Positions 1 through 64,000 of a stretch of 64,000 nucleotides of DNA are shown here, piece after piece. A program made the translations under genes and the position numbers. Positions within the stretch are counted from its first letter, which is position 1. Each line of letters opens with the position of its first letter. This stretch comes from an uncultured cyanobacterium (GTDB taxonomy: Bacteria; Cyanobacteriota; Cyanobacteriia; Cyanobacteriales; Nostocaceae): NCBI GenBank assembly GCA_963706595.1, contig OY970166.1, forward strand, positions 128,001-192,000, read 5' to 3'. The notes below the pieces were generated by a model. It ran no database searches. It saw nothing but the letters and a program-made list of their open reading frames with translations, and was not told the DNA's origin.

Positions 1-675
<675 letters not shown>

Positions 676-998
676 CTACACCCCTTGTTTGCGATATTTG
701 TTGACTAAAAACTGTTAGACTTAATAGTGCTGGATCTTATTATGTTTTTTACCTGGAGTCTAGCAGATCAGCTATTTTATGAGAACCTTTAGCTATTCTT
801 ACTAAAACTTAGGTATCCATGTCATTAATATTCTCTAACTACAATAGACTCATATAGGTTTTGAATTTTTCCCAGGAATTTCTGACAGTTTTATACGCAG
901 CTTTGCTGTTAAGTTTTTAACATATTTTCAATAGCTCCACAATTCGCTATGATACAAATCAAAAGATATAAGTAATTTTGTACTAAAAGGTCATAACC

Positions 999-1363
999 AT
1001 GAGCATTAACATTGTCACCCTTGTTGGTCGTGTCGGCGGCGATCCAGATATTAAATATTTTGAGTCTGGTACGGTTAAGTGTAGATTAACCTTAGCAGTG
1101 AATCGGCGATCGCGTAAAGCGATGAACATACGGACTGGTTCAATTTAGAACTGTGGGGAAAAACAGCAGAGGTAGCCGGGAATTATGTTCGCAAGGGTAA
1201 GCAAATTGCTGTTAAAGGTTCCTTAAAGTTTGATACATGGAGCGATCGCCAAACAGGAGCTAACCGTTCTAGTCCAGTTATTCAAGTAGAACAATTAGAC
1301 TTATTAGGTTCTAAGCGGGATACAGAAAGCGGAATGGGAGATATGTCCTCAGAACACTTTTAA
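999..1363 (+). CDS. ssb: Single-stranded DNA-binding protein, with a 1-nt frameshift at ~1116-1118
   Basis: MSINIVTLVGRVGGDPDIKYFESGTVKCRLTLAVNRRSRK continues in another frame as DEHTDWFNLELWGKTAEVAGNYVRKGKQIAVKGSL...EHF*. Adding one A to the AAA run gives 121 aa. Confidence 0.9.
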
Positions 1364-1378
1364 TAATGGCATTAATGA

Positions 1379-2125
1379 CTAATAACTAATTTGCAGTGTT
1401 ACCGATGCTTCTACCTGCTGCTCACTACCAATTACAGGGGTGGAAGCATCGGCACTAGCTAACTTAGCAGCCTCAGCACGCTGTAAAATCATTGGTGGGG
1501 GCGCACTTGCACTATTAATTTGAATACCTACCACTTGCTTCGCCTGTAAACCCAGGGTACTGAAAACAGCATTAGCTTGTTGTTGAGCATCTTGGGTGGC
1601 TTGTCTGAGTGCTTGTTGTTGAGCAGAGGCGATCGCCTGATCACTCGCAATAAAACTCACCCCGTTGATTTGCGTAGCACCGACTTTCACCGCTTCATCT
1701 AAGAGCGTACCAGCTTTATCCGTAGTAATACGAAAACTCACAGTGTTATTAGCAGTATATCCCGTAATGCGTTGCACATTATCAGTGTAACTGTAAACTG
1801 GATTGAGGCGGATACCAGTAGTTTGTAATTTTTCCACATTCCGGTTTTTGAGCAAAGCCACCACAGCCGATGACCTGCGAGCCGCGTCTTGTTGTGCTGA
1901 CTCTGCCGTTTTACCCTGCACCTCTACAGACATACTGACTTCTGTGAGAGTGGTAGGAATAGTTTCCACACCACGACCGCTAACTGTCAGAGTTCGCAGC
2001 AAATTTTCTTTTTCTTGGGCTAACCCAGGCGGAATAAAAGTTATACATACTAGTAAAGCTAAAGGTAAAGTTTTCCAACAGTTTCCCGAACGAAACCGAG
2101 AACCGAATAAAGCAGCTCCAAACAT
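1379..2125 (-). CDS. SIMPL/DUF541 periplasmic protein
   Basis: Signal peptide, then RTLTVSGRG...LQTTGIRLNPVY...ITGYTANNTV and a C-terminal QQVEASVTLQISY typical of SIMPL/YggE. Confidence 0.85.
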   Translation of the reverse strand: MFGAALFGSRFRSGNCWKTLPLALLVCITFIPPGLAQEKENLLRTLTVSGRGVETIPTTLTEVSMSVEVQGKTAESAQQDAARRSSAVVALLKNRNVEKLQTTGIRLNPVYSYTDNVQRITGYTANNTVSFRITTDKAGTLLDEAVKVGATQINGVSFIASDQAIASAQQQALRQATQDAQQQANAVFSTLGLQAKQVVGIQINSASAPPPMILQRAEAAKLASADASTPVIGSEQQVEASVTLQISY

Positions 2126-2343
2126 AAGATTTGCACTCCTCTGAAAACATTTAATATCTGATCACAGCACTGCTTTGTAAAGACATGATTTATCGTGTCT
2201 CAGCACTTTCTGATATGTTCTTACTTTGACATTGCCATAGTCTGAAGTAGGAACGGTTACATTTTTGGAAACCAACATTGAACGATGCCAAACGGGTAGT
2301 TGTGGATGTTAAGGCACTCAGAAGAGTCTCTGTGCCTCTGGCA

Positions 2344-2454
2344 CTAGTACAAGTTGGCGTAAATAAACAGACCATTCAAAATCTATGAAAAGCCCATTTT
2401 ATAAGCTTTTTGACTTTTGACTTTTGACTTTTGACTTCCGCCTTGCGGAACTAG
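2344..2454. repeat. MITE-like dispersed repeat with CTAG ends and internal (TTTTGAC)4
   Basis: Runs ctagtacaagttggcgtaa...ttttgac x4...ttccgccttgcggaactag with imperfect terminal inverted repeats. Related ends occur at 8851 and 53376. Confidence 0.6.
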
Positions 2455-2674
2455 CCCAAATTAAGCAGAATGAAAAAGAATTTAAAGACTTTGACTTGCT
2501 GCGGCTTTCTAGACTCTCAGTTGTGCCAGTCTCCGAATCTTACTGGCAACACCTGATTTCATTGACTGACAGCACAAAATAATTGAATAAATATCTTAAA
2601 ATGTATGTTGTTTTTCATAAAGGAGTAAAAATAAAAGCAGGACGCAGCACACATTAGGATTTTTGCACAACATA

Positions 2675-4162
2675 ATGCAGTTTTTAGATGCAATCAACGG
2701 ATATTTTCCCCTGCTGGCTACAACAGATACAGCAGACAGTTCAATGGTGATAGGCGCGGTACTGCTGAGTTTGGTAGTAATTTATCTGTCTAGTAAACTT
2801 GGTGGAGAGTTATCCAACCGAGTAGGTTTACCGCCTGTCTTAGGTGAACTCTTAGGAGGTGTGGTTGTGGGCATCTCTGTTTTGCATTTGTTAGTTTTTC
2901 CAGAAGGTGGTACAGACAGTTCTAATTCTTTAATCATGACTTTCCTGCAAATCACTGCGGGTTTAACTCCTGAAGCTACCCCAGCAGTATTTGAGGCACA
3001 ATCAGAGGTCATTTCCGTATTAGCAGAACTGGGTGTAATCATTCTGCTATTTGAAATTGGTTTGGAGTCCAACTTAAAAGACCTAATATCAGTGGGGGCG
3101 CAAGCTGCCATAGTGGCAGTAGTGGGGGTAGTAGTACCTTTTACTGCTGGTACTGTGGGATTAATGGCTTTGTTTGGTGTCGGTGCTGTGCCAGCAATTT
3201 TTGCCGGGGCGGCTTTGACTGCAACTAGTATTGGCATTACTTCCAAGGTGCTGTCAGAATTAGGAAAACTCAATTCCAAAGAAGGGCAGATTATTCTAGG
3301 TGCTGCTGTTATGGACGATGTATTAGGAATCATCGTTCTGGCAGTAGTTGCCAGCCTAGCCAAAGATGGCGCGGTAGATGTGAGCAACGTCATCTATCTG
3401 ATTATCAGCGCCACTGGTTTTCTCATTGGTGCAGTCGTACTAGGTAATATTTTCAATAATACCTTTGTGGCGATCGCTGACCAACTCAAAACACGCGGAG
3501 AACTGGTGATACCAGCATTCACCTTCGCCTTTGCTATGGCATACCTGGCCTCCGTTATCCATTTAGAAGCAATTTTGGGAGCTTTTGCGGCAGGTTTAGT
3601 CTTAGAGGAAACCGATAAACGCAAAGAATTGCAAAAGCAAGTTATACCTATTGCTGATATGCTAGTGCCAATTTTCTTTGTGACTGTGGGGGCAAAAACC
3701 GACTTGGGAGTATTGAACCCAGCCATCCCCAGCAATCGCGAAGGCTTAATTATGGCAATTTTCCTGATCGCAGTGGCCATTATCGGTAAAGTAATTACAG
3801 GTTTTAGTGTGTTTGGTCAACCCCAAATCAACCGTTTAGCAATTGGTGTGGGGATGATTCCCCGTGGTGAAGTCGGGTTAGTCTTTGCTGGTGTCGGTGC
3901 TGCTAGCGGTGTTCTCTCTAAATCATTAGGGGCGGCAATTATCATGATGGTGATCACTACAACCTTTTTAGCTCCCCCACTGTTACGATTCGTATTTCCA
4001 GAATCAGACAACTTGGTAGCAGACCAAGACAAACTGATTTTAGACGGTGCGACTGGGACACCGTTGATAGTAGAAAAACCTCCATCAATAGTGCCTACAG
4101 TCAATGATGCTATGAATCGGGAAGATAGTCCCAATTATGAGGATAATTCATCAAAAACCTAA
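2675..4162 (+). CDS. CPA2-family Na+/H+ antiporter (NhaS3-like)
   Basis: Many TM helices with ATSIGIT, GAAVMDDVLG and GMIPRGEVG motifs. Confidence 0.9.
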   Translation: MQFLDAINGYFPLLATTDTADSSMVIGAVLLSLVVIYLSSKLGGELSNRVGLPPVLGELLGGVVVGISVLHLLVFPEGGTDSSNSLIMTFLQITAGLTPEATPAVFEAQSEVISVLAELGVIILLFEIGLESNLKDLISVGAQAAIVAVVGVVVPFTAGTVGLMALFGVGAVPAIFAGAALTATSIGITSKVLSELGKLNSKEGQIILGAAVMDDVLGIIVLAVVASLAKDGAVDVSNVIYLIISATGFLIGAVVLGNIFNNTFVAIADQLKTRGELVIPAFTFAFAMAYLASVIHLEAILGAFAAGLVLEETDKRKELQKQVIPIADMLVPIFFVTVGAKTDLGVLNPAIPSNREGLIMAIFLIAVAIIGKVITGFSVFGQPQINRLAIGVGMIPRGEVGLVFAGVGAASGVLSKSLGAAIIMMVITTTFLAPPLLRFVFPESDNLVADQDKLILDGATGTPLIVEKPPSIVPTVNDAMNREDSPNYEDNSSKT

Positions 4163-4863
4163 GTAAATTAAAGGCATAGTACCGTAAGACGCAATTCAAA
4201 ATTCCCAAAGCTGATTTTATGAGCTTTCCTATTGATTTAAAATAGTTGTGCTATTTACGCCGTGCTTTACTAGGGCTAGGGACTAGGGAGGAGGAAAGAG
4301 TTTTTTCAGATTCAATCTCCAATCCCATATCCCTAGTTTCAGGAAACATAATCTCTAAATCTCCGTCGTTGGAGACTGTCAATCTCAGTTTTTGTCTCAC
4401 TACTATTAGCATTCAAAATGTTATATTTTGCCAGACTTACTCTGCTTTATAAAGTTAATTTAGATACTTTAAACCAATTAGCGCCCAGTCACTACAAGTT
4501 TGATCACATCAAGAAAAAGTAGTTGCGATTTTTTGGTCAAAACATTGATTGCCTGTCAGCCATTACACAACTCAGATCCAATCAAAGGCTAAGTCAAGTC
4601 TGACTCACAAATATTGACTAAGTGCAGTTAATTATGGTGATTCTCTGGTTGCATCTGAAATACTTTGCTCTCGTGAATATAATATCCTGATAGGATGGCA
4701 AAGTTAGAGGGAATACTAGCAACTTAAGCCATTAATTCTGTCTAATACCAGCACAAAAGTCACAGAAGTATCAAAGAGCAAGATTAGGTTGTAACAGTGT
4801 GACGATTAGCCAATATGTTGAGATATTGATGGCTCCCATGAACGCGAATCAGGAGAAAGGATT

Positions 4864-6756
4864 GTGAAATTACACTGGTTACTACCCAGGACTGTAGGAA
4901 CTATCGTCTTACTATCGTCGCCGGCTGTAGCAGCAAAACTGGAATCTTGGCGTTTTGATGCCAATCAAAATCGTCTGGAAATTAACACGAACGGTGCTGT
5001 TCAACCCCAAGCACAACTGATATTCAACCCTACACGTCTGGTGATTGATTTACCCGGTACGACCTTTGGACGGCCGCAGGCTACACAGCAAGTAGGTGGT
5101 GCGATTCGTACTGTCCGTGTGGGGCAGTTTGATCCACAAACAACGCGTTTAGTTGTTGAACTCAGTCCCGGCTATACCTTAGACCCCCAGCAGGTGCAAT
5201 TTGAAAACGTCAGTGCCAATCGCTGGAGGGTACAATTACCAAAGCCAACAGCAGAACAAACAGAATCTTCTTCCAGAAATATCTACAATCTGGTAAACCT
5301 TGACTCTGATGCTAGTACCAAACCAGAGTTTTCTAATCAAGTTGCCAGAGCCACACCTGGAAAAACTCAAATTCAGAACTTACAGGTAACAGGGGATGGG
5401 TTATTTTTGCGGACTAATGGTGGTAATCCCCAAGTTAAAATTAATCGGAGCCGCGATCGCAATACCATTTTTATGGATATCGCTGACGCGAGTTTATCAC
5501 CCAGTCTGACGCAGCGAAATAGTGAAATTAACAGACATGGTGTTAGTCGTGTCGAATTTACTCCCTTAAACAGCCAACCACCTGGTGTCCGCATGACCTT
5601 GCGGGTAAATAAAGATAGCCCAGACTGGCGCGCAACTAGTAGTAGCGGTGGCGGTTTGGTAGTTTTACCCTCTCGTGTTGTCAGATTACCAGGAAATAAT
5701 AATTCCAATAACTCACAGAACAATCAGCCCTCAGCCCCGTCCACTCCCAACATACCAGTTGCCAATAATTCGCCAGCCACAATTGAGTCTGTGGAATTAG
5801 GTAATAATGATACGCAGTTATTGATTAGATCCGATAAAACAGTAAATGCTACTAGTGGATGGGATAGATCCTCTGGTTTGTTCCGAATCACTATTCCCAA
5901 TGCTAAGTTAGCAGCCAATGTCACTGGACCAAATTTTAGTGCCAATAGTCCCATCCTCCGGGTACGCTTGCAACCTCAAAACAATACGGTGGTTGTCTTG
6001 GTGCAACCAGCATCGGGAGTGCAAATTGGCGAATTAAACCAAGTCAGCAACCAGATTTTGGCTCTACAGTTACAAGGCTCTCGTCGGGGTACAACTTCAC
6101 TTCCAGTACCCCCAATAGCGCTACCACCTCTACCACCACCAACTCAAGGGCAACTACCAAGTGCAACGGCTCCTCCCCCACCCAGACCCCAACCTGCGCC
6201 ACGTCCTGCACCCAAAACCAGAGCAGTAGTGATGATTGACCCCGGACACGGTGGTAGAGACCCAGGCGCAATTGGGATTAGGGGACTCCGGGAGATAGAT
6301 GTAGCTTTGCCTATTGGTAAAAGGATCGCTGCGATTTTAGAGCAAAATGGTGTACAAGCAGTATTAACGCGTGATTCAGATTATTTTGTCAGTCTGCAAG
6401 GACGAGTGGACTTAGCGCAACGAGCTAAGGCTGATTTATTTGTCAGCATCCATGCTAATGCCATCAGTATGAGTCGTCCAGATGTCAATGGTTTGGAAAC
6501 ATATCATTACGGCAGTGGTCAGGCTCTAGCTGGCTCAATTCATCGCACCATTCTTCAAAATGTCACTATTAGAGATAGAAAAGTGCGGCGCGCCAGATTT
6601 TACGTCCTCAGAAGAAGCTCTATGCCCTCGGTGCTGGTGGAAGTCGGTTTTGTAACAGGTTCAGAGGATGCGGCTAGGCTCAGAACCACAGCTTACCAAA
6701 ATCAAATGGCCGATGCGATCGCTCGTGGTATCCTTCAGCATCTACAACGAAGATAA
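4864..6756 (+). CDS. amiC: N-acetylmuramoyl-L-alanine amidase AmiC (AMIN domains + Amidase_3; septal nanopore amidase family)
   Basis: Signal peptide, AMIN-like PTRLVIDLPG, Pro-rich linker, catalytic IDPGHGGRDPGA / FVSIHAN / LVEVGFVT. Lies directly upstream of murI. Confidence 0.92.
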   Translation: MKLHWLLPRTVGTIVLLSSPAVAAKLESWRFDANQNRLEINTNGAVQPQAQLIFNPTRLVIDLPGTTFGRPQATQQVGGAIRTVRVGQFDPQTTRLVVELSPGYTLDPQQVQFENVSANRWRVQLPKPTAEQTESSSRNIYNLVNLDSDASTKPEFSNQVARATPGKTQIQNLQVTGDGLFLRTNGGNPQVKINRSRDRNTIFMDIADASLSPSLTQRNSEINRHGVSRVEFTPLNSQPPGVRMTLRVNKDSPDWRATSSSGGGLVVLPSRVVRLPGNNNSNNSQNNQPSAPSTPNIPVANNSPATIESVELGNNDTQLLIRSDKTVNATSGWDRSSGLFRITIPNAKLAANVTGPNFSANSPILRVRLQPQNNTVVVLVQPASGVQIGELNQVSNQILALQLQGSRRGTTSLPVPPIALPPLPPPTQGQLPSATAPPPPRPQPAPRPAPKTRAVVMIDPGHGGRDPGAIGIRGLREIDVALPIGKRIAAILEQNGVQAVLTRDSDYFVSLQGRVDLAQRAKADLFVSIHANAISMSRPDVNGLETYHYGSGQALAGSIHRTILQNVTIRDRKVRRARFYVLRRSSMPSVLVEVGFVTGSEDAARLRTTAYQNQMADAIARGILQHLQRR

Positions 6757-6764
6757 GTGACATT

Positions 6765-6790
6765 CTCCCCCTTTCTCTCAAGGGGGATTC
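6765..6790 (+). terminator. Stem-loop after amiC
   Basis: tccccctt...aagggggat inverted repeat just after the stop codon. Confidence 0.45.
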
Positions 6791-6929
6791 TATGTTCAAA
6801 CAGCGCATACAGGCATAGCCAGTTTGATTGCCTCACCTCACAGTTAATTCCCTAACTGTACAAATATTTTTACGAATTTTCTGCTACATTTTGGATTTTA
6901 TATCTCAAAACCTCAATCAATATCTACCT

Positions 6930-7793
6930 GTGTATTCATCCTCCATTTTTGACGGCAATCTTGACCATTTTTCTGATAAAGAACCTCAACGCGCCCCAAT
7001 CGGAGTTTTTGACAGTGGTGTGGGTGGGCTGACAGTCCTGCGACAACTTTATCGCCATCTACCCAATGAATCTATTATTTACTTTGGAGATACCGCGCGG
7101 CTGCCTTATGGCATTCGTTCACAAGCAGAAATATTACAGTATGTGCGCGACATCCTCAACTGGATGCAGCAGCAACGTGTAAAAATGGTGATTATGGCTT
7201 GCAATACTAGTTCTGCTTTGGCACTAGAAATAGTCCGTAGTGAGTTTAATCTGCCTATTATCGGAGTCATCCTACCAGGAGCTAAAGCAGCAGTTCAGCA
7301 AGGCAAACGTATCGGTGTAATTGCTACTCCAGCCACAGCTAAAAGTAATGCCTATCGCCACGCTATTCTCGAAATTGATCCGAATGTTCAAGTTTGGCAA
7401 GTTAGTTGTCCTGAGTTCGTGCCACTGATTGAGCAAAATCGTATCCATGATCCTTACACTAATGAAGTAGCACGCTCATATTTAGAGCCGTTAATACAGC
7501 AAGAAATTGATACCTTGGTTTACGGCTGTACTCATTATCCTCATCTTGCCCCAGTACTGCGATCGCTTCTCCCTGCTCACGTCAAATTAGTTGACCCAGC
7601 AGTTCACGTTGTGACAGCTTGTACTCAAGAGTTAGACCTACTCGGCTTAAGCAATACACATCCCCCACTACCCACTCGCTTTGCTGTCAGTGGTTGTCCA
7701 CAAGAATTTGCGAAATCCGGTGTGCAGTGGCTAGGCCATACTTTAACGGTTGAGCTTGTGGATTTCACTGATACCGCAGTTTCTCAATTTTAA
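6930..7793 (+). CDS. murI: Glutamate racemase
   Basis: FDSGVGGLTV, MACNTSS and YGCTHYP motifs. Probable GTG start at 6930; the ORF track extends to 6828. Confidence 0.95.
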   Translation: MYSSSIFDGNLDHFSDKEPQRAPIGVFDSGVGGLTVLRQLYRHLPNESIIYFGDTARLPYGIRSQAEILQYVRDILNWMQQQRVKMVIMACNTSSALALEIVRSEFNLPIIGVILPGAKAAVQQGKRIGVIATPATAKSNAYRHAILEIDPNVQVWQVSCPEFVPLIEQNRIHDPYTNEVARSYLEPLIQQEIDTLVYGCTHYPHLAPVLRSLLPAHVKLVDPAVHVVTACTQELDLLGLSNTHPPLPTRFAVSGCPQEFAKSGVQWLGHTLTVELVDFTDTAVSQF

Positions 7794-7851
7794 TAGTCAT
7801 TAGTCATTAGTCATGATTTTGATTTTGACCGAAGAGGCGGAGGGGCTTTCT

Positions 7852-8008
7852 AGCAGGGAGCAGGGGGAGCAATCCCTGCCCAGTAGCCGTGAAGCCGAGC
7901 AGAACATGGGTACAAGCTCCGCCCTTCTAGGGCGCTCTTACTGGGACTTGTACAAGCTCCGTCTCCGTTTTCCCCCTTGCTCCCTGCCCCCTTGCTCCCC
8001 TGCTTCTT
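7852..8008. repeat. Composite intergenic repeat (GGGAGCA / TGCTCCC arms around a core with gtacaagctccg duplicated)
   Basis: gcagggagcagggggagca...tgctccctgcccccttgctcccctgc inverted heptamer arms between convergent genes. Confidence 0.55.
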
Positions 8009-8033
8009 TTGACTTCTGCATCGCCATCCTAGC

Positions 8034-8210
8034 CTATTGACTATTGACTACCTCAGTCACCTGATGAGTTACTGACACATCTTGCTGGTGTTTTCCTGTC
8101 TTAGTCGCAGGTAAATTTTTCGGAGCAGATTTGCTGCCGGTTCTCTTTGCCAGCGCTAATAATAAGTAGACTGTAAACAAATATCCAGCAGCTAAAATAA
8201 AAGTCAACAT
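8034..8210 (-). CDS. Small single-TM hypothetical protein (58 aa)
   Basis: MLTFILAAGYLFTVYLLLALAKRTGSK...: hydrophobic N-terminus with a basic tail. Confidence 0.55.
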   Translation of the reverse strand: MLTFILAAGYLFTVYLLLALAKRTGSKSAPKNLPATKTGKHQQDVSVTHQVTEVVNSQ

Positions 8211-8979
8211 AGGTATCTTCCCGTAAATCATCGTTCTACCAGCACCCTTCTGAATGGAATATGTAATTTTTTTAATTAGATAAAATGCAACCAACCAAGT
8301 TATCCTTGATGGCTGAGTTTTATATACTGAATTTTTCCGTAAATTTAGAATTATCTACGGTTAACTAAATAATTATTGAATTGAGTTTTTTGCAGACCAC
8401 ACACACCACAACAGTTAGATTGATAAACAACAATCTGAACTGCACTCCTCAGCAGTCTACTTAGTCTGCATTATTTGCTGGCATACCTCCACGTCAAGAG
8501 CCGCCTTAACGTTCAACAGACGCTAAAAGCTTGCAGCGAATAACCATAAGGATACCGCAAAGCTCCATCTCAGGAGGCTTAATTGCCTGACAAAGAACAA
8601 AGAAATAATTTTCTTAATTCTTGGCTTACAGCGACGACTTAGACGACTTATTTTAGAACTTCAGTAACATCAAGGTAAAAATACCTAAAAACGGCTTCCC
8701 TTGAGAAAATGAGTTCTGAAAAATTTAAAATCCTTACATTTTAGCGTAACACAATCATTCTGAGTTTTCAGCTAAGTTTGGAGTTAAATTGGAAAATTTT
8801 TAGCTAGCTAAAAACAAGGTTGGAAGGACTTAGCGATCGCTTGCTATTATCTAGTACAACACGACGTAAATAGGCCTACCCTACCCCCGGATTTCTCACA
8901 AAGAGAGACGCTGCGCTATGCCCTTCAGGGCTTGACGGGTGATACCGACAGCTACTGATATACACAAACCGTAGTTGTA

Positions 8980-8995
8980 TGTAAAAAAACATACA
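8980..8995. promoter_or_regulatory. Candidate NtcA site TGTA-N8-TACA within a longer palindrome
   Basis: tgtaaaaaaacataca, inside ttgtatgt...acatacaa. Confidence 0.4.
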
Positions 8996-9286
8996 AAAAT
9001 TAGTAACTAAATTTTATTTATTGACTTTGGAGAATCTAAGCAACAAATATAAAAAAAAATATTTACCGAATGTACAGAAAATTTTTTGAAGAGCAAGAAT
9101 AGCTGTAGAGCTTGGTGGTAAGGATTCTAGCCAACTGGTAGGTCTCGCAACTCTAAACTATTTGTGCCGAACAGACAGCAAATCAGCAGTTATTCTCTAA
9201 TCAAAACTTTGCGCTGGCACAGGGTTATCTTAAAATGAGTGTAGGATATGTAAACTTTCGTAACCTAAGCCAGAGTCCGCCCATCC

Positions 9287-10258
9287 ATGACCTCAGCCAC
9301 CTCCCTGTTTACCCCTGTGGAAGCAGACCTGCGACTATTAGCAGAAAACCTCAAGCAGCTAGTTGGAAATCGCCACCCCATCCTGTTTATGGCAGCCGAA
9401 CATCTATTCGGAGCTGGGGGAAAGCGTATTAGACCAGCAATTGTTCTGCTGATATCGCGGGCCACAATGTTAGAAAAAGACATAACACTGCGTCACCGCC
9501 GCCTAGCAGAAATCACCGAAATGATTCACACGGCAAGCTTAGTGCATGACGATGTGGTAGATGAATCACAAATGCGACGTGGTGTGGAGACTGTTCATAG
9601 TCTGTTCGGTAATCGCATTGCTGTCCTAGCAGGAGATTTTCTCTTCGCCCAATCGTCCTGGTATTTAGCCAACTTGGATAATTTGGAGGTGGTGAAACTA
9701 CTCTCAGAAGTGATTATGGATCTGGCTACCGGTGAAATTCAGCAAGGAATAAATTGTTTTGATAATGGCATCTCTATAGAGACTTACCTCAAAAAGAGCT
9801 ATTACAAAACAGCCTCGTTAATTGCCAACAGTTCCAAAGCAGCTGGGTTACTTAGTGACGTTTCCCACGAAACTGCCGAACATTTGTACGACTACGGCCG
9901 TCATCTAGGTCTAGCATTTCAGATTGTGGATGATATTTTAGATTTCACCAGTACAACAGATGCTTTGGGTAAACCAGCCGGATCTGATCTCAAAAGTGGT
10001 AATCTCACTGCACCCGTTTTATTTGCCTTAAAGGAAAATCCAGACCTGGAAGCCCTCATTGAACGGAAGTTTGACCAAGAAGGAGATTTAGAGCAAGCTC
10101 TAGAGCTGATTCAAGATAGTCAAGGTATCCAGCAAGCGAGACAATTAGCGGCTTACCATGCCAAGTTGGCAGTTGATCATCTTCAGGTGATCGCACCCTC
10201 CGAATCACGCGAGGCATTAATTAATATAGCTGACTACGTACTTAGTCGGCTTTATTAA
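9287..10258 (+). CDS. sds: Solanesyl diphosphate synthase
   Basis: GGKRIRP, LVHDDVVD (FARM) and FQIVDDILD (SARM). Confidence 0.93.
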   Translation: MTSATSLFTPVEADLRLLAENLKQLVGNRHPILFMAAEHLFGAGGKRIRPAIVLLISRATMLEKDITLRHRRLAEITEMIHTASLVHDDVVDESQMRRGVETVHSLFGNRIAVLAGDFLFAQSSWYLANLDNLEVVKLLSEVIMDLATGEIQQGINCFDNGISIETYLKKSYYKTASLIANSSKAAGLLSDVSHETAEHLYDYGRHLGLAFQIVDDILDFTSTTDALGKPAGSDLKSGNLTAPVLFALKENPDLEALIERKFDQEGDLEQALELIQDSQGIQQARQLAAYHAKLAVDHLQVIAPSESREALINIADYVLSRLY

Positions 10259-10290
10259 CAAATTTAGGATTTTTAAATTAATTTTTTCAG

Positions 10291-10340
10291 ATATTGCAGT
10301 TGGGATTTTAGATGTATCTAATGAGTCCCAACTGCAATAT
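10291..10340. terminator. Long hairpin between convergent genes (probable bidirectional terminator)
   Basis: 15-bp perfect inverted repeat atattgcagttggga / tcccaactgcaatat. Confidence 0.6.
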
Positions 10341-10344
10341 TTAT

Positions 10345-10819
10345 TTATGCAATATCTGGAGGTATTTGTTTACCAGATTGCTGTTTTTTTATCTGTTGCT
10401 GCAAGCGATTAAGCAATTCTACACGTTGGATTTCACAGGTATGAGTGGTCTGACCCGGCGTTTCCAAAAAAACTATACTATCTACGGGTTCTAATGCCAC
10501 CAATTGGAACAAAATATGGGTGACAGGAACAATTTTAGCTAGCATTTGAGGGTCAAGCCCAGCAGGTGAAGTTAGGGAGACATCCTGTATGGTAGGAAAA
10601 GCGTAGACAACACGCCTTTCCAATCCTGGATTTGCCCGATTGCTCAATGTAGTTAAAACCCAGCTCTCTTCTGAATTCTGAAGAACATAGTACCTGGGAA
10701 TGACGTAATCTTTTAGTGATCGAGATCAATACAGGAGCAATTGCTGAAATAAGATGTGGTGTTAAGCCATCGCGGGGTGCATTATTAATCAGCAATTGAA
10801 TTTGTGATTTTAAATCCAT
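10345..10819 (-). CDS. Hypothetical protein divergent from hetZ, split by a 1-nt frameshift at ~10693
   Basis: MDLKSQIQLLINNAPRDG...RLRHSQ joins YYVLQNSEESWVLTTLSNRANPG...PPDIA if one G of CAGGTAC is removed (157 aa). Confidence 0.7.
10544..10583 (+). promoter_or_regulatory. HetR recognition sequence of the hetZ promoter
   Basis: atttgaGGGTCAAGCCCAGCAggtgaagttagggagacat closely matches the HetR-bound sequence upstream of PCC 7120 hetZ as I recall it (GGG-N5-CCC core). A possible -10 (tatggt) lies at 10588. Confidence 0.75.
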
Positions 10820-11028
10820 AACGACTTGGAAACGACTCGGTGGGTAATTGGCAAAAGCATCTATCAAATTGTGAACTATCCCATCAATGGGAATAATAAG
10901 AATAGGCACATCCTAATTACTGGACTAGCCTGCATTTAGCTTATATGCAAATCTAAACAGCCAGCCAACACCCACAGTCGTCACAGGTTTTACTTAAGTA
11001 TTTTTAGGGTCTTTTGAAAACCGAGACT

Positions 11029-12249
11029 ATGAATTCAACCGCAACCGCAACAATTCCCACCACAACTGTTCCCACCCCAACCGTTCAGGCAGAAAATTCT
11101 ATCGGCTTTGAGGGAACATTTCAACTCCTATACAAAGAGCTTCAGGAATCAACTAAAGCTTCAAAGCAGAATTGCCATGATGTCGCCACCAGAATTACCA
11201 CCGAAGTATACCGGATTTGTCAAGAAAGTAAACGTATCCAGGCTTCGGGTGATGTGCAAAGCTCGGCTATTTCCCTAGCCAGACATCGGCTGCAACAGTG
11301 TTTCAGGTACTATCAGTTGGGTTCAAGTCGGGGTAGGGTAGAGTTACACAGTACTCTGAGTGCAATTATTTATCGCTACATTAATCCTCCTCAACGGCAG
11401 TTAAGCTATCAAGGACGATTGACCATTATTGAAGATTTCTTACAAGGTTTTTATCTGGAAGCTTTAAATGCTTTCCGACGGGAAAACCAAATGGGTCCGA
11501 CTTATCGTCCCCAAACTCTGCTGGAATTGGCAGAGTACATGGCCTTTACTGAGCGCTATGGTAAGCGGCGAATTCCTTTACCAGGGCGACAACAGCAACT
11601 AATTATCCTGCGGGCGCAAACCTTTTCGCAACAGCAACCCCAGGAAACCAGCGTAGATATAGAACAAGCCGCAGAAGGTAGTTCCAATGACAATGACGGT
11701 TCTTGGGAAGAACCAGCAGTACAGCAATTGCGTTCAGCAATGGCGATGCAACCAGAACCAGAACCAGAAGAAGATACTCTGCGTTCGGTTGTGGTGACAG
11801 AGTTAATGGATTATCTCGCACAACGGCAACAATCTGATTGTGCTGATTACTTCTCTCTGCGACTTCAGGATTTATCAACTCAGGAAATTGAGTCGATTTT
11901 GGGTTTAACTCCCCGTCAGCGCGACTACTTACAGCAACGCTTTAAATATCATCTGATTCGGTTTGCCTTGTTACACCGTTGGGAATTAGTTCACGAGTGG
12001 TTGGAAGCCTCACTGCACACTAATTTGGGTTTAACTCCGCAGCAATGGCAAGATTATACAGCGCAATTGGACGACAAGCAGCGCTCGTTACTGGAATTGA
12101 AACAAGAAGGACAGCCAGATGAGAAAATTGCCAAAACTTTAGGGTTGTCCACAGCCCAGTTGCAAAAACGGTGGTTTAAAATTCTGGAACAAGCATGGGA
12201 AATTCGTAACTCCCTAGTGTCCGGATCAAGTGCATCTACCCATGAATAG
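11029..12249 (+). CDS. hetZ: Heterocyst differentiation protein HetZ
   Basis: Sigma-like C-terminal HTH region (IESILGLTPRQRDYLQQRFKYH), a patU partner downstream and a HetR site upstream. Confidence 0.9.
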   Translation: MNSTATATIPTTTVPTPTVQAENSIGFEGTFQLLYKELQESTKASKQNCHDVATRITTEVYRICQESKRIQASGDVQSSAISLARHRLQQCFRYYQLGSSRGRVELHSTLSAIIYRYINPPQRQLSYQGRLTIIEDFLQGFYLEALNAFRRENQMGPTYRPQTLLELAEYMAFTERYGKRRIPLPGRQQQLIILRAQTFSQQQPQETSVDIEQAAEGSSNDNDGSWEEPAVQQLRSAMAMQPEPEPEEDTLRSVVVTELMDYLAQRQQSDCADYFSLRLQDLSTQEIESILGLTPRQRDYLQQRFKYHLIRFALLHRWELVHEWLEASLHTNLGLTPQQWQDYTAQLDDKQRSLLELKQEGQPDEKIAKTLGLSTAQLQKRWFKILEQAWEIRNSLVSGSSASTHE

Positions 12250-12400
12250 TGACTCAGAATCCTTACAAACCGATTTACTCGATTGGTTGTTGGCAAATAA
12301 AGCTAACACCAACGAGCCTAAATTGGTAGAGTGTGAGGAAGTTGACGGGGTATACAAACCTTTCAAGGAGGTAGCCGCTTTTACAGGCGGTGAGCCATAA
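12242..12400 (+). CDS. patU5: PatU5 (5' part of patU, 52 aa)
   Basis: ATG overlaps the end of hetZ. MNSDSESLQTDLLDWLLANK...GGEP* is in the same frame as patU3, separated by one TAA. Confidence 0.7.
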   Translation: MNSDSESLQTDLLDWLLANKANTNEPKLVECEEVDGVYKPFKEVAAFTGGEP

Positions 12401-12445
12401 TTGGGAGGAATGCCCCAAACCTTTCAATTGGGAGAAATTCCTACT

Positions 12446-13222
12446 GTGCAAGAACGTTTCCAAGCCGTCCTCAAACGTCGGTTACAAATCGAAGTCGAAA
12501 ACCAGCCTCCTCTATTTCCTTGGGAGTCTCAATTAGTAGAGTACCCAGAATTTGTGGAAGAGCGATCGCTTGCTTTAAGTCCCAACTGGGGATGGATAGC
12601 ACAGCAGTCAAAGCTGAATCTGCCCATACCATTACCAGAGAAAGTTTTTCAAGAATTATTGGCTAAATGTCAAGGGTTGATTACATCTTCGCTACCTCTA
12701 GGGGCAAAACTAGTTCAGGTAGTTGAGGGCTTTTTCCCCAATGAGTCACAGACAATTAATGATTTAGCTGGATTGGTTCTCAGAAGCACTTATCGGTCTG
12801 TGAATACTGCGGATACAATGCCTGAAATTCAGGATGATTACTCAGATTTACAACCACGTCAGCAGATGGCATTGTCATTACTAGCAGCTAAACAACTGTT
12901 AGATAATTTGACTTTACCCGTGTCTTCAGCCAATCCGGTGCTAGAAAGACAATGGCTCACTAGTGCTGGCACTCTGACTTTGAGGGTAGAATACCAGTCT
13001 CAAGATCAGATGACACACTTGAGTGTTAATTGTAAGCTACCAGCTCCAGGTATTTTGAAATTGCAAGGAAATGGCAACCAAGCAGTAGCAAAGTCGGCAA
13101 CTCCGGGACATTTAAGTGTAGAATTATACGGTAATCAACAAACTCCCGTTTATACTCTGGAAGTTGATTTTCCAGAAATAGACCAACAGCCTTTGCTGTT
13201 TGTCATTAGTCCGACGATTTAG
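12446..13222 (+). CDS. patU3: Heterocyst pattern protein PatU3
   Basis: GGAGA RBS + GTG giving (M)QERFQAVLKRRLQIEVENQPPLFPWE..., 258 aa, located after hetZ. Confidence 0.85.
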   Translation: MQERFQAVLKRRLQIEVENQPPLFPWESQLVEYPEFVEERSLALSPNWGWIAQQSKLNLPIPLPEKVFQELLAKCQGLITSSLPLGAKLVQVVEGFFPNESQTINDLAGLVLRSTYRSVNTADTMPEIQDDYSDLQPRQQMALSLLAAKQLLDNLTLPVSSANPVLERQWLTSAGTLTLRVEYQSQDQMTHLSVNCKLPAPGILKLQGNGNQAVAKSATPGHLSVELYGNQQTPVYTLEVDFPEIDQQPLLFVISPTI

Positions 13223-13485
13223 TTGAAATGATCACCGTTAGAGTTTTAGGTTGATTTGCACCGATATACCAGATGGTGATCGTGCTTTAAATCTATCCTT
13301 AAATAAAGATGGATCATTAGGGTTTCTACTTTATTCACAAGCGGTAATTATTGCTGCTACGAAAATCGGCATTCAGTTGACACATTTATGAAGATCCTCA
13401 AACTCCCAAAGCTTGCTTTCGGGGAGTTACTGTTTTGTTGAGAGGAACTGGCTGACAAAATATAAATGAGCAACCAAAGCAGTCA

Positions 13486-13560
13486 TACCAATTTAGAATT
13501 GGAAATTAAGAACGTCAGACTCAATATTGTCTCTGTCGTCTTCTTTTTTTAAATTGGTAT
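13486..13560. repeat. Short MITE-like element (ataccaattt...aaattggtat)
   Basis: 10-bp terminal inverted repeat. Confidence 0.4.
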
Positions 13561-13619
13561 CGGTTTGTATCCTAAATTTGTGTCCATAGCATCTACAACA
13601 TCCTTTGTTTCTATTCTCA

Positions 13620-15941
13620 ATGTTTAAGTTATCTAGGATCAATCAGGTTTGGCTTCTACCTATAGGTCGTTACTGGCGGCAAAATGTTCAGGGATCAACG
13701 TCAACGGAAGTAGAAAATGCAATTTCCTTAAGAGTACTAGTCTTAGCGTTGGTAATTGTGGGAATTGTGGCAATGGATATTGCCGCCGAGACTCAATTTA
13801 GTCTGTGGGCAGTGCCTTTAAGTATAGTCGGCACGGGCTGGAGTTACTACCGTCGCATTGGTGCTAATATTCCAGTTAAGTTCTGCATCGCCATCGGGAT
13901 GTTAATTGCGCTAGGTGCTTTCTTTGGGCGGTTGCTGGGAGAGTTGAACGATACGCGATTGGCTTTGGCAGAGTTATTAATTCAACTACAAATACTCCAC
14001 AGCTTTGATATGCCTCGCCGCAAAAGCTTGGGCTATTCCATAGTTATAGGTTTGATTTTATTAGGTGTGGCAGCAACAGTCAGTCAAACTCTGGCTTTTG
14101 CACCAGTGTTGCTGATATTTCTGGCGATCGCCTTGCCGACTTTAGTGTTAAACTATCGCTCACAATTGGGCATTCAGCAATTAAAAGTTAAAAATAAAAA
14201 GTTTGATCGGCAGAATTCTCCGATATTAAATCTGAAATTCTTAGTTGTAAATTTTTTGCTAATTGTCGGGCTAGGTCTGGCAATTTTTGCAGTTTTACCG
14301 CGATTTCCTGGCTATCAACTGCGGAGTTTTCCGGTCAGCGCCCCGATTAATGTCCAGGATGATTTTACCGGTCGGAGCATTGTGAATCCTGGTTATGTCC
14401 GTGAAGGTCGGGACGGCAATCAAGGCAATGGTAACAGTGGCGAGGGACAAGGGGGAACAGGTGAACCGGGCAGCGTAGATAATAATTTTTATTACGGTTT
14501 TAATAGCCAGATGAACCAAAACCTGCGGGGAGAGATGAAACCCCAGGTAGTAATGCGGGTGCGATCGCAGATTGAAGGATTTTGGCGCGTCTTAGCATTT
14601 GACCGCTATACCGGGAAAGGGTGGGAGATTTCTCGCAATGAGGAAGTTACGACTCATCGGAGATCGTCTTGGTCTTACCAAATTCGTCTACCTTTGCCAA
14701 TATTTACTGGTCGCACCAGAGAAGTAGTGCAAACTTACACGGTGGTGTCAGATTTGCCTAACTTGATTCCGGCTATGGCTCATCCCAAGGAAATCTATTA
14801 TCCCACGCCGATCATTGCAGTTGACACCGAAAATGGCTTGCGATCGCCTGTAGGATTATCAGAAGGACTCACCTACACGGTAGTTTCAGAAGTACCATAT
14901 CGCGATCGCACTTTATTAGGACAGGCTTCTAGTAAATATCCCCCGAATATTCAAAAATTTTATTTACAAACTCCCCCGGAAATTACCGAAAAAGTTCGGC
15001 AACGGACTGAAGAAATCCTGAATAATTACAACCAAGAACGCATCGCCAATTCCGCTAAAACCCTAGATTCAAATTATGAAAAAGCACTCTATCTAGCTCA
15101 GTATATTAAGCAAAACTACACAATTCCTGAAAATCCTTTAGGACTGCCTTTTTTGAGCGAAGACGAAGACTTAGTAGAAGCTTTTTTGTTCAAACACAAA
15201 GGCGGCTATCGCGATCACTTTTCCACAGTTCTCACGGTGATGCTGCGTTCTATTGGTATCCCGGCCAGGTTGGTGGTTGGTTTTAGTGCGGGACAATTTA
15301 ATCCCTTTACGGGGATGTACGTTGTCAGTAACACAGATGCTTACGCGATGACGGAAGTGTATTTCCCTAGATATGGCTGGTTTGCTTTTGACCCCATTCC
15401 CAATCATCCTTTGATTCCTCCTTCCATTGAGGATATTGAAACATTTAGTGTGCTGCGCCAGTTTTGGCAATGGGTAGCTGGCTGGTTGCCCACGCCAGTC
15501 ACAGGGGTGCTAAATAATGTATTTGGGATCATATTTAGCTGGATCACTAAAGCGATCGCTTGGTTTTTAGCTTTATTTTACCAAGGTTGGGTAGGTGTAC
15601 TAACTGCCTTACTCCTAGCAACAACAACAGCATTTTTGGGTTGGCTAAGTTGGGGACAGTGGCAACAGTGGCTCAAGCGTCGGTGGTTAAAAAAATTACC
15701 CCCAATGGAAAATTTATATCAGCAAATGCTGCAATGGGTAGCTCAAAAAGGTTTGGGTAAGCATCCAGCCCAGACACCCCTAGAGTATGCCAGTGTCTCA
15801 CACCAGCATCACCCCCCAGCCACGGCTCAGGTAATAGATGAAATTTGCCAAGCTTATGTAGACTGGCGTTATGGTGGTCATTCACCCAACTTGAATCGAC
15901 TACGAGAAAAATGGCAAGAACTGAAAAAAAGTGCCAAGTGA
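13620..15941 (+). CDS. Membrane transglutaminase-like protein (DUF3488 + TGc + DUF4129; TgpA-like)
   Basis: N-terminal TM helices, MLRSIGIPARLVVGF and EVYFPRYGWFAFDP. The catalytic Cys/His positions read GYRDHF/DAYA. Confidence 0.85.
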   Translation: MFKLSRINQVWLLPIGRYWRQNVQGSTSTEVENAISLRVLVLALVIVGIVAMDIAAETQFSLWAVPLSIVGTGWSYYRRIGANIPVKFCIAIGMLIALGAFFGRLLGELNDTRLALAELLIQLQILHSFDMPRRKSLGYSIVIGLILLGVAATVSQTLAFAPVLLIFLAIALPTLVLNYRSQLGIQQLKVKNKKFDRQNSPILNLKFLVVNFLLIVGLGLAIFAVLPRFPGYQLRSFPVSAPINVQDDFTGRSIVNPGYVREGRDGNQGNGNSGEGQGGTGEPGSVDNNFYYGFNSQMNQNLRGEMKPQVVMRVRSQIEGFWRVLAFDRYTGKGWEISRNEEVTTHRRSSWSYQIRLPLPIFTGRTREVVQTYTVVSDLPNLIPAMAHPKEIYYPTPIIAVDTENGLRSPVGLSEGLTYTVVSEVPYRDRTLLGQASSKYPPNIQKFYLQTPPEITEKVRQRTEEILNNYNQERIANSAKTLDSNYEKALYLAQYIKQNYTIPENPLGLPFLSEDEDLVEAFLFKHKGGYRDHFSTVLTVMLRSIGIPARLVVGFSAGQFNPFTGMYVVSNTDAYAMTEVYFPRYGWFAFDPIPNHPLIPPSIEDIETFSVLRQFWQWVAGWLPTPVTGVLNNVFGIIFSWITKAIAWFLALFYQGWVGVLTALLLATTTAFLGWLSWGQWQQWLKRRWLKKLPPMENLYQQMLQWVAQKGLGKHPAQTPLEYASVSHQHHPPATAQVIDEICQAYVDWRYGGHSPNLNRLREKWQELKKSAK

Positions 15942-15946
15942 AGCTT

Positions 15947-15987
15947 TGTAGAGACTTTGTAGAGACTTTCCATGGAACGTCTCTACA
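15947..15987. repeat. GTAGAGAC...GTCTCTAC REP-like palindrome
   Basis: gtagagactttccatggaacgtctctac, with relatives at 36253 and 53442. Confidence 0.65.
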
Positions 15988-15999
15988 TTCTGGGAGTAG

Positions 16000-16681
16000 C
16001 TAAATCAAACCCTGTTTTTTCAGATTAGATAAGGCATTTTCCGCAGCTCGTTTTTCAGCCTCCTTCTTACCACGAGCTGTTTCCAGATCCGTAAAGCTGA
16101 TCATCAACAAAAACCTGAGCCAGATATTCAGGAGCATGATCCTCGCCTCCGATTCGTTCTGTCTCATACTTAGGTAGTAAAGACCCAGAATTTGCCTGTA
16201 CCCACTCTTGCAGTCGATTTTTGGAATCGACAGTAGAACGAATTTCCATAATCGCTTCCGGGACTGAGTTAAATAAATCTTCCAGAATTGGGCGGATGAG
16301 TGTAATGTTGCGATCGCAATCTAAATAATACGCTCCCACAACCGATTCAAAGGCGCTACTCAATAAATTGGGGCTATCTCTTCCTCCATCCTGAATTGCT
16401 CCTCTTCCCAAGCGCATTTTAGAATCTAAACCAACTACAATCGCAAATTTAGCCAGTTGCTTCTCGTCCACTAATGCCGATCTGCGGCGAGTCATTTGAT
16501 CTTCTGCCATATCTGGATAGCGTCTATAAAGATACTCACCACTGATAAAAGTCAGTAACGCATCGCCTAAAAACTCCAAACGCTCATTATGCTTTTCCCC
16601 AGGATGTTCGTTGACATAAGAACGGTGAGTCAATGCCTGGCGCAAAAGTTCTTCGTTCTCAAAATTTAACAACTTATGCAT
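16000..16681 (-). CDS. rnc: Ribonuclease III, with a 1-nt frameshift in the dsRBD at ~16080
   Basis: ALTHRS and HNERLEFLGDA. Removing one A gives the tail GTARGKKEAEKRAAENALSNLKKQGLI* (226 aa). Confidence 0.88.
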
Positions 16682-17129
16682 TTCTTTTCTATCTCTTGGC
16701 TCTTTTAGATGTAGAGTAATGTTCTTCCATTGCGCTAAAAATTTTGTCAATCCCAACAAATAGCCAGTTGTTATATTTTTGTCAATATCACAGATGCGGT
16801 ATAGAGTAATTGGGTAATGTATGGGTTAAAGAAACAATATGTGCTGATTACAGTCTATGTACTCAGGAAAATTACTACTATATCCAGATGTCATCTAAAT
16901 TTTACTGAAAAATAAATTTACTCAGTTAACTAGATTAGATTTTTTAAATTCCGCATACATCTTGGGACATATTTTAGTGATATACAGCTATTTACCTGCT
17001 AAAATAACCATTTGTCATTTAAAAACTCAGGATTGCTAAACGTAAAGCGTTGTAACTGCTGTTTTTTGGCTATAACATGGAATAATTACCTTACAAGCTC
17101 GTTGCACCATATTTGGTGTCAATTTTTTT

Positions 17130-17396
17130 ATGGAAATACAATTAATCAACATTGGTTTCGGTAACATCGTCTCTGCCAACCGAGTAGTTGCCATCGTTAG
17201 TCCAGAATCTGCACCCATTAAACGGATTATCACCGATGCACGGGACAGAGGTCAATTAGTTGATGCAACTTACGGACGGCGGACAAGGGCTGTAATTATC
17301 ACAGATTCCAGCCACGTAATTCTTTCAGCCATTCAACCGGAAACTGTAGCGAATCGGTTTGTGATTTCCCGCGAGCATCATACTGTCGAAAACTGA
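17130..17396 (+). CDS. remA: RemA/DUF370 family protein
   Basis: [28 protein letters not shown]...[12 protein letters not shown], upstream of gmk. Confidence 0.9.
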
Positions 17397-17410
17397 TTTA
17401 ATATAGGTCA

Positions 17411-17622
17411 AACAATTTTGGATTTTAGATGTGCGATCTTCGTAACGTCAGCAGCGCAGCTAATATTTTAGACTGACTGCACCAACAAGGGGATACCACC
17501 TTGGGGATTTTAGATAAACGTTAGCGTCAGCAGCGGAGCGAGTATTTTGGATTTGAGAGTAGGCATAGCAGCCTTCCTCAAACCGAAAAAAACCAATCCC
17601 AAATCCCAAATCCAAAATTGGT
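17411..17622. repeat. MITE-like element with caattttggattt / aaatccaaaattg ends and an internal duplication
   Basis: Terminal inverted repeats. The block ggattttagat...cgtcagcagcg.agc...tatttt occurs twice inside. Confidence 0.5.
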
Positions 17623-17790
17623 ACGGTCGATAACCCTACCCTATTTAGACCACATCAGCAGTACGATGTGAATTAGACAAGTTTTCTGTCACCCGTGCTA
17701 CAAATTCGTTCTTCAAAAGTTGATCTGATAACGAAAACACAGCGAATGACTCATGAATAATGTCTAATAATTAATTCACAGTTTTAACGG

Positions 17791-18390
17791 ATGATGCAAG
17801 TTTTACCTATCCAAAATGATGCTCCCACCAAAGAAAGCCCCTCTCCAGGCAGGTTAATTGTTTTAACTGGCCCCAGTGGGGTCGGTAAAGGCACTTTAAT
17901 GCAAGAGCTGTTAAAACGTCATCCAGAACTTTACTATTCTGTATCCGTGACAACTCGTTCTCCTCGTCCAGGAGAAATTAACGGCGAAAATTATTACTTT
18001 ATTAGCCGCAGTAAGTTTGAGCAATTAGTTGCCGAGGGTGAATTCTTGGAGTGGGCGGAATTTGCTGGTAATTATTACGGTACTCCCCGTGAAGCTGTGC
18101 TTAACCAAGTTCGATCCGGCAAGTTAGTAATTCTGGAAATTGAACTAGAAGGGGCAAGACAAATCCGTGCTTCCTTCCCAATCGCTCTGAGCATTTTTAT
18201 TTTACCGCCTTCGCTGAATGAATTGGAGAGCCGCATACGTGGTCGCGCCCAAGATTCTGAAGAAGCGATCGCGCGTCGCCTACACCGCGCCCAAGTAGAA
18301 ATCCAAGCCGCAGACGAATTTGATGTTCAAATCGTTAATGACGATTTAGAAACCGCGCTCAAAGCCATAGAAGCAACTTTATTCGGATAG
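17791..18390 (+). CDS. gmk: Guanylate kinase
   Basis: [21 protein letters not shown] and GNYYGT. Confidence 0.96.
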
Positions 18391-18407
18391 CTGGAAACTC
18401 TTTAATA

Positions 18408-18551
18408 CTAAGGAACATGAATTAAATAACATCCAAATTCTGGGTTTTGACCTCACCCCGCCTTTAACTTACGTCAAAGTCTCCCCTCTCCTTAGTAAGG
18501 AGAGGGGTTGGGGGTGAGGTTGGTGTATTTTATTAAATCCGCATTCCTAAG
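18408..18551. repeat. MITE-like element with a CCCCTCTCCTT..AAGGAGAGGGG palindrome
   Basis: cctcacccc...cccctctccttagtaaggagaggggttgggggtgagg nested within imperfect terminal inverted repeats. Confidence 0.6.
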
Positions 18552-18709
18552 CATTGCTCACACAAAATTACAAAGGACACAGACGAAGAGCAAAGCTTTT
18601 CCTTTGTGTCCTAGTCATAAAAGATAGGGCATCAGGCATCGGTAATACTAAAAAATAACTCACAATTAGCTATTACCAATGCCCAATGCCTAATTATCCA
18701 AACATTCAA

Positions 18710-19231
18710 TTAACCAAATAGAGCTTGAATGAGACCTAAATTGCTAGTCAAGAAATAAGCTACTACTGCGCCGCCAATGCCACCAATCAAGAAAGAACTG
18801 GCAAAATTGTTCCAGCTTTCTTTGGAATTAAAAGCGTCTACTGGTGGGTTGGGGACAGTTACACTAGCAAGGGCGTTGGCAGGATTGCTATTGGCATACA
18901 GAGATAGGCAGGCAGTGAGAATCACAACCAAACCGATTGCTCCCAGTAAACCAGCTAAATTAGCATTAGTTGCATCACGTAGAGGTCCCAATTTAGCGAA
19001 AGGCCCAAATAGCAAGTAACCATGAGCCATGCCCACTTCTAAACCACGTCTAGCAGGATTAAGACCTTGACGATAGGCGGGCAAGTTATTAATGAACCAC
19101 TTAACTAGGGGAGAGGAGTTAATTGGGGTTTCTAGGTTTCCTTGCTGAGGATCACGACCTGCTGGAGAAACAACCTCATTATTTCTGGGATCGCTGGGGC
19201 GATTTTTCGATGAATTTACTGCTTGCGCCAT
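18710..19231 (-). CDS. psaL: Photosystem I subunit XI
   Basis: GNLETPINSS, NLPAYR and RGLEVGMAHGY. Confidence 0.96.
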   Translation of the reverse strand: MAQAVNSSKNRPSDPRNNEVVSPAGRDPQQGNLETPINSSPLVKWFINNLPAYRQGLNPARRGLEVGMAHGYLLFGPFAKLGPLRDATNANLAGLLGAIGLVVILTACLSLYANSNPANALASVTVPNPPVDAFNSKESWNNFASSFLIGGIGGAVVAYFLTSNLGLIQALFG

Positions 19232-19486
19232 ATTTTATGTTCGCCTCTAAATTAGAATGGTGGCATTTTTATATTATTAATAATAATTGTAGCCAAAGAT
19301 GTTTTTTGGCTAAGAAGTTTAGAAAAATTAATTTACCTGCTTTTATTTAAAGTATGAAACTCGCAAGCTATTTACAGCATTACGAGTTTCACAACCTATA
19401 TTTCCTGCTAATTTGAGTGAGACTTTCGCCTAATTAGACTCAGTAATCCAATTACACAATATTCAGCAGTAAATTCCATTTTCCAC

Positions 19487-19639
19487 TTATGGTAGTGGGT
19501 GGAAAAGTAAGTCAGGGAAAAAGCGGTTAAATTCAATTAAAATCCCGGCGGTAATGGTTAGCCAGATAGTAGCTGCCACTGGAGCCGTAGAAAGAAATGT
19601 GATGAAATAGGACGATTGAGCGCCTTTTTCTTCTGCCAT
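19487..19639 (-). CDS. psaJ: Photosystem I subunit IX
   Basis: Manual translation [50 protein letters not shown]. Below the ORF-track cutoff. Confidence 0.95.
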
Positions 19640-19679
19640 GAATTTAGTCTCCAAAACAAATGAATTGAGTTAGTCAGAA

Positions 19680-20174
19680 TTAACGCGGAGAAACAGTAAT
19701 TTCTGAATCTTTAGCGGTTAATTCGCCTGAAAGGAGTTCTTTAATCGCTGCTAGAGGCCAAGCAAAGCCTGATGCGATAATGGGTAGAGCCAAACCAAGA
19801 TCGATTTGGATTTCTTTGGCTTCGGTATCTGATAACTTTTTGATGGCTTGTAGGTAAGCACGGCCTACCCAGCCAATCCAACCAGCAATATACAAAAAGA
19901 GAATGCTGGGAATTAAAAAGTCACCAGCCCGATCTAGGCGACCATCAACAATTAAGTGAGGGTAGCCTTCTGGACCACACAGTGCCTGTGAATAACGCTC
20001 AAAACGCTTTCTCCCTGATTCGGGATCGGCGGTGGTGTTACGGGCATTCTTTGCTAGCTCTTGAAAGGCGGGAGAGTCTTTACAGGGGACTAAATTAGCA
20101 CCAAGCGCTTGGGCTGGGGGGGCAAAATTAGACCAAAGACAAATCGCTAAAATCAAAGCAAACAATCGTCTCAT
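19680..20174 (-). CDS. psaF: Photosystem I subunit III
   Basis: [24 protein letters not shown] and [13 protein letters not shown]. Confidence 0.96.
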
Positions 20175-20351
20175 AGATTTGTTTCCTTTTATTACAAAAC
20201 AAAAAGTTCTTTGTACAAAACGAAGCGGCTTGTACAGTGCTTTATTTGCATAACTAGCTAGTAATCATACTCTTGGCCGGGAACCGAGTAAAGTTGAACT
20301 AAATAAAAGTTAAAGCTTCTCAAACATATCGTTACTTAACACAACCTGACA

Positions 20352-21389
20352 ATGGCAACTGTTTTAGCAATAGAAACCAGCTGCGATGAAACTGCCGTCG
20401 CAATTGTGAATAATCGTGAAGTTTATAGCAGTATCGTAGCTTCCCAAATTGCAGTTCATAGTCAATATGGCGGAGTAGTGCCAGAGGTGGCATCCCGGCA
20501 ACATCTAGAAACGATCAATGAGGCGATCGCGCAAGCACTAGAGGAAGCAAAACTGAACTGGGAGCAAATTGATGGTATTGCCGCCACCTGCGCCCCTGGA
20601 CTTGTAGGAGCGCTGTTAGTGGGGTTAACTGCTGCTAAAACTTTAGCAATGTTACACAACAAGCCATTTTTGGGAGTGCATCATCTCGAAGGTCACATTT
20701 ACGCAACTTATTTGAGTGAACCAACTTTAAATCCCCCATTTCTTAGCTTACTCGTTTCCGGTGGACACACAAGCTTGATTTATGTAAAGGATTGTGGAGT
20801 TTACGAAACTTTGGGTGAAACTCGTGATGATGCGGCGGGTGAAGCCTTTGATAAAGTCGCGCGGTTGTTAAAACTGGGTTATCCTGGGGGACCAGTCATC
20901 GATCAACTAGCACAAAAAGGTAATCCCCGTGCTTTTAAGTTGCCAGAAGGGAAAGTTTCTTTACCAGGTGGGGGATATCATCGCTACGACAGCAGTTTTA
21001 GTGGGTTAAAGACGGCGGTACTGCGGTTAGTGCAGCAATTAGAGAAAGATGAAAAACCAGTGCCAGTCACTGATTTAGCAGCTAGTTTTCAGGAAACTGT
21101 CGCGCGATCGCTGACTAAAAGAGCGATCGCCTGCGCCCTCGATTATAATCTCAACACCATTGCCATAGGTGGAGGGGTAGCAGCTAACAGCAGCCTAAGA
21201 AAAATCTTACAGACAACCGCCGCCGAGCATAACCTGCGTGTCCTCTTCCCACCTCTAAAATACTGTACCGATAACGCCGCCATGATTGCCTGCGCCGCCT
21301 CTCATCACCTAAAACTTGGTCATACATCACCCTTAACATTAGGAGTTGAGTCTAGATTGCCACTCAGCCAAATAATGAAATTGTATTAA
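20352..21389 (+). CDS. tsaD: tRNA N6-adenosine threonylcarbamoyltransferase TsaD
   Basis: [29 protein letters not shown] and CTDNAAMI. Confidence 0.96.
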
Positions 21390-21390
21390 T

Positions 21391-21603
21391 TTGTAATTCG
21401 TAATTCGTAATTCGTAATTACAGAAAAAAGCCTATTTTTTTGTAGGGTGTGTTGTCGCGTAGCGCAACGCACCATCCCAGATTCTCAGTGCTTTAGGACT
21501 AACGTCTATAACACAGCCTACTCCCCACTCCCCACTCCCTACTCCCCACTCCCTACTCCCCACTCCCCATTCCCCACTCCCCACTCCCCACTCCCCACTC
21601 CCC
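21391..21603. repeat. STRR cluster: (TAATTCG)n, a GTAGGG REP-like hairpin and about 12 CCCCACT units
   Basis: Directly visible heptamer arrays between the convergent tsaD and hydrolase genes. Confidence 0.85.
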
Positions 21604-21605
21604 GT

Positions 21606-22514
21606 TCAACAGTTGACAATTGACCTGATGTGAGTAGCAACAGCATCTGGCTGTTCTAACATTGCCAAATGACCACAATTAGGAATTTCAATCACATTGT
21701 CGCCAGTATATTGAAAAAGGCGATGAAAACTAGCTAAATGGCGAACATACTTGGGTTCCATCACCTTGTCATCAGTACCAGCCAAAAAATAAACTGGCTG
21801 CTGCAATTGAGACACTAATTGAGGTAAACGATTAATTTCTTCCTCAGTTGTGGAGTCTAGTAATGCTCCTAGTGCAGCTTCCGGGTCAGCCATGACAAAA
21901 TCAATCACTCGTTGACGCGCCCAATGGCGCTCCAAAGGACGAGCTACACTTGCTCTGGTAAATAACAAATCAATCAAAGGCAGATGAGACAGCCAGCGCG
22001 GACGGACTTGCAGAAATTTTTGACCAGCTGAACGAAACTGCTCAAAAGCTTCTTTGAGATAAATACCACCACCTGAGTTGATACATATAACTCCCTTAAC
22101 ACATTCAGGCATTTGAGCAGCTGCCCAAAGTGCGATTGTGCCTCCCAAGGAATGTCCAATCAGCCAAGCACTGGTAATATTCATCTGTTCTAGAAGAGCA
22201 GCTAAATCCTGAGCATAGACAGCTGGTGTATAAATAGAATCAAAAGGCACACTAAACTCATCAATTGAGTGAGAAGTTAAGCTGACATTGGTTGGTTCCT
22301 GACTAAAATCTGCTTCTGGCTGAGATTTCGACTCACCAAAACCGCGCAAATCATAAGACAGGCACTGTAAATCAACTGACAGGCGGGAAATTACAGGTTG
22401 CCAATACCCACGGCTATTTAGCCAACCGTGGATAAACACTAAAGCATGGGTACAGGAAGTAGGAGCCGTTAGCTCGTATGCGTGTGGAACGCCCAATATT
22501 TCAATGATTGCCAT
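21606..22514 (-). CDS. Alpha/beta fold hydrolase
   Basis: FIHGW, DLRGFGES, GHSLGG nucleophile elbow and CGHLAMLE. Confidence 0.9.
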   Translation of the reverse strand: MAIIEILGVPHAYELTAPTSCTHALVFIHGWLNSRGYWQPVISRLSVDLQCLSYDLRGFGESKSQPEADFSQEPTNVSLTSHSIDEFSVPFDSIYTPAVYAQDLAALLEQMNITSAWLIGHSLGGTIALWAAAQMPECVKGVICINSGGGIYLKEAFEQFRSAGQKFLQVRPRWLSHLPLIDLLFTRASVARPLERHWARQRVIDFVMADPEAALGALLDSTTEEEINRLPQLVSQLQQPVYFLAGTDDKVMEPKYVRHLASFHRLFQYTGDNVIEIPNCGHLAMLEQPDAVATHIRSIVNC

Positions 22515-22594
22515 AGTTCATATCGTACCCTGAAGAACGGGTGCGACTAAATACGGAATAGAGCCAGGCCATTAATTAATTTTTGATTGTATAT

Positions 22595-23314
22595 TTACTT
22601 ATCCAACAACCTCAACCTCACCCCTTCCGCAATTTTGTGTCCTAAATATTCAGGAATCAGGCTTTCATTCGGCCCCAACAAGTAGAGAATCAGCCTTGTG
22701 CGTCCCCGCCAAACCAGCAAATTGGCATTGACCACTAATAAGTCTTCCTGCCAAATAGTGTGCATGACTTTGTAAAATAATCCTGGTTGATTGTCGGCTT
22801 CAATTACCAAAGCTGGAAGATGAAATACTGGATCAACATAAAACTCTGTCTGTACTTGCTCTAGTCCAGTATCGAGATTAAATTCTACCGCCAGCATTTC
22901 TTCCACCTCAAAGCGCCCACCCAAAGCCTCACGAATGGCGCGGCAGACATTTTCTGCGGTTTTCTCAGTTAGGGCTTTACTGCCACGAGATACCAGAAGT
23001 TTGATAAAAACTAACATCGGTGGTCGGATCTGACCATATAGACTTAAGCCATGAATAGTTAGCCCATAAGCTGCTAGAACACCAAAAATATCACTGAGTA
23101 GAAAGGACTGATTGCGGTAAGCAAAATGCAGGGCGCTTTTACTACCTTCGGACTTTAACTCAATCACGGCACGCTTGGTCTTATAAAGACGGTAGGCTAG
23201 CCGCAAATTTTGCAGTTGAATCTCACTACTAACAAATTGCTCATAAAACTGGGGAAAGGCTCGGTTAAAGCGCTTTAGAAGTTCCAGTGTCGAAGATTTT
23301 AAACCAGAAGCCAT
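22595..23314 (-). CDS. Hypothetical protein with two ACT-like segments
   Basis: RNQSFLLSDIFGVLAAYGLTIHG and ADNQPGLFYKVMHTIWQEDLLVVNA resemble GlnD-type ACT motifs. Confidence 0.6.
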   Translation of the reverse strand: MASGLKSSTLELLKRFNRAFPQFYEQFVSSEIQLQNLRLAYRLYKTKRAVIELKSEGSKSALHFAYRNQSFLLSDIFGVLAAYGLTIHGLSLYGQIRPPMLVFIKLLVSRGSKALTEKTAENVCRAIREALGGRFEVEEMLAVEFNLDTGLEQVQTEFYVDPVFHLPALVIEADNQPGLFYKVMHTIWQEDLLVVNANLLVWRGRTRLILYLLGPNESLIPEYLGHKIAEGVRLRLLDK

Positions 23315-23384
23315 TGTGGGGTGTAAGATTCGCTTGCTTTCATCACCAGGGAATTGGGGACTAGGAAACCCCAAACCCAAAAAA

Positions 23385-23481
23385 TATAGCAGGGGGCAGG
23401 GAGCAGGGGGCAGGCTTAAAACTCCTTAATTACAAGGGTTTTATGATCTGTTTTTGTCCTAAGCACCTTGGCGGTTGCTAT
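23385..23481. repeat. MITE-like repeat with ATAGC...GCTAT ends and GGGAGCA heptamers
   Basis: tatagcagggggcagggagcagggggcagg...cttggcggttgctat. Confidence 0.45.
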
Positions 23482-23869
23482 CAATCAAATTCTTTGACTG
23501 AGATAATTAATTATGTCTGGTGTGGAGACGCGTAGCGTGCGGCACACAATTTTTTCTTTTCCATATCTTAAAGATAGGGGCTTGCGGCTAATTATTACCC
23601 ACACTGTCATGCCTAATTTTCAATTCCATACAATTCAACTCATCTTGTGGGTTTTTTGGGAAATTTCTACTAGGCTCCACAACAAAATGCTAAACTTGAA
23701 ACTGATTGGTGTGAAACACGCCATAAAAAGCGGTAGCCATTGAAGATCCTGAAAACATTTAAAGTAATTTAAGTGAAAGGGGTATTTCAGGTTTCAGCTT
23801 TGTATAACGTGAATCAACACTCCCAAAAAGTGGAAACCAATTTAGTTATACTACCCGAACCACGTTGGC

Positions 23870-24421
23870 ATGGGTTTTTGGAAAACTTGGTTTAATAGTC
23901 CTGAGTCTGTAGCAACAAGTAAAACAACCTCTTTTGAAGAACGTACAGGGTCTATTTCGGGCGAATCTAGCCCCAATAGCTCTAGCGAAGCTTCTCAGAA
24001 GGAGGCTCGCATCGTTTTTAGTACGGAGCGAGATATTGACCTGTATGAATTAGAGGAACTTTGTGATGCAGTTGGTTGGTCACGTCGTCCTTTAAGAAAA
24101 GTAAAAAAAGCGATTGAGCATAGTTTTCTCGTAGCCTCTATGTGGCAAGTGCGAGGAAACCAAAAACGGCTGATTGGTTTTGCTCGTGCTACCTCAGACC
24201 ATGCATTTAATGCCACTATTTGGGATGTGGTAGTTCACCCGGACTTTCAAGGGAAAGGGCTGGGTAAGGCGCTGATGAAATATGTACTCAAAAAACTCAG
24301 AAGTGAGGAAATTAGCAATGTGACTCTTTTTGCTGACCCTCATGTTTTAGATTTTTATCGGGGTATGGGTTTCATGTCAGACCCAGAAGGCATTAAAGGT
24401 ATGTTTTGGTATCCCCATTAA
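23870..24421 (+). CDS. GNAT acetyltransferase (Ycf52-like)
   Basis: [29 protein letters not shown]. Confidence 0.88.
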
Positions 24422-24756
24422 TTTCAGTACAAATCTAGCAGCTGGCTCCAAAAAATCGGCTATAATCGCGAAAAGCCCAATATATCTGTGCTTTTGGGGC
24501 AAATTAGCTGATTATCTTGTCAAGCCGATTTAGCAGCACAGCCAAAATCTGTGTCGTCAAGCAATTTATTTTGTCTAGAAAAAAAGATCAAATTGGCTAG
24601 ACAAGATATGTTAAACCTGCTATGATGAATTTGTTGCTGTGGTAAATCATCAATTTGGACAAAGTTCCAAAAGTTTTACCTATGAGGCTATGATTTAATT
24701 TTGGTCGCTGTTCGGTAAGTTTAAAACCTCACCATCAGGACTAAGGTTAATATCTC

Positions 24757-24830
24757 CGGGATGTAGCGCAGCTTGGTAGCGCGCCTGCTTTGGGAGCAGG
24801 ATGTCGCAGGTTCAAATCCTGTCATCCCGA
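24757..24830 (+). tRNA. trnP: tRNA-Pro (TGG)
   Basis: Cloverleaf cgggatg...catcccg-a, anticodon arm cctgc-ttTGGga-gcagg, T-loop ggttcaaatcc. No encoded CCA. Confidence 0.97.
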
Positions 24831-25163
24831 TTTAAGTTAATTTATTCCAAATCTGAGCAGATGTTACAGCTTTGTCTGGAACGATTAATTGTGTCATCTC
24901 GTCATCCAGATTATAGATAGGACAATAGGATGGCATTGAGCATCTCAATTTTCCGCTAAACCAAGATTAACAAGCGATCGCCTAACCAGAGAAATTCTCC
25001 AAGGTGGGACAATAGCGCTGTTGGGGAATTCATTGTTAATATTGAAGCGCAAAAATAAATTTTTCACATTTTAAAGGTATTGCTATATAACTAAAGCTAG
25101 TTAGTATGGTGCTAATCTAACCATTTGTCTGACTTAATTTAAATATTGACGCGAGGAGCAATC

Positions 25164-25955
25164 ATGAAAGCACTAGTTCGCTGGGGAGCTACATTAAGCC
25201 TAGTGGGAAGTACTTTACTGGGATCGGTTTTTGTCGGTAATTTCCCAGTGTTGGCTTTGTCAGAACAGCAAATCAAAGAAAAGTTGGATTCTGTCCCTGT
25301 ATATCTAATTACGAATGAAAAAGGTTTACCCCTGAGTCGTCCCTTACCAAATGCTCAAAAACCCGGCGGTTCAGTCACCGGTGTTTATATGAGTCGTCAG
25401 GAAGCTCAAAGTTTTATTAAGGAATTGCAGGGTGTCCCAGGACAAGACCCAAAAATGCAACAAATGGTGAAAAGCCTACAAGTCACAGCAGTGCCTCTAG
25501 GCGTTATTTATCAGCAATTGCAACAAAGTAAAAACCAGTCAGAACGCCTTCTATTTGCCTTTAAACCTGTAGAACGGGAAATCAAGGGAGCAATGGAATT
25601 ACTGAGCAAAGCTGGTCAACAGGTAAATCAGTTTACCAGTGTACCTGTTTTTGCGGTCAGATTTTCACCAGAGCAGGGTTATGTGCCAATTCAATTGACA
25701 TCTGACAAAGAGCAATTGATTCCTTTGTTTTTAAGTAAGCAAGATGCACAAGGCTTGTTAAGTCAAGTGAAGTCTAAGTTTCCCAAAGCGGATATTCAGG
25801 TAATAGATATAGATGGGGTGATTAAAACATTACAGGATAAAAATGATACTTGGCTTAACCAAGTTGTTTTAGTCCCATCCCAAGAATCTAGAGAATATAT
25901 CAAGACTTTACCCAGAGAAAACGCACCCAACACTGCACCAGCAAGACCACGTTAA
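25164..25955 (+). CDS. tic22: Tic22-family periplasmic chaperone
   Basis: Signal peptide, ALSEQQIKEKLDSVPVYLITN, VPVF and IPLFLSKQDA. Confidence 0.88.
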   Translation: MKALVRWGATLSLVGSTLLGSVFVGNFPVLALSEQQIKEKLDSVPVYLITNEKGLPLSRPLPNAQKPGGSVTGVYMSRQEAQSFIKELQGVPGQDPKMQQMVKSLQVTAVPLGVIYQQLQQSKNQSERLLFAFKPVEREIKGAMELLSKAGQQVNQFTSVPVFAVRFSPEQGYVPIQLTSDKEQLIPLFLSKQDAQGLLSQVKSKFPKADIQVIDIDGVIKTLQDKNDTWLNQVVLVPSQESREYIKTLPRENAPNTAPARPR

Positions 25956-25958
25956 GCA

Positions 25959-26873
25959 ATGGCAGAAAAACAGCTACAGGTAGTTTCCGGTTTACAGCTT
26001 TGGCGGTGGCGTAATAGTGCGATCGCATCGGCGATCGCCTATAACATTTCACCTGCTGAGGTAGATTGGTTACTTCTGGAAGTAGCTGGGTTAGACCGTT
26101 TGTCACTGCGTTTAGAATCTTTTAAACAAAGTCCTCAAATTCAGATGGTCTTAGCTTTAGAAGATTTAGAGCAATTGTGGCAAAGGCGATTAAACGAACG
26201 CTTACCAGTACAGTACATTACGGGACTTACGCCTTGGAGACAGTTTAAAATCGCGGTATCAAATGCGGTGTTGATTCCCAGACCAGAAACTGAGTATTTG
26301 ATTGATTTAGCTGTGGCTGCTGCTACTAATAGTGGCGCAGCCCCATTCCTCAATTCAGGAGATTGGGCTGACTTGGGTACTGGTAGCGGTGCGATCGCCT
26401 TGGGTTTAGCAGATGCTTTCCCAAAAGCGACAATTCACGCTGTTGATTACAGCCCCGAAGCTTTAAAAATTGCCCGTGAGAATGCGCGTAATTTAGGTTT
26501 TGACAACCAAATCAAATTTTACCAAGGTTCATGGTGGGAACCGCTATTAGCCCGCAAAGGTAAGTTTATTGGTATGGTGTCTAACCCACCTTATATTCCC
26601 ACCAGTACCGTGACTAGCCTGCAACCAGAAGTAGTCAACCATGAACCACATTTAGCGCTGGATGGGGGTATTGATGGCTTGGATTGTATTCGCCAGTTAA
26701 TAGAAATTTCTCCTTGCTATTTGCGCCCTGGTAGTGTGTGGCTAATTGAAATGATGGCGGGACAAGCCGATACCGTGCAAACACTCTTACAAAAACAAGG
26801 TAGCTACTGTAATATTCAAATTCATGCCGATTTAGCTGGAATTGAACGCTTTGCCTTAGCTTATATAAAATGA
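25959..26873 (+). CDS. prmC: Release factor glutamine methyltransferase
   Basis: VLIPRPETE, DLGTGSGAIA and SNPPY. Confidence 0.95.
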   Translation: MAEKQLQVVSGLQLWRWRNSAIASAIAYNISPAEVDWLLLEVAGLDRLSLRLESFKQSPQIQMVLALEDLEQLWQRRLNERLPVQYITGLTPWRQFKIAVSNAVLIPRPETEYLIDLAVAAATNSGAAPFLNSGDWADLGTGSGAIALGLADAFPKATIHAVDYSPEALKIARENARNLGFDNQIKFYQGSWWEPLLARKGKFIGMVSNPPYIPTSTVTSLQPEVVNHEPHLALDGGIDGLDCIRQLIEISPCYLRPGSVWLIEMMAGQADTVQTLLQKQGSYCNIQIHADLAGIERFALAYIK

Positions 26874-27454
26874 CTCTAGTTTCTTTAGTTGATTTGATCG
26901 CCGGCGCACGGGCTGGTTTATTAGTGAGTTTCCCTACCGATACCGTCCCCGCACTCGCAGCTTTACCAGAAAAAGCCGCATTAATTTTTGAGGCTAAACA
27001 GCGTAGTCAAGATAAACCGCTAATTTTGATGGGGGCGAGTGCAGAGGATTTATGGCCTTATGTTCAAGGTAGTGAAAATGAGTTGCAAATTTGGCAAGAA
27101 GTAGCACATAGACATTGGCCGGGAGCGTTGACATTGGTCTTACCAGCCAGCCAGAGAGTTCCAAAACAGATGAATCCCACTGATCCTAGTACAATTGGAA
27201 TTCGAGTTCCTCAGAGTGCGATCGCTCAAAATATTTTGGCACAAACCGGCCCTCTTGCCACCACTAGCGCCAATTTTTCAGGTCAAAAACCCTTACAAAA
27301 TTTAGCCGAAATTTCAAATCAGTTTCCTGGAGTTTTGACTCTGGAACCGACAGCATTTAACGGTGAAACTTCGGGAATTGGTGTACCTTCCACTGTGGTC
27401 AAATGGAACGGAAATTGGGAAATCTTACGCCAAGGTAGTTCAGCATTTTTCTGA
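26870..27454 (+). CDS. tsaC: L-threonylcarbamoyladenylate synthase (TsaC/YrdC)
   Basis: FPTDTV, KQRSQDKPL, WPGALTLV and TTSAN. Confidence 0.9.
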   Translation: MTLVSLVDLIAGARAGLLVSFPTDTVPALAALPEKAALIFEAKQRSQDKPLILMGASAEDLWPYVQGSENELQIWQEVAHRHWPGALTLVLPASQRVPKQMNPTDPSTIGIRVPQSAIAQNILAQTGPLATTSANFSGQKPLQNLAEISNQFPGVLTLEPTAFNGETSGIGVPSTVVKWNGNWEILRQGSSAFF

Positions 27455-27567
27455 TTGTATTGTTTTCCTGTTGGAGATTTTCGTCATCAGTGAAACTAAT
27501 TATGAGGAAATCCGTAAATTTACCTTGCGCCATTGTGGTCAATTAATCAGTTAATTATTGCCAAATT

Positions 27568-28488
27568 ATGAATTGGAGCAACTTCATATATTTAGGAGTA
27601 GGACTAATACTAGGGTTGGGTGTTCGGGGAGTATTTACTCGCTCATTAAACAATTCCTCTAGCTTATCTCCAGTCAAAGCGGCAGATCAACCACAACTGT
27701 CAGAACTCCAGCAACAAATCAAGCAAACGCAGCTAGCGTACCAAATGGCGCAAGAAATGAGCCTGTTTAAGGCAGGATTTTTGGCGCGAACTACTCACGA
27801 ATTGCGATCGCCTCTGAATGGTTTAATCGGCTTACATCAGTTAATTCTGGAAGATTTGTGTGAAAATCCCGAAGAAGAGCGAGAATTTATTACTCAAGCT
27901 CACGAGAGAGCGCTGAAACTCCTACACCTCATTGATGAAATTCTCAATATCGCCAGAACAGAACACGGTACTCATAAATTAGATATTCAACCCCACTGTC
28001 TGACCACAGTTTTACAGGAAGTTAATAATTTAACTTATATGCTGGCAGCAAATCGCAATTTTCCTTTGCGTGTTGTGCTTCCCGATCCAGAAATCTATGT
28101 TTTGGCAGATTACCGATGGCTCCGCCAAATATTGGTAAATTTAGTAGACACTACCATTGCTCAAATGCAGTTCGGTAGTATCTGTCTTTCCAGTAATTTC
28201 TCACCGACAAATAATACTCTTTACATTTGGCTGGATGTGCCTACCCATGCTTTAACTGCAAGTGAGTCGATTGATCTGATCAAATCAGAATTTTCGAGTT
28301 CTCAGTTATATGAAGATCACACGGCTTTTTCGCCAGGAATGAATCTATTACTGAACCAAACTTTACTAGAAGTGATGGGAGGAAAGGTGGAAATTGTGCC
28401 ATATCCAATCACTGAGCAAACAACTGAGGAGTTGACTCGATTACAAGTTTCTATCCCCCCAGTAATTCCTGAAGTTGGACTTCAGTAA
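27568..28488 (+). CDS. hepN: Membrane-anchored histidine kinase-like protein, probable HepN orthologue
   Basis: N-terminal TM and H-box THELRSPLNG. Its position after tic22-prmC-tsaC matches my recollection of PCC 7120 alr0117; the symbol rests on synteny only. Confidence 0.6.
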   Translation: MNWSNFIYLGVGLILGLGVRGVFTRSLNNSSSLSPVKAADQPQLSELQQQIKQTQLAYQMAQEMSLFKAGFLARTTHELRSPLNGLIGLHQLILEDLCENPEEEREFITQAHERALKLLHLIDEILNIARTEHGTHKLDIQPHCLTTVLQEVNNLTYMLAANRNFPLRVVLPDPEIYVLADYRWLRQILVNLVDTTIAQMQFGSICLSSNFSPTNNTLYIWLDVPTHALTASESIDLIKSEFSSSQLYEDHTAFSPGMNLLLNQTLLEVMGGKVEIVPYPITEQTTEELTRLQVSIPPVIPEVGLQ

Positions 28489-28924
28489 CAGTCAGGTTTT
28501 CTATGTGAGATTGATTATTTAGCACCATTGTCGTGCTGACATTGGACTGGAAACCAATTTTTTCATAAAACTCCTGCTGATGAGTAGTCATGAGATATAC
28601 CCGCTCAACTCCTCTGACGCGGGGATGACTTAACACGGTTTCGACTAATTTTCGCCCCAAACCTGTACCGCGATATTCTGGGTGAATCACCACATCCCAG
28701 ATTGTAGCCCGATAGATGCCATCAGAAGTTGCTCTGGCAAAACCAATTAGTTGCTCTCCATCGCAAATGCTAATCACTGGGTCGCTATTAGCGATCGCTA
28801 TGCCTAAATCATCTATGCTACGCCCTTTTGCCCAAAAAGCTGCCAGTTCAAATAGTTCTTGGAGTTTGTCAAGGTCTATTTCAGACTGGCGATGTTCGCT
28901 AAATTGAATTTGAGGATAGTTCAT
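28451..28924 (-). CDS. GNAT acetyltransferase
   Basis: [30 protein letters not shown]. Confidence 0.88.
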   Translation of the reverse strand: MNYPQIQFSEHRQSEIDLDKLQELFELAAFWAKGRSIDDLGIAIANSDPVISICDGEQLIGFARATSDGIYRATIWDVVIHPEYRGTGLGRKLVETVLSHPRVRGVERVYLMTTHQQEFYEKIGFQSNVSTTMVLNNQSHIENLTVTEVQLQELLGG

Positions 28925-29027
28925 CTTGTACACCCCAACGTGGCAGGATCATTTTTGTCATATTGTGCTGGCAATTGTTGAATACGTCTATCTATCTGCC
29001 ACTATATTCAAGTGTAATTGTCATGTT

Positions 29028-29441
29028 TTAATGACAAATCCACTTCCACAGAGGATGAGTTTGGCCTTGCTGTCTGATTCTAAAAACTTGTTTTTCTAGA
29101 CGTTCTTGTTCCCGTTGCGGTAATCCCAGCAGAATATTTCGGCTTTGCCAAACTAATGTAGAAACAGTAGTAGCGATACAAACAGCTAAACCGAGGGTAG
29201 ACAGTGGATGATAGAACAGACCATATCTTACTGCCACCCAGGTAAAATATTGTTGTAATAGAGCAATTTCGCTCCGTAAATTCCACAAAGAGAAAGGTGC
29301 AATAGTGAGCCATAAACAGCCAACAAAAAACCACCTACCGTATACAGTTAGCTCATGTAGCTTTTGTACTTGTTGGGTAAAATTTGGATCAATGCTATTG
29401 GCTTTTTTGCCATTTACTGATGGTTCTTCTGGTTGATTCAT
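29028..29441 (-). CDS. Hypothetical membrane protein
   Basis: Two TM segments, co-oriented downstream of secF. Confidence 0.7.
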   Translation of the reverse strand: MNQPEEPSVNGKKANSIDPNFTQQVQKLHELTVYGRWFFVGCLWLTIAPFSLWNLRSEIALLQQYFTWVAVRYGLFYHPLSTLGLAVCIATTVSTLVWQSRNILLGLPQREQERLEKQVFRIRQQGQTHPLWKWICH

Positions 29442-29551
29442 AACCAATTCCGAATCAATGAAACCCTTGGGGTATGGGCATGAAAAATTACGCACAGGTT
29501 TGGTTTATATAAACCAGATTTCCCATCGCCTAATATGTGTTTAACCTGATT

Positions 29552-30529
29552 TTAACTATCTTGAGAACTAGCCGATGTATCAACTGCCTCAGCACTGACT
29601 AACACCGGAGATTTTTCTGTGCGTTCTCGCCACCAAGCTAGGAGAGTACTAGCGATAAAAAGACTGGAATAAGCCCCCGCAGTAAAGCCAATAATTAGAG
29701 CTAAAGCAAAGTTTTTGAGAGTTTCGCCACCAAGGAAATAGATAGCAAATAATGGCAGCATCGTGGTCAAGCTGGTGTTGATCGACCTTCCTAATGTTTG
29801 GTTGACAGCATCATCCACAATCTCAGCAATCGGGCGTTCAGGATTGATTTTAATAGTTTCGCGGATGCGGTCATAAATCACCACTGTATCGTTGACCGAG
29901 AAACCGATAATTGTCAGCAGGGCGACAATGAACAGACTATCCACTTCTGTGCCTAGCACTAACCCGAAAATGGAAAAAACGCCTAAAGCTACCAAGACAT
30001 CATGCAACAGCGCCACAATGGCAAATAAGGCATAATCTAACTGGAAGCGGAAGGTCAAGTAAATAATAATCCCTGCAAAGGAAACAAGCAGGGCGATTAT
30101 ACCAGACCTAAATAATTCGGCTCCCAGGGTAGGACCAACAGTGTCAATTTGGTTTTTATCCGGGTCAAAAGTGCCGATTTCTTCGGTTAAAGCAGCTTGT
30201 AAATTGGTGCGCTGATTAACATCTAAGTCTTTGCTGCGAATTGAGATCCCATTCTCACCAACTATTTGGATGCTGCTATCCCCTAAACCCTGCGCCTGGG
30301 CTACTTCCCGAACTGCGTTGATGTTTATTGGTTGATCGCAGTTACCTGGTTGTGTACAATCACGTTCAAACTGTAAGCGCGTACCACCAATGAAATCTAA
30401 ACCGGGGCGTAGAGGTGCGCGAATTTGGGGATTTTGCCAGGAAATGACCATTGAGATCATACTAATGAGAATAATGGCACTAGAAATAGTCCACCATAGC
30501 GATCGCGATTTGTTAATACTCAGTTTCAT
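29552..30529 (-). CDS. secF: Protein translocase subunit SecF
   Basis: [16 protein letters not shown] and [16 protein letters not shown]. Confidence 0.96.
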
Positions 30530-31944
30530 TTGGCTACCTCTGCCTTATTTAATGCTGGCAGGTTTGGACAGAAAAGTTCTCGCTTATTTTTGAAAGCCTG
30601 ATTGGTAACTACTAAAAACATGAGTGTGCGGCTACAAGTAATTGCCGTAAACATACTGACTGCGACACCCAAAGCCAAGGTGAGCGCAAAGCCTCGGACT
30701 AATCCAGAACCAAACCAAAACAGCGCCGCACAAGCAATCCATGTAGTCACGTTGCTATCTAAAATACTGGAAAATGCCCGGTAAAAACCAGATTCTACGG
30801 CACGATACAGAGATTTACCTGCTCTTAATTCTTCCCGTGTGCGCTCAAAGATTAGCACATTGGCATCAACTGCCATACCAATACTGAGGATAAAACCAGC
30901 GATTCCGGGTAAGGTCAGTGTCACGCCTAATAGGGCAAAACTCGCCCATGTCAGGACAGAGTAAAAGACTAAGGAGAAATCCGCAATCAATCCTGGTACG
31001 CGATAGTACACCACCATAAATATTAATACTAAGATGAGACCGCCGATACCAGCATAAATGCTGCTTTGAATACTGTCTCTACCCAAGGAAGCACCTACTG
31101 TCCGTCTTTCGGCGATTTCCACTGGTAAAGGTAACGCACCGCCACGTAACTGCACACCCAAGTCGTTGGCTGCTTGCGGGGTAAAATTACCTGTAATCAC
31201 GGCAGCACCACCAGTAATACCTGTGGCGGCAAATTCTATGCCCACTACAGGGGCGCTGATCAGTTCATTGTCCAAAAACACCCCAATGCTACGTCCCGTA
31301 CCTGCGAGGTTTTTGGTGAGAGTGGCAAACAGTTCACCACCTTTTTGATCAAAGCGAATAGCAACATTCCAGTTACTACTATTTTGAGTGGGTTCACCGT
31401 AGGCATCTTGGAGGTATTTACCATCAAGTGGTGGATCTGTACTTTCAAACAATTCGGCGATCGCTTGATTATTTTGTTGTAATTCTTCTTGATTCTTAAC
31501 AATTAATGCTTCGTCGTCGGTGGTGCGTAACTCTTCTTGCTTTGCTCTGAGATCATTTCGTGACGCTTGAAAAGCAAAAAGTTGAGTTTCTGTCCCCGGC
31601 TTTTGTTGTCGAAATTCTAACTGTGCAGTGCCACCTAGCACACGTTCTGCTTGCTCTGGGTCATTCACCCCTGGCAATTGTACCAGGATTTTATCTTTAC
31701 CCACAGTTTGAATTACTGGCTCAGAAACTCCCAGACCATTAACTCGACCTTCCAAAACTTTCTGAACGCCTTCCAAATCTCGTTCAGTAATTTCTCTCAT
31801 TCCCGGTGCTGGTTTCACCTGAATAGTTAACTGTGATCCGCCCCGTAAGTCTAACCCCAAGGGGACTGGAATTGTTGCTATCACCGCAATAGCGGCGATA
31901 AGCAGCACAAAAATTAAAGCTAATAGCGATCGCTGTCTTTGCAT
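30526..31944 (-). CDS. secD: Protein translocase subunit SecD
   Basis: [15 protein letters not shown] and [14 protein letters not shown]. Confidence 0.96.
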
Positions 31945-32086
31945 ACCATAACTCGCAACTGACAAAGGCTATAATAGCGTTCTTTTAACGAGTTATGAAT
32001 GACTCAATGAGGCTGTAGGGAAGAAGCAGGGGAGCAGGGGGAGTTGGAAATTGCTTTACACGGAAGGTTTTAACAACCTTTCCTCT

Positions 32087-32154
<68 letters not shown>

Positions 32155-32161
32155 CCAATTC

Positions 32162-33145
32162 TTAAACTCGCATCGCCACCATTTTCTCCACAGCTTCCAC
32201 AATTTGTTCTGGTTGAATAATTGTTAACCGTTCCAAATTACCGTTGTAAGGTGTGGGGATATCTTGAGAAGAAAGCCGCAGCACTGGCGCATCCAATTCA
32301 TCAAACAAGCGGTCATTGATAGAGGCGGTTAATTCTGCACCAATACCGCCAGTTCTCATACACTCTTCCACAATAATAACTCGATGGGTTTTGCGTATGG
32401 ATGCACCAATGGTATCAAAATCTAAAGGTTTGAGTGATATTAAATCAATAACTTCTGGATCAAAACCTTGTTTTTCTAAAGTTTTCACGGCTTGCAATAC
32501 ATGATGGCGCATCCGTGAGTAAGTAAGAATTGTGACATCTTTGCCCTGACGCACAACTTCTGCTTTATCCAAAGGTAGGAAATATTCTTCTTCTGGTAAA
32601 TCTTCTTTTAAGTTGTAAAGCAGAACGTGTTCAAAAAACAATACTGGATTATTGTCACGAATCGCCGATTTTAGTAAACCTTTAGCGTTGTAAGGTGTAG
32701 AACAGGCAACAATTTTTAATCCAGGAACCGCTTGAAAGTAAGCTTCTAAGCGTTGAGAATGTTCTGCACCTAATTGTCTACCCACACCGCCCGGACCACG
32801 AATCACCATCGGGATTTTAAAGTTACCGCCGGAAGTATAACGTAGCATTCCCGCGTTGTTGGAGATTTGGTTAAAGGCCAAGAGCAAAAAGCCCATATTC
32901 ATGCCTTCAATTATCGGACGTAACCCAGTCATAGCTGCGCCCACAGCCATTCCAGTAAAACTGTTTTCAGCAATGGGAGTATCAAGGATGCGGAGTTCGC
33001 CATACTTTTTGTATAAGTCCTTAGTAACTTTGTAGGAACCGCCATAGTGTCCTACATCTTCACCCATAACAAATACAGTTGCATCACGCGCCATTTCTTC
33101 ATCAATGGCTTCCCGCAGAGCGTTAAAAAATAGTGTTTCTGCCAT
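32162..33145 (-). CDS. pdhB: Pyruvate dehydrogenase E1 beta subunit
   Basis: [15 protein letters not shown] and GAEHSQ. Confidence 0.96.
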
Positions 33146-33373
33146 TTAGACCTTATAGTAAAACTATTGTTTTAGAATCTTATCGTGCTACCGTAGCAAA
33201 TATCGTGAGCGATCGCACTAGATCAGAGATTGATTTTTGCCAGACATTCCTCTAGGCAAGGATACGCGAATTTTAAACAGATTATCGCTGTTTTTTGACT
33301 TTTTTCCCAGTCAAAAACAACCTAAATATTTCTAACTCCAGGTCGATGGCTATTACAGGTATTTTCAGGTAAA

Positions 33374-33458
33374 GGAACACCACGAAATTAATTACCCCAT
33401 TTCATCAGACCATATTTGTTCTTTATCCCCCCTGCTCCCTGCTCCCTGCTCCCCTGCC
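33374..33458. repeat. Partial copy of the MITE at 60327-60455 (inverted orientation)
   Basis: aattaccccatttcatcagaccatatttgttctttatcccccctgctccctgc... is nearly the exact reverse complement of 60367-60435. Confidence 0.8.
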
Positions 33459-33466
33459 TCTTTTGC

Positions 33467-34600
33467 TCAATTCCTATTCACATCCTCTAAACGCGAAGTT
33501 TCCAAACGATTCATCCATTTTTGCAAATAGACATGATTCGCAGTTTGTTCAGATGCATCTTGAGTATCCAGAGGATAAGGCATCAGTCCCAAAATCGTTG
33601 CTGTCGTCACACAAAACATTGACTTTTGGAAGCTGATACAAATTTGCACGCGTAAATCATCTTCACCCCGAAGACTGCGACGATAAATGTTGTGTAAATA
33701 ATCAGGAAGATAATGACGCATATCCTGCATCAGCAAAGTGGGAGGAATACCAGCACCACCGATAGGCAAAGGATCAGCATATAGTGCGCCATACTGAAAT
33801 CGACTTTGATCTAGGGGAATTTGATATGCTTGGGCATTGTAGGAAACTGTGCCATGAAAAGGAGTTCCCCGAAAGAACACCGCTTCTACATAAGGGATGG
33901 CTGTATCTGCAAGAAAAGTTAAACCCTGAGATTTCGGAATGATTTCATAGACTTGATTTTCAATTTTAACAGCGTAGGTAATAGGCTTTACCGCATCTGC
34001 TACCAATGCATTTTTAATGTGGTCTACAACTTCAGGTATAGTTTGAATTTCGCCTCGGTCGTAGCGGTCTGATAAATCCAGGAACATATCAGCCATCACC
34101 CGCCAAAATTGACCTAAACCAGTGTAATAAGCCGAGACGCGCAGCATTTCCGTTAAAAAGTCAGGAAATAGTTGGTTTAATCCCATGATGATGGGATTAT
34201 TTTTAAATTTTGCTTGAATAACTGCTTGCGCTCTTTCTTGAAATTCTGGTGTATCTAAATATTGATCTAGTCCTCCACCACCATGCCACATCATGGCCTT
34301 CATACAATATTCGGCATATTCAAAGTTAATTCTGTCATGCCACCAATGACGCATTAATTTAGAGAAAGAAATCTCGCCATTAAAGTATTTAAAAAACGGG
34401 AAAAATATCAAAAATTGATGTTCAGCAATATAAATAAGATTATTTGAATAGGCATCTAAAACTACACCATAGCTTTTGAGTATGCCGACTACTTCCAATA
34501 CATTATCTGGACTATCGGGAAGTAATGCACCTCCTTTTTGTAGGCGTTCGATATATTCTGCTAAAGGATGATTAGCAGGTTTTTTGCTTTTAGTTACCAT
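33467..34600 (-). CDS. cupB: CO2 hydration protein CupB (ChpX)
   Basis: EVVGILKSYGVVLDAY, HDRINFEYAEYC and PPTLLMQDMRH. 377 aa, downstream of ndhD4/ndhF4. Confidence 0.92.
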   Translation of the reverse strand: MVTKSKKPANHPLAEYIERLQKGGALLPDSPDNVLEVVGILKSYGVVLDAYSNNLIYIAEHQFLIFFPFFKYFNGEISFSKLMRHWWHDRINFEYAEYCMKAMMWHGGGGLDQYLDTPEFQERAQAVIQAKFKNNPIIMGLNQLFPDFLTEMLRVSAYYTGLGQFWRVMADMFLDLSDRYDRGEIQTIPEVVDHIKNALVADAVKPITYAVKIENQVYEIIPKSQGLTFLADTAIPYVEAVFFRGTPFHGTVSYNAQAYQIPLDQSRFQYGALYADPLPIGGAGIPPTLLMQDMRHYLPDYLHNIYRRSLRGEDDLRVQICISFQKSMFCVTTATILGLMPYPLDTQDASEQTANHVYLQKWMNRLETSRLEDVNRN

Positions 34601-34696
34601 GACCAGTTCTCCACGATTTACAGGTTTTAGGGATGAGGTATTCGGTATTCGGTATTAGGAACACTCTTCCCCAGTCCCCAGTCCCTAGTCCCGATA

Positions 34697-36199
34697 TTAA
34701 GTTTTGCTTTTTGCTTTATCTAAAGACACTGTAGCTACTACATTTTGGGTATTAACCATAGCGGTGATTGTCGGTTCAGTCCAGCGCACTAACCAAGCGG
34801 GTTGAATGCCTAAAATTACAATTAACACTGCTAAAATTACGGCAGGTATGCGATCGCTCCAAAATACGCGCGGTAAGTTGGTAACTTGTGCCGATAATCG
34901 CCCAAAAAAGGCACGATCCATCAGAATTAAGAAGTAAACGGCAGTTAAGCCTGTACCAATCATAGATATCAGGGTCTGCAAGGGAAAAACGGGATAACTA
35001 CCCCGAAAAACGATAAATTCGGAAATAAAGCCCACCATTCCCGGTACACCAGCGCTGGCCATGACTCCTAAAACCATTAAACTACCAATTACGGGTAAAC
35101 CCCGTTCTGGGTTCAACAGTCCTTTAATTACATTTAAGTCACGGCTACCAGCTTTTTTGTAAACAACCCCTACCAGCAAAAACAGCAGTGCAGAAATCAA
35201 GCCGTGGCTAATCATTTGCATGACAGCGCCCAAGGTGCTTAAAGGTGTAGCCGCAGCCGCCGCTAAGAGGATGTAACCCATGTGTCCAATTGAACTATAG
35301 GCTACCATTTTTTTCATATCTGTTTGCGCGATCGCACAGGATGAGCCAAATAGTACACTGATTACAGCCCAAGTTGCTAACCAAGGAGCTAAATAAGTCC
35401 AAGCTTCTGGTAACAAGTTCATCCCAAAGCGCAGTAAACCATAGGTTCCTAACTTCAATAACACTCCCGCCAACAGCACAGAAATGGGTGTAGAAGCTTC
35501 CACGTGGGCATCTGGTAGCCAGGTGTGAAAGGGAACCAAGGGAATCTTAATCCCAAAACCGATTAAAATTCCTCCTAGTAGTAATAGCTGAGTTGTCAAA
35601 GACAAAGTTGAGGTATCTAAACTTTCTAGTGCAAAACTAGCAGAACCACTCAGCCAAACCATACCCAGGAAACTTGCCAAAATTAAGATGCCAGAAACAG
35701 CCGTATAAATCAGAAATTTTGTGGCTGCATAACTGCGTCTTGCACCGCCCCAAATGGCAATTAACAGATATAAAGGTATTAGTTCCAGTTCATAAAACAG
35801 GAAAAATAATAATAAATCTTGTGCCAAAAATGCTCCTATCACCCCAGCACTTAACAGCAGGATTAAGGAGTAATAAAATCTCGGACGCTGAAGGGTTGCA
35901 TCACTGCTGTAAATGGCAATACAAGTTAACAGTCCATTCAAAAGCAGTAACGGTAAAGATAAACCATCTATGCCTAAATTATAATTCAAGCCCAAAGAAT
36001 CAATCCAGGGGATAAACTCGGCAAACTGCTGATTGACTTCTGCCGGATTGAATTTTATTGCTAGTAAAATTGTCCACAAGAAAATCAGAATGGCGAACAG
36101 GAAAGCCACTCTGCGAGAAAGTTTCCCACTCATTTGTGTAGGCCAGAAACCGATTAAAGCTGCACCCAATAACGGCAGTAAAATTAATGCACTCAGCAT
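34697..36199 (-). CDS. ndhD4: NDH-1 subunit D4 (CO2 uptake)
   Basis: NuoM-like PFHTWLPDAHVEA and LLKLGTYG, in an operon with cupB. Confidence 0.9.
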   Translation of the reverse strand: MLSALILLPLLGAALIGFWPTQMSGKLSRRVAFLFAILIFLWTILLAIKFNPAEVNQQFAEFIPWIDSLGLNYNLGIDGLSLPLLLLNGLLTCIAIYSSDATLQRPRFYYSLILLLSAGVIGAFLAQDLLLFFLFYELELIPLYLLIAIWGGARRSYAATKFLIYTAVSGILILASFLGMVWLSGSASFALESLDTSTLSLTTQLLLLGGILIGFGIKIPLVPFHTWLPDAHVEASTPISVLLAGVLLKLGTYGLLRFGMNLLPEAWTYLAPWLATWAVISVLFGSSCAIAQTDMKKMVAYSSIGHMGYILLAAAAATPLSTLGAVMQMISHGLISALLFLLVGVVYKKAGSRDLNVIKGLLNPERGLPVIGSLMVLGVMASAGVPGMVGFISEFIVFRGSYPVFPLQTLISMIGTGLTAVYFLILMDRAFFGRLSAQVTNLPRVFWSDRIPAVILAVLIVILGIQPAWLVRWTEPTITAMVNTQNVVATVSLDKAKSKT

Positions 36200-36252
36200 A
36201 GGCAGAACGAGGTAATAGGAGACAAGAAAAAAAGCAAAAAAATAATCTTATT

Positions 36253-36332
36253 GTAGAGACGCGATTCATCGCGTCTTTATTCATCTTTGATCATCGCGTC
36301 TTTATTCATCGCTTTGATTAATCGCCTCTTTA
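36253..36332. repeat. GTAGAGACGCGATTCATCGCGTC palindrome with tandem partial re-duplications
   Basis: catcgcgtctttattcatc repeated between ndhF4 and ndhD4. Confidence 0.65.
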
Positions 36333-36335
36333 CTT

Positions 36336-38192
36336 TTAAAAAGGTAATTTATCTAATAGACCTAACGACCAGCTAATAAAAAAGCCCAAGACGCTAATCA
36401 CTACGAGTATGGTCAACATATACCCTTGAGATTGACCAGAAATGCTGTATTTTAAACCTTGTCCGCCGAGAATTGTGGCAAATCCTACCAAGTTGACAAA
36501 ACCATCAACGAGATAGCGATCGCTCCAAGCAGAAAACTTCGATAGCAGGGCAACTGCATTGACTATCGTCAGCTTATAAATTCTATCAATGTAAAAATCA
36601 TAACCCAATAAGTCTTGCATAAATCTCCAGATCAGGATTCTGGAGCGTGACCATGCTTTATGCAGATACATTGTAGACCCTATAGCTACCCCAATGACAG
36701 TAGAAGAAAGCAGTATTAATAAGATGTACCAATCAAGACTTTCCCAATTGGGCAGCAGAAACCATTGCTGTAACATCAGGGGTAACAGTAAAGTTACCAC
36801 AGTCAGTGAAACCATGGGTAATGCCATCTGCCAGCCAACTTCCGGAGAACGCCGAGTTTTTTGTTGTGGTTTACCCCAAAATATTAATCTGAAGACTCGC
36901 GTCAAGTTCAAGGCTGTTAAGCCGTTGACTAATACTAAGATGGCAATTACCCAAGGGCTAGCATGAACTAAGCCGTCAGCCCATGCCAGCATAGACCAGA
37001 AGCTTCCCAGTGGTAGCAGTGTTACCATGCCCGCAGAACCAACAATAAAGGCGGTGGTGGTGGCTGGCATCCGTGACCACAATCCACCCATTTCTGTTAA
37101 ATCTTGGGTGCTAGTGGTGTAAATTACTGAACCGGAACTCATGAATAATAATGCTTTAGCGATCGCATGAGTTAACAGCAACATTAAGGCCACACCACCT
37201 TGTTCTAAACCCACGGCTAAAAAGACCAAGCCCATATATGCACTCGTGGAATGCGAGAGGGCGCGCTTAATATCAGTTTGCGCCAGTGCCACCAATGTTG
37301 CACCCACTGCCGTCAAAGTCCCTAGCACAACTAAGGTATCTAAAGCAATTGGGGACAGCGCTAATATTGGCTGAAGTTTATACAACACATACGCCCCACC
37401 ACCGACAACCAAAGAATTCCGCATCACTGAAGCCGGGTTAGGCCCTTCCATCGCTTCATCTAACCACAGGTGTAACGGAAATTGAGCGCATTTACCAGCC
37501 GGACCCGCAATCAATGCCAAACCCAGTAAACTCGATGTCAGTGGACTTAACTCAGCCGTTTGCGCCCATTCATATAAGTCAGAAAAATTCAAACTACCTG
37601 CTATAGTCGAAAGCGTGACTACGCCCATTAACAGTAGTAAATCTCCCACCCGCTTCGTTAAAAAAGCATCTCGCGCCGCCGTCACCACTAGGGGTTGAGC
37701 ATACCAGAAACCCACTAATAGGTAAGTAGAAAGAGTGAGAACTTCCAAAAGAGCATAGCTCAAAAACAAAGAATCACTGATGGCTAAACCAGACAGCGCC
37801 ATTTCAAAAAAGCCCACTAAGGCAAAGAAACGTGCCAGCGACCAGTCCTTTTCCATGTATCCCAGGGCATAAACTTGTGCTAACAGACTTAATCCGGTAA
37901 TTAAAACTGTAGCCCCGATGCTGACTGGTGACAGTTCCAAGGCAAACGATAAGTTAAAATCCGCAGCTTGGAACCAATTTATCACTAAAATTTCTGGTTC
38001 TTGATCCCAAATGTGCTTAAATACCAACAGGCTATGGGCAAAACCCGCAATAGTCGTTAACAAGTTCAAATATGCCGCTGGTCTAGGGCCTGTACGTTGA
38101 ATAATTCCCATTCCCCAGGGCAAAGTTACAAGTGCGCCAATTAAGCTATAAAATGGCACGCACCAACTTGTTGAAAATAGAAACTGATCCAT
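36336..38192 (-). CDS. ndhF4: NDH-1 subunit F4 (CO2 uptake)
   Basis: NuoL-like GKCAQFPLHLWLDEAMEGP, TGPRPAAY. Confidence 0.9.
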   Translation of the reverse strand: MDQFLFSTSWCVPFYSLIGALVTLPWGMGIIQRTGPRPAAYLNLLTTIAGFAHSLLVFKHIWDQEPEILVINWFQAADFNLSFALELSPVSIGATVLITGLSLLAQVYALGYMEKDWSLARFFALVGFFEMALSGLAISDSLFLSYALLEVLTLSTYLLVGFWYAQPLVVTAARDAFLTKRVGDLLLLMGVVTLSTIAGSLNFSDLYEWAQTAELSPLTSSLLGLALIAGPAGKCAQFPLHLWLDEAMEGPNPASVMRNSLVVGGGAYVLYKLQPILALSPIALDTLVVLGTLTAVGATLVALAQTDIKRALSHSTSAYMGLVFLAVGLEQGGVALMLLLTHAIAKALLFMSSGSVIYTTSTQDLTEMGGLWSRMPATTTAFIVGSAGMVTLLPLGSFWSMLAWADGLVHASPWVIAILVLVNGLTALNLTRVFRLIFWGKPQQKTRRSPEVGWQMALPMVSLTVVTLLLPLMLQQWFLLPNWESLDWYILLILLSSTVIGVAIGSTMYLHKAWSRSRILIWRFMQDLLGYDFYIDRIYKLTIVNAVALLSKFSAWSDRYLVDGFVNLVGFATILGGQGLKYSISGQSQGYMLTILVVISVLGFFISWSLGLLDKLPF

Positions 38193-38851
38193 TGCAATTT
38201 TCCTTGACGACTCAGCCTTGATTTCTTTTTAAATATCCTTAAAACAATCATTTACTAAAAAAACAGTTCCTCCCACATAAATCTCTGGTTTTTTTAACTA
38301 TTTCCTGCTTAAATCTTGAATGAGTATTTTTTATTTAGCTTACCTTATTGTGGTATATTCAATATAACTTTACATATTTAAAAGCATTTACTCCTATTAC
38401 ATCATTTGTGCTTATAAATTCCTATTTCTATTTTCAGCAAATAAATTTATCCGATATATTTAAAAAAGTTATATATTTTTTACGTAATCGTTGTTGCCGT
38501 CCTCAAATCGGGCAAACTTAGAGATGGCAGAATGTACAGACATCAATATCCCCTTACCGGAATTGATTGCCCTCGCTATGAATGTCATTTTTTCAATGTC
38601 ATAAAAAAATTATAAAGCATAAGCGGCTGCGCCAGTAATCGATTAACTTCGATGGAGCAGAACGCGGTATAAATATTTGTTAAGTTTTTTAAAACTATTT
38701 TATCATAAACTATTATACTAATTTATATTGCCAGGAAGACCAAGCTTTCCTATGCTTAATATAGAAGTGTTTTTATGGCTCAAGATGGGCCATTCCCGTT
38801 AAACATTTCACAACACAGTACTGATCGGATTAAAATTTTAGGAGTTCTGCG

Positions 38852-39160
38852 ATGCCAATTGCAGTGGGAATGATTGAGACTAAAGGCTTTCCAGCAGTAG
38901 TAGAAGCTGCTGACGCGATGGTGAAGGCCGCGCGTGTTACGTTAGTAGGATATGAAAAAATTGGTAGCGCTAGGGTAACGGTGATTGTGCGGGGAGATGT
39001 ATCCGAAGTGCAAGCTTCGGTCTCTGCTGGCGTTGAAGCGGCCAGAAGAGTGAATGGTGGTGAAGTATTATCAACTCACATCATTGCCCGTCCCCACGAA
39101 AACCTAGAATACGTCTTGCCGATCCGGTATACGGAAGCTGTAGAACAGTTCCGCACTTAA
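38852..39160 (+). CDS. ccmK2: Carboxysome shell protein CcmK2
   Basis: BMC domain, 102 aa, first gene of the ccm operon. Confidence 0.88.
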
Positions 39161-39254
39161 AAGCTGATTAAACAAACAAAGTAATGAACAGGGTTACTGC
39201 CTTGAGCGCAACTTTTGTCAAGGACTAAAAACTTTAAATTCAGGATTAGAACTA

Positions 39255-39599
39255 ATGTCAATCGCAGTAGGAATGGTAGAAACGCTGGGCTTTCCAGCAG
39301 TAGTTGAAGCGGCTGATGCGATGGTGAAAGCCGCTCGCGTTACGTTGGTGGGTTATGAAAAAATCGGTAGCGGTCGAGTTACAGTCATCGTTCGCGGTGA
39401 CGTTTCCGAAGTGCAAGCTTCCGTGGGTGCTGGAGTAGAATCAGTCAAACGAGTCCACGGTGGAGAAGTATTATCTACCCATATCATTGCTCGTCCCCAC
39501 GAAAACTTGGAATACGTCCTACCAATTCGTTATACCGAAGACGTAGAACAATTCCGGGAAAATGTCAACGCGATTCGTCCTTTTGGTAGAAGACCGTAA
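39255..39599 (+). CDS. ccmK1: Carboxysome shell protein CcmK1
   Basis: BMC domain with the C-terminal extension [13 protein letters not shown]. Confidence 0.88.
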
Positions 39600-39605
39600 T
39601 TCGTA

Positions 39606-39908
39606 ATGCAAATTGCCAAAGTTCGTGGCACAGTAGTCGGCACGCAAAAAGATCCAAGTCTTCGAGGTGTCAAACTACTGTTGTTGCAATTAGTCGATGA
39701 AGAAGGAAATCTCCTGCCCAGCTACGAGGTAGCAGCAGATACCGTAGGTGCAGGAGCAGATGAGTGGGTGCTAGTCACTCGTGGTAGTGCCGCTCGTCAA
39801 ATTCTCGGTAACGAACAGCGTCCTTTGGATGCAGCAGTAGTGGCGATTATTGATACCATTCATTTGGAAAATCGCCTTATGTACAGCAAAAAAGAGCAGT
39901 ATCGATAG
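39606..39908 (+). CDS. ccmL: Carboxysome vertex protein CcmL
   Basis: MQIAKVRGTVV, VAADTVGAG and GSAAR. Confidence 0.95.
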   Translation: MQIAKVRGTVVGTQKDPSLRGVKLLLLQLVDEEGNLLPSYEVAADTVGAGADEWVLVTRGSAARQILGNEQRPLDAAVVAIIDTIHLENRLMYSKKEQYR

Positions 39909-39996
39909 TCAGTGAACAGTAAACAGTGAGCAGTGAGCAGTAAAAAGACTGATAACTGATAACTGACAAAAAGCTTAATTCAGGAGGAATCTCGCA

Positions 39997-41677
39997 ATGG
40001 TAGTCCGCAGCACGGCAGCACCCCCAACCCCGTGGTCGAGGAATTTAGCCGAGCCAAAAATCCATGAAAGCGCATTTGTACATCCGGCTTCCAACATTAT
40101 TGGAGATGTCCGGATAGGCGCAAATGTAATCGTCGCTCCGGGGACCTCGATTAGAGCGGATGAAGGTACACCTTTTTGTATTGGTGAAAATACTAATATT
40201 CAAGATGGTGTAGTAATTCATGGATTGGATCAAGGCCGAGTCATTGGTGATGACCAAAATCAATACTCGGTATGGGTGGGGAAAAATGTTTCTATTACCC
40301 ACATGGCACTGATTCATGGGCCGGCCTATGTAGGCGATGATGCCTTCATTGGTTTTCGTTCCACGGTATTTAACGCTAGAGTCGGTGCAGGCTGCGTCAT
40401 CATGATGCACGCTTTAATTAAAGATGTAGAAATTCCTCCAGGTAAGTATGTACCTTCAGGATCAATCATTACTAGTCAGCATCAAGCTGACCGTTTGCCA
40501 AATGCTGAAGTTGCGGATCAGCAGTTCGCTCATCATGTGGTTGGGATTAATCAGTCTTTAAGAACTGGTTATTTGTGTGCTGCGGATAGCAAATGTATTG
40601 CACCCATTCGGGATGAGATTGCTAAATCTTATACAAATACTGGTATTACTGTTTTAGAGCTAGAAAGGAGTAGTGAAGTGTCGAGCAATAGCTTGGGTGC
40701 AGAAATCGTAGAACAGGTACGTTATCTTTTAAATCAAGGATTTAAAATTGGTACTGAACACGTAGATGAAAGACGTTTCCGGACTGGTTGTTGGCAGAGT
40801 TGCCAGCCCATTCAACCTGGATCAATCGGTGAAGCGATCGCAGCTTTAGAAAGCTGTCTGAGAGAGCATAGCGGCGATTATGTCCGGTTGTTTGGCATTG
40901 ATAATGGTAGACGGCGCGTGTTAGAAACCATTATTCAACGCCCTGATGGTGTAGTGAGTGGGATTAAATCTAGCGGCTTTAAAGCACCGGCTAGTAATGG
41001 TAATGGTAACGGTAATGGTCGTTACAGGTACTAATGGCAATGGTCACGTTGCCAGCAGTGGCGCACTGAGTAGCGAAACCATAGACCAAATTCGTAGTTT
41101 GCTGTCAAGCGGTTACAAAATTGGTACAGAACACGTAGATGAACGCCGTTTTCGGACTGGTTCTTGGAACAGCTGCAAACCCATTGAATCAACTTCTGCA
41201 AATGAAGTGATTGCTGCCTTGGAAGAATGTATAGAATCGCATCAAGGCGACTATGTGCGTTTAATCGGTATTGATGCCAAAGCCAAACGGCGGGTTTTAG
41301 AAAGCATTATCCAAAGACCAAACGGACAAGTTGCCCCATCTGATACCAAAAAATCCTTTAGCAGCAGCAGTTATGGCACTGCTACAGCCACAGCCACAGC
41401 TACCGCTACCAGTACCAAATTGAGTACTGAAGCAGTAGACCAAATCCGGCAAATTTTGGCTGGTGGATATAAAGTGAGTGCTGAACACGTAGATCAAAGA
41501 CGGTTCCGTACAGGTTCTTGGGCTAGCTGTGGTCAAATTGACACCAGATCCGACAGAGAAGCGATCGCCGTCTTGGAAGGATACCTCGCTGAATATCCTG
41601 AAGAATATGTGCGTTTGATTGGTATCGACACCAAAGCCAAACGCCGCATCTTAGAGACGATTATCCAACGTCCTTAA
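39997..41677 (+). CDS. ccmM: Carboxysome assembly protein CcmM (gamma-CA + 3 RbcS-like domains), frameshifted at ~41027
   Basis: Gamma-CA hexapeptides, then three EHVD.RRFRTG.W repeats split over two frames. Removing one base gives 559 aa. Confidence 0.93.
40666..40680 (+). promoter_or_regulatory. Internal RBS + in-frame GTG for the short CcmM isoform
   Basis: AGGAG-tagtgaa-GTG, in frame with ccmM just before the first RbcS-like domain. Confidence 0.75.
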
Positions 41678-41882
41678 AGAGAGGGGAGTAGGGAGTAGGA
41701 AAAAGAAGCAGGGGAGCAGGGAGCAGGGAGCAGGGGTGAGTTGGAAATTAGTTTACACTCACTCCCGGTTGCTTAACAACCGTTGCCCTTCAGCCTTCTC
41801 GCACCCTGCTCCATTCCCCTCTGCCTTTTCCCAGTCCCTCCTCAACACTGATATTTTTCCGGCTTCCGAGGTTAAAATTTCC

Positions 41883-42680
41883 ATGTCTGTGCCGCCACTG
41901 CACCTTTGCAACAACTTCGACTCTTACACGAGTGGCGAGGTGACTATTCATCCCAGCGCAGTACTTGCACCTGGAGTGATACTTCAAGCGGCTGTAAACA
42001 GCAAGATGATCATCGGGCCAGGGGTCTGTATTGGGATGGGGTCAATTCTCCAAGTGAGTGAAGGAACCCTAGAGGTAGAAGCTGGAGCAAACTTGGGAGC
42101 CGGTTTCTTGATGGTTGGCCAAGGTAAAATCGGCGCAAATGCTTGTGTTGGTTCAGCAACCACAGTTTTTAACTGTTCTATTGAGCCGGGAACAGTAATT
42201 CCCCCAGGCTCAATTTTGGGAGACACCAGCCGAAAAATTGAGGACACACAACAACTGGAATCATCCACTAATAATGGTGCGAGTACCAGTCATGAAGAAC
42301 AGCCAGAAGCAAAAAATAGTTTAGATGCAGATGAGGAGACAGTGATATCCTCAACTACCATCTCAGCAAAGACTTACTGGAAATTTAAACACCAATCTAC
42401 TTCCTCTTCTGAGTCTTCGCCTACATCGTCAAGCCAGCCAGCACCTGTAGAATCTCCACCTGTAGACCCTCCACCTGTAGAACCTCCACCTGTAGAAGAA
42501 AATACCAACGCTACTAATCCCATTCCCCAGAAACCAAAATCTAGTCAGCCTCCCACTGAATCGCCTAATAGTTTCGGTCATCAAATTTATGGACAAGTAA
42601 GTATAAGTAGATTATTAGTTACATTATTTCCCCATAGGCAAACCTTAAATGACTTCATTTCTGACGATCAGTCTGAGTAA
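41883..42680 (+). CDS. ccmN: Carboxysome assembly protein CcmN
   Basis: Hexapeptide N-terminus, Pro/Ser linker with four 15-nt PPVE-like repeats, and the encapsulation peptide IYGQVSISRLLVTLFPH. Confidence 0.92.
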   Translation: MSVPPLHLCNNFDSYTSGEVTIHPSAVLAPGVILQAAVNSKMIIGPGVCIGMGSILQVSEGTLEVEAGANLGAGFLMVGQGKIGANACVGSATTVFNCSIEPGTVIPPGSILGDTSRKIEDTQQLESSTNNGASTSHEEQPEAKNSLDADEETVISSTTISAKTYWKFKHQSTSSSESSPTSSSQPAPVESPPVDPPPVEPPPVEENTNATNPIPQKPKSSQPPTESPNSFGHQIYGQVSISRLLVTLFPHRQTLNDFISDDQSE

Positions 42681-42727
42681 GTGTTAATTGTTAGTTGTCG
42701 GTTTCGTGAGTAATTTGGAAAATTCAC

Positions 42728-43528
42728 ATGGAAACATCTAATCAACACTCTCTTAGCACAATTCGGAAATCCCGCCGTAGAGATAGTCTGAAAAATACTG
42801 CTTTAGGTTTAGTCTCTACCAGCAGCTTTCCCGCCATAGTGGGGACAGCAGATATGATGCTGAAATCGGCTGGTGTTCACCTAGTGGGGTATGAAAAAAT
42901 TGGTAGTGGCCAGTGTACGGCTATTGTCAGGGGTGGAATTGCTGATGTCCGTCTGGCGGTGGAAGCTGGTGTGCAAACTGCTGAACAGTTTGGTCAATTG
43001 GTTTCTAGTTTGGTAATTCCTCGGCCTTATCCTAACCTGGAGATAGTATTACCTATCAATAGCCGCCTGAGTAAATTGATGGAGGAAGGTAATCAAAGCA
43101 GTTTAAGTAACTTAGCCATTGGTTTAGTAGAAACGCGCGGTTTTCCGGCGATGGTGGGTGCTTGTGATGCGATGCTCAAAGCGGCTGATGTTCATTTAGC
43201 AGCTTATGAGAAAATTGGTGCGGGTTTGTGTACAGCCATTATTCGTGGCACTGTGGCTAATGTCGCCGTAGCAGTGGAAGCGGGAATGTTTGAGGCAGAA
43301 CGCATTGGGGAATTGAATGCAGTGATGGTGATTCCTCGTCCACTGGATGAAATGGAGAACACTTTGCCTTTAGCCAGTTGCTGGATTGAACACCGCGAAC
43401 CATTGAATATGCCTGTGAATGTCGAGGAACAGGTGGCCCAAATAGAAGTGCTACAATTGCCTGATTTATCCCAGATACCAGCAAAATTTGCGGAAGAAGT
43501 GACCGAAGAAATATGGAATGATGAATGA
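42728..43528 (+). CDS. ccmO: Tandem-BMC shell protein CcmO
   Basis: Two BMC domains, last gene of the ccm operon. Confidence 0.92.
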   Translation: METSNQHSLSTIRKSRRRDSLKNTALGLVSTSSFPAIVGTADMMLKSAGVHLVGYEKIGSGQCTAIVRGGIADVRLAVEAGVQTAEQFGQLVSSLVIPRPYPNLEIVLPINSRLSKLMEEGNQSSLSNLAIGLVETRGFPAMVGACDAMLKAADVHLAAYEKIGAGLCTAIIRGTVANVAVAVEAGMFEAERIGELNAVMVIPRPLDEMENTLPLASCWIEHREPLNMPVNVEEQVAQIEVLQLPDLSQIPAKFAEEVTEEIWNDE

Positions 43529-43686
43529 TGAATTACTGAGGATAAATGAGCCATTGTCGGCAATTCTCATTTAACTTTCGGCATTCAACATTCATCTTTT
43601 GTTGGAAGGCATCTTACGCTTTGTTTGTTGTTTTGATAATAACTTGTGATTACCATAAGTAAAACAAGTTTATTTTAATAACCTTC

Positions 43687-43702
43687 ATAGAGTTTTATCT
43701 AT
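43687..43702. promoter_or_regulatory. ATAG-N8-CTAT LysR-type operator upstream of the LysR gene
   Basis: atag-agttttat-ctat about 100 bp before the TTG start. It resembles the CcmR/NdhR-type box as I recall it. Confidence 0.45.
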
Positions 43703-43802
43703 ACTTTAATTCAGAACTTCGTATGGGTGATTCGGTATCATTGGCAAGTGTTCAGTGATACTAGATTTATAGATATAAATCGCTATTAGAGGAGAATCAC
43801 TC

Positions 43803-44756
43803 TTGAACCAGGCGACGCTACACCAGTTGAAGGTGTTCGAGGCGGCAGCAAGGCACAGTAGCTTTACTCGTGCGGCTGAGGAATTATTTCTGACTCAACC
43901 CACCGTGTCCATGCAAATTAAACAACTCACAAAATCAGTAGGGTTGCCATTATTTGAGCAGGTGGGAAAACGTCTCTTTTTGACAGAAGCCGGAAGAGAA
44001 TTATTTGCAACTTGTCGGCAGATTTTTGAAACCATAGCCCAGTTTGAGATGACTGTGGCGGATTTAAAAGGCTTAAAACAAGGACAATTACGCTTGGCGG
44101 TGATTACAACAGCAAAGTATTTTGTCCCCAGGTTATTAGGTCCATTTTGTCAACTGTATCCAGGAATTGAGATTTCCTTACAAGTAACGAACCACGAACG
44201 CATCTTGGAACGGATGGTGAATAATATGGATGACTTATACATTATGAGTCAAGTCCCAGAAAGTCTAGATGTCAGCTATGAACCATTTTTAGATAACCCT
44301 TTAGTAATGTTTGCACCGGTTAATCATCCTTTAGCAAAAGAGAAAAATATACCGATAGAAAGATTGACAAATGAACCTTTTATTATGCGAGAACCGGGTT
44401 CAGGAACTCGCCGGGCTGTGCAGCAACTGTTTGATCAACATGGCGTGAAGGTAAAAGTTAAGCTGGAGTTGGGGAGTAACGAAGCGATTAAACAAGCGAT
44501 CGCAGGTGGTTTAGGAATTTCGGTTTTATCGCGTCATACTTTAATGCCAGACTCTTCTGAGTTCAGCATTTTGGATGTAGAACACTTTCCCATCAAGCGA
44601 ACTTGGTTTATCGGGTATCCCTCTGGTAAACAGTTGTCTATCGTCGCTCGTACTTATTATGAGTATCTGCTGGAAGCAGCGAAAAAGTTTGTTGAGGAAA
44701 CTGGTTTTTCTGCTTACAGTCAAAGTGAGGATGTTCCCACTAGCCTTGGCGATTAA
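43803..44756 (+). CDS. cmpR: CbbR-like LysR regulator (CmpR/CcmR type)
   Basis: TLHQLKVF...SFTRAAEELFLTQPTVS, MREPGSGTR. The symbol rests on its position after ccmO. Confidence 0.7.
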   Translation: MNQATLHQLKVFEAAARHSSFTRAAEELFLTQPTVSMQIKQLTKSVGLPLFEQVGKRLFLTEAGRELFATCRQIFETIAQFEMTVADLKGLKQGQLRLAVITTAKYFVPRLLGPFCQLYPGIEISLQVTNHERILERMVNNMDDLYIMSQVPESLDVSYEPFLDNPLVMFAPVNHPLAKEKNIPIERLTNEPFIMREPGSGTRRAVQQLFDQHGVKVKVKLELGSNEAIKQAIAGGLGISVLSRHTLMPDSSEFSILDVEHFPIKRTWFIGYPSGKQLSIVARTYYEYLLEAAKKFVEETGFSAYSQSEDVPTSLGD

Positions 44757-44933
44757 AAGTCGCCGTGAAGTTAAAAGCCCTGGCGACTAGAAGTCGCGGC
44801 TATACAGACAAGGCGCGCAGCGGCTTCCCAGAGGGAAGGCCACCTGCGTGGGTTTCAAATCCTCAGATAAACCGCTCTCTTCCTGATTTGTCGGTGTTCT
44901 CTGTGCCTGCTGCTTCCGTTTATCTACAAAATG

Positions 44934-46358
44934 TTATGCACTTTGCTTGCGTAGTTGCTTACAGTTATAAAAACCAAATATCAGCCAAAATGCCAGAAAG
45001 AATGAGGTTAATAGCAAAATTGGTATGGGTCCAAAATTAACAATTAAAAGCGGTGCGGCGGCGGTAAATAAGCCTCCACCAACAATAGGTTCAAACAACA
45101 ATTGTTTATAAGCAAAACTCTCAAACGCACCAGAACGGTTATCTGGATCTACCATTCGCAACAGCAATAATCCCGTGGAAGTCACACCCATCGATTGTCC
45201 CATATCACCGATACCACGTTCAAACCAGTAAAAAGGTAGGAGATGGGGACCTAAAAATACAAAGGCACAGACATTCCACGTAATCCCAGCAACGGATATA
45301 ATCAGGAAAGGAGCAAGATTATCACCCAGTACAGACAGAGAAATACTTGCTAGGGCTGTGACAATTGTAATATCTAATGCCAGTCCGCCAATGTTCTCCA
45401 TCAGGGGACGGCTAATTAAATAGGTGCGTCTGGTACGCATAAGTATATACTGCACAATCATTCCCCCAATCAGGGCGATGGGGAATAGCGGCACGTAGGA
45501 AATCAGTTGTACTCCACCTCTACCCCAGGTGATTGATTCAATAAAACGCAAAGCTTCTAAAATTAGCCAGCCGAAAGCGATCGCTAGTCCGACAAAACCA
45601 AAGTTGAGTGATAATGGATCAATTAGTAAGTTACGGACTAAATTCTTTCTGGCAATTGTGACACTCGGTTCTTCTTCTGGTAGCTGATTCTCTGCATTTT
45701 CTAAATTATCTGACGCTTCACGACTGACTTGGATTTTTCCAGTTCTCCGTCCCCAGTGGATTAAAATTGTCCCGGAAACTACGCCAGAAACTAGCCCCAC
45801 TGTGGCTAAAGCTAAAGATAAATCGGGGCCGGCGGCAAAACCTAATTCTGTAAATGTTGCAGCCATTCCGGCTGATGTCCCGTGTCCCCCTTCAAAGGCG
45901 ACTTCAATTAAACAAGCCGCTATGGGCGGTAAACCAAAAACTGGTGTTAATATGGTGATTGTTAGTATTATTCCTACTACGTATTGACCCCAAGCAATGG
46001 ATTGACCTAAAGCCACTTGTGGGGCAGCTTTCCGCCAAAATTCACGCAATGTCGGCACATATTGACCGAGAAACAGGGTAGCAAAAACAATGTTAATAAA
46101 GATACCCGGAGACTGTGACCAAACCGCCTGGATATTTTCAGTAAATAGGCCTTGAACCAGAGGAGATTCGGGATTTACTGATTTGACAATTGCACCCAAA
46201 GCACCTTTACCCAGGAGTAAGGCCAGAATACCAGCAACAATTGAACTAGGTATGTAGAGCGATCGCAATATTCCCAGGCGCTGTCTAATCAACCGCCCCA
46301 CCAGGATTAATATAGCGATGAGAATATAAGCCCAGAAGACATCTATGAGTTTGAACAT
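44934..46358 (-). CDS. Sodium/glutamate symporter (GltS family)
   Basis: YIPSSIVAG, FEGGHGTSAG and GQSMGVTSTGLLLLRMVDP. Confidence 0.85.
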   Translation of the reverse strand: MFKLIDVFWAYILIAILILVGRLIRQRLGILRSLYIPSSIVAGILALLLGKGALGAIVKSVNPESPLVQGLFTENIQAVWSQSPGIFINIVFATLFLGQYVPTLREFWRKAAPQVALGQSIAWGQYVVGIILTITILTPVFGLPPIAACLIEVAFEGGHGTSAGMAATFTELGFAAGPDLSLALATVGLVSGVVSGTILIHWGRRTGKIQVSREASDNLENAENQLPEEEPSVTIARKNLVRNLLIDPLSLNFGFVGLAIAFGWLILEALRFIESITWGRGGVQLISYVPLFPIALIGGMIVQYILMRTRRTYLISRPLMENIGGLALDITIVTALASISLSVLGDNLAPFLIISVAGITWNVCAFVFLGPHLLPFYWFERGIGDMGQSMGVTSTGLLLLRMVDPDNRSGAFESFAYKQLLFEPIVGGGLFTAAAPLLIVNFGPIPILLLTSFFLAFWLIFGFYNCKQLRKQSA

Positions 46359-46466
46359 ATTTGTAACAGTTGCCTTTTGTATCTATTGATTCTCTATGAG
46401 TCTGAGCATCTTGGCAATAGCTGAGTATTTAGAGGTGCGATCGCTTATAAGTTTACAATTAGAAAA

Positions 46467-46572
46467 TAGTGCGGTTATCGGGTGAGTGAAATACAAGAAC
46501 CCCACCCCCAACCCCCTCCCCGCAAGCGAGGAGGGGGCTATGATGTAATTAATTCAAATGCATACCGCTATA
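46467..46572. repeat. MITE-like repeat with a CCCCCTCCCCGCAAGCGAGGAGGGGG hairpin
   Basis: GC-rich palindrome inside an element ending gcataccgctata. Confidence 0.55.
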
Positions 46573-46612
46573 GTCAAGAAATGAGTTGATATTAAGTTTG
46601 GAGAAACAATTT

Positions 46613-46843
46613 ATGTTAGGTCTAGACAATATTACATTTGACCCTGGCATTATGGGAGGACAAGCTTGCATTCGCGGGATGCGAATCCCGGTGTCTTTAG
46701 TGGTTAATTTAATAGCTAATGGGAAAATTGTAGAGGAAATTTTAGAAGAATATCCTGATTTAGAAGCAGAAGATATTCGTCAATCTTTATTGTATGCAGC
46801 GTGGTTGACTCAAGAACGGGTTTATCCCTTCAAAATTGCTTAA
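46613..46843 (+). CDS. DUF433 antitoxin (VapB45-like)
   Basis: ITFDPGIMGGQACIRGMRIPV...EILEEYPDLEAEDIRQSLLYAA. Confidence 0.9.
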   Translation: MLGLDNITFDPGIMGGQACIRGMRIPVSLVVNLIANGKIVEEILEEYPDLEAEDIRQSLLYAAWLTQERVYPFKIA

Positions 46844-46851
46844 TAAGTAAA

Positions 46852-46932
46852 ATGAGATTTTTGGCAGAATATAATTTAACTCTTATGCAGTCAGGCGATC
46901 GCCTTTCTTTGTACATTTTTATAAAAGTATAA
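46852..46932 (+). pseudogene. Stub of a DUF5615-type PIN toxin
   Basis: ATG 8 nt after the DUF433 stop, reading MRFLAE (cf. the MRFLAD start of these toxins), then losing similarity and stopping at codon 27. Confidence 0.5.
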
Positions 46933-47058
46933 TTTTATACTTTTGTCAATACCCTGATGCCAAAAAACTCAAATTAAGTTTGAGTAAAATTCAGCTTGAA
47001 AAAAGAGCATTATTTTCTATAATTTGGAAATATAATGATAGCGATCGCCACCATCAAA

Positions 47059-47100
47059 AAAGATCCCCGACTTCTTGAAGAAGTCGGGGATCTGAGCCTC
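47059..47100. repeat. 42-bp palindromic repeat, left copy
   Basis: aaagatccccgacttcttgaagaagtcggggatctgagcctc, 39/42 identical to 50997-51038. Confidence 0.9.
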
Positions 47101-47211
47101 TCGCTAGTGGCAAATCAGAGAGAATAGCTATATTTTTATGAGACAATAATATTAAAGTGATAACTTATAGCGCCTTTGCGTAAGGGTTAAAACATTTTAC
47201 AACTCTAGGCG

Positions 47212-47439
47212 TTATTCTGGCGATTGTGTAATATTCTCATCTTGGAATCCTGTAATTTTGGCATATAAACTGGCAACTGTTTCTTCAGCAAAGAGTTTTT
47301 CTTTAAGTTGCAAATAATCGCCTTCACTTAATTTACAGGTAGCCCAAAATTTCATTACCTTCGATGGTTCTAAGTGAGTGAGTAAAACCTGCATTACTTC
47401 TTGGATATTTTGTTGTTCGTTGATAACTTTAATTGTCAT
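47212..47439 (-). CDS. Small protein, putative antitoxin of the upstream PIN protein
   Basis: 75 aa, overlaps the PIN gene end by 11 nt, preceded by GAGG RBS. Confidence 0.7.
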   Translation of the reverse strand: MTIKVINEQQNIQEVMQVLLTHLEPSKVMKFWATCKLSEGDYLQLKEKLFAEETVASLYAKITGFQDENITQSPE

Positions 47440-47869
47440 TTCCTACCTCAAGAATAAAATTGTTTGGGTTGATTACTATGAGTGATAAATTATGACATCT
47501 GTTGATTAACCTCCTATCACAAGTGATAAGATAATCACTTTCAGAAGTCTCTGCACACGCTACATGAAGTGCATCAATAGGTTTAATTCCTTGTTGTTCT
47601 AGTTGTTCTGCTCTGTTTCTGATTTTTTCATCGACTAATACTCTGAATTTAGCTATTTCTAAGTATCTCGCCATTGATTGCTGATTGACACTAAAAGGGT
47701 TACGGCTATTTTCATATTCTAGAACTGAAGAGCTAACTAATTCTATTAATTTCGCTTCTACTGTTTGTAAAATTAAGATAACTGCTTGTGTTTCTAGAAA
47801 GATTTTTGGCTGTGTTTGGTCGTCAAATGGACGATTATAAATACTGGTATCTAGATAAACCCTGGTCAT
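47429..47869 (-). CDS. PIN-domain ribonuclease (VapC-like toxin)
   Basis: VYLDTS, IDALHVACAE and LITCDRRL acidic active-site motifs. Confidence 0.9.
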   Translation of the reverse strand: MTRVYLDTSIYNRPFDDQTQPKIFLETQAVILILQTVEAKLIELVSSSVLEYENSRNPFSVNQQSMARYLEIAKFRVLVDEKIRNRAEQLEQQGIKPIDALHVACAETSESDYLITCDRRLINRCHNLSLIVINPNNFILEVGNDN

Positions 47870-47970
47870 AAATATAGCTTTTTATAAAACTTTATCTTGA
47901 AAAAATCGCTTGCGTATGTATATTTTAAATCGTGCGATCTCTTGTACAATACCATCAATAATTTTTATAC

Positions 47971-49587
47971 TCAATTTTGTTGCCGGCAAGCTTCCCAATT
48001 TTTACGAACAGTAATAGTATTGGGATGATTGTCTCCCAGCAGGCGTTTACACAGTTCTAAAGCTTGGAGAAACAGGGGTTCGGCTTGGTCGTAACGTCCT
48101 TGGGAAAAGTAGAGATATGCCAAGTTGTTGAGGCTGGTGGCGACATCGGGATGATTCTCACCTAGCAGGCGTTTTCTCAGTTCTAAAGCTTGGAGTAACA
48201 GTGATTCGGCTTGGTCGTACCGTCCTTGGTCAGAGTAGAGATTTGCCAAGTTGTTGAGGCTGGTGGCGACATCGGGATGATTGTCTCCCAGTAGGCGTTT
48301 TCTTAGTTCTAAAGCTTGGAGTAACAGGGGTTCGGCTTGGTCGTACCGTCCTTGGGATTCGTACAATGATGCCAAGTTGTTGAGGCTTTGAGCGACATCG
48401 GGATGATTATCTCCCAGCAGGCGTTGACAGAGTTCTAAAGCTTGAAGATACAGGGGTTCGGCTTGGTCGTACAGTCCTTGGGAATCGTACAGTGATGCCA
48501 AGTTGTGGAGGCTGGAGGCGACATCAGGATGATTGTCTCCCAGCAGGCGTTTTCTCAGTTCTAAAGCTTGGAGAAACAGGGGTTCGGCTTGGTCGTACAG
48601 TCCTTGGGAATAGTAGAGGAATGCCAAGTTGTTGAGGCTTTGAGCAACATGGGGATGATCTTCTCCCAGCAGGCGTTTTCTGAGTTCTAAAGCCTGGAGA
48701 AACAGGGGTTCGGCTTGGTCGTACCGTCCTTGGGAATCGTAGAGTAATGCCAAGTTGTTGAGGCTGCTGGGTAAGTCTTTCTCTAAACCTAACTGTTTTT
48801 GCAGTTCCACGGCCTTGCTTAGATACTCAATTGCTAATTCTTGTTCTTTTTGGTAATCCTGACACTCACCCCGTTGCAGCCTTTTTATATAAATATTGCC
48901 TAAGCTAAAGTACAAAGTTGCTAAACTTGTATCTTTTTTACTTTGCTGTTCTGCATCTTGAATAAACTTTTTTAAATCTTCTATAGGTAATAAATAAGGA
49001 TTATCATCATCAAAATCAGGAATTTCATGAGAATTAAAAGCAAAACGAATTGGCTCTAATTCTTTACCAGAAATACTATTTTTCCTTCTTGAGACAAATC
49101 GAAAAACACCATTGCGCCAACTCCAAAAATCTGGTGCTTTATTTATCAAATTAATTAATATTTGGTTAGTCACCCACAAAACAATCGCAAAAGGAAATTC
49201 TCTTAATGCTTCTCTAGTCCACTGTAAGTAACCGAAAAAGATATCTTGTTCTGAACGCTCCTTCCCCAGTGGAAGAAAATAAAGCTGTTCTGCACCAGTC
49301 ACAGTAATTACTGCTGGTTTATGTTGACGCAAATACTCTTCATTTTTTACCAATTGAGAAATAGCAGCCGTCAAACTCGGTTCACCCCTCGCCAATGTCA
49401 CCCTATAAGTAGGAAACAGAGGTTGCAATTCCGCTTCATATTGAGCAATGATTTCATCACGAAAACTAGCATCATCACAAACAGCAATTAACAAATTTAA
49501 TCGATGTGCTTTAGCTTCGATGGAAACAACTAATTCATCATAAACATCTCTATGGTCGTCATTTACTAATAAATCTTCATTCAGCAT
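47971..49587 (-). CDS. TPR protein with a degenerate NTPase-like N-terminal domain and six 42-aa TPR units
   Basis: N-terminus lacks a Walker A (LLIAVCDD...LQWTREALREFPFAIVLWV...APDFWSWR). C-terminus has SLNNLA.LY..QGRYDQAEPL repeats. Confidence 0.88.
   Translation of the reverse strand: MLNEDLLVNDDHRDVYDELVVSIEAKAHRLNLLIAVCDDASFRDEIIAQYEAELQPLFPTYRVTLARGEPSLTAAISQLVKNEEYLRQHKPAVITVTGAEQLYFLPLGKERSEQDIFFGYLQWTREALREFPFAIVLWVTNQILINLINKAPDFWSWRNGVFRFVSRRKNSISGKELEPIRFAFNSHEIPDFDDDNPYLLPIEDLKKFIQDAEQQSKKDTSLATLYFSLGNIYIKRLQRGECQDYQKEQELAIEYLSKAVELQKQLGLEKDLPSSLNNLALLYDSQGRYDQAEPLFLQALELRKRLLGEDHPHVAQSLNNLAFLYYSQGLYDQAEPLFLQALELRKRLLGDNHPDVASSLHNLASLYDSQGLYDQAEPLYLQALELCQRLLGDNHPDVAQSLNNLASLYESQGRYDQAEPLLLQALELRKRLLGDNHPDVATSLNNLANLYSDQGRYDQAESLLLQALELRKRLLGENHPDVATSLNNLAYLYFSQGRYDQAEPLFLQALELCKRLLGDNHPNTITVRKNWEACRQQN
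48016..48771 (-). repeat. Six tandem 126-bp near-identical coding repeats
   Basis: Recurring ggttcggcttggtcgtac...gccaagttgttgaggct at a 126-nt period. Confidence 0.92.
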
Positions 49588-50869
49588 TAATTAACCTCCT
49601 ACGCCTCAAATTTTCTACAAGAATGGGGTGAACATCATACCAAGTTTCATCATTACGATATTCTAAAATATATAGCCCATGCAGTAATTCCAAAAATTCT
49701 TGCTGCTTTACGTCATCAGGCTCGAAATTATTATAAGTAGTTTTCAATATCTCAAAATCATCCCTTCCTAAACGGATAGAAAGGTCATTACGAATTTGCT
49801 TAATTGCTTGTTCTATAATTTGGTCATCAATTACAATTTTTTCTCCTGGCTTTTGCCTGATGAGTCGCAAACAAATACGACAACATACATTAGCCAGACG
49901 AATCAACTCCCTAAGAACTCCACCACTATAAACAACAATCTTCTCTGCGGCTGACCTGTCTATTAATTCATTAGCAATTCGTTTTTGTAACATTCCACAT
50001 AAAATATCTGCCGCTTCCCTTCGAGGCTCGGCATCAGGTAAGCGATTATTCCCCTTTCCAAAAATTTTGATCACAGGCATTACCAAAGTTTGGTAGTTGG
50101 TTTCTGCGTCAATAAGTGGCCAGAGAAAAGTGTCACACATGACCGCAATAGGGATAGTGTAGATAATCCGAAAATTAGGTTGAAACAGAGCTTTAATATT
50201 ATCTCGATAAATATCGTTAACTCTTACCAAATCTAGTTTATCTAAATCATCAATGATAACTATGCTCTCTTTTTGAGTATGAAGTTTAATCAGTGCAGCA
50301 ATTTCATTAATCCGAGCCACTAAATCGGATATTTTGCGTTCAAATTCCTGTGTTATTTCCTCCCTAACTTTTGCATTAGCTTTTAATTGAGCTTTCAGGA
50401 AAGTGAGCAAATTAAAACCTACCTCAAGTCCGCCCTCTACCTCTTCCTCTATAGTCCTAGTGCGATGTGCAAACCACCCATAAAGTTGATCTTTAGTAGT
50501 TTGAGGAATCTTGACTTGGCGTGCTTCTGCCTCATACATTAAATTAAGAGCAATAGCAAATAAAATATTGACATGATTTACAGCCGACATTTCAATAGTG
50601 TCAGCAATAGAGAATAAAACTACAAAATATTTGTCCTCAACTTGTCTACTAAACTCAGCTAATAGAGACGACTTTCCACAGCCCCGATGTCCAGTAAATA
50701 CAAACTTGCCATCACCATTAGGACTGTCTTCAACTAATTGACGTAAATCTGCTATTAAATCATCACCATAATCTACTCGAAATTGCTCCATTTCTCTCTC
50801 ATTCATCAATGGAAATAATTCGAGATTACTGTAAGCTTCCTGAAAAGATTTTAATAATTCGTTAGACAT
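49577..50869 (-). CDS. P-loop ATPase (STAND/KAP-like)
   Basis: Walker A GHRGCGKS, Walker B IVIIDDLD, SGGVLRELIRL, C-terminal WYDVHP. Overlaps the TPR gene start by 11 nt. Confidence 0.88.
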   Translation of the reverse strand: MSNELLKSFQEAYSNLELFPLMNEREMEQFRVDYGDDLIADLRQLVEDSPNGDGKFVFTGHRGCGKSSLLAEFSRQVEDKYFVVLFSIADTIEMSAVNHVNILFAIALNLMYEAEARQVKIPQTTKDQLYGWFAHRTRTIEEEVEGGLEVGFNLLTFLKAQLKANAKVREEITQEFERKISDLVARINEIAALIKLHTQKESIVIIDDLDKLDLVRVNDIYRDNIKALFQPNFRIIYTIPIAVMCDTFLWPLIDAETNYQTLVMPVIKIFGKGNNRLPDAEPRREAADILCGMLQKRIANELIDRSAAEKIVVYSGGVLRELIRLANVCCRICLRLIRQKPGEKIVIDDQIIEQAIKQIRNDLSIRLGRDDFEILKTTYNNFEPDDVKQQEFLELLHGLYILEYRNDETWYDVHPILVENLRRRRLINAE

Positions 50870-50996
50870 GGCGTATAACACAATAACATTTTTACTACTT
50901 ATTTATATTATGAGCTATCCAGCCCCAACTCAAAAAACTTTCCTCCATCTCTCTGCGCCTCTACGTGAAAAAAATACAGCACCCGCCAATTTTGAT

Positions 50997-51038
50997 AAAG
51001 ATCCCCGACTTCTTCAAGAAGTCGGGGATTTGAGACTC
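50997..51038. repeat. 42-bp palindromic repeat, right copy
   Basis: aaagatccccgacttcttcaagaagtcggggatttgagactc. Confidence 0.9.
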
Positions 51039-51050
51039 CCGGTGTTGGCA

Positions 51051-52430
51051 CTAAACGTTAACGGGTATACTCGCTCTTGTGACCTGAACTGTGGGTATCA
51101 TTTGCATCCCCGATGGTGCGGCTAAGGTGAGACCACGGCGCACGGGATACACAGGACGCTTGTTAACCAGAGATAATTGAAATTCTGACAAAATTGTGGC
51201 TAAAGCAATTTTCATTTCATACTGAGCAAAAGCCAAGCCTATACAACGCCGATTTCCACCGCCAAAGGGTAAGTATTCATAAGGGGAAAATTGCTTTTCT
51301 AAAAAGCGTTCTGGTTTGAATTGCTGTGACTGTGGGTAAACTTCTTCACGATGATGGGCTAAATATATACTGGGAATTATGATAGTTCCTACTGGCAATT
51401 GATAGCCCATAATTTCTACTGGGGTTTTCACAACTCTGGGAAATCCATTCCCCACAATTGGATAAATTCTCAACGTTTCTTGGCAAACTGCTGTTAAATA
51501 TGGCAATTTAGCAATGCTACTCGGTTCAGCATTCACACCCAGGGTTTCTAATTCCCGTTGTAATTTCTCTCGTACTTCTGGTAATTGTCCCAACCAGTAA
51601 AAAGCCCATGTTAATGCAGAAGCTGTAGTTTCATGTCCTGCAACTAACATTGTCATTAATTCATCGCGTAATTCAACATCTGACATTCCCTCGCCATCGT
51701 CATAACGAGCCGAAATCAATAAACTGAGAATATCTTGGCGATGTTGTCCAGATTCCGCCCGACGTTCTTTAATTAGACTATAAATTACTTGATCGATTTG
51801 CTGCAATAGCCGCACAACTCGCCCCCAAGGACTCCACGCACCTAAATCTTTTTGCATAAAACTAAAAAAGAAGGCGCTGGACATTAAAGGGGAACCCATG
51901 AAGTCTAGCAGGGATGTGAGTAACCGCCCCAATTCTCGAAAAACTGGCCCTTCATCCACACCAAATACTACTCGTAAAATCACGCGCATAGTGATTTCTT
52001 GCATTGAGGCGCGAATATTAAAAGGTTTGCCAATTGTCCATTCGTTACTAACTTGCTGTGTAATTTTGCGGATAGTTTCACCGTAAGCCCGCATCCTTTC
52101 CCCATGAAACGGTGGTGTTAATAATTGCCGTTGGCGCTGATGGCGATCGCCATCTAATATAATTACAGAATTATCGCCCAGCAAAAATCCTAAACCCCCG
52201 CCTCCTCCACCAGATCGAAAACAATTAACATTACTACTAAAAATCTGTTCTAGTGCTTGAGGATGGCTAAAATATACAATGTGCTTATCCCCTCGATTCC
52301 AAATGGTGAAGTTGTCACCATAAACTTGGGCAAAATCTTCTACATATTTCACCGGCTGAGTGATAAATTTAACCATCCGCAGATAGCGTGGTAATTTGGG
52401 ACCATCAGGTAAGTTGTAAGTTACTGTCAT
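51051..52430 (-). CDS. Cytochrome P450 (CYP110-like)
   Basis: AGHETT, ETLR, PERF and heme motif FGGGNRRCIG. Confidence 0.95.
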   Translation of the reverse strand: MTVTYNLPDGPKLPRYLRMVKFITQPVKYVEDFAQVYGDNFTIWNRGDKHIVYFSHPQALEQIFSSNVNCFRSGGGGGGLGFLLGDNSVIILDGDRHQRQRQLLTPPFHGERMRAYGETIRKITQQVSNEWTIGKPFNIRASMQEITMRVILRVVFGVDEGPVFRELGRLLTSLLDFMGSPLMSSAFFFSFMQKDLGAWSPWGRVVRLLQQIDQVIYSLIKERRAESGQHRQDILSLLISARYDDGEGMSDVELRDELMTMLVAGHETTASALTWAFYWLGQLPEVREKLQRELETLGVNAEPSSIAKLPYLTAVCQETLRIYPIVGNGFPRVVKTPVEIMGYQLPVGTIIIPSIYLAHHREEVYPQSQQFKPERFLEKQFSPYEYLPFGGGNRRCIGLAFAQYEMKIALATILSEFQLSLVNKRPVYPVRRGLTLAAPSGMQMIPTVQVTRASIPVNV

Positions 52431-52539
52431 AGGAGTTTGTTTGAAGTGACGGCTGCTGATTTTAATTTTTACGGGTTTTTCTGTGATTGGAGGCTACACA
52501 AAGCGGTATATTTAAGTAAGGCAGCCTCGGAAGTAAGCA

Positions 52540-52801
52540 TTGCCAAACATCATCTTTACCCTCAACGCTAAGGGAGGAGTCGGTAAAACGACTATGGCAG
52601 TTAATTTAGCTGCATAATTTGGGCAAAAAAACAAGTTTAATCTCATTGATGCAGATATTCAAGTTTCTGCCAGTTCATGGACGGGACAGAATTATAACTG
52701 AAGGGTGTCGCCATTGTTCAATGGCGAGGGAAAATGCACCGCAGGCGGAGTTAGTCTAATGCTGCGTGGCTGAGTAATTACAGCGTGATTGGAAAAAATA
52801 A
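52540..52801 (+). pseudogene. ParA/Soj-family ATPase pseudogene (internal deletion, stops, frameshifts)
   Basis: MPNIIFTLNAKGGVGKTTMAVNLAA*...LIDADIQVSASSW, then a decayed C-terminus (GVAIVQWRG...LQRDWKK*) whose TAA overlaps the next ATG. Confidence 0.8.
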
Positions 52802-53379
52802 TGGTTAAGAAACATCTATCTGACTTACTACAAGAAGAAGCGCAAAAGTTGATCCCACTGGAAAATCAATCTGTGATTGAGGTTAAAGCTGAGAAAGTTA
52901 CCGAAGAAAATACTTTAACAACAGATAAATTACCGACGCTGACACATAAACAGACTCCTCTCAAGGAAGCTATGTCTACTAATAATAATTTAGAAACCAC
53001 TATCCAAGAATTAAAACAAAATCTTGAAGAATCTCAAGATAAAGGAAAGGGCCTTCAAAAGCAAATTGTCGATTTACAATCAGTTTTGTATGAAAAACAG
53101 GTAATAATAGAACGACTGACCAAAGAACTACACGAAGCTAAACAAGACGCTTTACACCTTGCAGAAGCTAATTCTCAACTTATCGAAGAAAGTAAAGCAC
53201 CAACCCCAGTCAAAAATAATCAGCCTGCAATCCCAGAGAAAGAAAGCAAATCTGCTATCCAAGTCAAAGAAAAATATAACCCAGTTGGCTATAAAAAATC
53301 ACATCAAGTTCCTGAATATCTGCTAGAACGTCAGAAAGAAGGAGATAATTTTGCCGATAATACTTGGTTGTACGACTAA
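52801..53379 (+). CDS. Coiled-coil hypothetical protein (former ParA partner)
   Basis: MVKKHLSDLLQEEAQK, a heptad region and a C-terminal DNTWLYD. TAATG coupling to the parA relic. Confidence 0.75.
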   Translation: MVKKHLSDLLQEEAQKLIPLENQSVIEVKAEKVTEENTLTTDKLPTLTHKQTPLKEAMSTNNNLETTIQELKQNLEESQDKGKGLQKQIVDLQSVLYEKQVIIERLTKELHEAKQDALHLAEANSQLIEESKAPTPVKNNQPAIPEKESKSAIQVKEKYNPVGYKKSHQVPEYLLERQKEGDNFADNTWLYD

Positions 53380-53468
53380 CACCGCTACGCGAAAGTCAAA
53401 AGTCAAAAGTCAAAAGTCAAAAATTTGAATTCTTTCTGCTTGTAGAGACGGCGATTTATCGCGTCTCT
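53376..53468. repeat. (AAAAGTC)4 MITE end plus a GTAGAGAC palindrome
   Basis: ctaacaccgctacgcgaaagtcaaaagtc... resembles the reverse complement of 2410-2454, followed by gtagagacggcgatttatcgcgtctc. Confidence 0.7.
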
Positions 53469-53492
53469 CCCTTCCCCACATTCAAAATAAAT

Positions 53493-54379
53493 TTAACCAT
53501 CAAATTCCCGAATATGTTGGGCGGTGACTTCTGGCTGTTCCAAATGTGGAACATGGCCAGCTTCTTGAATCCAGATAAGTTTACTATGGGGAATTGCCTG
53601 TTGAAACTTTTTAGCATCAACTGTCCCCAAAATTTTATCTGTATCTCCCCATAAAATCAGTGTTGGTTGGACAATTTCTGCAAGCTGCTTCGCTTTAAAA
53701 GCACTGTAACCACCGCTTTTAGTGAAGGCTATTAAAGCTTGCGTCCAATGGGGCATTTCTAAGTGTAATGCACCACATAATTGAGCATCAATTGACGCGA
53801 GAAGTGGGTTTTTGTACGCAGTCCGGGAAATGCGATCGCGTATCTTCGGATTCCGCAAAAAGTTAGCTGCAAAAGCATCCAAGGGGGAAACATCAATTTA
53901 CTTAACGGTGAACCCCCTTTTAAACCAGCGCTATCGATTAACACCAGTTTTTTGACTACTTCTGGATAAGTCAAGGTGAAATCAATAGCCGCAGCACCCC
54001 CCATCGACGCACCCACTAAAATCACTGGTTGCTTAATTAAAGTTTTCCAGAAATGATACAAATGGGTTTTGATGGCTATCGGGCTAAATGGTACACCGGG
54101 AATTCTGTCTGTAAACCCAAAGCCTAATAAATCCACAGCCCAAGTTTCATTATCCCTTGCTAGCAGTGGCAACAGCCGACGAAATTCTAACACGGAACTG
54201 TCGAAGCCGTGAATTAATAAAATCGGTGTACCACCACTACCCTGTTGAACATAAGTAGTAGTAATTGGTTGACTAATTAAAGGAGTTGCGATCGCTTGAC
54301 TTTGTATACTTTTAGCCAAGGCGATGGAAGTAGATTCTGTCAGTTGCCCAACTGAGGTCGGTAAAAAACTAGAAAACAT
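53493..54379 (-). CDS. Alpha/beta hydrolase with a 1-nt frameshift at the G5 run 53883-53887
   Basis: IHGFDSS and GASMGG in one frame, ILWGDTD and AGHVPHLE in another. One extra C gives 295 aa. Confidence 0.85.
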
Positions 54380-54443
54380 ATATTTTAGTTTACCGTTTAA
54401 GAGTACTCCAGTTACTGCCCAATTGTGGATATCTAATGTATTT

Positions 54444-55157
54444 ATGGCACTGACTCGATTCTTAAATTCTGCTCTATGGCTAAAGTGGACTGTAGTCACT
54501 TTGCTAGGCTTTGTCGTAGGTAGCATTACAGGCTTAATCGGGGGATTTTTGGCATATATAGCTTTCCCCTATCCATTGGCTTGGGTGATTAAAGGATGTC
54601 TGGAACAACAGCCGATCGGATGTGTAGTTATTAGCATCGCATTAGGAGCATCTATAGGATTGGGGCTGGCGGTTGGTATAGCCCAATGGTTTATCCTCCG
54701 CAGCATTGTACCGCGTTCCCGATGGTGGATTCTCGCATCGATTTTAGGATGGTGCGGTATCCTCTTCACCCTGACTTTCATGCTGTACACAGCAATACCT
54801 GCACCTGGTTCTCCTGAATTTGGGGTAAATATCATAGCACAATTGCCCTTAGCTGGGAGAGCGATCGCCTCCGGCGCGGGTTTGGCGATCGCACCAGTGA
54901 TTTTAGCGGGTGCGCTGATGGGATTATTTCAGTGGTTGATTCTGCGATCGTCTGTGCGGCAATCATGGTGGTGGATTCCGGCTCATGCCCTAATTATGCT
55001 ACTGGCAGCATTGGGGGTATTGATTCTAGGGTATAACATCGGTGGTTTACCTGGCATGAGCATATTTATACTAACTTTTTCGCCAATTTATGCCGTATTG
55101 AGTGGTAGCCTCTTAAACTGGCTCGTGCAGCGTAGCAGAAATTCTGTCACCACCTAA
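54444..55157 (+). CDS. Hypothetical polytopic membrane protein
   Basis: Two internal G..QW.ILR....S.WWI repeats with multiple TM helices. Confidence 0.75.
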   Translation: MALTRFLNSALWLKWTVVTLLGFVVGSITGLIGGFLAYIAFPYPLAWVIKGCLEQQPIGCVVISIALGASIGLGLAVGIAQWFILRSIVPRSRWWILASILGWCGILFTLTFMLYTAIPAPGSPEFGVNIIAQLPLAGRAIASGAGLAIAPVILAGALMGLFQWLILRSSVRQSWWWIPAHALIMLLAALGVLILGYNIGGLPGMSIFILTFSPIYAVLSGSLLNWLVQRSRNSVTT

Positions 55158-55261
55158 CCTGTAACTGCTTTCACAACAGAAAAATATCTCAAATGTCAAA
55201 ATTGGTACGAAAGCCTCGTACAATTGATATCACTTCATTTTTAAACTCAGGAGCTAATGCC

Positions 55262-55570
55262 ATGCCAATGGCGGTTGGCGTAATTGAAACCTTGGGCTTT
55301 CCTGCTGTACTAGCAGCAGCCGATGCAATGGTTAAATCTGCCGCAGTCACAATTGTGTATTATGGTCAAGCTGAAAGCGCTCGAATGTTAGTCGCTGTTC
55401 GGGGACGCGTTTCGGAAGTTAACAGGGCGGTAGAAGCAGGAATATTCGCCGGAGAACAAACGTTTGGTGGTCAAGTAATTACCCACTACATTGTTCCTAA
55501 CCCTCCAGAAAACGTTGAGACCATTTTACCCATCCACTTCACAGAAGCATCTGAACCGTTCCGGATGTAA
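55262..55570 (+). CDS. ccmK3: Carboxysome shell protein CcmK3
   Basis: Divergent BMC domain (YYGQAESARM, HYIVPNPPEN) with a GGAG RBS. Confidence 0.85.
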   Translation: MPMAVGVIETLGFPAVLAAADAMVKSAAVTIVYYGQAESARMLVAVRGRVSEVNRAVEAGIFAGEQTFGGQVITHYIVPNPPENVETILPIHFTEASEPFRM

Positions 55571-55870
55571 TCGGCAAATTCGTGATCTGATCTCTTGCAC
55601 CATGGTCAAGAACTCTAGGGTGAACATTACCAAAAGCAGAAAAATCAAGGTTTGAGCGCACGGTAAACAGTAACCACCCGACAAAAATTGTGATCAAATC
55701 AGTGATGTAAGATGTCAGCGCCGAAGAAGCGCGATTACAAGCCCGCAACCCATGAAAAACACATTGAGCAAATTTTTACCCTGTCAGGGTTTTAAAATGT
55801 GTTTTGTGAAAATCATCAAACTACCCCACGTTGCTTCCGACAATACATTTATTCATACAGGAGATTACTA

Positions 55871-56221
55871 ATGTCATTACAGGCCGTTGGCGCACTTGAA
55901 ACGAAGGGTTTTCCTGCTGTACTAGCAGCAGCTGATGCGATGGTGAAAGCTGGTCGCATCACTCTCGTGGGTTATATCAGAGTGGGTAGCGCTCGTTTTA
56001 CAATCAATATTCGCGGGGATGTTTCTGAAGTCAAAACAGCTATGGCCGCTGGTATTGAAGCCGCAGAAAATGTTCATGGCGGTACACTGGAATCTTGGGT
56101 GATTATTGCCCGTCCCCACGAAAACGTGGAAGCGGTTCTGCCCATCGGCTATACAGATGCAGTCCAACAGTATCGCGATTCTGTTGAAAACCCCATTGTG
56201 CGCTCATCTAATAGGTTATAA
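55871..56221 (+). CDS. ccmK4: Carboxysome shell protein CcmK4
   Basis: [15 protein letters not shown]...[10 protein letters not shown], paired with ccmK3. Confidence 0.85.
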
Positions 56222-56556
56222 AGTTACCAGGGTCAGTTATTAGTCAAAAGTTAAAAGTTGAAAATTAACCTTTGACTTTTTTTGACAAAACTATGATAAA
56301 TCAATAACTTTAGCACCTCATTATCTCCCCTATTTCTCCCCTACTCTTAAATCTTGAACCAAGAACAGAAATTGATGGCAGCAGCAACCAATCTTAGGTA
56401 CATCTAGATTAGACAAAAACTACAATTTAGAAAAATTCACCTAAATTGTGCATAAAGTTAGTAAATCCAGACGTAGTAAGAATAGAACATCTGAGATATC
56501 TTGATCAAAAAGATAGACTCATGGGCAACTGCCAGAGCATAAATTAAGTACGAGAA

Positions 56557-57744
56557 ATGGGGGTTGTGATGCCAACTTTAATACAGGGTTTCGAGGAGCG
56601 CAATCTCGCTATGACCAAGGAGGCAGAAAAACTAGCTCATGATTGGGGCAAGCGTCTAGCTGCGGAGTGTCCAGAACAAAGTATAGCCAACAGAGAAAGT
56701 ATTATTCTCTGGCTTTTAGGAAGTGACTTAGAACGCTTTAATCACTTCAATCCTCAAGAACTCAACATTGCTAAACAAGCGATGGAATATCGCTGGAAGA
56801 TTTTACGTCAACGCTACTTGGGCATCGGGCGAGAACGTGCCTATCGCCAGCTGCTGACTCGTTTAGCAGGTTTAGTCACATTACGCCATAAGATTCAGAC
56901 TTGGGTTTCTTTGAGTCGCGATCGCCAGCGTACTGTCATGGATGTGTTGCAAGAAGTTTTACAAGAATTGCTGCAAAACGATAAGTATATGCAGCAGCAA
57001 ATGGCTTGTATCGCTGAATTTACCACCGATAAACGACTGCGGGATACTCTATTATTTGCCAGCATCGAAGAGTATTCTATGCGGCCAGTCCGAAATCAAC
57101 CCTTGCTCGTATATAGATTTGTCAACTACCTGCGGCGCATTCAGCGTGGTGGTTTAACCCAAGTACCAGGAACTGATGTAGTCAGGCTAGTTTCTGAAGA
57201 AATCCTCTCAGATGACAGTGACTATCGGGTGAACTTGGCTGATCATCAAGCCATCGGCGAATATCAAGAAGCACAACAACTAGAAGAACAACAGGCACTC
57301 AGGCAGCTAGTACAACAGGAATTTGCTGATTATTTACAAGAAACTCTGGGACAAGATGCAGTAGAGTGGCTGCGATTGTATCTGCAAGGCAAGTCCCAAG
57401 ATGAAATCGCTAAAAGATTCAATAAGCCCATCAAAGAAATTTACCGCCTGCGAGAAAAAATCAGCTACCATGCAGTGCGCGTCTTTGCCCTCAAGGGTAA
57501 ACCAGAACTCGTGGATAACTGGTTAGCAATTTCCCTACAAGAAAATAATTTGGGGCTAACTCAAAACCAATGGCAGCAACTATATGAAAACTTAACTCCT
57601 TTGGGGCGACAGATTCTAGATTTGCGTAAAGCAGGCCACTCCATAGAAGCAATAGCCCAGAATTTAACTCTCAAAACTCATCAGGTGATGGGCGAATGGA
57701 CAAAAGTCTATCTTGCAGCCCAATCTTTAAGAACTCAGGAATGA
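56557..57744 (+). CDS. HetZ-related sigma-like DNA-binding protein
   Basis: C-terminal LRLYLQGKSQDEIAK...NLGLTQNQWQQL...IAQNL parallels HetZ NLGLTPQQWQDY...IAKTL. Start is uncertain. Confidence 0.8.
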   Translation: MGVVMPTLIQGFEERNLAMTKEAEKLAHDWGKRLAAECPEQSIANRESIILWLLGSDLERFNHFNPQELNIAKQAMEYRWKILRQRYLGIGRERAYRQLLTRLAGLVTLRHKIQTWVSLSRDRQRTVMDVLQEVLQELLQNDKYMQQQMACIAEFTTDKRLRDTLLFASIEEYSMRPVRNQPLLVYRFVNYLRRIQRGGLTQVPGTDVVRLVSEEILSDDSDYRVNLADHQAIGEYQEAQQLEEQQALRQLVQQEFADYLQETLGQDAVEWLRLYLQGKSQDEIAKRFNKPIKEIYRLREKISYHAVRVFALKGKPELVDNWLAISLQENNLGLTQNQWQQLYENLTPLGRQILDLRKAGHSIEAIAQNLTLKTHQVMGEWTKVYLAAQSLRTQE

Positions 57745-58037
57745 CTAATCAGAGTCACTAGTGGCGATGTCTGATCACAAATCTACCGATTCATCAGTTC
57801 GTAACTGACGAAAACAGCCAGGACGGCTACTGCTTGGCTACTTTGCGTTTACGTAGAAATTTAAGTATTTAAATATACAGAAAATAAATTCATGGAATTT
57901 CGGATTGGGAATGAATCTCAAACTCAAAATTTAATGGTAATTAATTTAACTTTTAACCAGAGAATCAAGCATCTTTATGTACTTCTAACTAATTTGTAGC
58001 AAAATAAAATATAAGAATAAATTGAGTAATCAAATTT

Positions 58038-59282
58038 ATGTTGTCTTCAGACGGCAAACAAACTGATACCACAATAATTGGGCAGCAAGTATTACCCAAA
58101 ATTCCAGCCAATTGGGAGCAAAGACGCAAGGAAATCTTCCATCTAATTGATAGCCTCTTATCCTTTGAAGCTTGCCTGCACTACCAAATTGCGCCCTTGG
58201 GAATAGAAGGGAATCAGCTGCTATTAGGTATGGTTTATCCACAAGACAGTGAATCTCTAAATTACGTAAGCCCCATTGTATCTTATATTAATTGCACAAC
58301 AGTAGTTCAAGAAATCACTACCGAAACACACAGCACCATATTATCGGCTTACCTCAACTATCAAAATACACCCCGCTCAGATACCAAACAAGTAAATCAG
58401 CAAGAGGCCAACTTGTCCTCTCAAAAGAGCAAAATTACAATCATCAACGAACTAATCCAATCTGGAACTACCTCCTCTCAATCCCATCAGGAAACATTGA
58501 TGTCGTTTCCTCAGACAGAAACCCTACAATTTTCTGAGCAACAGCAAGATTTTTCCCCCCAGCCAAATCCAGATAACTTATCTCCAACTAGCACCCCCAT
58601 TCCTCCCGTCAATGAGAAGCAACAAAAAGACTCTGACAGCTTAAAATTACCCAGCAAATTAACTGTTTTACAAGTAGATTTTCCAGAAGAATTTATTCCT
58701 GTTGAGATGCTGGCTACCCTACCACCCAAAAAATTACTCAAAGAATTACTGGCAAGAGTTTTGAGTGGGGGAATTGGGCGCTTGTATTTGGAAAGACAAC
58801 CTTACCAAGGTAAAATAATTTTGAGTAATAATGGAGTCATGCAGTTTGTATTAGAAAAACTTCCCCTTTCCGTATTCCAAGGAGTGCTGAATCAATTAAA
58901 GTGCTTTGCTTCCCTACCTGTTAGCAAACTTGTAGAACCAAAACAAGTAGAAAAAGAATGCCTATATCAACAAAATCGGTTGTTATTGCGCCTGCGGCTG
59001 ATGCCAGGAACTTACGGTGAAGAGGCGACACTACAGGTATTGAAGGGAACGGCATTAAAGTTTTATCAGCAACAACAGTTAGCCCGCCTGAGTCGCGATG
59101 CTTTGGCAATCTCGCAACAACTCAGCTATAAATTACATGAACTGCACCAACGAATTCTTCTCAATCCCAGCCTAAAACCTGAGCAATTGGCAGCCGTCGT
59201 GGACTTAAATCAACTAGTAGAAAATTTAGACCAGCAGATAAAAATACTCACAGAAACCACCGAGATTCCCAAAAACAGCTAA
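58038..59282 (+). CDS. GspE/PilB N-terminal-like protein without an ATPase domain
   Basis: LSFEACLHYQIAPL...LLLGMVYPQD and LLRLRLMPGTYGEEATLQVL. No Walker A; ends in a coiled coil. Confidence 0.7.
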   Translation: MLSSDGKQTDTTIIGQQVLPKIPANWEQRRKEIFHLIDSLLSFEACLHYQIAPLGIEGNQLLLGMVYPQDSESLNYVSPIVSYINCTTVVQEITTETHSTILSAYLNYQNTPRSDTKQVNQQEANLSSQKSKITIINELIQSGTTSSQSHQETLMSFPQTETLQFSEQQQDFSPQPNPDNLSPTSTPIPPVNEKQQKDSDSLKLPSKLTVLQVDFPEEFIPVEMLATLPPKKLLKELLARVLSGGIGRLYLERQPYQGKIILSNNGVMQFVLEKLPLSVFQGVLNQLKCFASLPVSKLVEPKQVEKECLYQQNRLLLRLRLMPGTYGEEATLQVLKGTALKFYQQQQLARLSRDALAISQQLSYKLHELHQRILLNPSLKPEQLAAVVDLNQLVENLDQQIKILTETTEIPKNS

Positions 59283-59598
59283 TAATAACTAATTATATCA
59301 GTGAAAGCGCTGATTTTTTGCCCACAGACTTGTTATCTTGTAATGGAATTCGAGACTAAACCTTTTGAAACTTTTAGTGTACTTTCTACAAAAAACGCGG
59401 AAAACTCTTGATCAACAGCAACACAGTGGCGCTTAATACCTTTAGCTCTACTACATCCACCAGTAAGCTTAAGCAAGCACCGAAGTATGCGGCAACGAGG
59501 GTAAAAGCAGCGACAATAAAAAGCTAGACGATTTAGAAACCTCGTGTTCAAGCGGAGCCAGCTAGAAGTAGCTCGTACTCATTTATTTTAGATAATAT

Positions 59599-60282
59599 AT
59601 GCAGACTGAAGTTTTTAGTCAACTTTTTCCCTTACTGAGTACAGCCAACCCACAGACTTTGGAATGGCTACTCAACGTGGCAATTGAACACGAATACCCT
59701 GTGGGGCGAGCCGTGTTGATGGAAGATGCTTGGGGTAACGCAGTTTACTTCTTAGTTTCCGGGTGGGTGAAAGTCCGACGCACCTCTGGAGATGATTCTG
59801 TAGCTCTGGCAATTTTAGGTCAAGGTGATTTTTTCGGCGAAATGGCAATTTTGGATGAATCCCCACGCTCAACTGATGTGATTGCCCTTTCGCCGGTGAA
59901 GTTGTTGAGTGTCTCTAGAGAGCGTTTTATTCAAATATTATTTAAAGATCCGCAGCTACATCACCGGATGTTGCAACTAATGGTGCGGCGATTGCGACAA
60001 ATTAACCAGCGCTTACAAATTCGCTCTTATCCGCCTGCTGTCAAACTGGCTCATACCTTAGTCAATTTGGGCGAAAGCTATGGACAAGAATCAAGCCAAG
60101 GGAAGAAAATTTTGAATATTCCTTTTAAGGATTTAGCTGAGGTGACAGAAATTGGTGTCGAAGAAACTACCAAAATTATGCAAAAACTAGACGAAAAGGG
60201 TTGGATCATCATTGACAGTGCCAACAATATTATTAATCTAATCAACTTGAAAAAGTTGATTAACCTAGCGGGACAGGTCTAA
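59599..60282 (+). CDS. Crp/Fnr-family transcriptional regulator
   Basis: GDFFGEMAILDESPRSTDV cNMP-binding motif and a C-terminal HTH. Confidence 0.92.
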   Translation: MQTEVFSQLFPLLSTANPQTLEWLLNVAIEHEYPVGRAVLMEDAWGNAVYFLVSGWVKVRRTSGDDSVALAILGQGDFFGEMAILDESPRSTDVIALSPVKLLSVSRERFIQILFKDPQLHHRMLQLMVRRLRQINQRLQIRSYPPAVKLAHTLVNLGESYGQESSQGKKILNIPFKDLAEVTEIGVEETTKIMQKLDEKGWIIIDSANNIINLINLKKLINLAGQV

Positions 60283-60326
60283 ACTCAAGATTATGTGTTT
60301 GCACCAGTAATTCCCACTATCAACGT

Positions 60327-60455
60327 TAGGGACTTCCAATTAAAAAAATATCCCATTGCTGAGGTAGGCAGGGGAGCAGGGAGCAGGGAGCAGGGGGGAT
60401 AAAGAACAAAGATGGTCTGATGAAATGGGGTAATTTATTTTCTGGAAATCCGTTA
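60327..60455. repeat. MITE (tagggacttcca...tctggaaatccgtta) with GGGAGCA heptamers
   Basis: Imperfect terminal inverted repeats, with a second partial copy at 33374-33458. Confidence 0.7.
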
Positions 60456-60526
60456 GAACCCCAAAATATTTACGAAATTACCCTTTCGGCATCATGATAA
60501 ATGTATTGCTTGGGGCTTGACATTTG

Positions 60527-60808
60527 TTGACATCCTTCCCAACCTATAGACGGATGGGAAATTTCCCGATATTAGTTAAATGTGGGAAACTACTTATATT
60601 GGATAAATCTCAGGCTAGTTAAATGTGTTCAGAAGTTGACCGTACTCATATTCGCTCGAATTGCACAGCTGCGGCAAATACTCAAGACGTTATCCTTCCA
60701 GAATCTAGCGGTTCCGTAGGTTATACGCTGAAGATGCTTGCCGGGGGTAAATTCTGAGAAATGCCCATGAAGCAGTAATCCTCTGGCTTTTGAGCATGGG
60801 AGTGTCAA
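60527..60808 (+). mobile_element. Non-autonomous, decayed IS200/IS605-family relic (tnpB 3' remnant)
   Basis: Left end ttgac + hairpin ttccca...tgggaa. Right end aatcctctggcttttgagcatgggagtgTCAA. Internal DRTHIRSNC..AAANT resembles a degraded TnpB zinc-finger/RuvC-III tail. Confidence 0.65.
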
Positions 60809-60829
60809 TCAGTCTTAAGTCCACAGTTG

Positions 60830-60896
60830 TTAACTATTGACCATTAACTATTGACTATTGACCATTAACTATTGACTATTGTCTATTAACTATTGA
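60830..60896. repeat. STRR heptamer array (ACTATTG / ACCATTA variants)
   Basis: About 9 visible units before the M61 gene. Confidence 0.85.
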
Positions 60897-60923
60897 ATCA
60901 GAATTTATAACTCTTAATTACAG

Positions 60924-62708
60924 ATGACCGAAGCAACAGCACCTTGTATCGAGATTGGCATCCAGGAAACAGTACCGATGATTCATTACCTGGTGGCAAT
61001 GCCTCAACCAGAAACGCATCTGTTTGAGGTGACATTGCAGCTAATCAACCACTCATCGAAAATTCTTGACTTGAAAATGCCAGTATGGACTCCAGGCTCA
61101 TACTTAGTGCGAGAATACGCTAAAAATTTACAATATTTTGCCGCTTTTGCTGGGGATAAGCCTTTGCCTTGGCGAAAAATTAGTAAAAACCACTGGCAGG
61201 TGAATACAAGTGGTGTGTCAGAGTTAACTGTGCGTTACCGAATATTTGCTAATGAGCTATCGGTACGGACGAATCATTTGGATGCTACCCACGGCTATTT
61301 CAACGGTGCGGCACTGTTTTTTAGACTCCCTGGTTGGGAGAGTTTACCAATTCAGATTACCGTTGTACCACCGCGCCCAGACTGGCGGGTAACTACTTCT
61401 TTAGCACCAGTGGGTGAGCAAGCCTATACTTTCTTGGCTGAGGATTTTGACACTCTTGTGGATAGCCCTGTGGAAATTGGTAGCCACCAGTCATATTACT
61501 TTGAGGTTTTGGGTAAGCCCCATGAACTGGCTGTTTGGGGAGAGGGCAATTTACAAACACAGCAAGCAATTGCCGATATCCAAAAAGTTATCCAGGTAGA
61601 AGCGCAGATGTTTGGGGGCTTACCCTACGAACGATATATTTTTCTACTGCATTTATTTGCCCAGGCTTATGGCGGTTTGGAGCATAAAAACTGTTGCTCT
61701 TTAATTTACCAGCGTTTTGGGTTTCGCTCTCAGGAAAAATACGAGCGCTTTGTGCAATTAGTGGCACATGAATTTTTTCACCTGTGGAATGTGAAGCGCA
61801 TTCGCCCCAAAGGTTTAGAAGTTTTTGATTATGAGCAGGAAAACTATACTCATTCTTTGTGGTTCTGTGAGGGAACTACAAGTTATTACGATTTACTGAT
61901 TCCTCTGCGGGCTGGCATTTATGATGCTAAGTCGTATTTAAGTCATTTGAGTAAGGAAATTAGCCGATTTTTGACAACGCCAGGGCGCAAGGTGCAATCA
62001 CTGGCTGAGTCGAGTTTTGATACTTGGATTAAACTTTATCGTCCAGATGCCAATAGCAACAATTCCCAAATGTCCTACTATTTGAAGGGGGAAATGGTTT
62101 CTTTGTTGCTAGATTTGTTGATTAGAGCGCGACATGGAAATCAGCGATCGCTTGATGATGTGATGCGGCAAATGTGGCGCAAATTTGGACAACCAGAAAT
62201 TGGCTACACCCCCGAACAGTTGCAAGAAGTAATTGAATCGGTGGCGGGTGTAAATTTGGCTGATTTCTTTGAATGCTACATTAATAGCACTGACGAATTA
62301 CCTTTTAATCATTACCTGGAGCCTTTCGGCTTGCATCTGGTAGCAGAACGAGAGGAAGAACCTTATTTAGGTGTGAAGGTAAAAACTGAACATGGGCGAG
62401 AAGTAATTAAATTTGTGGAAGTCGGTTCACCTGCACAACAGGCGGGAATTGATCCAGGCGATGAGTTATTAGCCATTGAGGGTATCCGGTTAACAGCTCA
62501 TCAACTGAGCGATCGCCTCAAAGATTACCAACCAAACGACACTATTGCCGTCACAGTTTTTCACCAAGATGAATTACGCACCTATTCTGTTACCCTTGGT
62601 ACACCACATCCGACTAAGTTTCAGATTGTCGCAGTCCATAATCCCGATCCCTCGCAAAAGGAGAATTGTGCAGGGTGGTTAGGCGCACCGATAGTGACTC
62701 TTCGTTGA
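60924..62708 (+). CDS. M61 family glycyl aminopeptidase with a PDZ domain
   Basis: MPVWTPGSYLVREYA, GGLEH, HEFFHLWNVKRIRP, WFCEGTTSYY and a C-terminal GSPAQQAG PDZ. Confidence 0.93.
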   Translation: MTEATAPCIEIGIQETVPMIHYLVAMPQPETHLFEVTLQLINHSSKILDLKMPVWTPGSYLVREYAKNLQYFAAFAGDKPLPWRKISKNHWQVNTSGVSELTVRYRIFANELSVRTNHLDATHGYFNGAALFFRLPGWESLPIQITVVPPRPDWRVTTSLAPVGEQAYTFLAEDFDTLVDSPVEIGSHQSYYFEVLGKPHELAVWGEGNLQTQQAIADIQKVIQVEAQMFGGLPYERYIFLLHLFAQAYGGLEHKNCCSLIYQRFGFRSQEKYERFVQLVAHEFFHLWNVKRIRPKGLEVFDYEQENYTHSLWFCEGTTSYYDLLIPLRAGIYDAKSYLSHLSKEISRFLTTPGRKVQSLAESSFDTWIKLYRPDANSNNSQMSYYLKGEMVSLLLDLLIRARHGNQRSLDDVMRQMWRKFGQPEIGYTPEQLQEVIESVAGVNLADFFECYINSTDELPFNHYLEPFGLHLVAEREEEPYLGVKVKTEHGREVIKFVEVGSPAQQAGIDPGDELLAIEGIRLTAHQLSDRLKDYQPNDTIAVTVFHQDELRTYSVTLGTPHPTKFQIVAVHNPDPSQKENCAGWLGAPIVTLR

Positions 62709-62719
62709 TAGTGAACTAC

Positions 62720-64000
62720 CTACACTGTTTTTTCCTGACAGTGTAGGCTTCCCAATTCATTCGGGATAGTGAAATTTTCAACTGTGTGAAGTTGTCCCCG
62801 AAAATATAACCGATACAACTCACAAGCAGGAGTACAGCGATCGCCTGACAAGTTCACCAGCCCCATACTATGTAACTTATATGCGATAACTGGCGGTAAT
62901 TTCACATCATTGACTGCCATAATTACCTCAGAGAAAGCAGTAGCCAATTCAGACTCCCCTTGCAACACCAATACATACTGCTTTAAATACTCGTGATAAA
63001 TTCCCTCTGTAGTCGCAGCTTGTTTTAGTAGTGACTGTAAGTTCCCTTCTAACCCTCCCCTACTCACAAGGTGATACAAAGCCAATCTGACTAAATAAGG
63101 ATGTCCCCCCACCATCGCCATCAAACTATCAGTATTCTGACTATCAACCCAATCTAAACCATGACGTTGAGCCAAATCCTCAACCTGCTCCTTTGTAAAA
63201 CTTGGTAACTTAATTAACAACCCCAGATTAAATGGGGATTTAGTCAATTTTAAAAAAGCAATAATTTCCTGAGAATAAACCAATACTAAGCGGAGTTTTT
63301 GCCAAACTTCCAGCATTTTGGATTGTTCATACCAAGAACGCATTAAAGGTAGAAATTCCTCAGCAATCTCAGGATATTCAAATACCCAATCTACTTCATT
63401 TAATACCAACACCACAGGACTTTTCACAGCAGTCAGCAAATACTTTTGGAAATAGATAGTACAGCTAACTTTACTACCCATATCCTCATCCCAGTAATCA
63501 TTAAGTTTTGGTTCTAACTGTAACTCCCGGCTCACATTGGCACATAACCAGCGCAAAAACTTATCCAAACTGCTAAAAACTGCTTTATCCGCTTGCTGAA
63601 AATCCAAACTAACGGTAGAAAAACCTGCATTATTAGCCCGTGCAATTACCCGGAGAATCAGAGAACTTTTCCCCATTTTCTTGGGAGATTGGATACAGAC
63701 AACACTTCCTGGTGTAGATATTTCTTCATAGATAAGTTCTTCTATTGGCGGGCGAGGAATGTATAATCTAGAATTAAGAGATACTGGGCTATTAGGAAAT
63801 TCTAAGGATATGGCAGTTGCCGCCCGGTTAAACTCCTTAATTAACTGTTGATGGGTTTTATTGAGACGGCGAGATAACAAGTTTTCACGAAAGTTAGATT
63901 TATTAATCGGTTCCTGCCAAAAATCGCTTAAAACTTGCCATAAATGAGCAGCAACTTTCCGCACCCGCTCTTCCCCATAGTGAGCTTCAAAAGCTATACT
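62720..64000 (-). CDS. AAA_35-type (STAND-like) NTPase-domain protein, 5' end outside the window
   Basis: Frame open to 64000 (SIAFEAHYGEERVRKVAAHLW...). YIPRPPIEE, SPKKMGKSSL, LVLNEVD, SPFNLG and GGHPYLV. Confidence 0.85.
   Translation of the reverse strand, partial: SIAFEAHYGEERVRKVAAHLWQVLSDFWQEPINKSNFRENLLSRRLNKTHQQLIKEFNRAATAISLEFPNSPVSLNSRLYIPRPPIEELIYEEISTPGSVVCIQSPKKMGKSSLILRVIARANNAGFSTVSLDFQQADKAVFSSLDKFLRWLCANVSRELQLEPKLNDYWDEDMGSKVSCTIYFQKYLLTAVKSPVVLVLNEVDWVFEYPEIAEEFLPLMRSWYEQSKMLEVWQKLRLVLVYSQEIIAFLKLTKSPFNLGLLIKLPSFTKEQVEDLAQRHGLDWVDSQNTDSLMAMVGGHPYLVRLALYHLVSRGGLEGNLQSLLKQAATTEGIYHEYLKQYVLVLQGESELATAFSEVIMAVNDVKLPPVIAYKLHSMGLVNLSGDRCTPACELYRLYFRGQLHTVENFTIPNELGSLHCQEKTV

Follow-up and report, generated by a model that had tools for sequence, protein, structure and literature searches.

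A two-gene module of an active AAA+ ATPase and a degenerate AAA+/TPR partner with a chimeric TPR gene at a variable site shared with Bell-like/NB-ARC-TPR pairs

The 64,000-nt stretch of cyanobacterial DNA analyzed here (the window) harbors a two-gene module at 47971-50869 that consists of an active AAA+ ATPase and a partner protein in which a degenerate AAA+ core is followed by a helical linker and six TPR repeats of 42 residues (Table 1). Two observations are newly made here: the module alternates at its genomic slot with a Bell-like/NB-ARC(-TPR) gene pair, and its TPR gene is, judging from sequence comparison, a chimera that received its 5' part from another genus and its 3' cap from the resident NLR gene. 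The reading that we favor, and for which we consider the chances even, is that of an NLR-like sensor for non-self that docks on and switches on a separate ATPase. According to the sequence-only reading, the two genes form a single repeat-bounded cassette together with a PIN-domain RNase and a 75-aa protein. The four co-oriented minus-strand ORFs (47212 to 50869) and both 11-nt overlaps, between ATPase and partner and between the PIN and 75-aa ORFs, are indeed present; the single cassette is not, as the repeats are REP palindromes found genome-wide, the PIN pair is free-standing and the core comprises two genes. The variable site carries the PIN pair and the REPs as passengers; on its upstream side lies a gene for a presumed cytochrome P450-like protein, so named by its sequence and not by a domain scan. 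A promoter scan stayed at chance level (16 found, 12.0 +/- 3.6 expected).

Table 1. Features of the module and its surroundings (positions in the window)
Feature	Position	Strand	Remarks
ATPase gene	49577..50869	-	430 aa
Partner gene (degenerate AAA+ and TPR)	47971..49587	-	538 aa; chimeric gene, judged from sequence
Degenerate AAA+ core of partner	49084..49587	-	residues 1 to ~168; P-loop absent
TPR array of partner	48022..48777	-	six 126-nt repeats
C-terminal cap and 3' flank of partner	47936..48021	-	from resident NB-ARC-TPR gene
Upstream junction zone	50975..50994	none	homology limits to resident versus donor-type loci
Upstream REP palindrome	50997..51038 (core 50999-51031)	none	just beyond P450 stop
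Downstream REP palindrome	47059..47100 (core 47061-47093)	none	terminator-like on minus strand
PIN-domain RNase	47429..47869	-	146 aa; PF01850, 37.2 bits, cut-off 23.6
PIN partner ORF, putative antitoxin	47212..47439	-	75 aa; without Pfam family
DUF433 gene, outside finding	46586..46843	+	toxin-antitoxin debris of variable site
Presumed cytochrome P450-like gene	51051..52430	-	conserved upstream anchor of variable site

The Walker A (GHRGCGKS) and Walker B (IVIIDDLD) motifs of the 430-aa ATPase are both intact, as had been claimed. The P-loop AAA+ core is accompanied by a helical insertion, a helical lid with the motif GGVLRE and a C-terminal winged-helix-like domain, of which core, lid and winged-helix-like domain characterize the STAND/Orc1-Cdc6 clade; an RF motif is absent at the arginine-finger position. 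The predicted model (pLDDT 89.4) resembles 2qen (Z 17.2, rmsd 4.2, 302 residues aligned), 2qby (Z 16.5) and TnsC 7mbw (Z 16.4) in structure comparison, with matches covering residues 6-424, and points to an active AAA+ protein of the Orc1/Cdc6/STAND type with an Orc1/Cdc6/TnsC-like fold. A PDB sequence search with the ATPase profile gave no match at E<=0.01. The fold check on both large proteins, based on predicted structures, also bears out the earlier proposal that the partner's N-terminus is NTPase-like without a P-loop: the model of this N-domain (pLDDT 83.8) is an AAA+ alpha/beta core that aligns with TnsC 7rzy (Z 11.6, rmsd 3.7, 162 residues), and all 50 listed structural matches are AAA+ or STAND chains as judged by their titles. 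No Pfam family was found for the N-domain in a profile search, its profile-profile comparison with the ATPase alignments yielded nothing (probability 0.9%), a PDB sequence search gave chance matches only, and in the ESM Atlas all clusters returned were unnamed and cyanobacterial.

The partner gene lies directly downstream of 114 of 127 ATPase genes (seven of the others run into the edge of their locus, six are unpaired), overlapping with 65 of these 114. In the host family the module is multicopy, with the ATPase present in all 24 genomes sampled; the N-domain populates 3,581 clusters at 50% identity. The pair ranks with the most frequent P-loop modules left unstudied in cyanobacteria with larger genomes, and it lacks a domain model. 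It often resides at conserved sites (ndhJ, terC) among mostly housekeeping neighbors, with toxin-antitoxin-type genes at three of 41 loci that have a downstream ORF; no effector gene is conserved beside it among 68 downstream ORFs. Relatives were not found in viral contigs or phage records, and six plasmid matches are distant (22-24% identity). A match to an already named system did not materialize, as no PADLOC model fits the locus and only weak partial matches were obtained. A literature search, mostly outside subscription papers, found no paper on the family, which may be listed among the 589 STAND clades in the supplements of 10.64898/2026.01.04.697583.

The site occupied by the module in the window carries a Bell-like helical gene and an NB-ARC(-TPR) gene in six of ten congeners. 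At a second site the ATPase pair is found in seven genomes and a helical/NB-ARC-type pair in G004. In the resident pairs the NB-ARC-TPR gene is preceded by a short helical gene whose product has an acidic second residue and a first helix that is hydrophobic; they are called Bell-like here by these gene features and by Atlas likeness, not by a Bell profile. The Atlas look-alikes of the helical proteins lie at 0.91-0.94, with 18-22% of the cluster members carrying HetE-N. In the second-site pair of G004 (L059), an amyloid-like motif shared by the helical C-terminus and the NLR N-terminus was detected by BLAST (19 of 33 identities, E 8e-10); it was not found in L049, the one first-site pair among the two of seven pairs tested.

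From 48149 to 50920 the window is 85% identical to L034, while its cap and 3' flank are 87-92% identical to seven congener loci with resident-type genes; 17 other TPR genes gave no alignment through the cap region. Since the repeats of L034 and L035 are likewise 85-86% alike to those of the window, and repeats of different genes of the genus 82-89% alike, identity of the TPR repeats alone does not prove a graft, which is discriminated only by the cap and 3' flank. The TPR array is the probable crossover zone. At the other end, homology to resident alleles stops at about 50994-50996 and homology to donor-type loci extends to 50974; this joint would be situated about 20 nt past the REP. A lineage related to the ndhJ-linked Nostoc/Anabaena copies was probably the source of the ATPase gene and of the 5' segment of its partner; both would have entered a resident Bell-like/NB-ARC-TPR pair by recombination within its TPR array, a route that we infer from the observed mosaic. 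The graft put the pair in place of both the helical gene and the NB-ARC part.

Could this graft be a neutral by-product of TPR recombination in a naturally transformable host, with a module that may be idle? The likeness of repeats across genes of the genus fits such a view, as do the broken or deleted alleles at both sites (G003, G005, G010). We regard it as quite improbable, given that both frames are intact in the window, that pN/pS of the ATPase is about 0.18 against its four closest relatives, and that a ~98% identical arrangement recurs in an independent metagenome; no RNA data set was listed as a holder.

The six TPR repeats of the window have high internal identity. Positions 1, 4, 11, 14, 18 and 33 of the 42-residue unit are variable, and pN exceeds the overall pS (0.28) at six of 42 positions (43 repeats); similar hypervariable positions are described for the TPRs of fungal NLRs (PMC4986451). 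A Walker A motif occurs further inside the partner in 53 of the 150 best representatives, and the internal NTPase was identified as nSTAND1 or NB-ARC in L002, L168 and L135. The N-domain therefore often takes the place that an effector has at the N-terminus of a complete NLR, and the separate ATPase looks more like a recruited output than like a missing NOD. What stands of the earlier claim of a heteromeric NLR-like system is the tightly linked unit of an ATPase and a dead-NTPase/TPR protein with variable repeats; the idea of a motor and a sensor divided between two chains has to be modified in view of the many internal NTPases. The window's own partner has neither an internal NTPase nor an NB-ARC domain. 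This would suit an immune sensor in which the ATPase acts as NOD scaffold only and an effector encoded elsewhere is recruited to the ring, as would the replacement of NB-ARC and helical gene in the graft and the hetero-rings deploying fused effectors that are predicted for nSTAND2 systems (PMC8195603). The frequency of internal NTPase motifs and the lack of a conserved adjoining effector gene make such a scaffold decidedly unlikely.

The arginine pattern would fit a contact between the two proteins. R125 is invariant in all 109 partners. R158, just ahead of strand 5 of the N-domain, takes the finger position as read from secondary-structure order rather than from a complex. All 17 ATPases of the GH[IV]G type keep the RF motif and have partners without R158; the other 92 partners all possess R158, with RF missing from 90 of the corresponding ATPases. 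This complementarity across the 109 pairs corresponds to one clade split and hence to one event, a single phylogenetic contrast.

In the reading that we favor, the variable face of the TPR array would bind a ligand, probably a phage protein, whereupon the dead AAA+ N-domain may be freed or clustered. It would then dock on the ATPase as a neighboring AAA+ subunit and supply R158 and R125 in trans, a predicted contact to which fold and residue pattern conform. In the most speculative step, the ATPase oligomer itself might be the output, arresting the cell by draining ATP or by clamping DNA or protein via the winged helix; no enzymatic effector is encoded in the two-gene module. Slot exchange and chimera formation with Bell-like/NB-ARC-TPR pairs tie the family to NLR biology, and the retained end of the resident repeat array hints at a function in immunity. 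At the same time, near-identical TPR repeats are prone to recombine irrespective of the upstream sequence, so that the graft need not imply equal function. A bolder version, which we hold to be unlikely, treats the dead AAA+ domain as a widespread class of NLR adaptor, the ATPase as an executioner completed by the trans arginine, and Bell/amyloid engines as interchangeable with it through recombination on shared hypervariable TPR arrays. The adaptor would head TPR, NB-ARC-TPR or nSTAND1-WD40 sensors, like amyloid motifs and death domains do elsewhere. An ATPase acting as output would represent a new adaptor and effector logic in NLR immunity, and engine swapping, if true, a combinatorial receptor repertoire in filamentous cyanobacteria.

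A near-universal, multicopy family that is often at conserved sites would also fit a regulatory role. The pair might be a split MalT/AfsR-like regulator with TPRs that sense a peptide or protein of the cell itself and an ATPase that binds DNA via its winged helix and controls genes, for instance those of development or stress. Beyond distribution and housekeeping neighbors, this is in accord with the Orc1/Cdc6/TnsC-like DNA-binding fold devoid of an effector domain and with the interspersion of defense and non-defense STAND clades (10.64898/2026.01.04.697583). It is at odds with the variable presence, the decay and the replacement seen at two sites in congeners, with the hypervariable repeat positions and with the exchange with Bell-like/NB-ARC-TPR pairs, and we judge it unlikely.

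Among known systems, the nSTAND2 two-gene counter-invader operons (Kaur et al., 2021, PMC8195603), which are predictions only, come close: an active STAND gene with wHTH is followed by an inactive STAND gene with TPRs, and a hetero-oligomer is predicted. The two-gene operon of active and inactive STAND-type NTPase is found here as well. The statement that no named system has this layout holds in part: the family is not nSTAND2 by Pfam, but the grammar of active and inactive STAND operons had been predicted. PF20702 (nSTAND2) matched neither protein at E<=1, none of 31 N-domains (E<=0.1) and is not among 25 families listed for 30 ATPases; the sole match in G000 lies away from the locus. Unlike nSTAND2, the inactive domain here lacks lid, winged helix and HEPN/GT4 effector (HEPN/GT4 do not rank among the five best families for the C-terminal parts of 31 partners), and the arginine finger, reported for both nSTAND2 subunits (PMC8195603), appears to be in one or the other. 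The rows consulted of the nSTAND2 table are proteobacterial, and the family's motifs were not found in the 12 searched supplementary files of PMC8195603.

Bell/BASS and NB-ARC-TPR pairs (Dyrka et al., 10.1101/2020.01.06.895854), of which Bab/Agp is a tested amyloid-signaling antiphage pair (10.1101/2024.11.07.622273), share the genomic slot, the 42-aa TPR family and the order of a separate upstream gene and a repeat protein with N-terminal docking element; the window's gene even has its 3' end from an NLR gene of this kind. They differ in that their upstream gene encodes a helical pore-former instead of an ATPase, their docking element is an amyloid motif instead of a dead AAA+ fold, and the partner here has no NB-ARC. 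The locus thereby shows upstream modules exchanged on a shared repeat array; a natural chimera with reciprocal exchange is a kind of evidence absent from neighborhood surveys. BrxC/BrxB of BREX and iSTAND (MoxR-vWA) likewise join an Orc/Cdc6-clade ATPase to a compact inactive STAND domain without Walker motifs and helical bundle (PMC12839542; PMC7159879). In contrast to these, methylase, PglZ, MoxR and vWA are missing and the inactive domain is conserved and fused to TPR/WD40 arrays; Pfam BrxB and iSTAND have no match in the family, PglX/PglZ or MoxR/vWA do not occur in the window region, and one BrxC/D gene is found among the 68 downstream ORFs. With Avs/AVAST and fungal NB-ARC-TPR NLRs the module shares a STAND-type ATPase fold and a TPR sensor, and with the fungal proteins conserved 42-aa repeats with few hypervariable positions (PMC4986451). 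Those are single chains of effector, active NTPase and repeat sensor, whereas the NTPase here forms a separate chain and an effector is not recognizable; no Avs model reaches its cut-off at the locus.

On sequence grounds the PIN pair is an independent, toxin-first toxin-antitoxin-like pair and a bystander. The acidic residues D7, E53, D99 and D118 are kept in all 24 aligned PINs and the small overlapping partner follows in 17 of 24 relatives, as expected for type II PIN toxin-antitoxin genes; in G006 a 93% identical copy of the 75-aa ORF occupies the same site with the PIN absent. A mobile cassette of four genes with the PIN pair as effector of the ATPase/TPR sensor is scarcely credible. In its favor are the shared orientation of the four genes, the terminator-like REP after the last gene and metagenome run X1, in which a single contig carries the PIN pair together with the TPR 3' end. 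Nevertheless, none of 24 PIN-relative loci adjoins an ATPase pair, this PIN family is at none of the nine closest ATPase loci (two of them with little or no downstream DNA), congeners hold HicAB, AbrB-PIN or DUF433-DUF5615 genes in place of the PIN pair, and the flanking repeats occur throughout the genome. Co-occurrence thus largely rejects both the cassette and the role assigned to the PIN pair.

The two 42-bp repeats, which match at 39 of 42 bases, are two of 85 genome-wide REP palindromes and ordinary bystanders. Their 33-nt core (85 copies at <=4 mismatches, 32 exact) is intergenic and enriched in convergent gaps, and four copies surround a gene for a REP-associated tyrosine transposase (NF047646; 82.2 bits against a cut-off of 80), as in REP/RAYT systems; a published REP family was not matched. 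The upstream copy also exists in G001, G005 and G009 with different cargo and the downstream copy in G001, G005 and G006, where the module is absent; in G001 and G005 both enclose other cargo, and in G003, G004, G007, G008 and G010 no copy was detected at the site. Target-site duplications or att-type repeats are rejected by copy number, by lack of element specificity and by the other cargo in congeners. As block ends, the repeats are real and the upstream one lies at the edge of imported DNA, but the downstream one marks no module boundary. The block had further been described as AT-rich and free of HIP1. HIP1 is indeed absent from 47049 to 52142 and the GC content of the block is 38.2% (35.4% without repeats), yet neither is exceptional: HIP1 is missing in 6.8% of random 3,980-nt windows too, and the GC value falls at the 12th percentile. 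Both are rejected as proof of recent import, a claim carried by the tree and the mosaic identities. As four homologous pairs in their own genomes also lie 4-5 points of GC under their flanks, low GC is a trait of the family.

The four minus-strand open reading frames of the block, with their two 11-nt overlaps, exist as the sequence-only reading had claimed (see table). Two of them form the module considered here, an ATPase gene followed by a partner gene. The ATPase model (pLDDT 89.4) best matches PAB2304 (Z 17.2, rmsd 4.2, 302 aligned) and compares with Orc1/Cdc6 at Z 16.5 and with TnsC at Z 16.4, plant NLRs and Apaf-1-type proteins ranking next. Matches to the ATPase profile occur in 53 of 201 genomes of the phylum, in 24/24 of the host family and in 0/73 of one large family. 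Among 127 distinct ATPases, from loci picked by similarity and with near-copies included, 114 have an N-domain gene downstream, seven are truncated where the locus ends and six are unpaired. A 738-aa protein with TPRs (L003:5073-7289) matches the N-domain weakly (tblastn E 1e-7); no ATPase gene adjoins it, and it is possibly an orphan partner.

Coordinates of genes and frames (window positions unless a locus is given)
Feature	Position	Remarks
ATPase, 430 aa	49577-50869	minus strand
Partner, 538 aa	47971-49587	minus strand
PIN protein, 146 aa	47429-47869	minus strand
Small ORF, 75 aa	47212-47439	minus strand
Third pair of the window's genome (G000)	L002:2517-9175	partner of N-domain, nSTAND1 and WD40, 1,760 aa; REP copy between the two genes
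N-domain fused to ECF sigma-70, no repeats	L126:3557-4684	downstream of ATPase; sigma-70 confirmed by Pfam
REP-associated tyrosine transposase gene	L086:1068-1972 (G000:C1:328867-329771)	3 of 4 flanking palindromes in a 101-nt tandem
Bell-like stop, then in-frame NB-ARC-TPR frame	L043:3000-3700 (G001)
Same	L045:5800-6340 (G004)
Same	L046:5860-6370 (G005)
Same	L050:8140-8680 (G009)

No Pfam match was found to the first ~168 residues of the partner. Their predicted fold is an AAA+ alpha/beta core (pLDDT 83.8) with TnsC as best match (Z 11.6, rmsd 3.7, 162 aligned), bearing out the proposed NTPase-like fold devoid of a P-loop; lid and winged helix are likewise absent from the model. All 50 structure matches listed are proteins which, by their titles, we take to be AAA+/STAND. 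The N-domain profile gathers 3,581 clusters at 50% identity, and R125 is kept in all 109 scorable partners (five truncated ones were left out). In the model R158 follows the last helix of the core and precedes strand 5, which is where AAA+ proteins carry their arginine finger. An RF motif is retained in the corresponding stretch of all 17 GH[IV]G-type ATPases, whose partners lack R158; the other 92 partners all possess R158, and RF is absent from 90 of their ATPases. Since the 17 ATPases form one clade, this complementarity is a single contrast and not a statistical result. R158 and R125 are candidates for an arginine provided in trans to the ATPase.

Folds, coupling, residue patterns, mosaic structure and slot exchange are established for the module. 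The reading we prefer, evenly poised in our judgement between right and wrong, is an NLR-like sensor with a separately encoded ATPase, in which binding of a ligand to the TPR array would release the dead AAA+ domain, which would then dock on the ATPase with its trans arginine, ATPase-driven arrest being the outcome. In the partner the linker is followed by six 126-nt TPR repeats. Over 43 repeats from nine genes of the genus most unit positions are nearly fixed, and pN exceeds the overall pS of 0.28 (pairwise counts, no formal test) at positions 1, 4, 11, 14, 18 and 33. The TPRs of fungal NLRs are mostly 42 aa long and internally conserved, their variation lying on the concave face (PMC4986451, available sections). 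Because a Walker A motif lies past residue 170 in 53 of the 150 best N-domain representatives, with internal nSTAND1 (L002, L168) or NB-ARC (L135) confirmed by Pfam in some, the N-domain often stands where a complete NLR has its effector, at the N-terminus. The sigma-70 fusion at L126 speaks for a regulatory output in one relative or more. That the module is a non-immune regulator is a reading that we regard as fairly unlikely.

Residues D7, E53, D99 and D118 of the PIN protein are kept in 24/24 aligned sequences. PIN relatives are present in 23 of 151 genomes, the window's genome counted, and a small partner gene lies directly downstream at 17 of 24 other PIN loci. At these 24 loci no ATPase or N-domain profile match was found within 1.5 kb, which contradicts the proposal that the PIN pair is the effector of the ATPase/TPR sensor and renders a four-gene PIN system very improbable. 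A 98-aa fragment near one PIN relative (L073) gave a weak blastp match that the profile did not confirm. The window's PIN family is also absent at all nine closest ATPase loci (L039 ends within the partner, L035 less than 1 kb downstream). At site 1, the variable slot beside the P450 gene that holds the window's module, congeners carry HicAB, AbrB-PIN or DUF433-DUF5615 genes in place of the PIN pair, and G006 has the 75-aa gene and no PIN. The PIN pair is a passenger of the site. Genes adjoining ATPase pairs are mostly housekeeping genes (68 downstream ORFs surveyed): an ORF follows 41 of 51 complete partners, and toxin-antitoxin-type genes occur at 3 of the 41. That the module is an immune scaffold with its effector unlinked in the genome appears quite unlikely to us.

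The two 42-bp repeats of the block, identical at 39 of 42 bases, had been read as cassette bounds. They contain a 33-nt palindrome with 85 genome copies (≤4 mismatches), 84 outside called ORFs and 32 in convergent gaps (606 of 3,307 gaps in the background), and both copies at site 1 recur in G001 and G005, two congeners in which they enclose other cargo; they are REPs and not element ends. A REP-associated tyrosine transposase gene passing the NCBIfam cut-off is surrounded by four copies, and its locus is the likely source of all 85. One REP copy adjoins each of the two other ATPase pairs of the genome. A separate ~100-nt repeat upstream of a DUF433 gene (46471-46572) has many copies in the genome and its congeners. 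With 4,324 HIP1 sites the host is a HIP1-rich cyanobacterium; the block indeed lacks HIP1, which is also true of 6.8% of equally long windows drawn at random. Its AT-richness is real (38.2% GC, 12th percentile) but shared by four homologous pairs lying 4-5 points under their own flanks. The sequence-only reading holds in part as observation and in part as interpretation.

Judging from the alignments, the partner gene of the window is a mosaic. The closest named loci are Nostoc and Anabaena records: an Anabaena subtropica locus shares 85% identity with 48149-50920 and a Nostoc parmelioides locus 86% with 48205-50934, as against 70% for the genome's own paralog. In a quick tree the ATPase groups with ndhJ-linked, donor-type copies, away from those of the congeners (100% SH-aLRT). 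The last repeat, cap and 3' flank are 87-92% identical to seven resident-type congener loci (one a 1.1-kb contig of unplaced position); for 17 other TPR genes the alignment stops short of the cap, which is single-copy in the window's genome. Upstream, resident homology stops 3-4 nt beyond the REP and donor-type homology starts ~20 nt further. This would fit homologous recombination in the TPR array, with the opposite end joined illegitimately, a concept taken from the available part of PMC3240628. One seawater metagenome contains 48737-50962 with 47 differences and 47250-48081 with 18 on two contigs, none of its contigs spanning the whole stretch, and carries two base differences giving the residents' C-terminal ending. 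We consider it improbable that the graft is a neutral mosaic. In several ndhJ-linked loci tandem 63-nt HIP1-containing arrays straight after the TPR gene were noted (L034:9941-10234, L035:10181-10612, L040:9947-10270); in L041 a duplicated ndhJ 3' half begins at a HIP1 site directly past the TPR gene (10134-10447), suggesting an insertion with one homologous and one HIP1 end.

None of the 10 congeners has an ATPase pair adjoining the P450 gene. Six (G001, G004, G005, G006, G008, G009) harbor a gene for a 143-153-aa helical protein, frameshifted in G001, and then an NB-ARC gene with TPRs of the window's TPR family, mostly lost in G005. G010 and G003 retain a helical-gene remnant, site 1 is empty in G007, and in G002 the P450 gene is interrupted. 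At site 2, beside terC, an ATPase pair resides in seven genomes (G000, G001, G002, G003, G007, G008, G009) and a broken one in G010; the slot is empty in G005, rearranged in G006 and occupied in G004 by a helical gene and NB-ARC-TPR sharing a motif (19/33 identical), which the same BLAST test did not find in the site-1 pair of G008 (L049). The resident helical proteins start like Bell domains as described in the accessible part of 10.1101/2020.01.06.895854, and HetE-N is found in 18-22% of members of their Atlas look-alikes. In four congeners the reading frame runs on past the Bell-like stop codon into NB-ARC-TPR, and a conserved linker of 22 residues precedes the first GTG; read-through could yield a free helical protein plus an NLR fusion, and terms for stop read-through were not found in the main text of the BASS paper. 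The empty G003 allele keeps the first Bell-like codons up to a HIP1 site (L044:2376-2575), consistent with a deletion between HIP1 sites. In G009 the P450 3' end together with the REP, 108 nt in all, occurs a second time beyond the helical/NB-ARC-TPR pair (L050:5632-5739), so that a direct repeat encloses this allele. Another Bell-like/NB-ARC pair resides in the window's genome (G000:C1:1528721-1530435, tblastn).

It had been stated that no characterised system with this layout could be named. The module is indeed no member of nSTAND2, but the available part of PMC8195603 predicts a comparable two-gene nSTAND2 operon, the nearest layout described. Unlike nSTAND2, the window locus has no PF20702 match and the inactive chain lacks a winged helix and HEPN/GT4; a search through 12 of the 13 supplementary files of that paper, one covered in part, turned up none of the module's motifs. 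BrxB/BrxC and iSTAND systems are analogues (PMC12839542, PMC7159879, sections available). The family is not described in the accessible portions of PMC10907252, PMC10853773, PMC3733652, 10.64898/2026.10.19.760177, 10.64898/2026.01.04.697583 (section 4) or 10.1101/2024.11.07.622273, and a literature search yielded no publication that treats it; supplements on bioRxiv, outside this search, may bear on the result.

Elsewhere in the window, a presumably ccmM-like carboxysome gene (39997-41677) is split between two frames, with ORFs at 39997-41034 and 40958-41677 that overlap; this is a frameshift or an assembly error.
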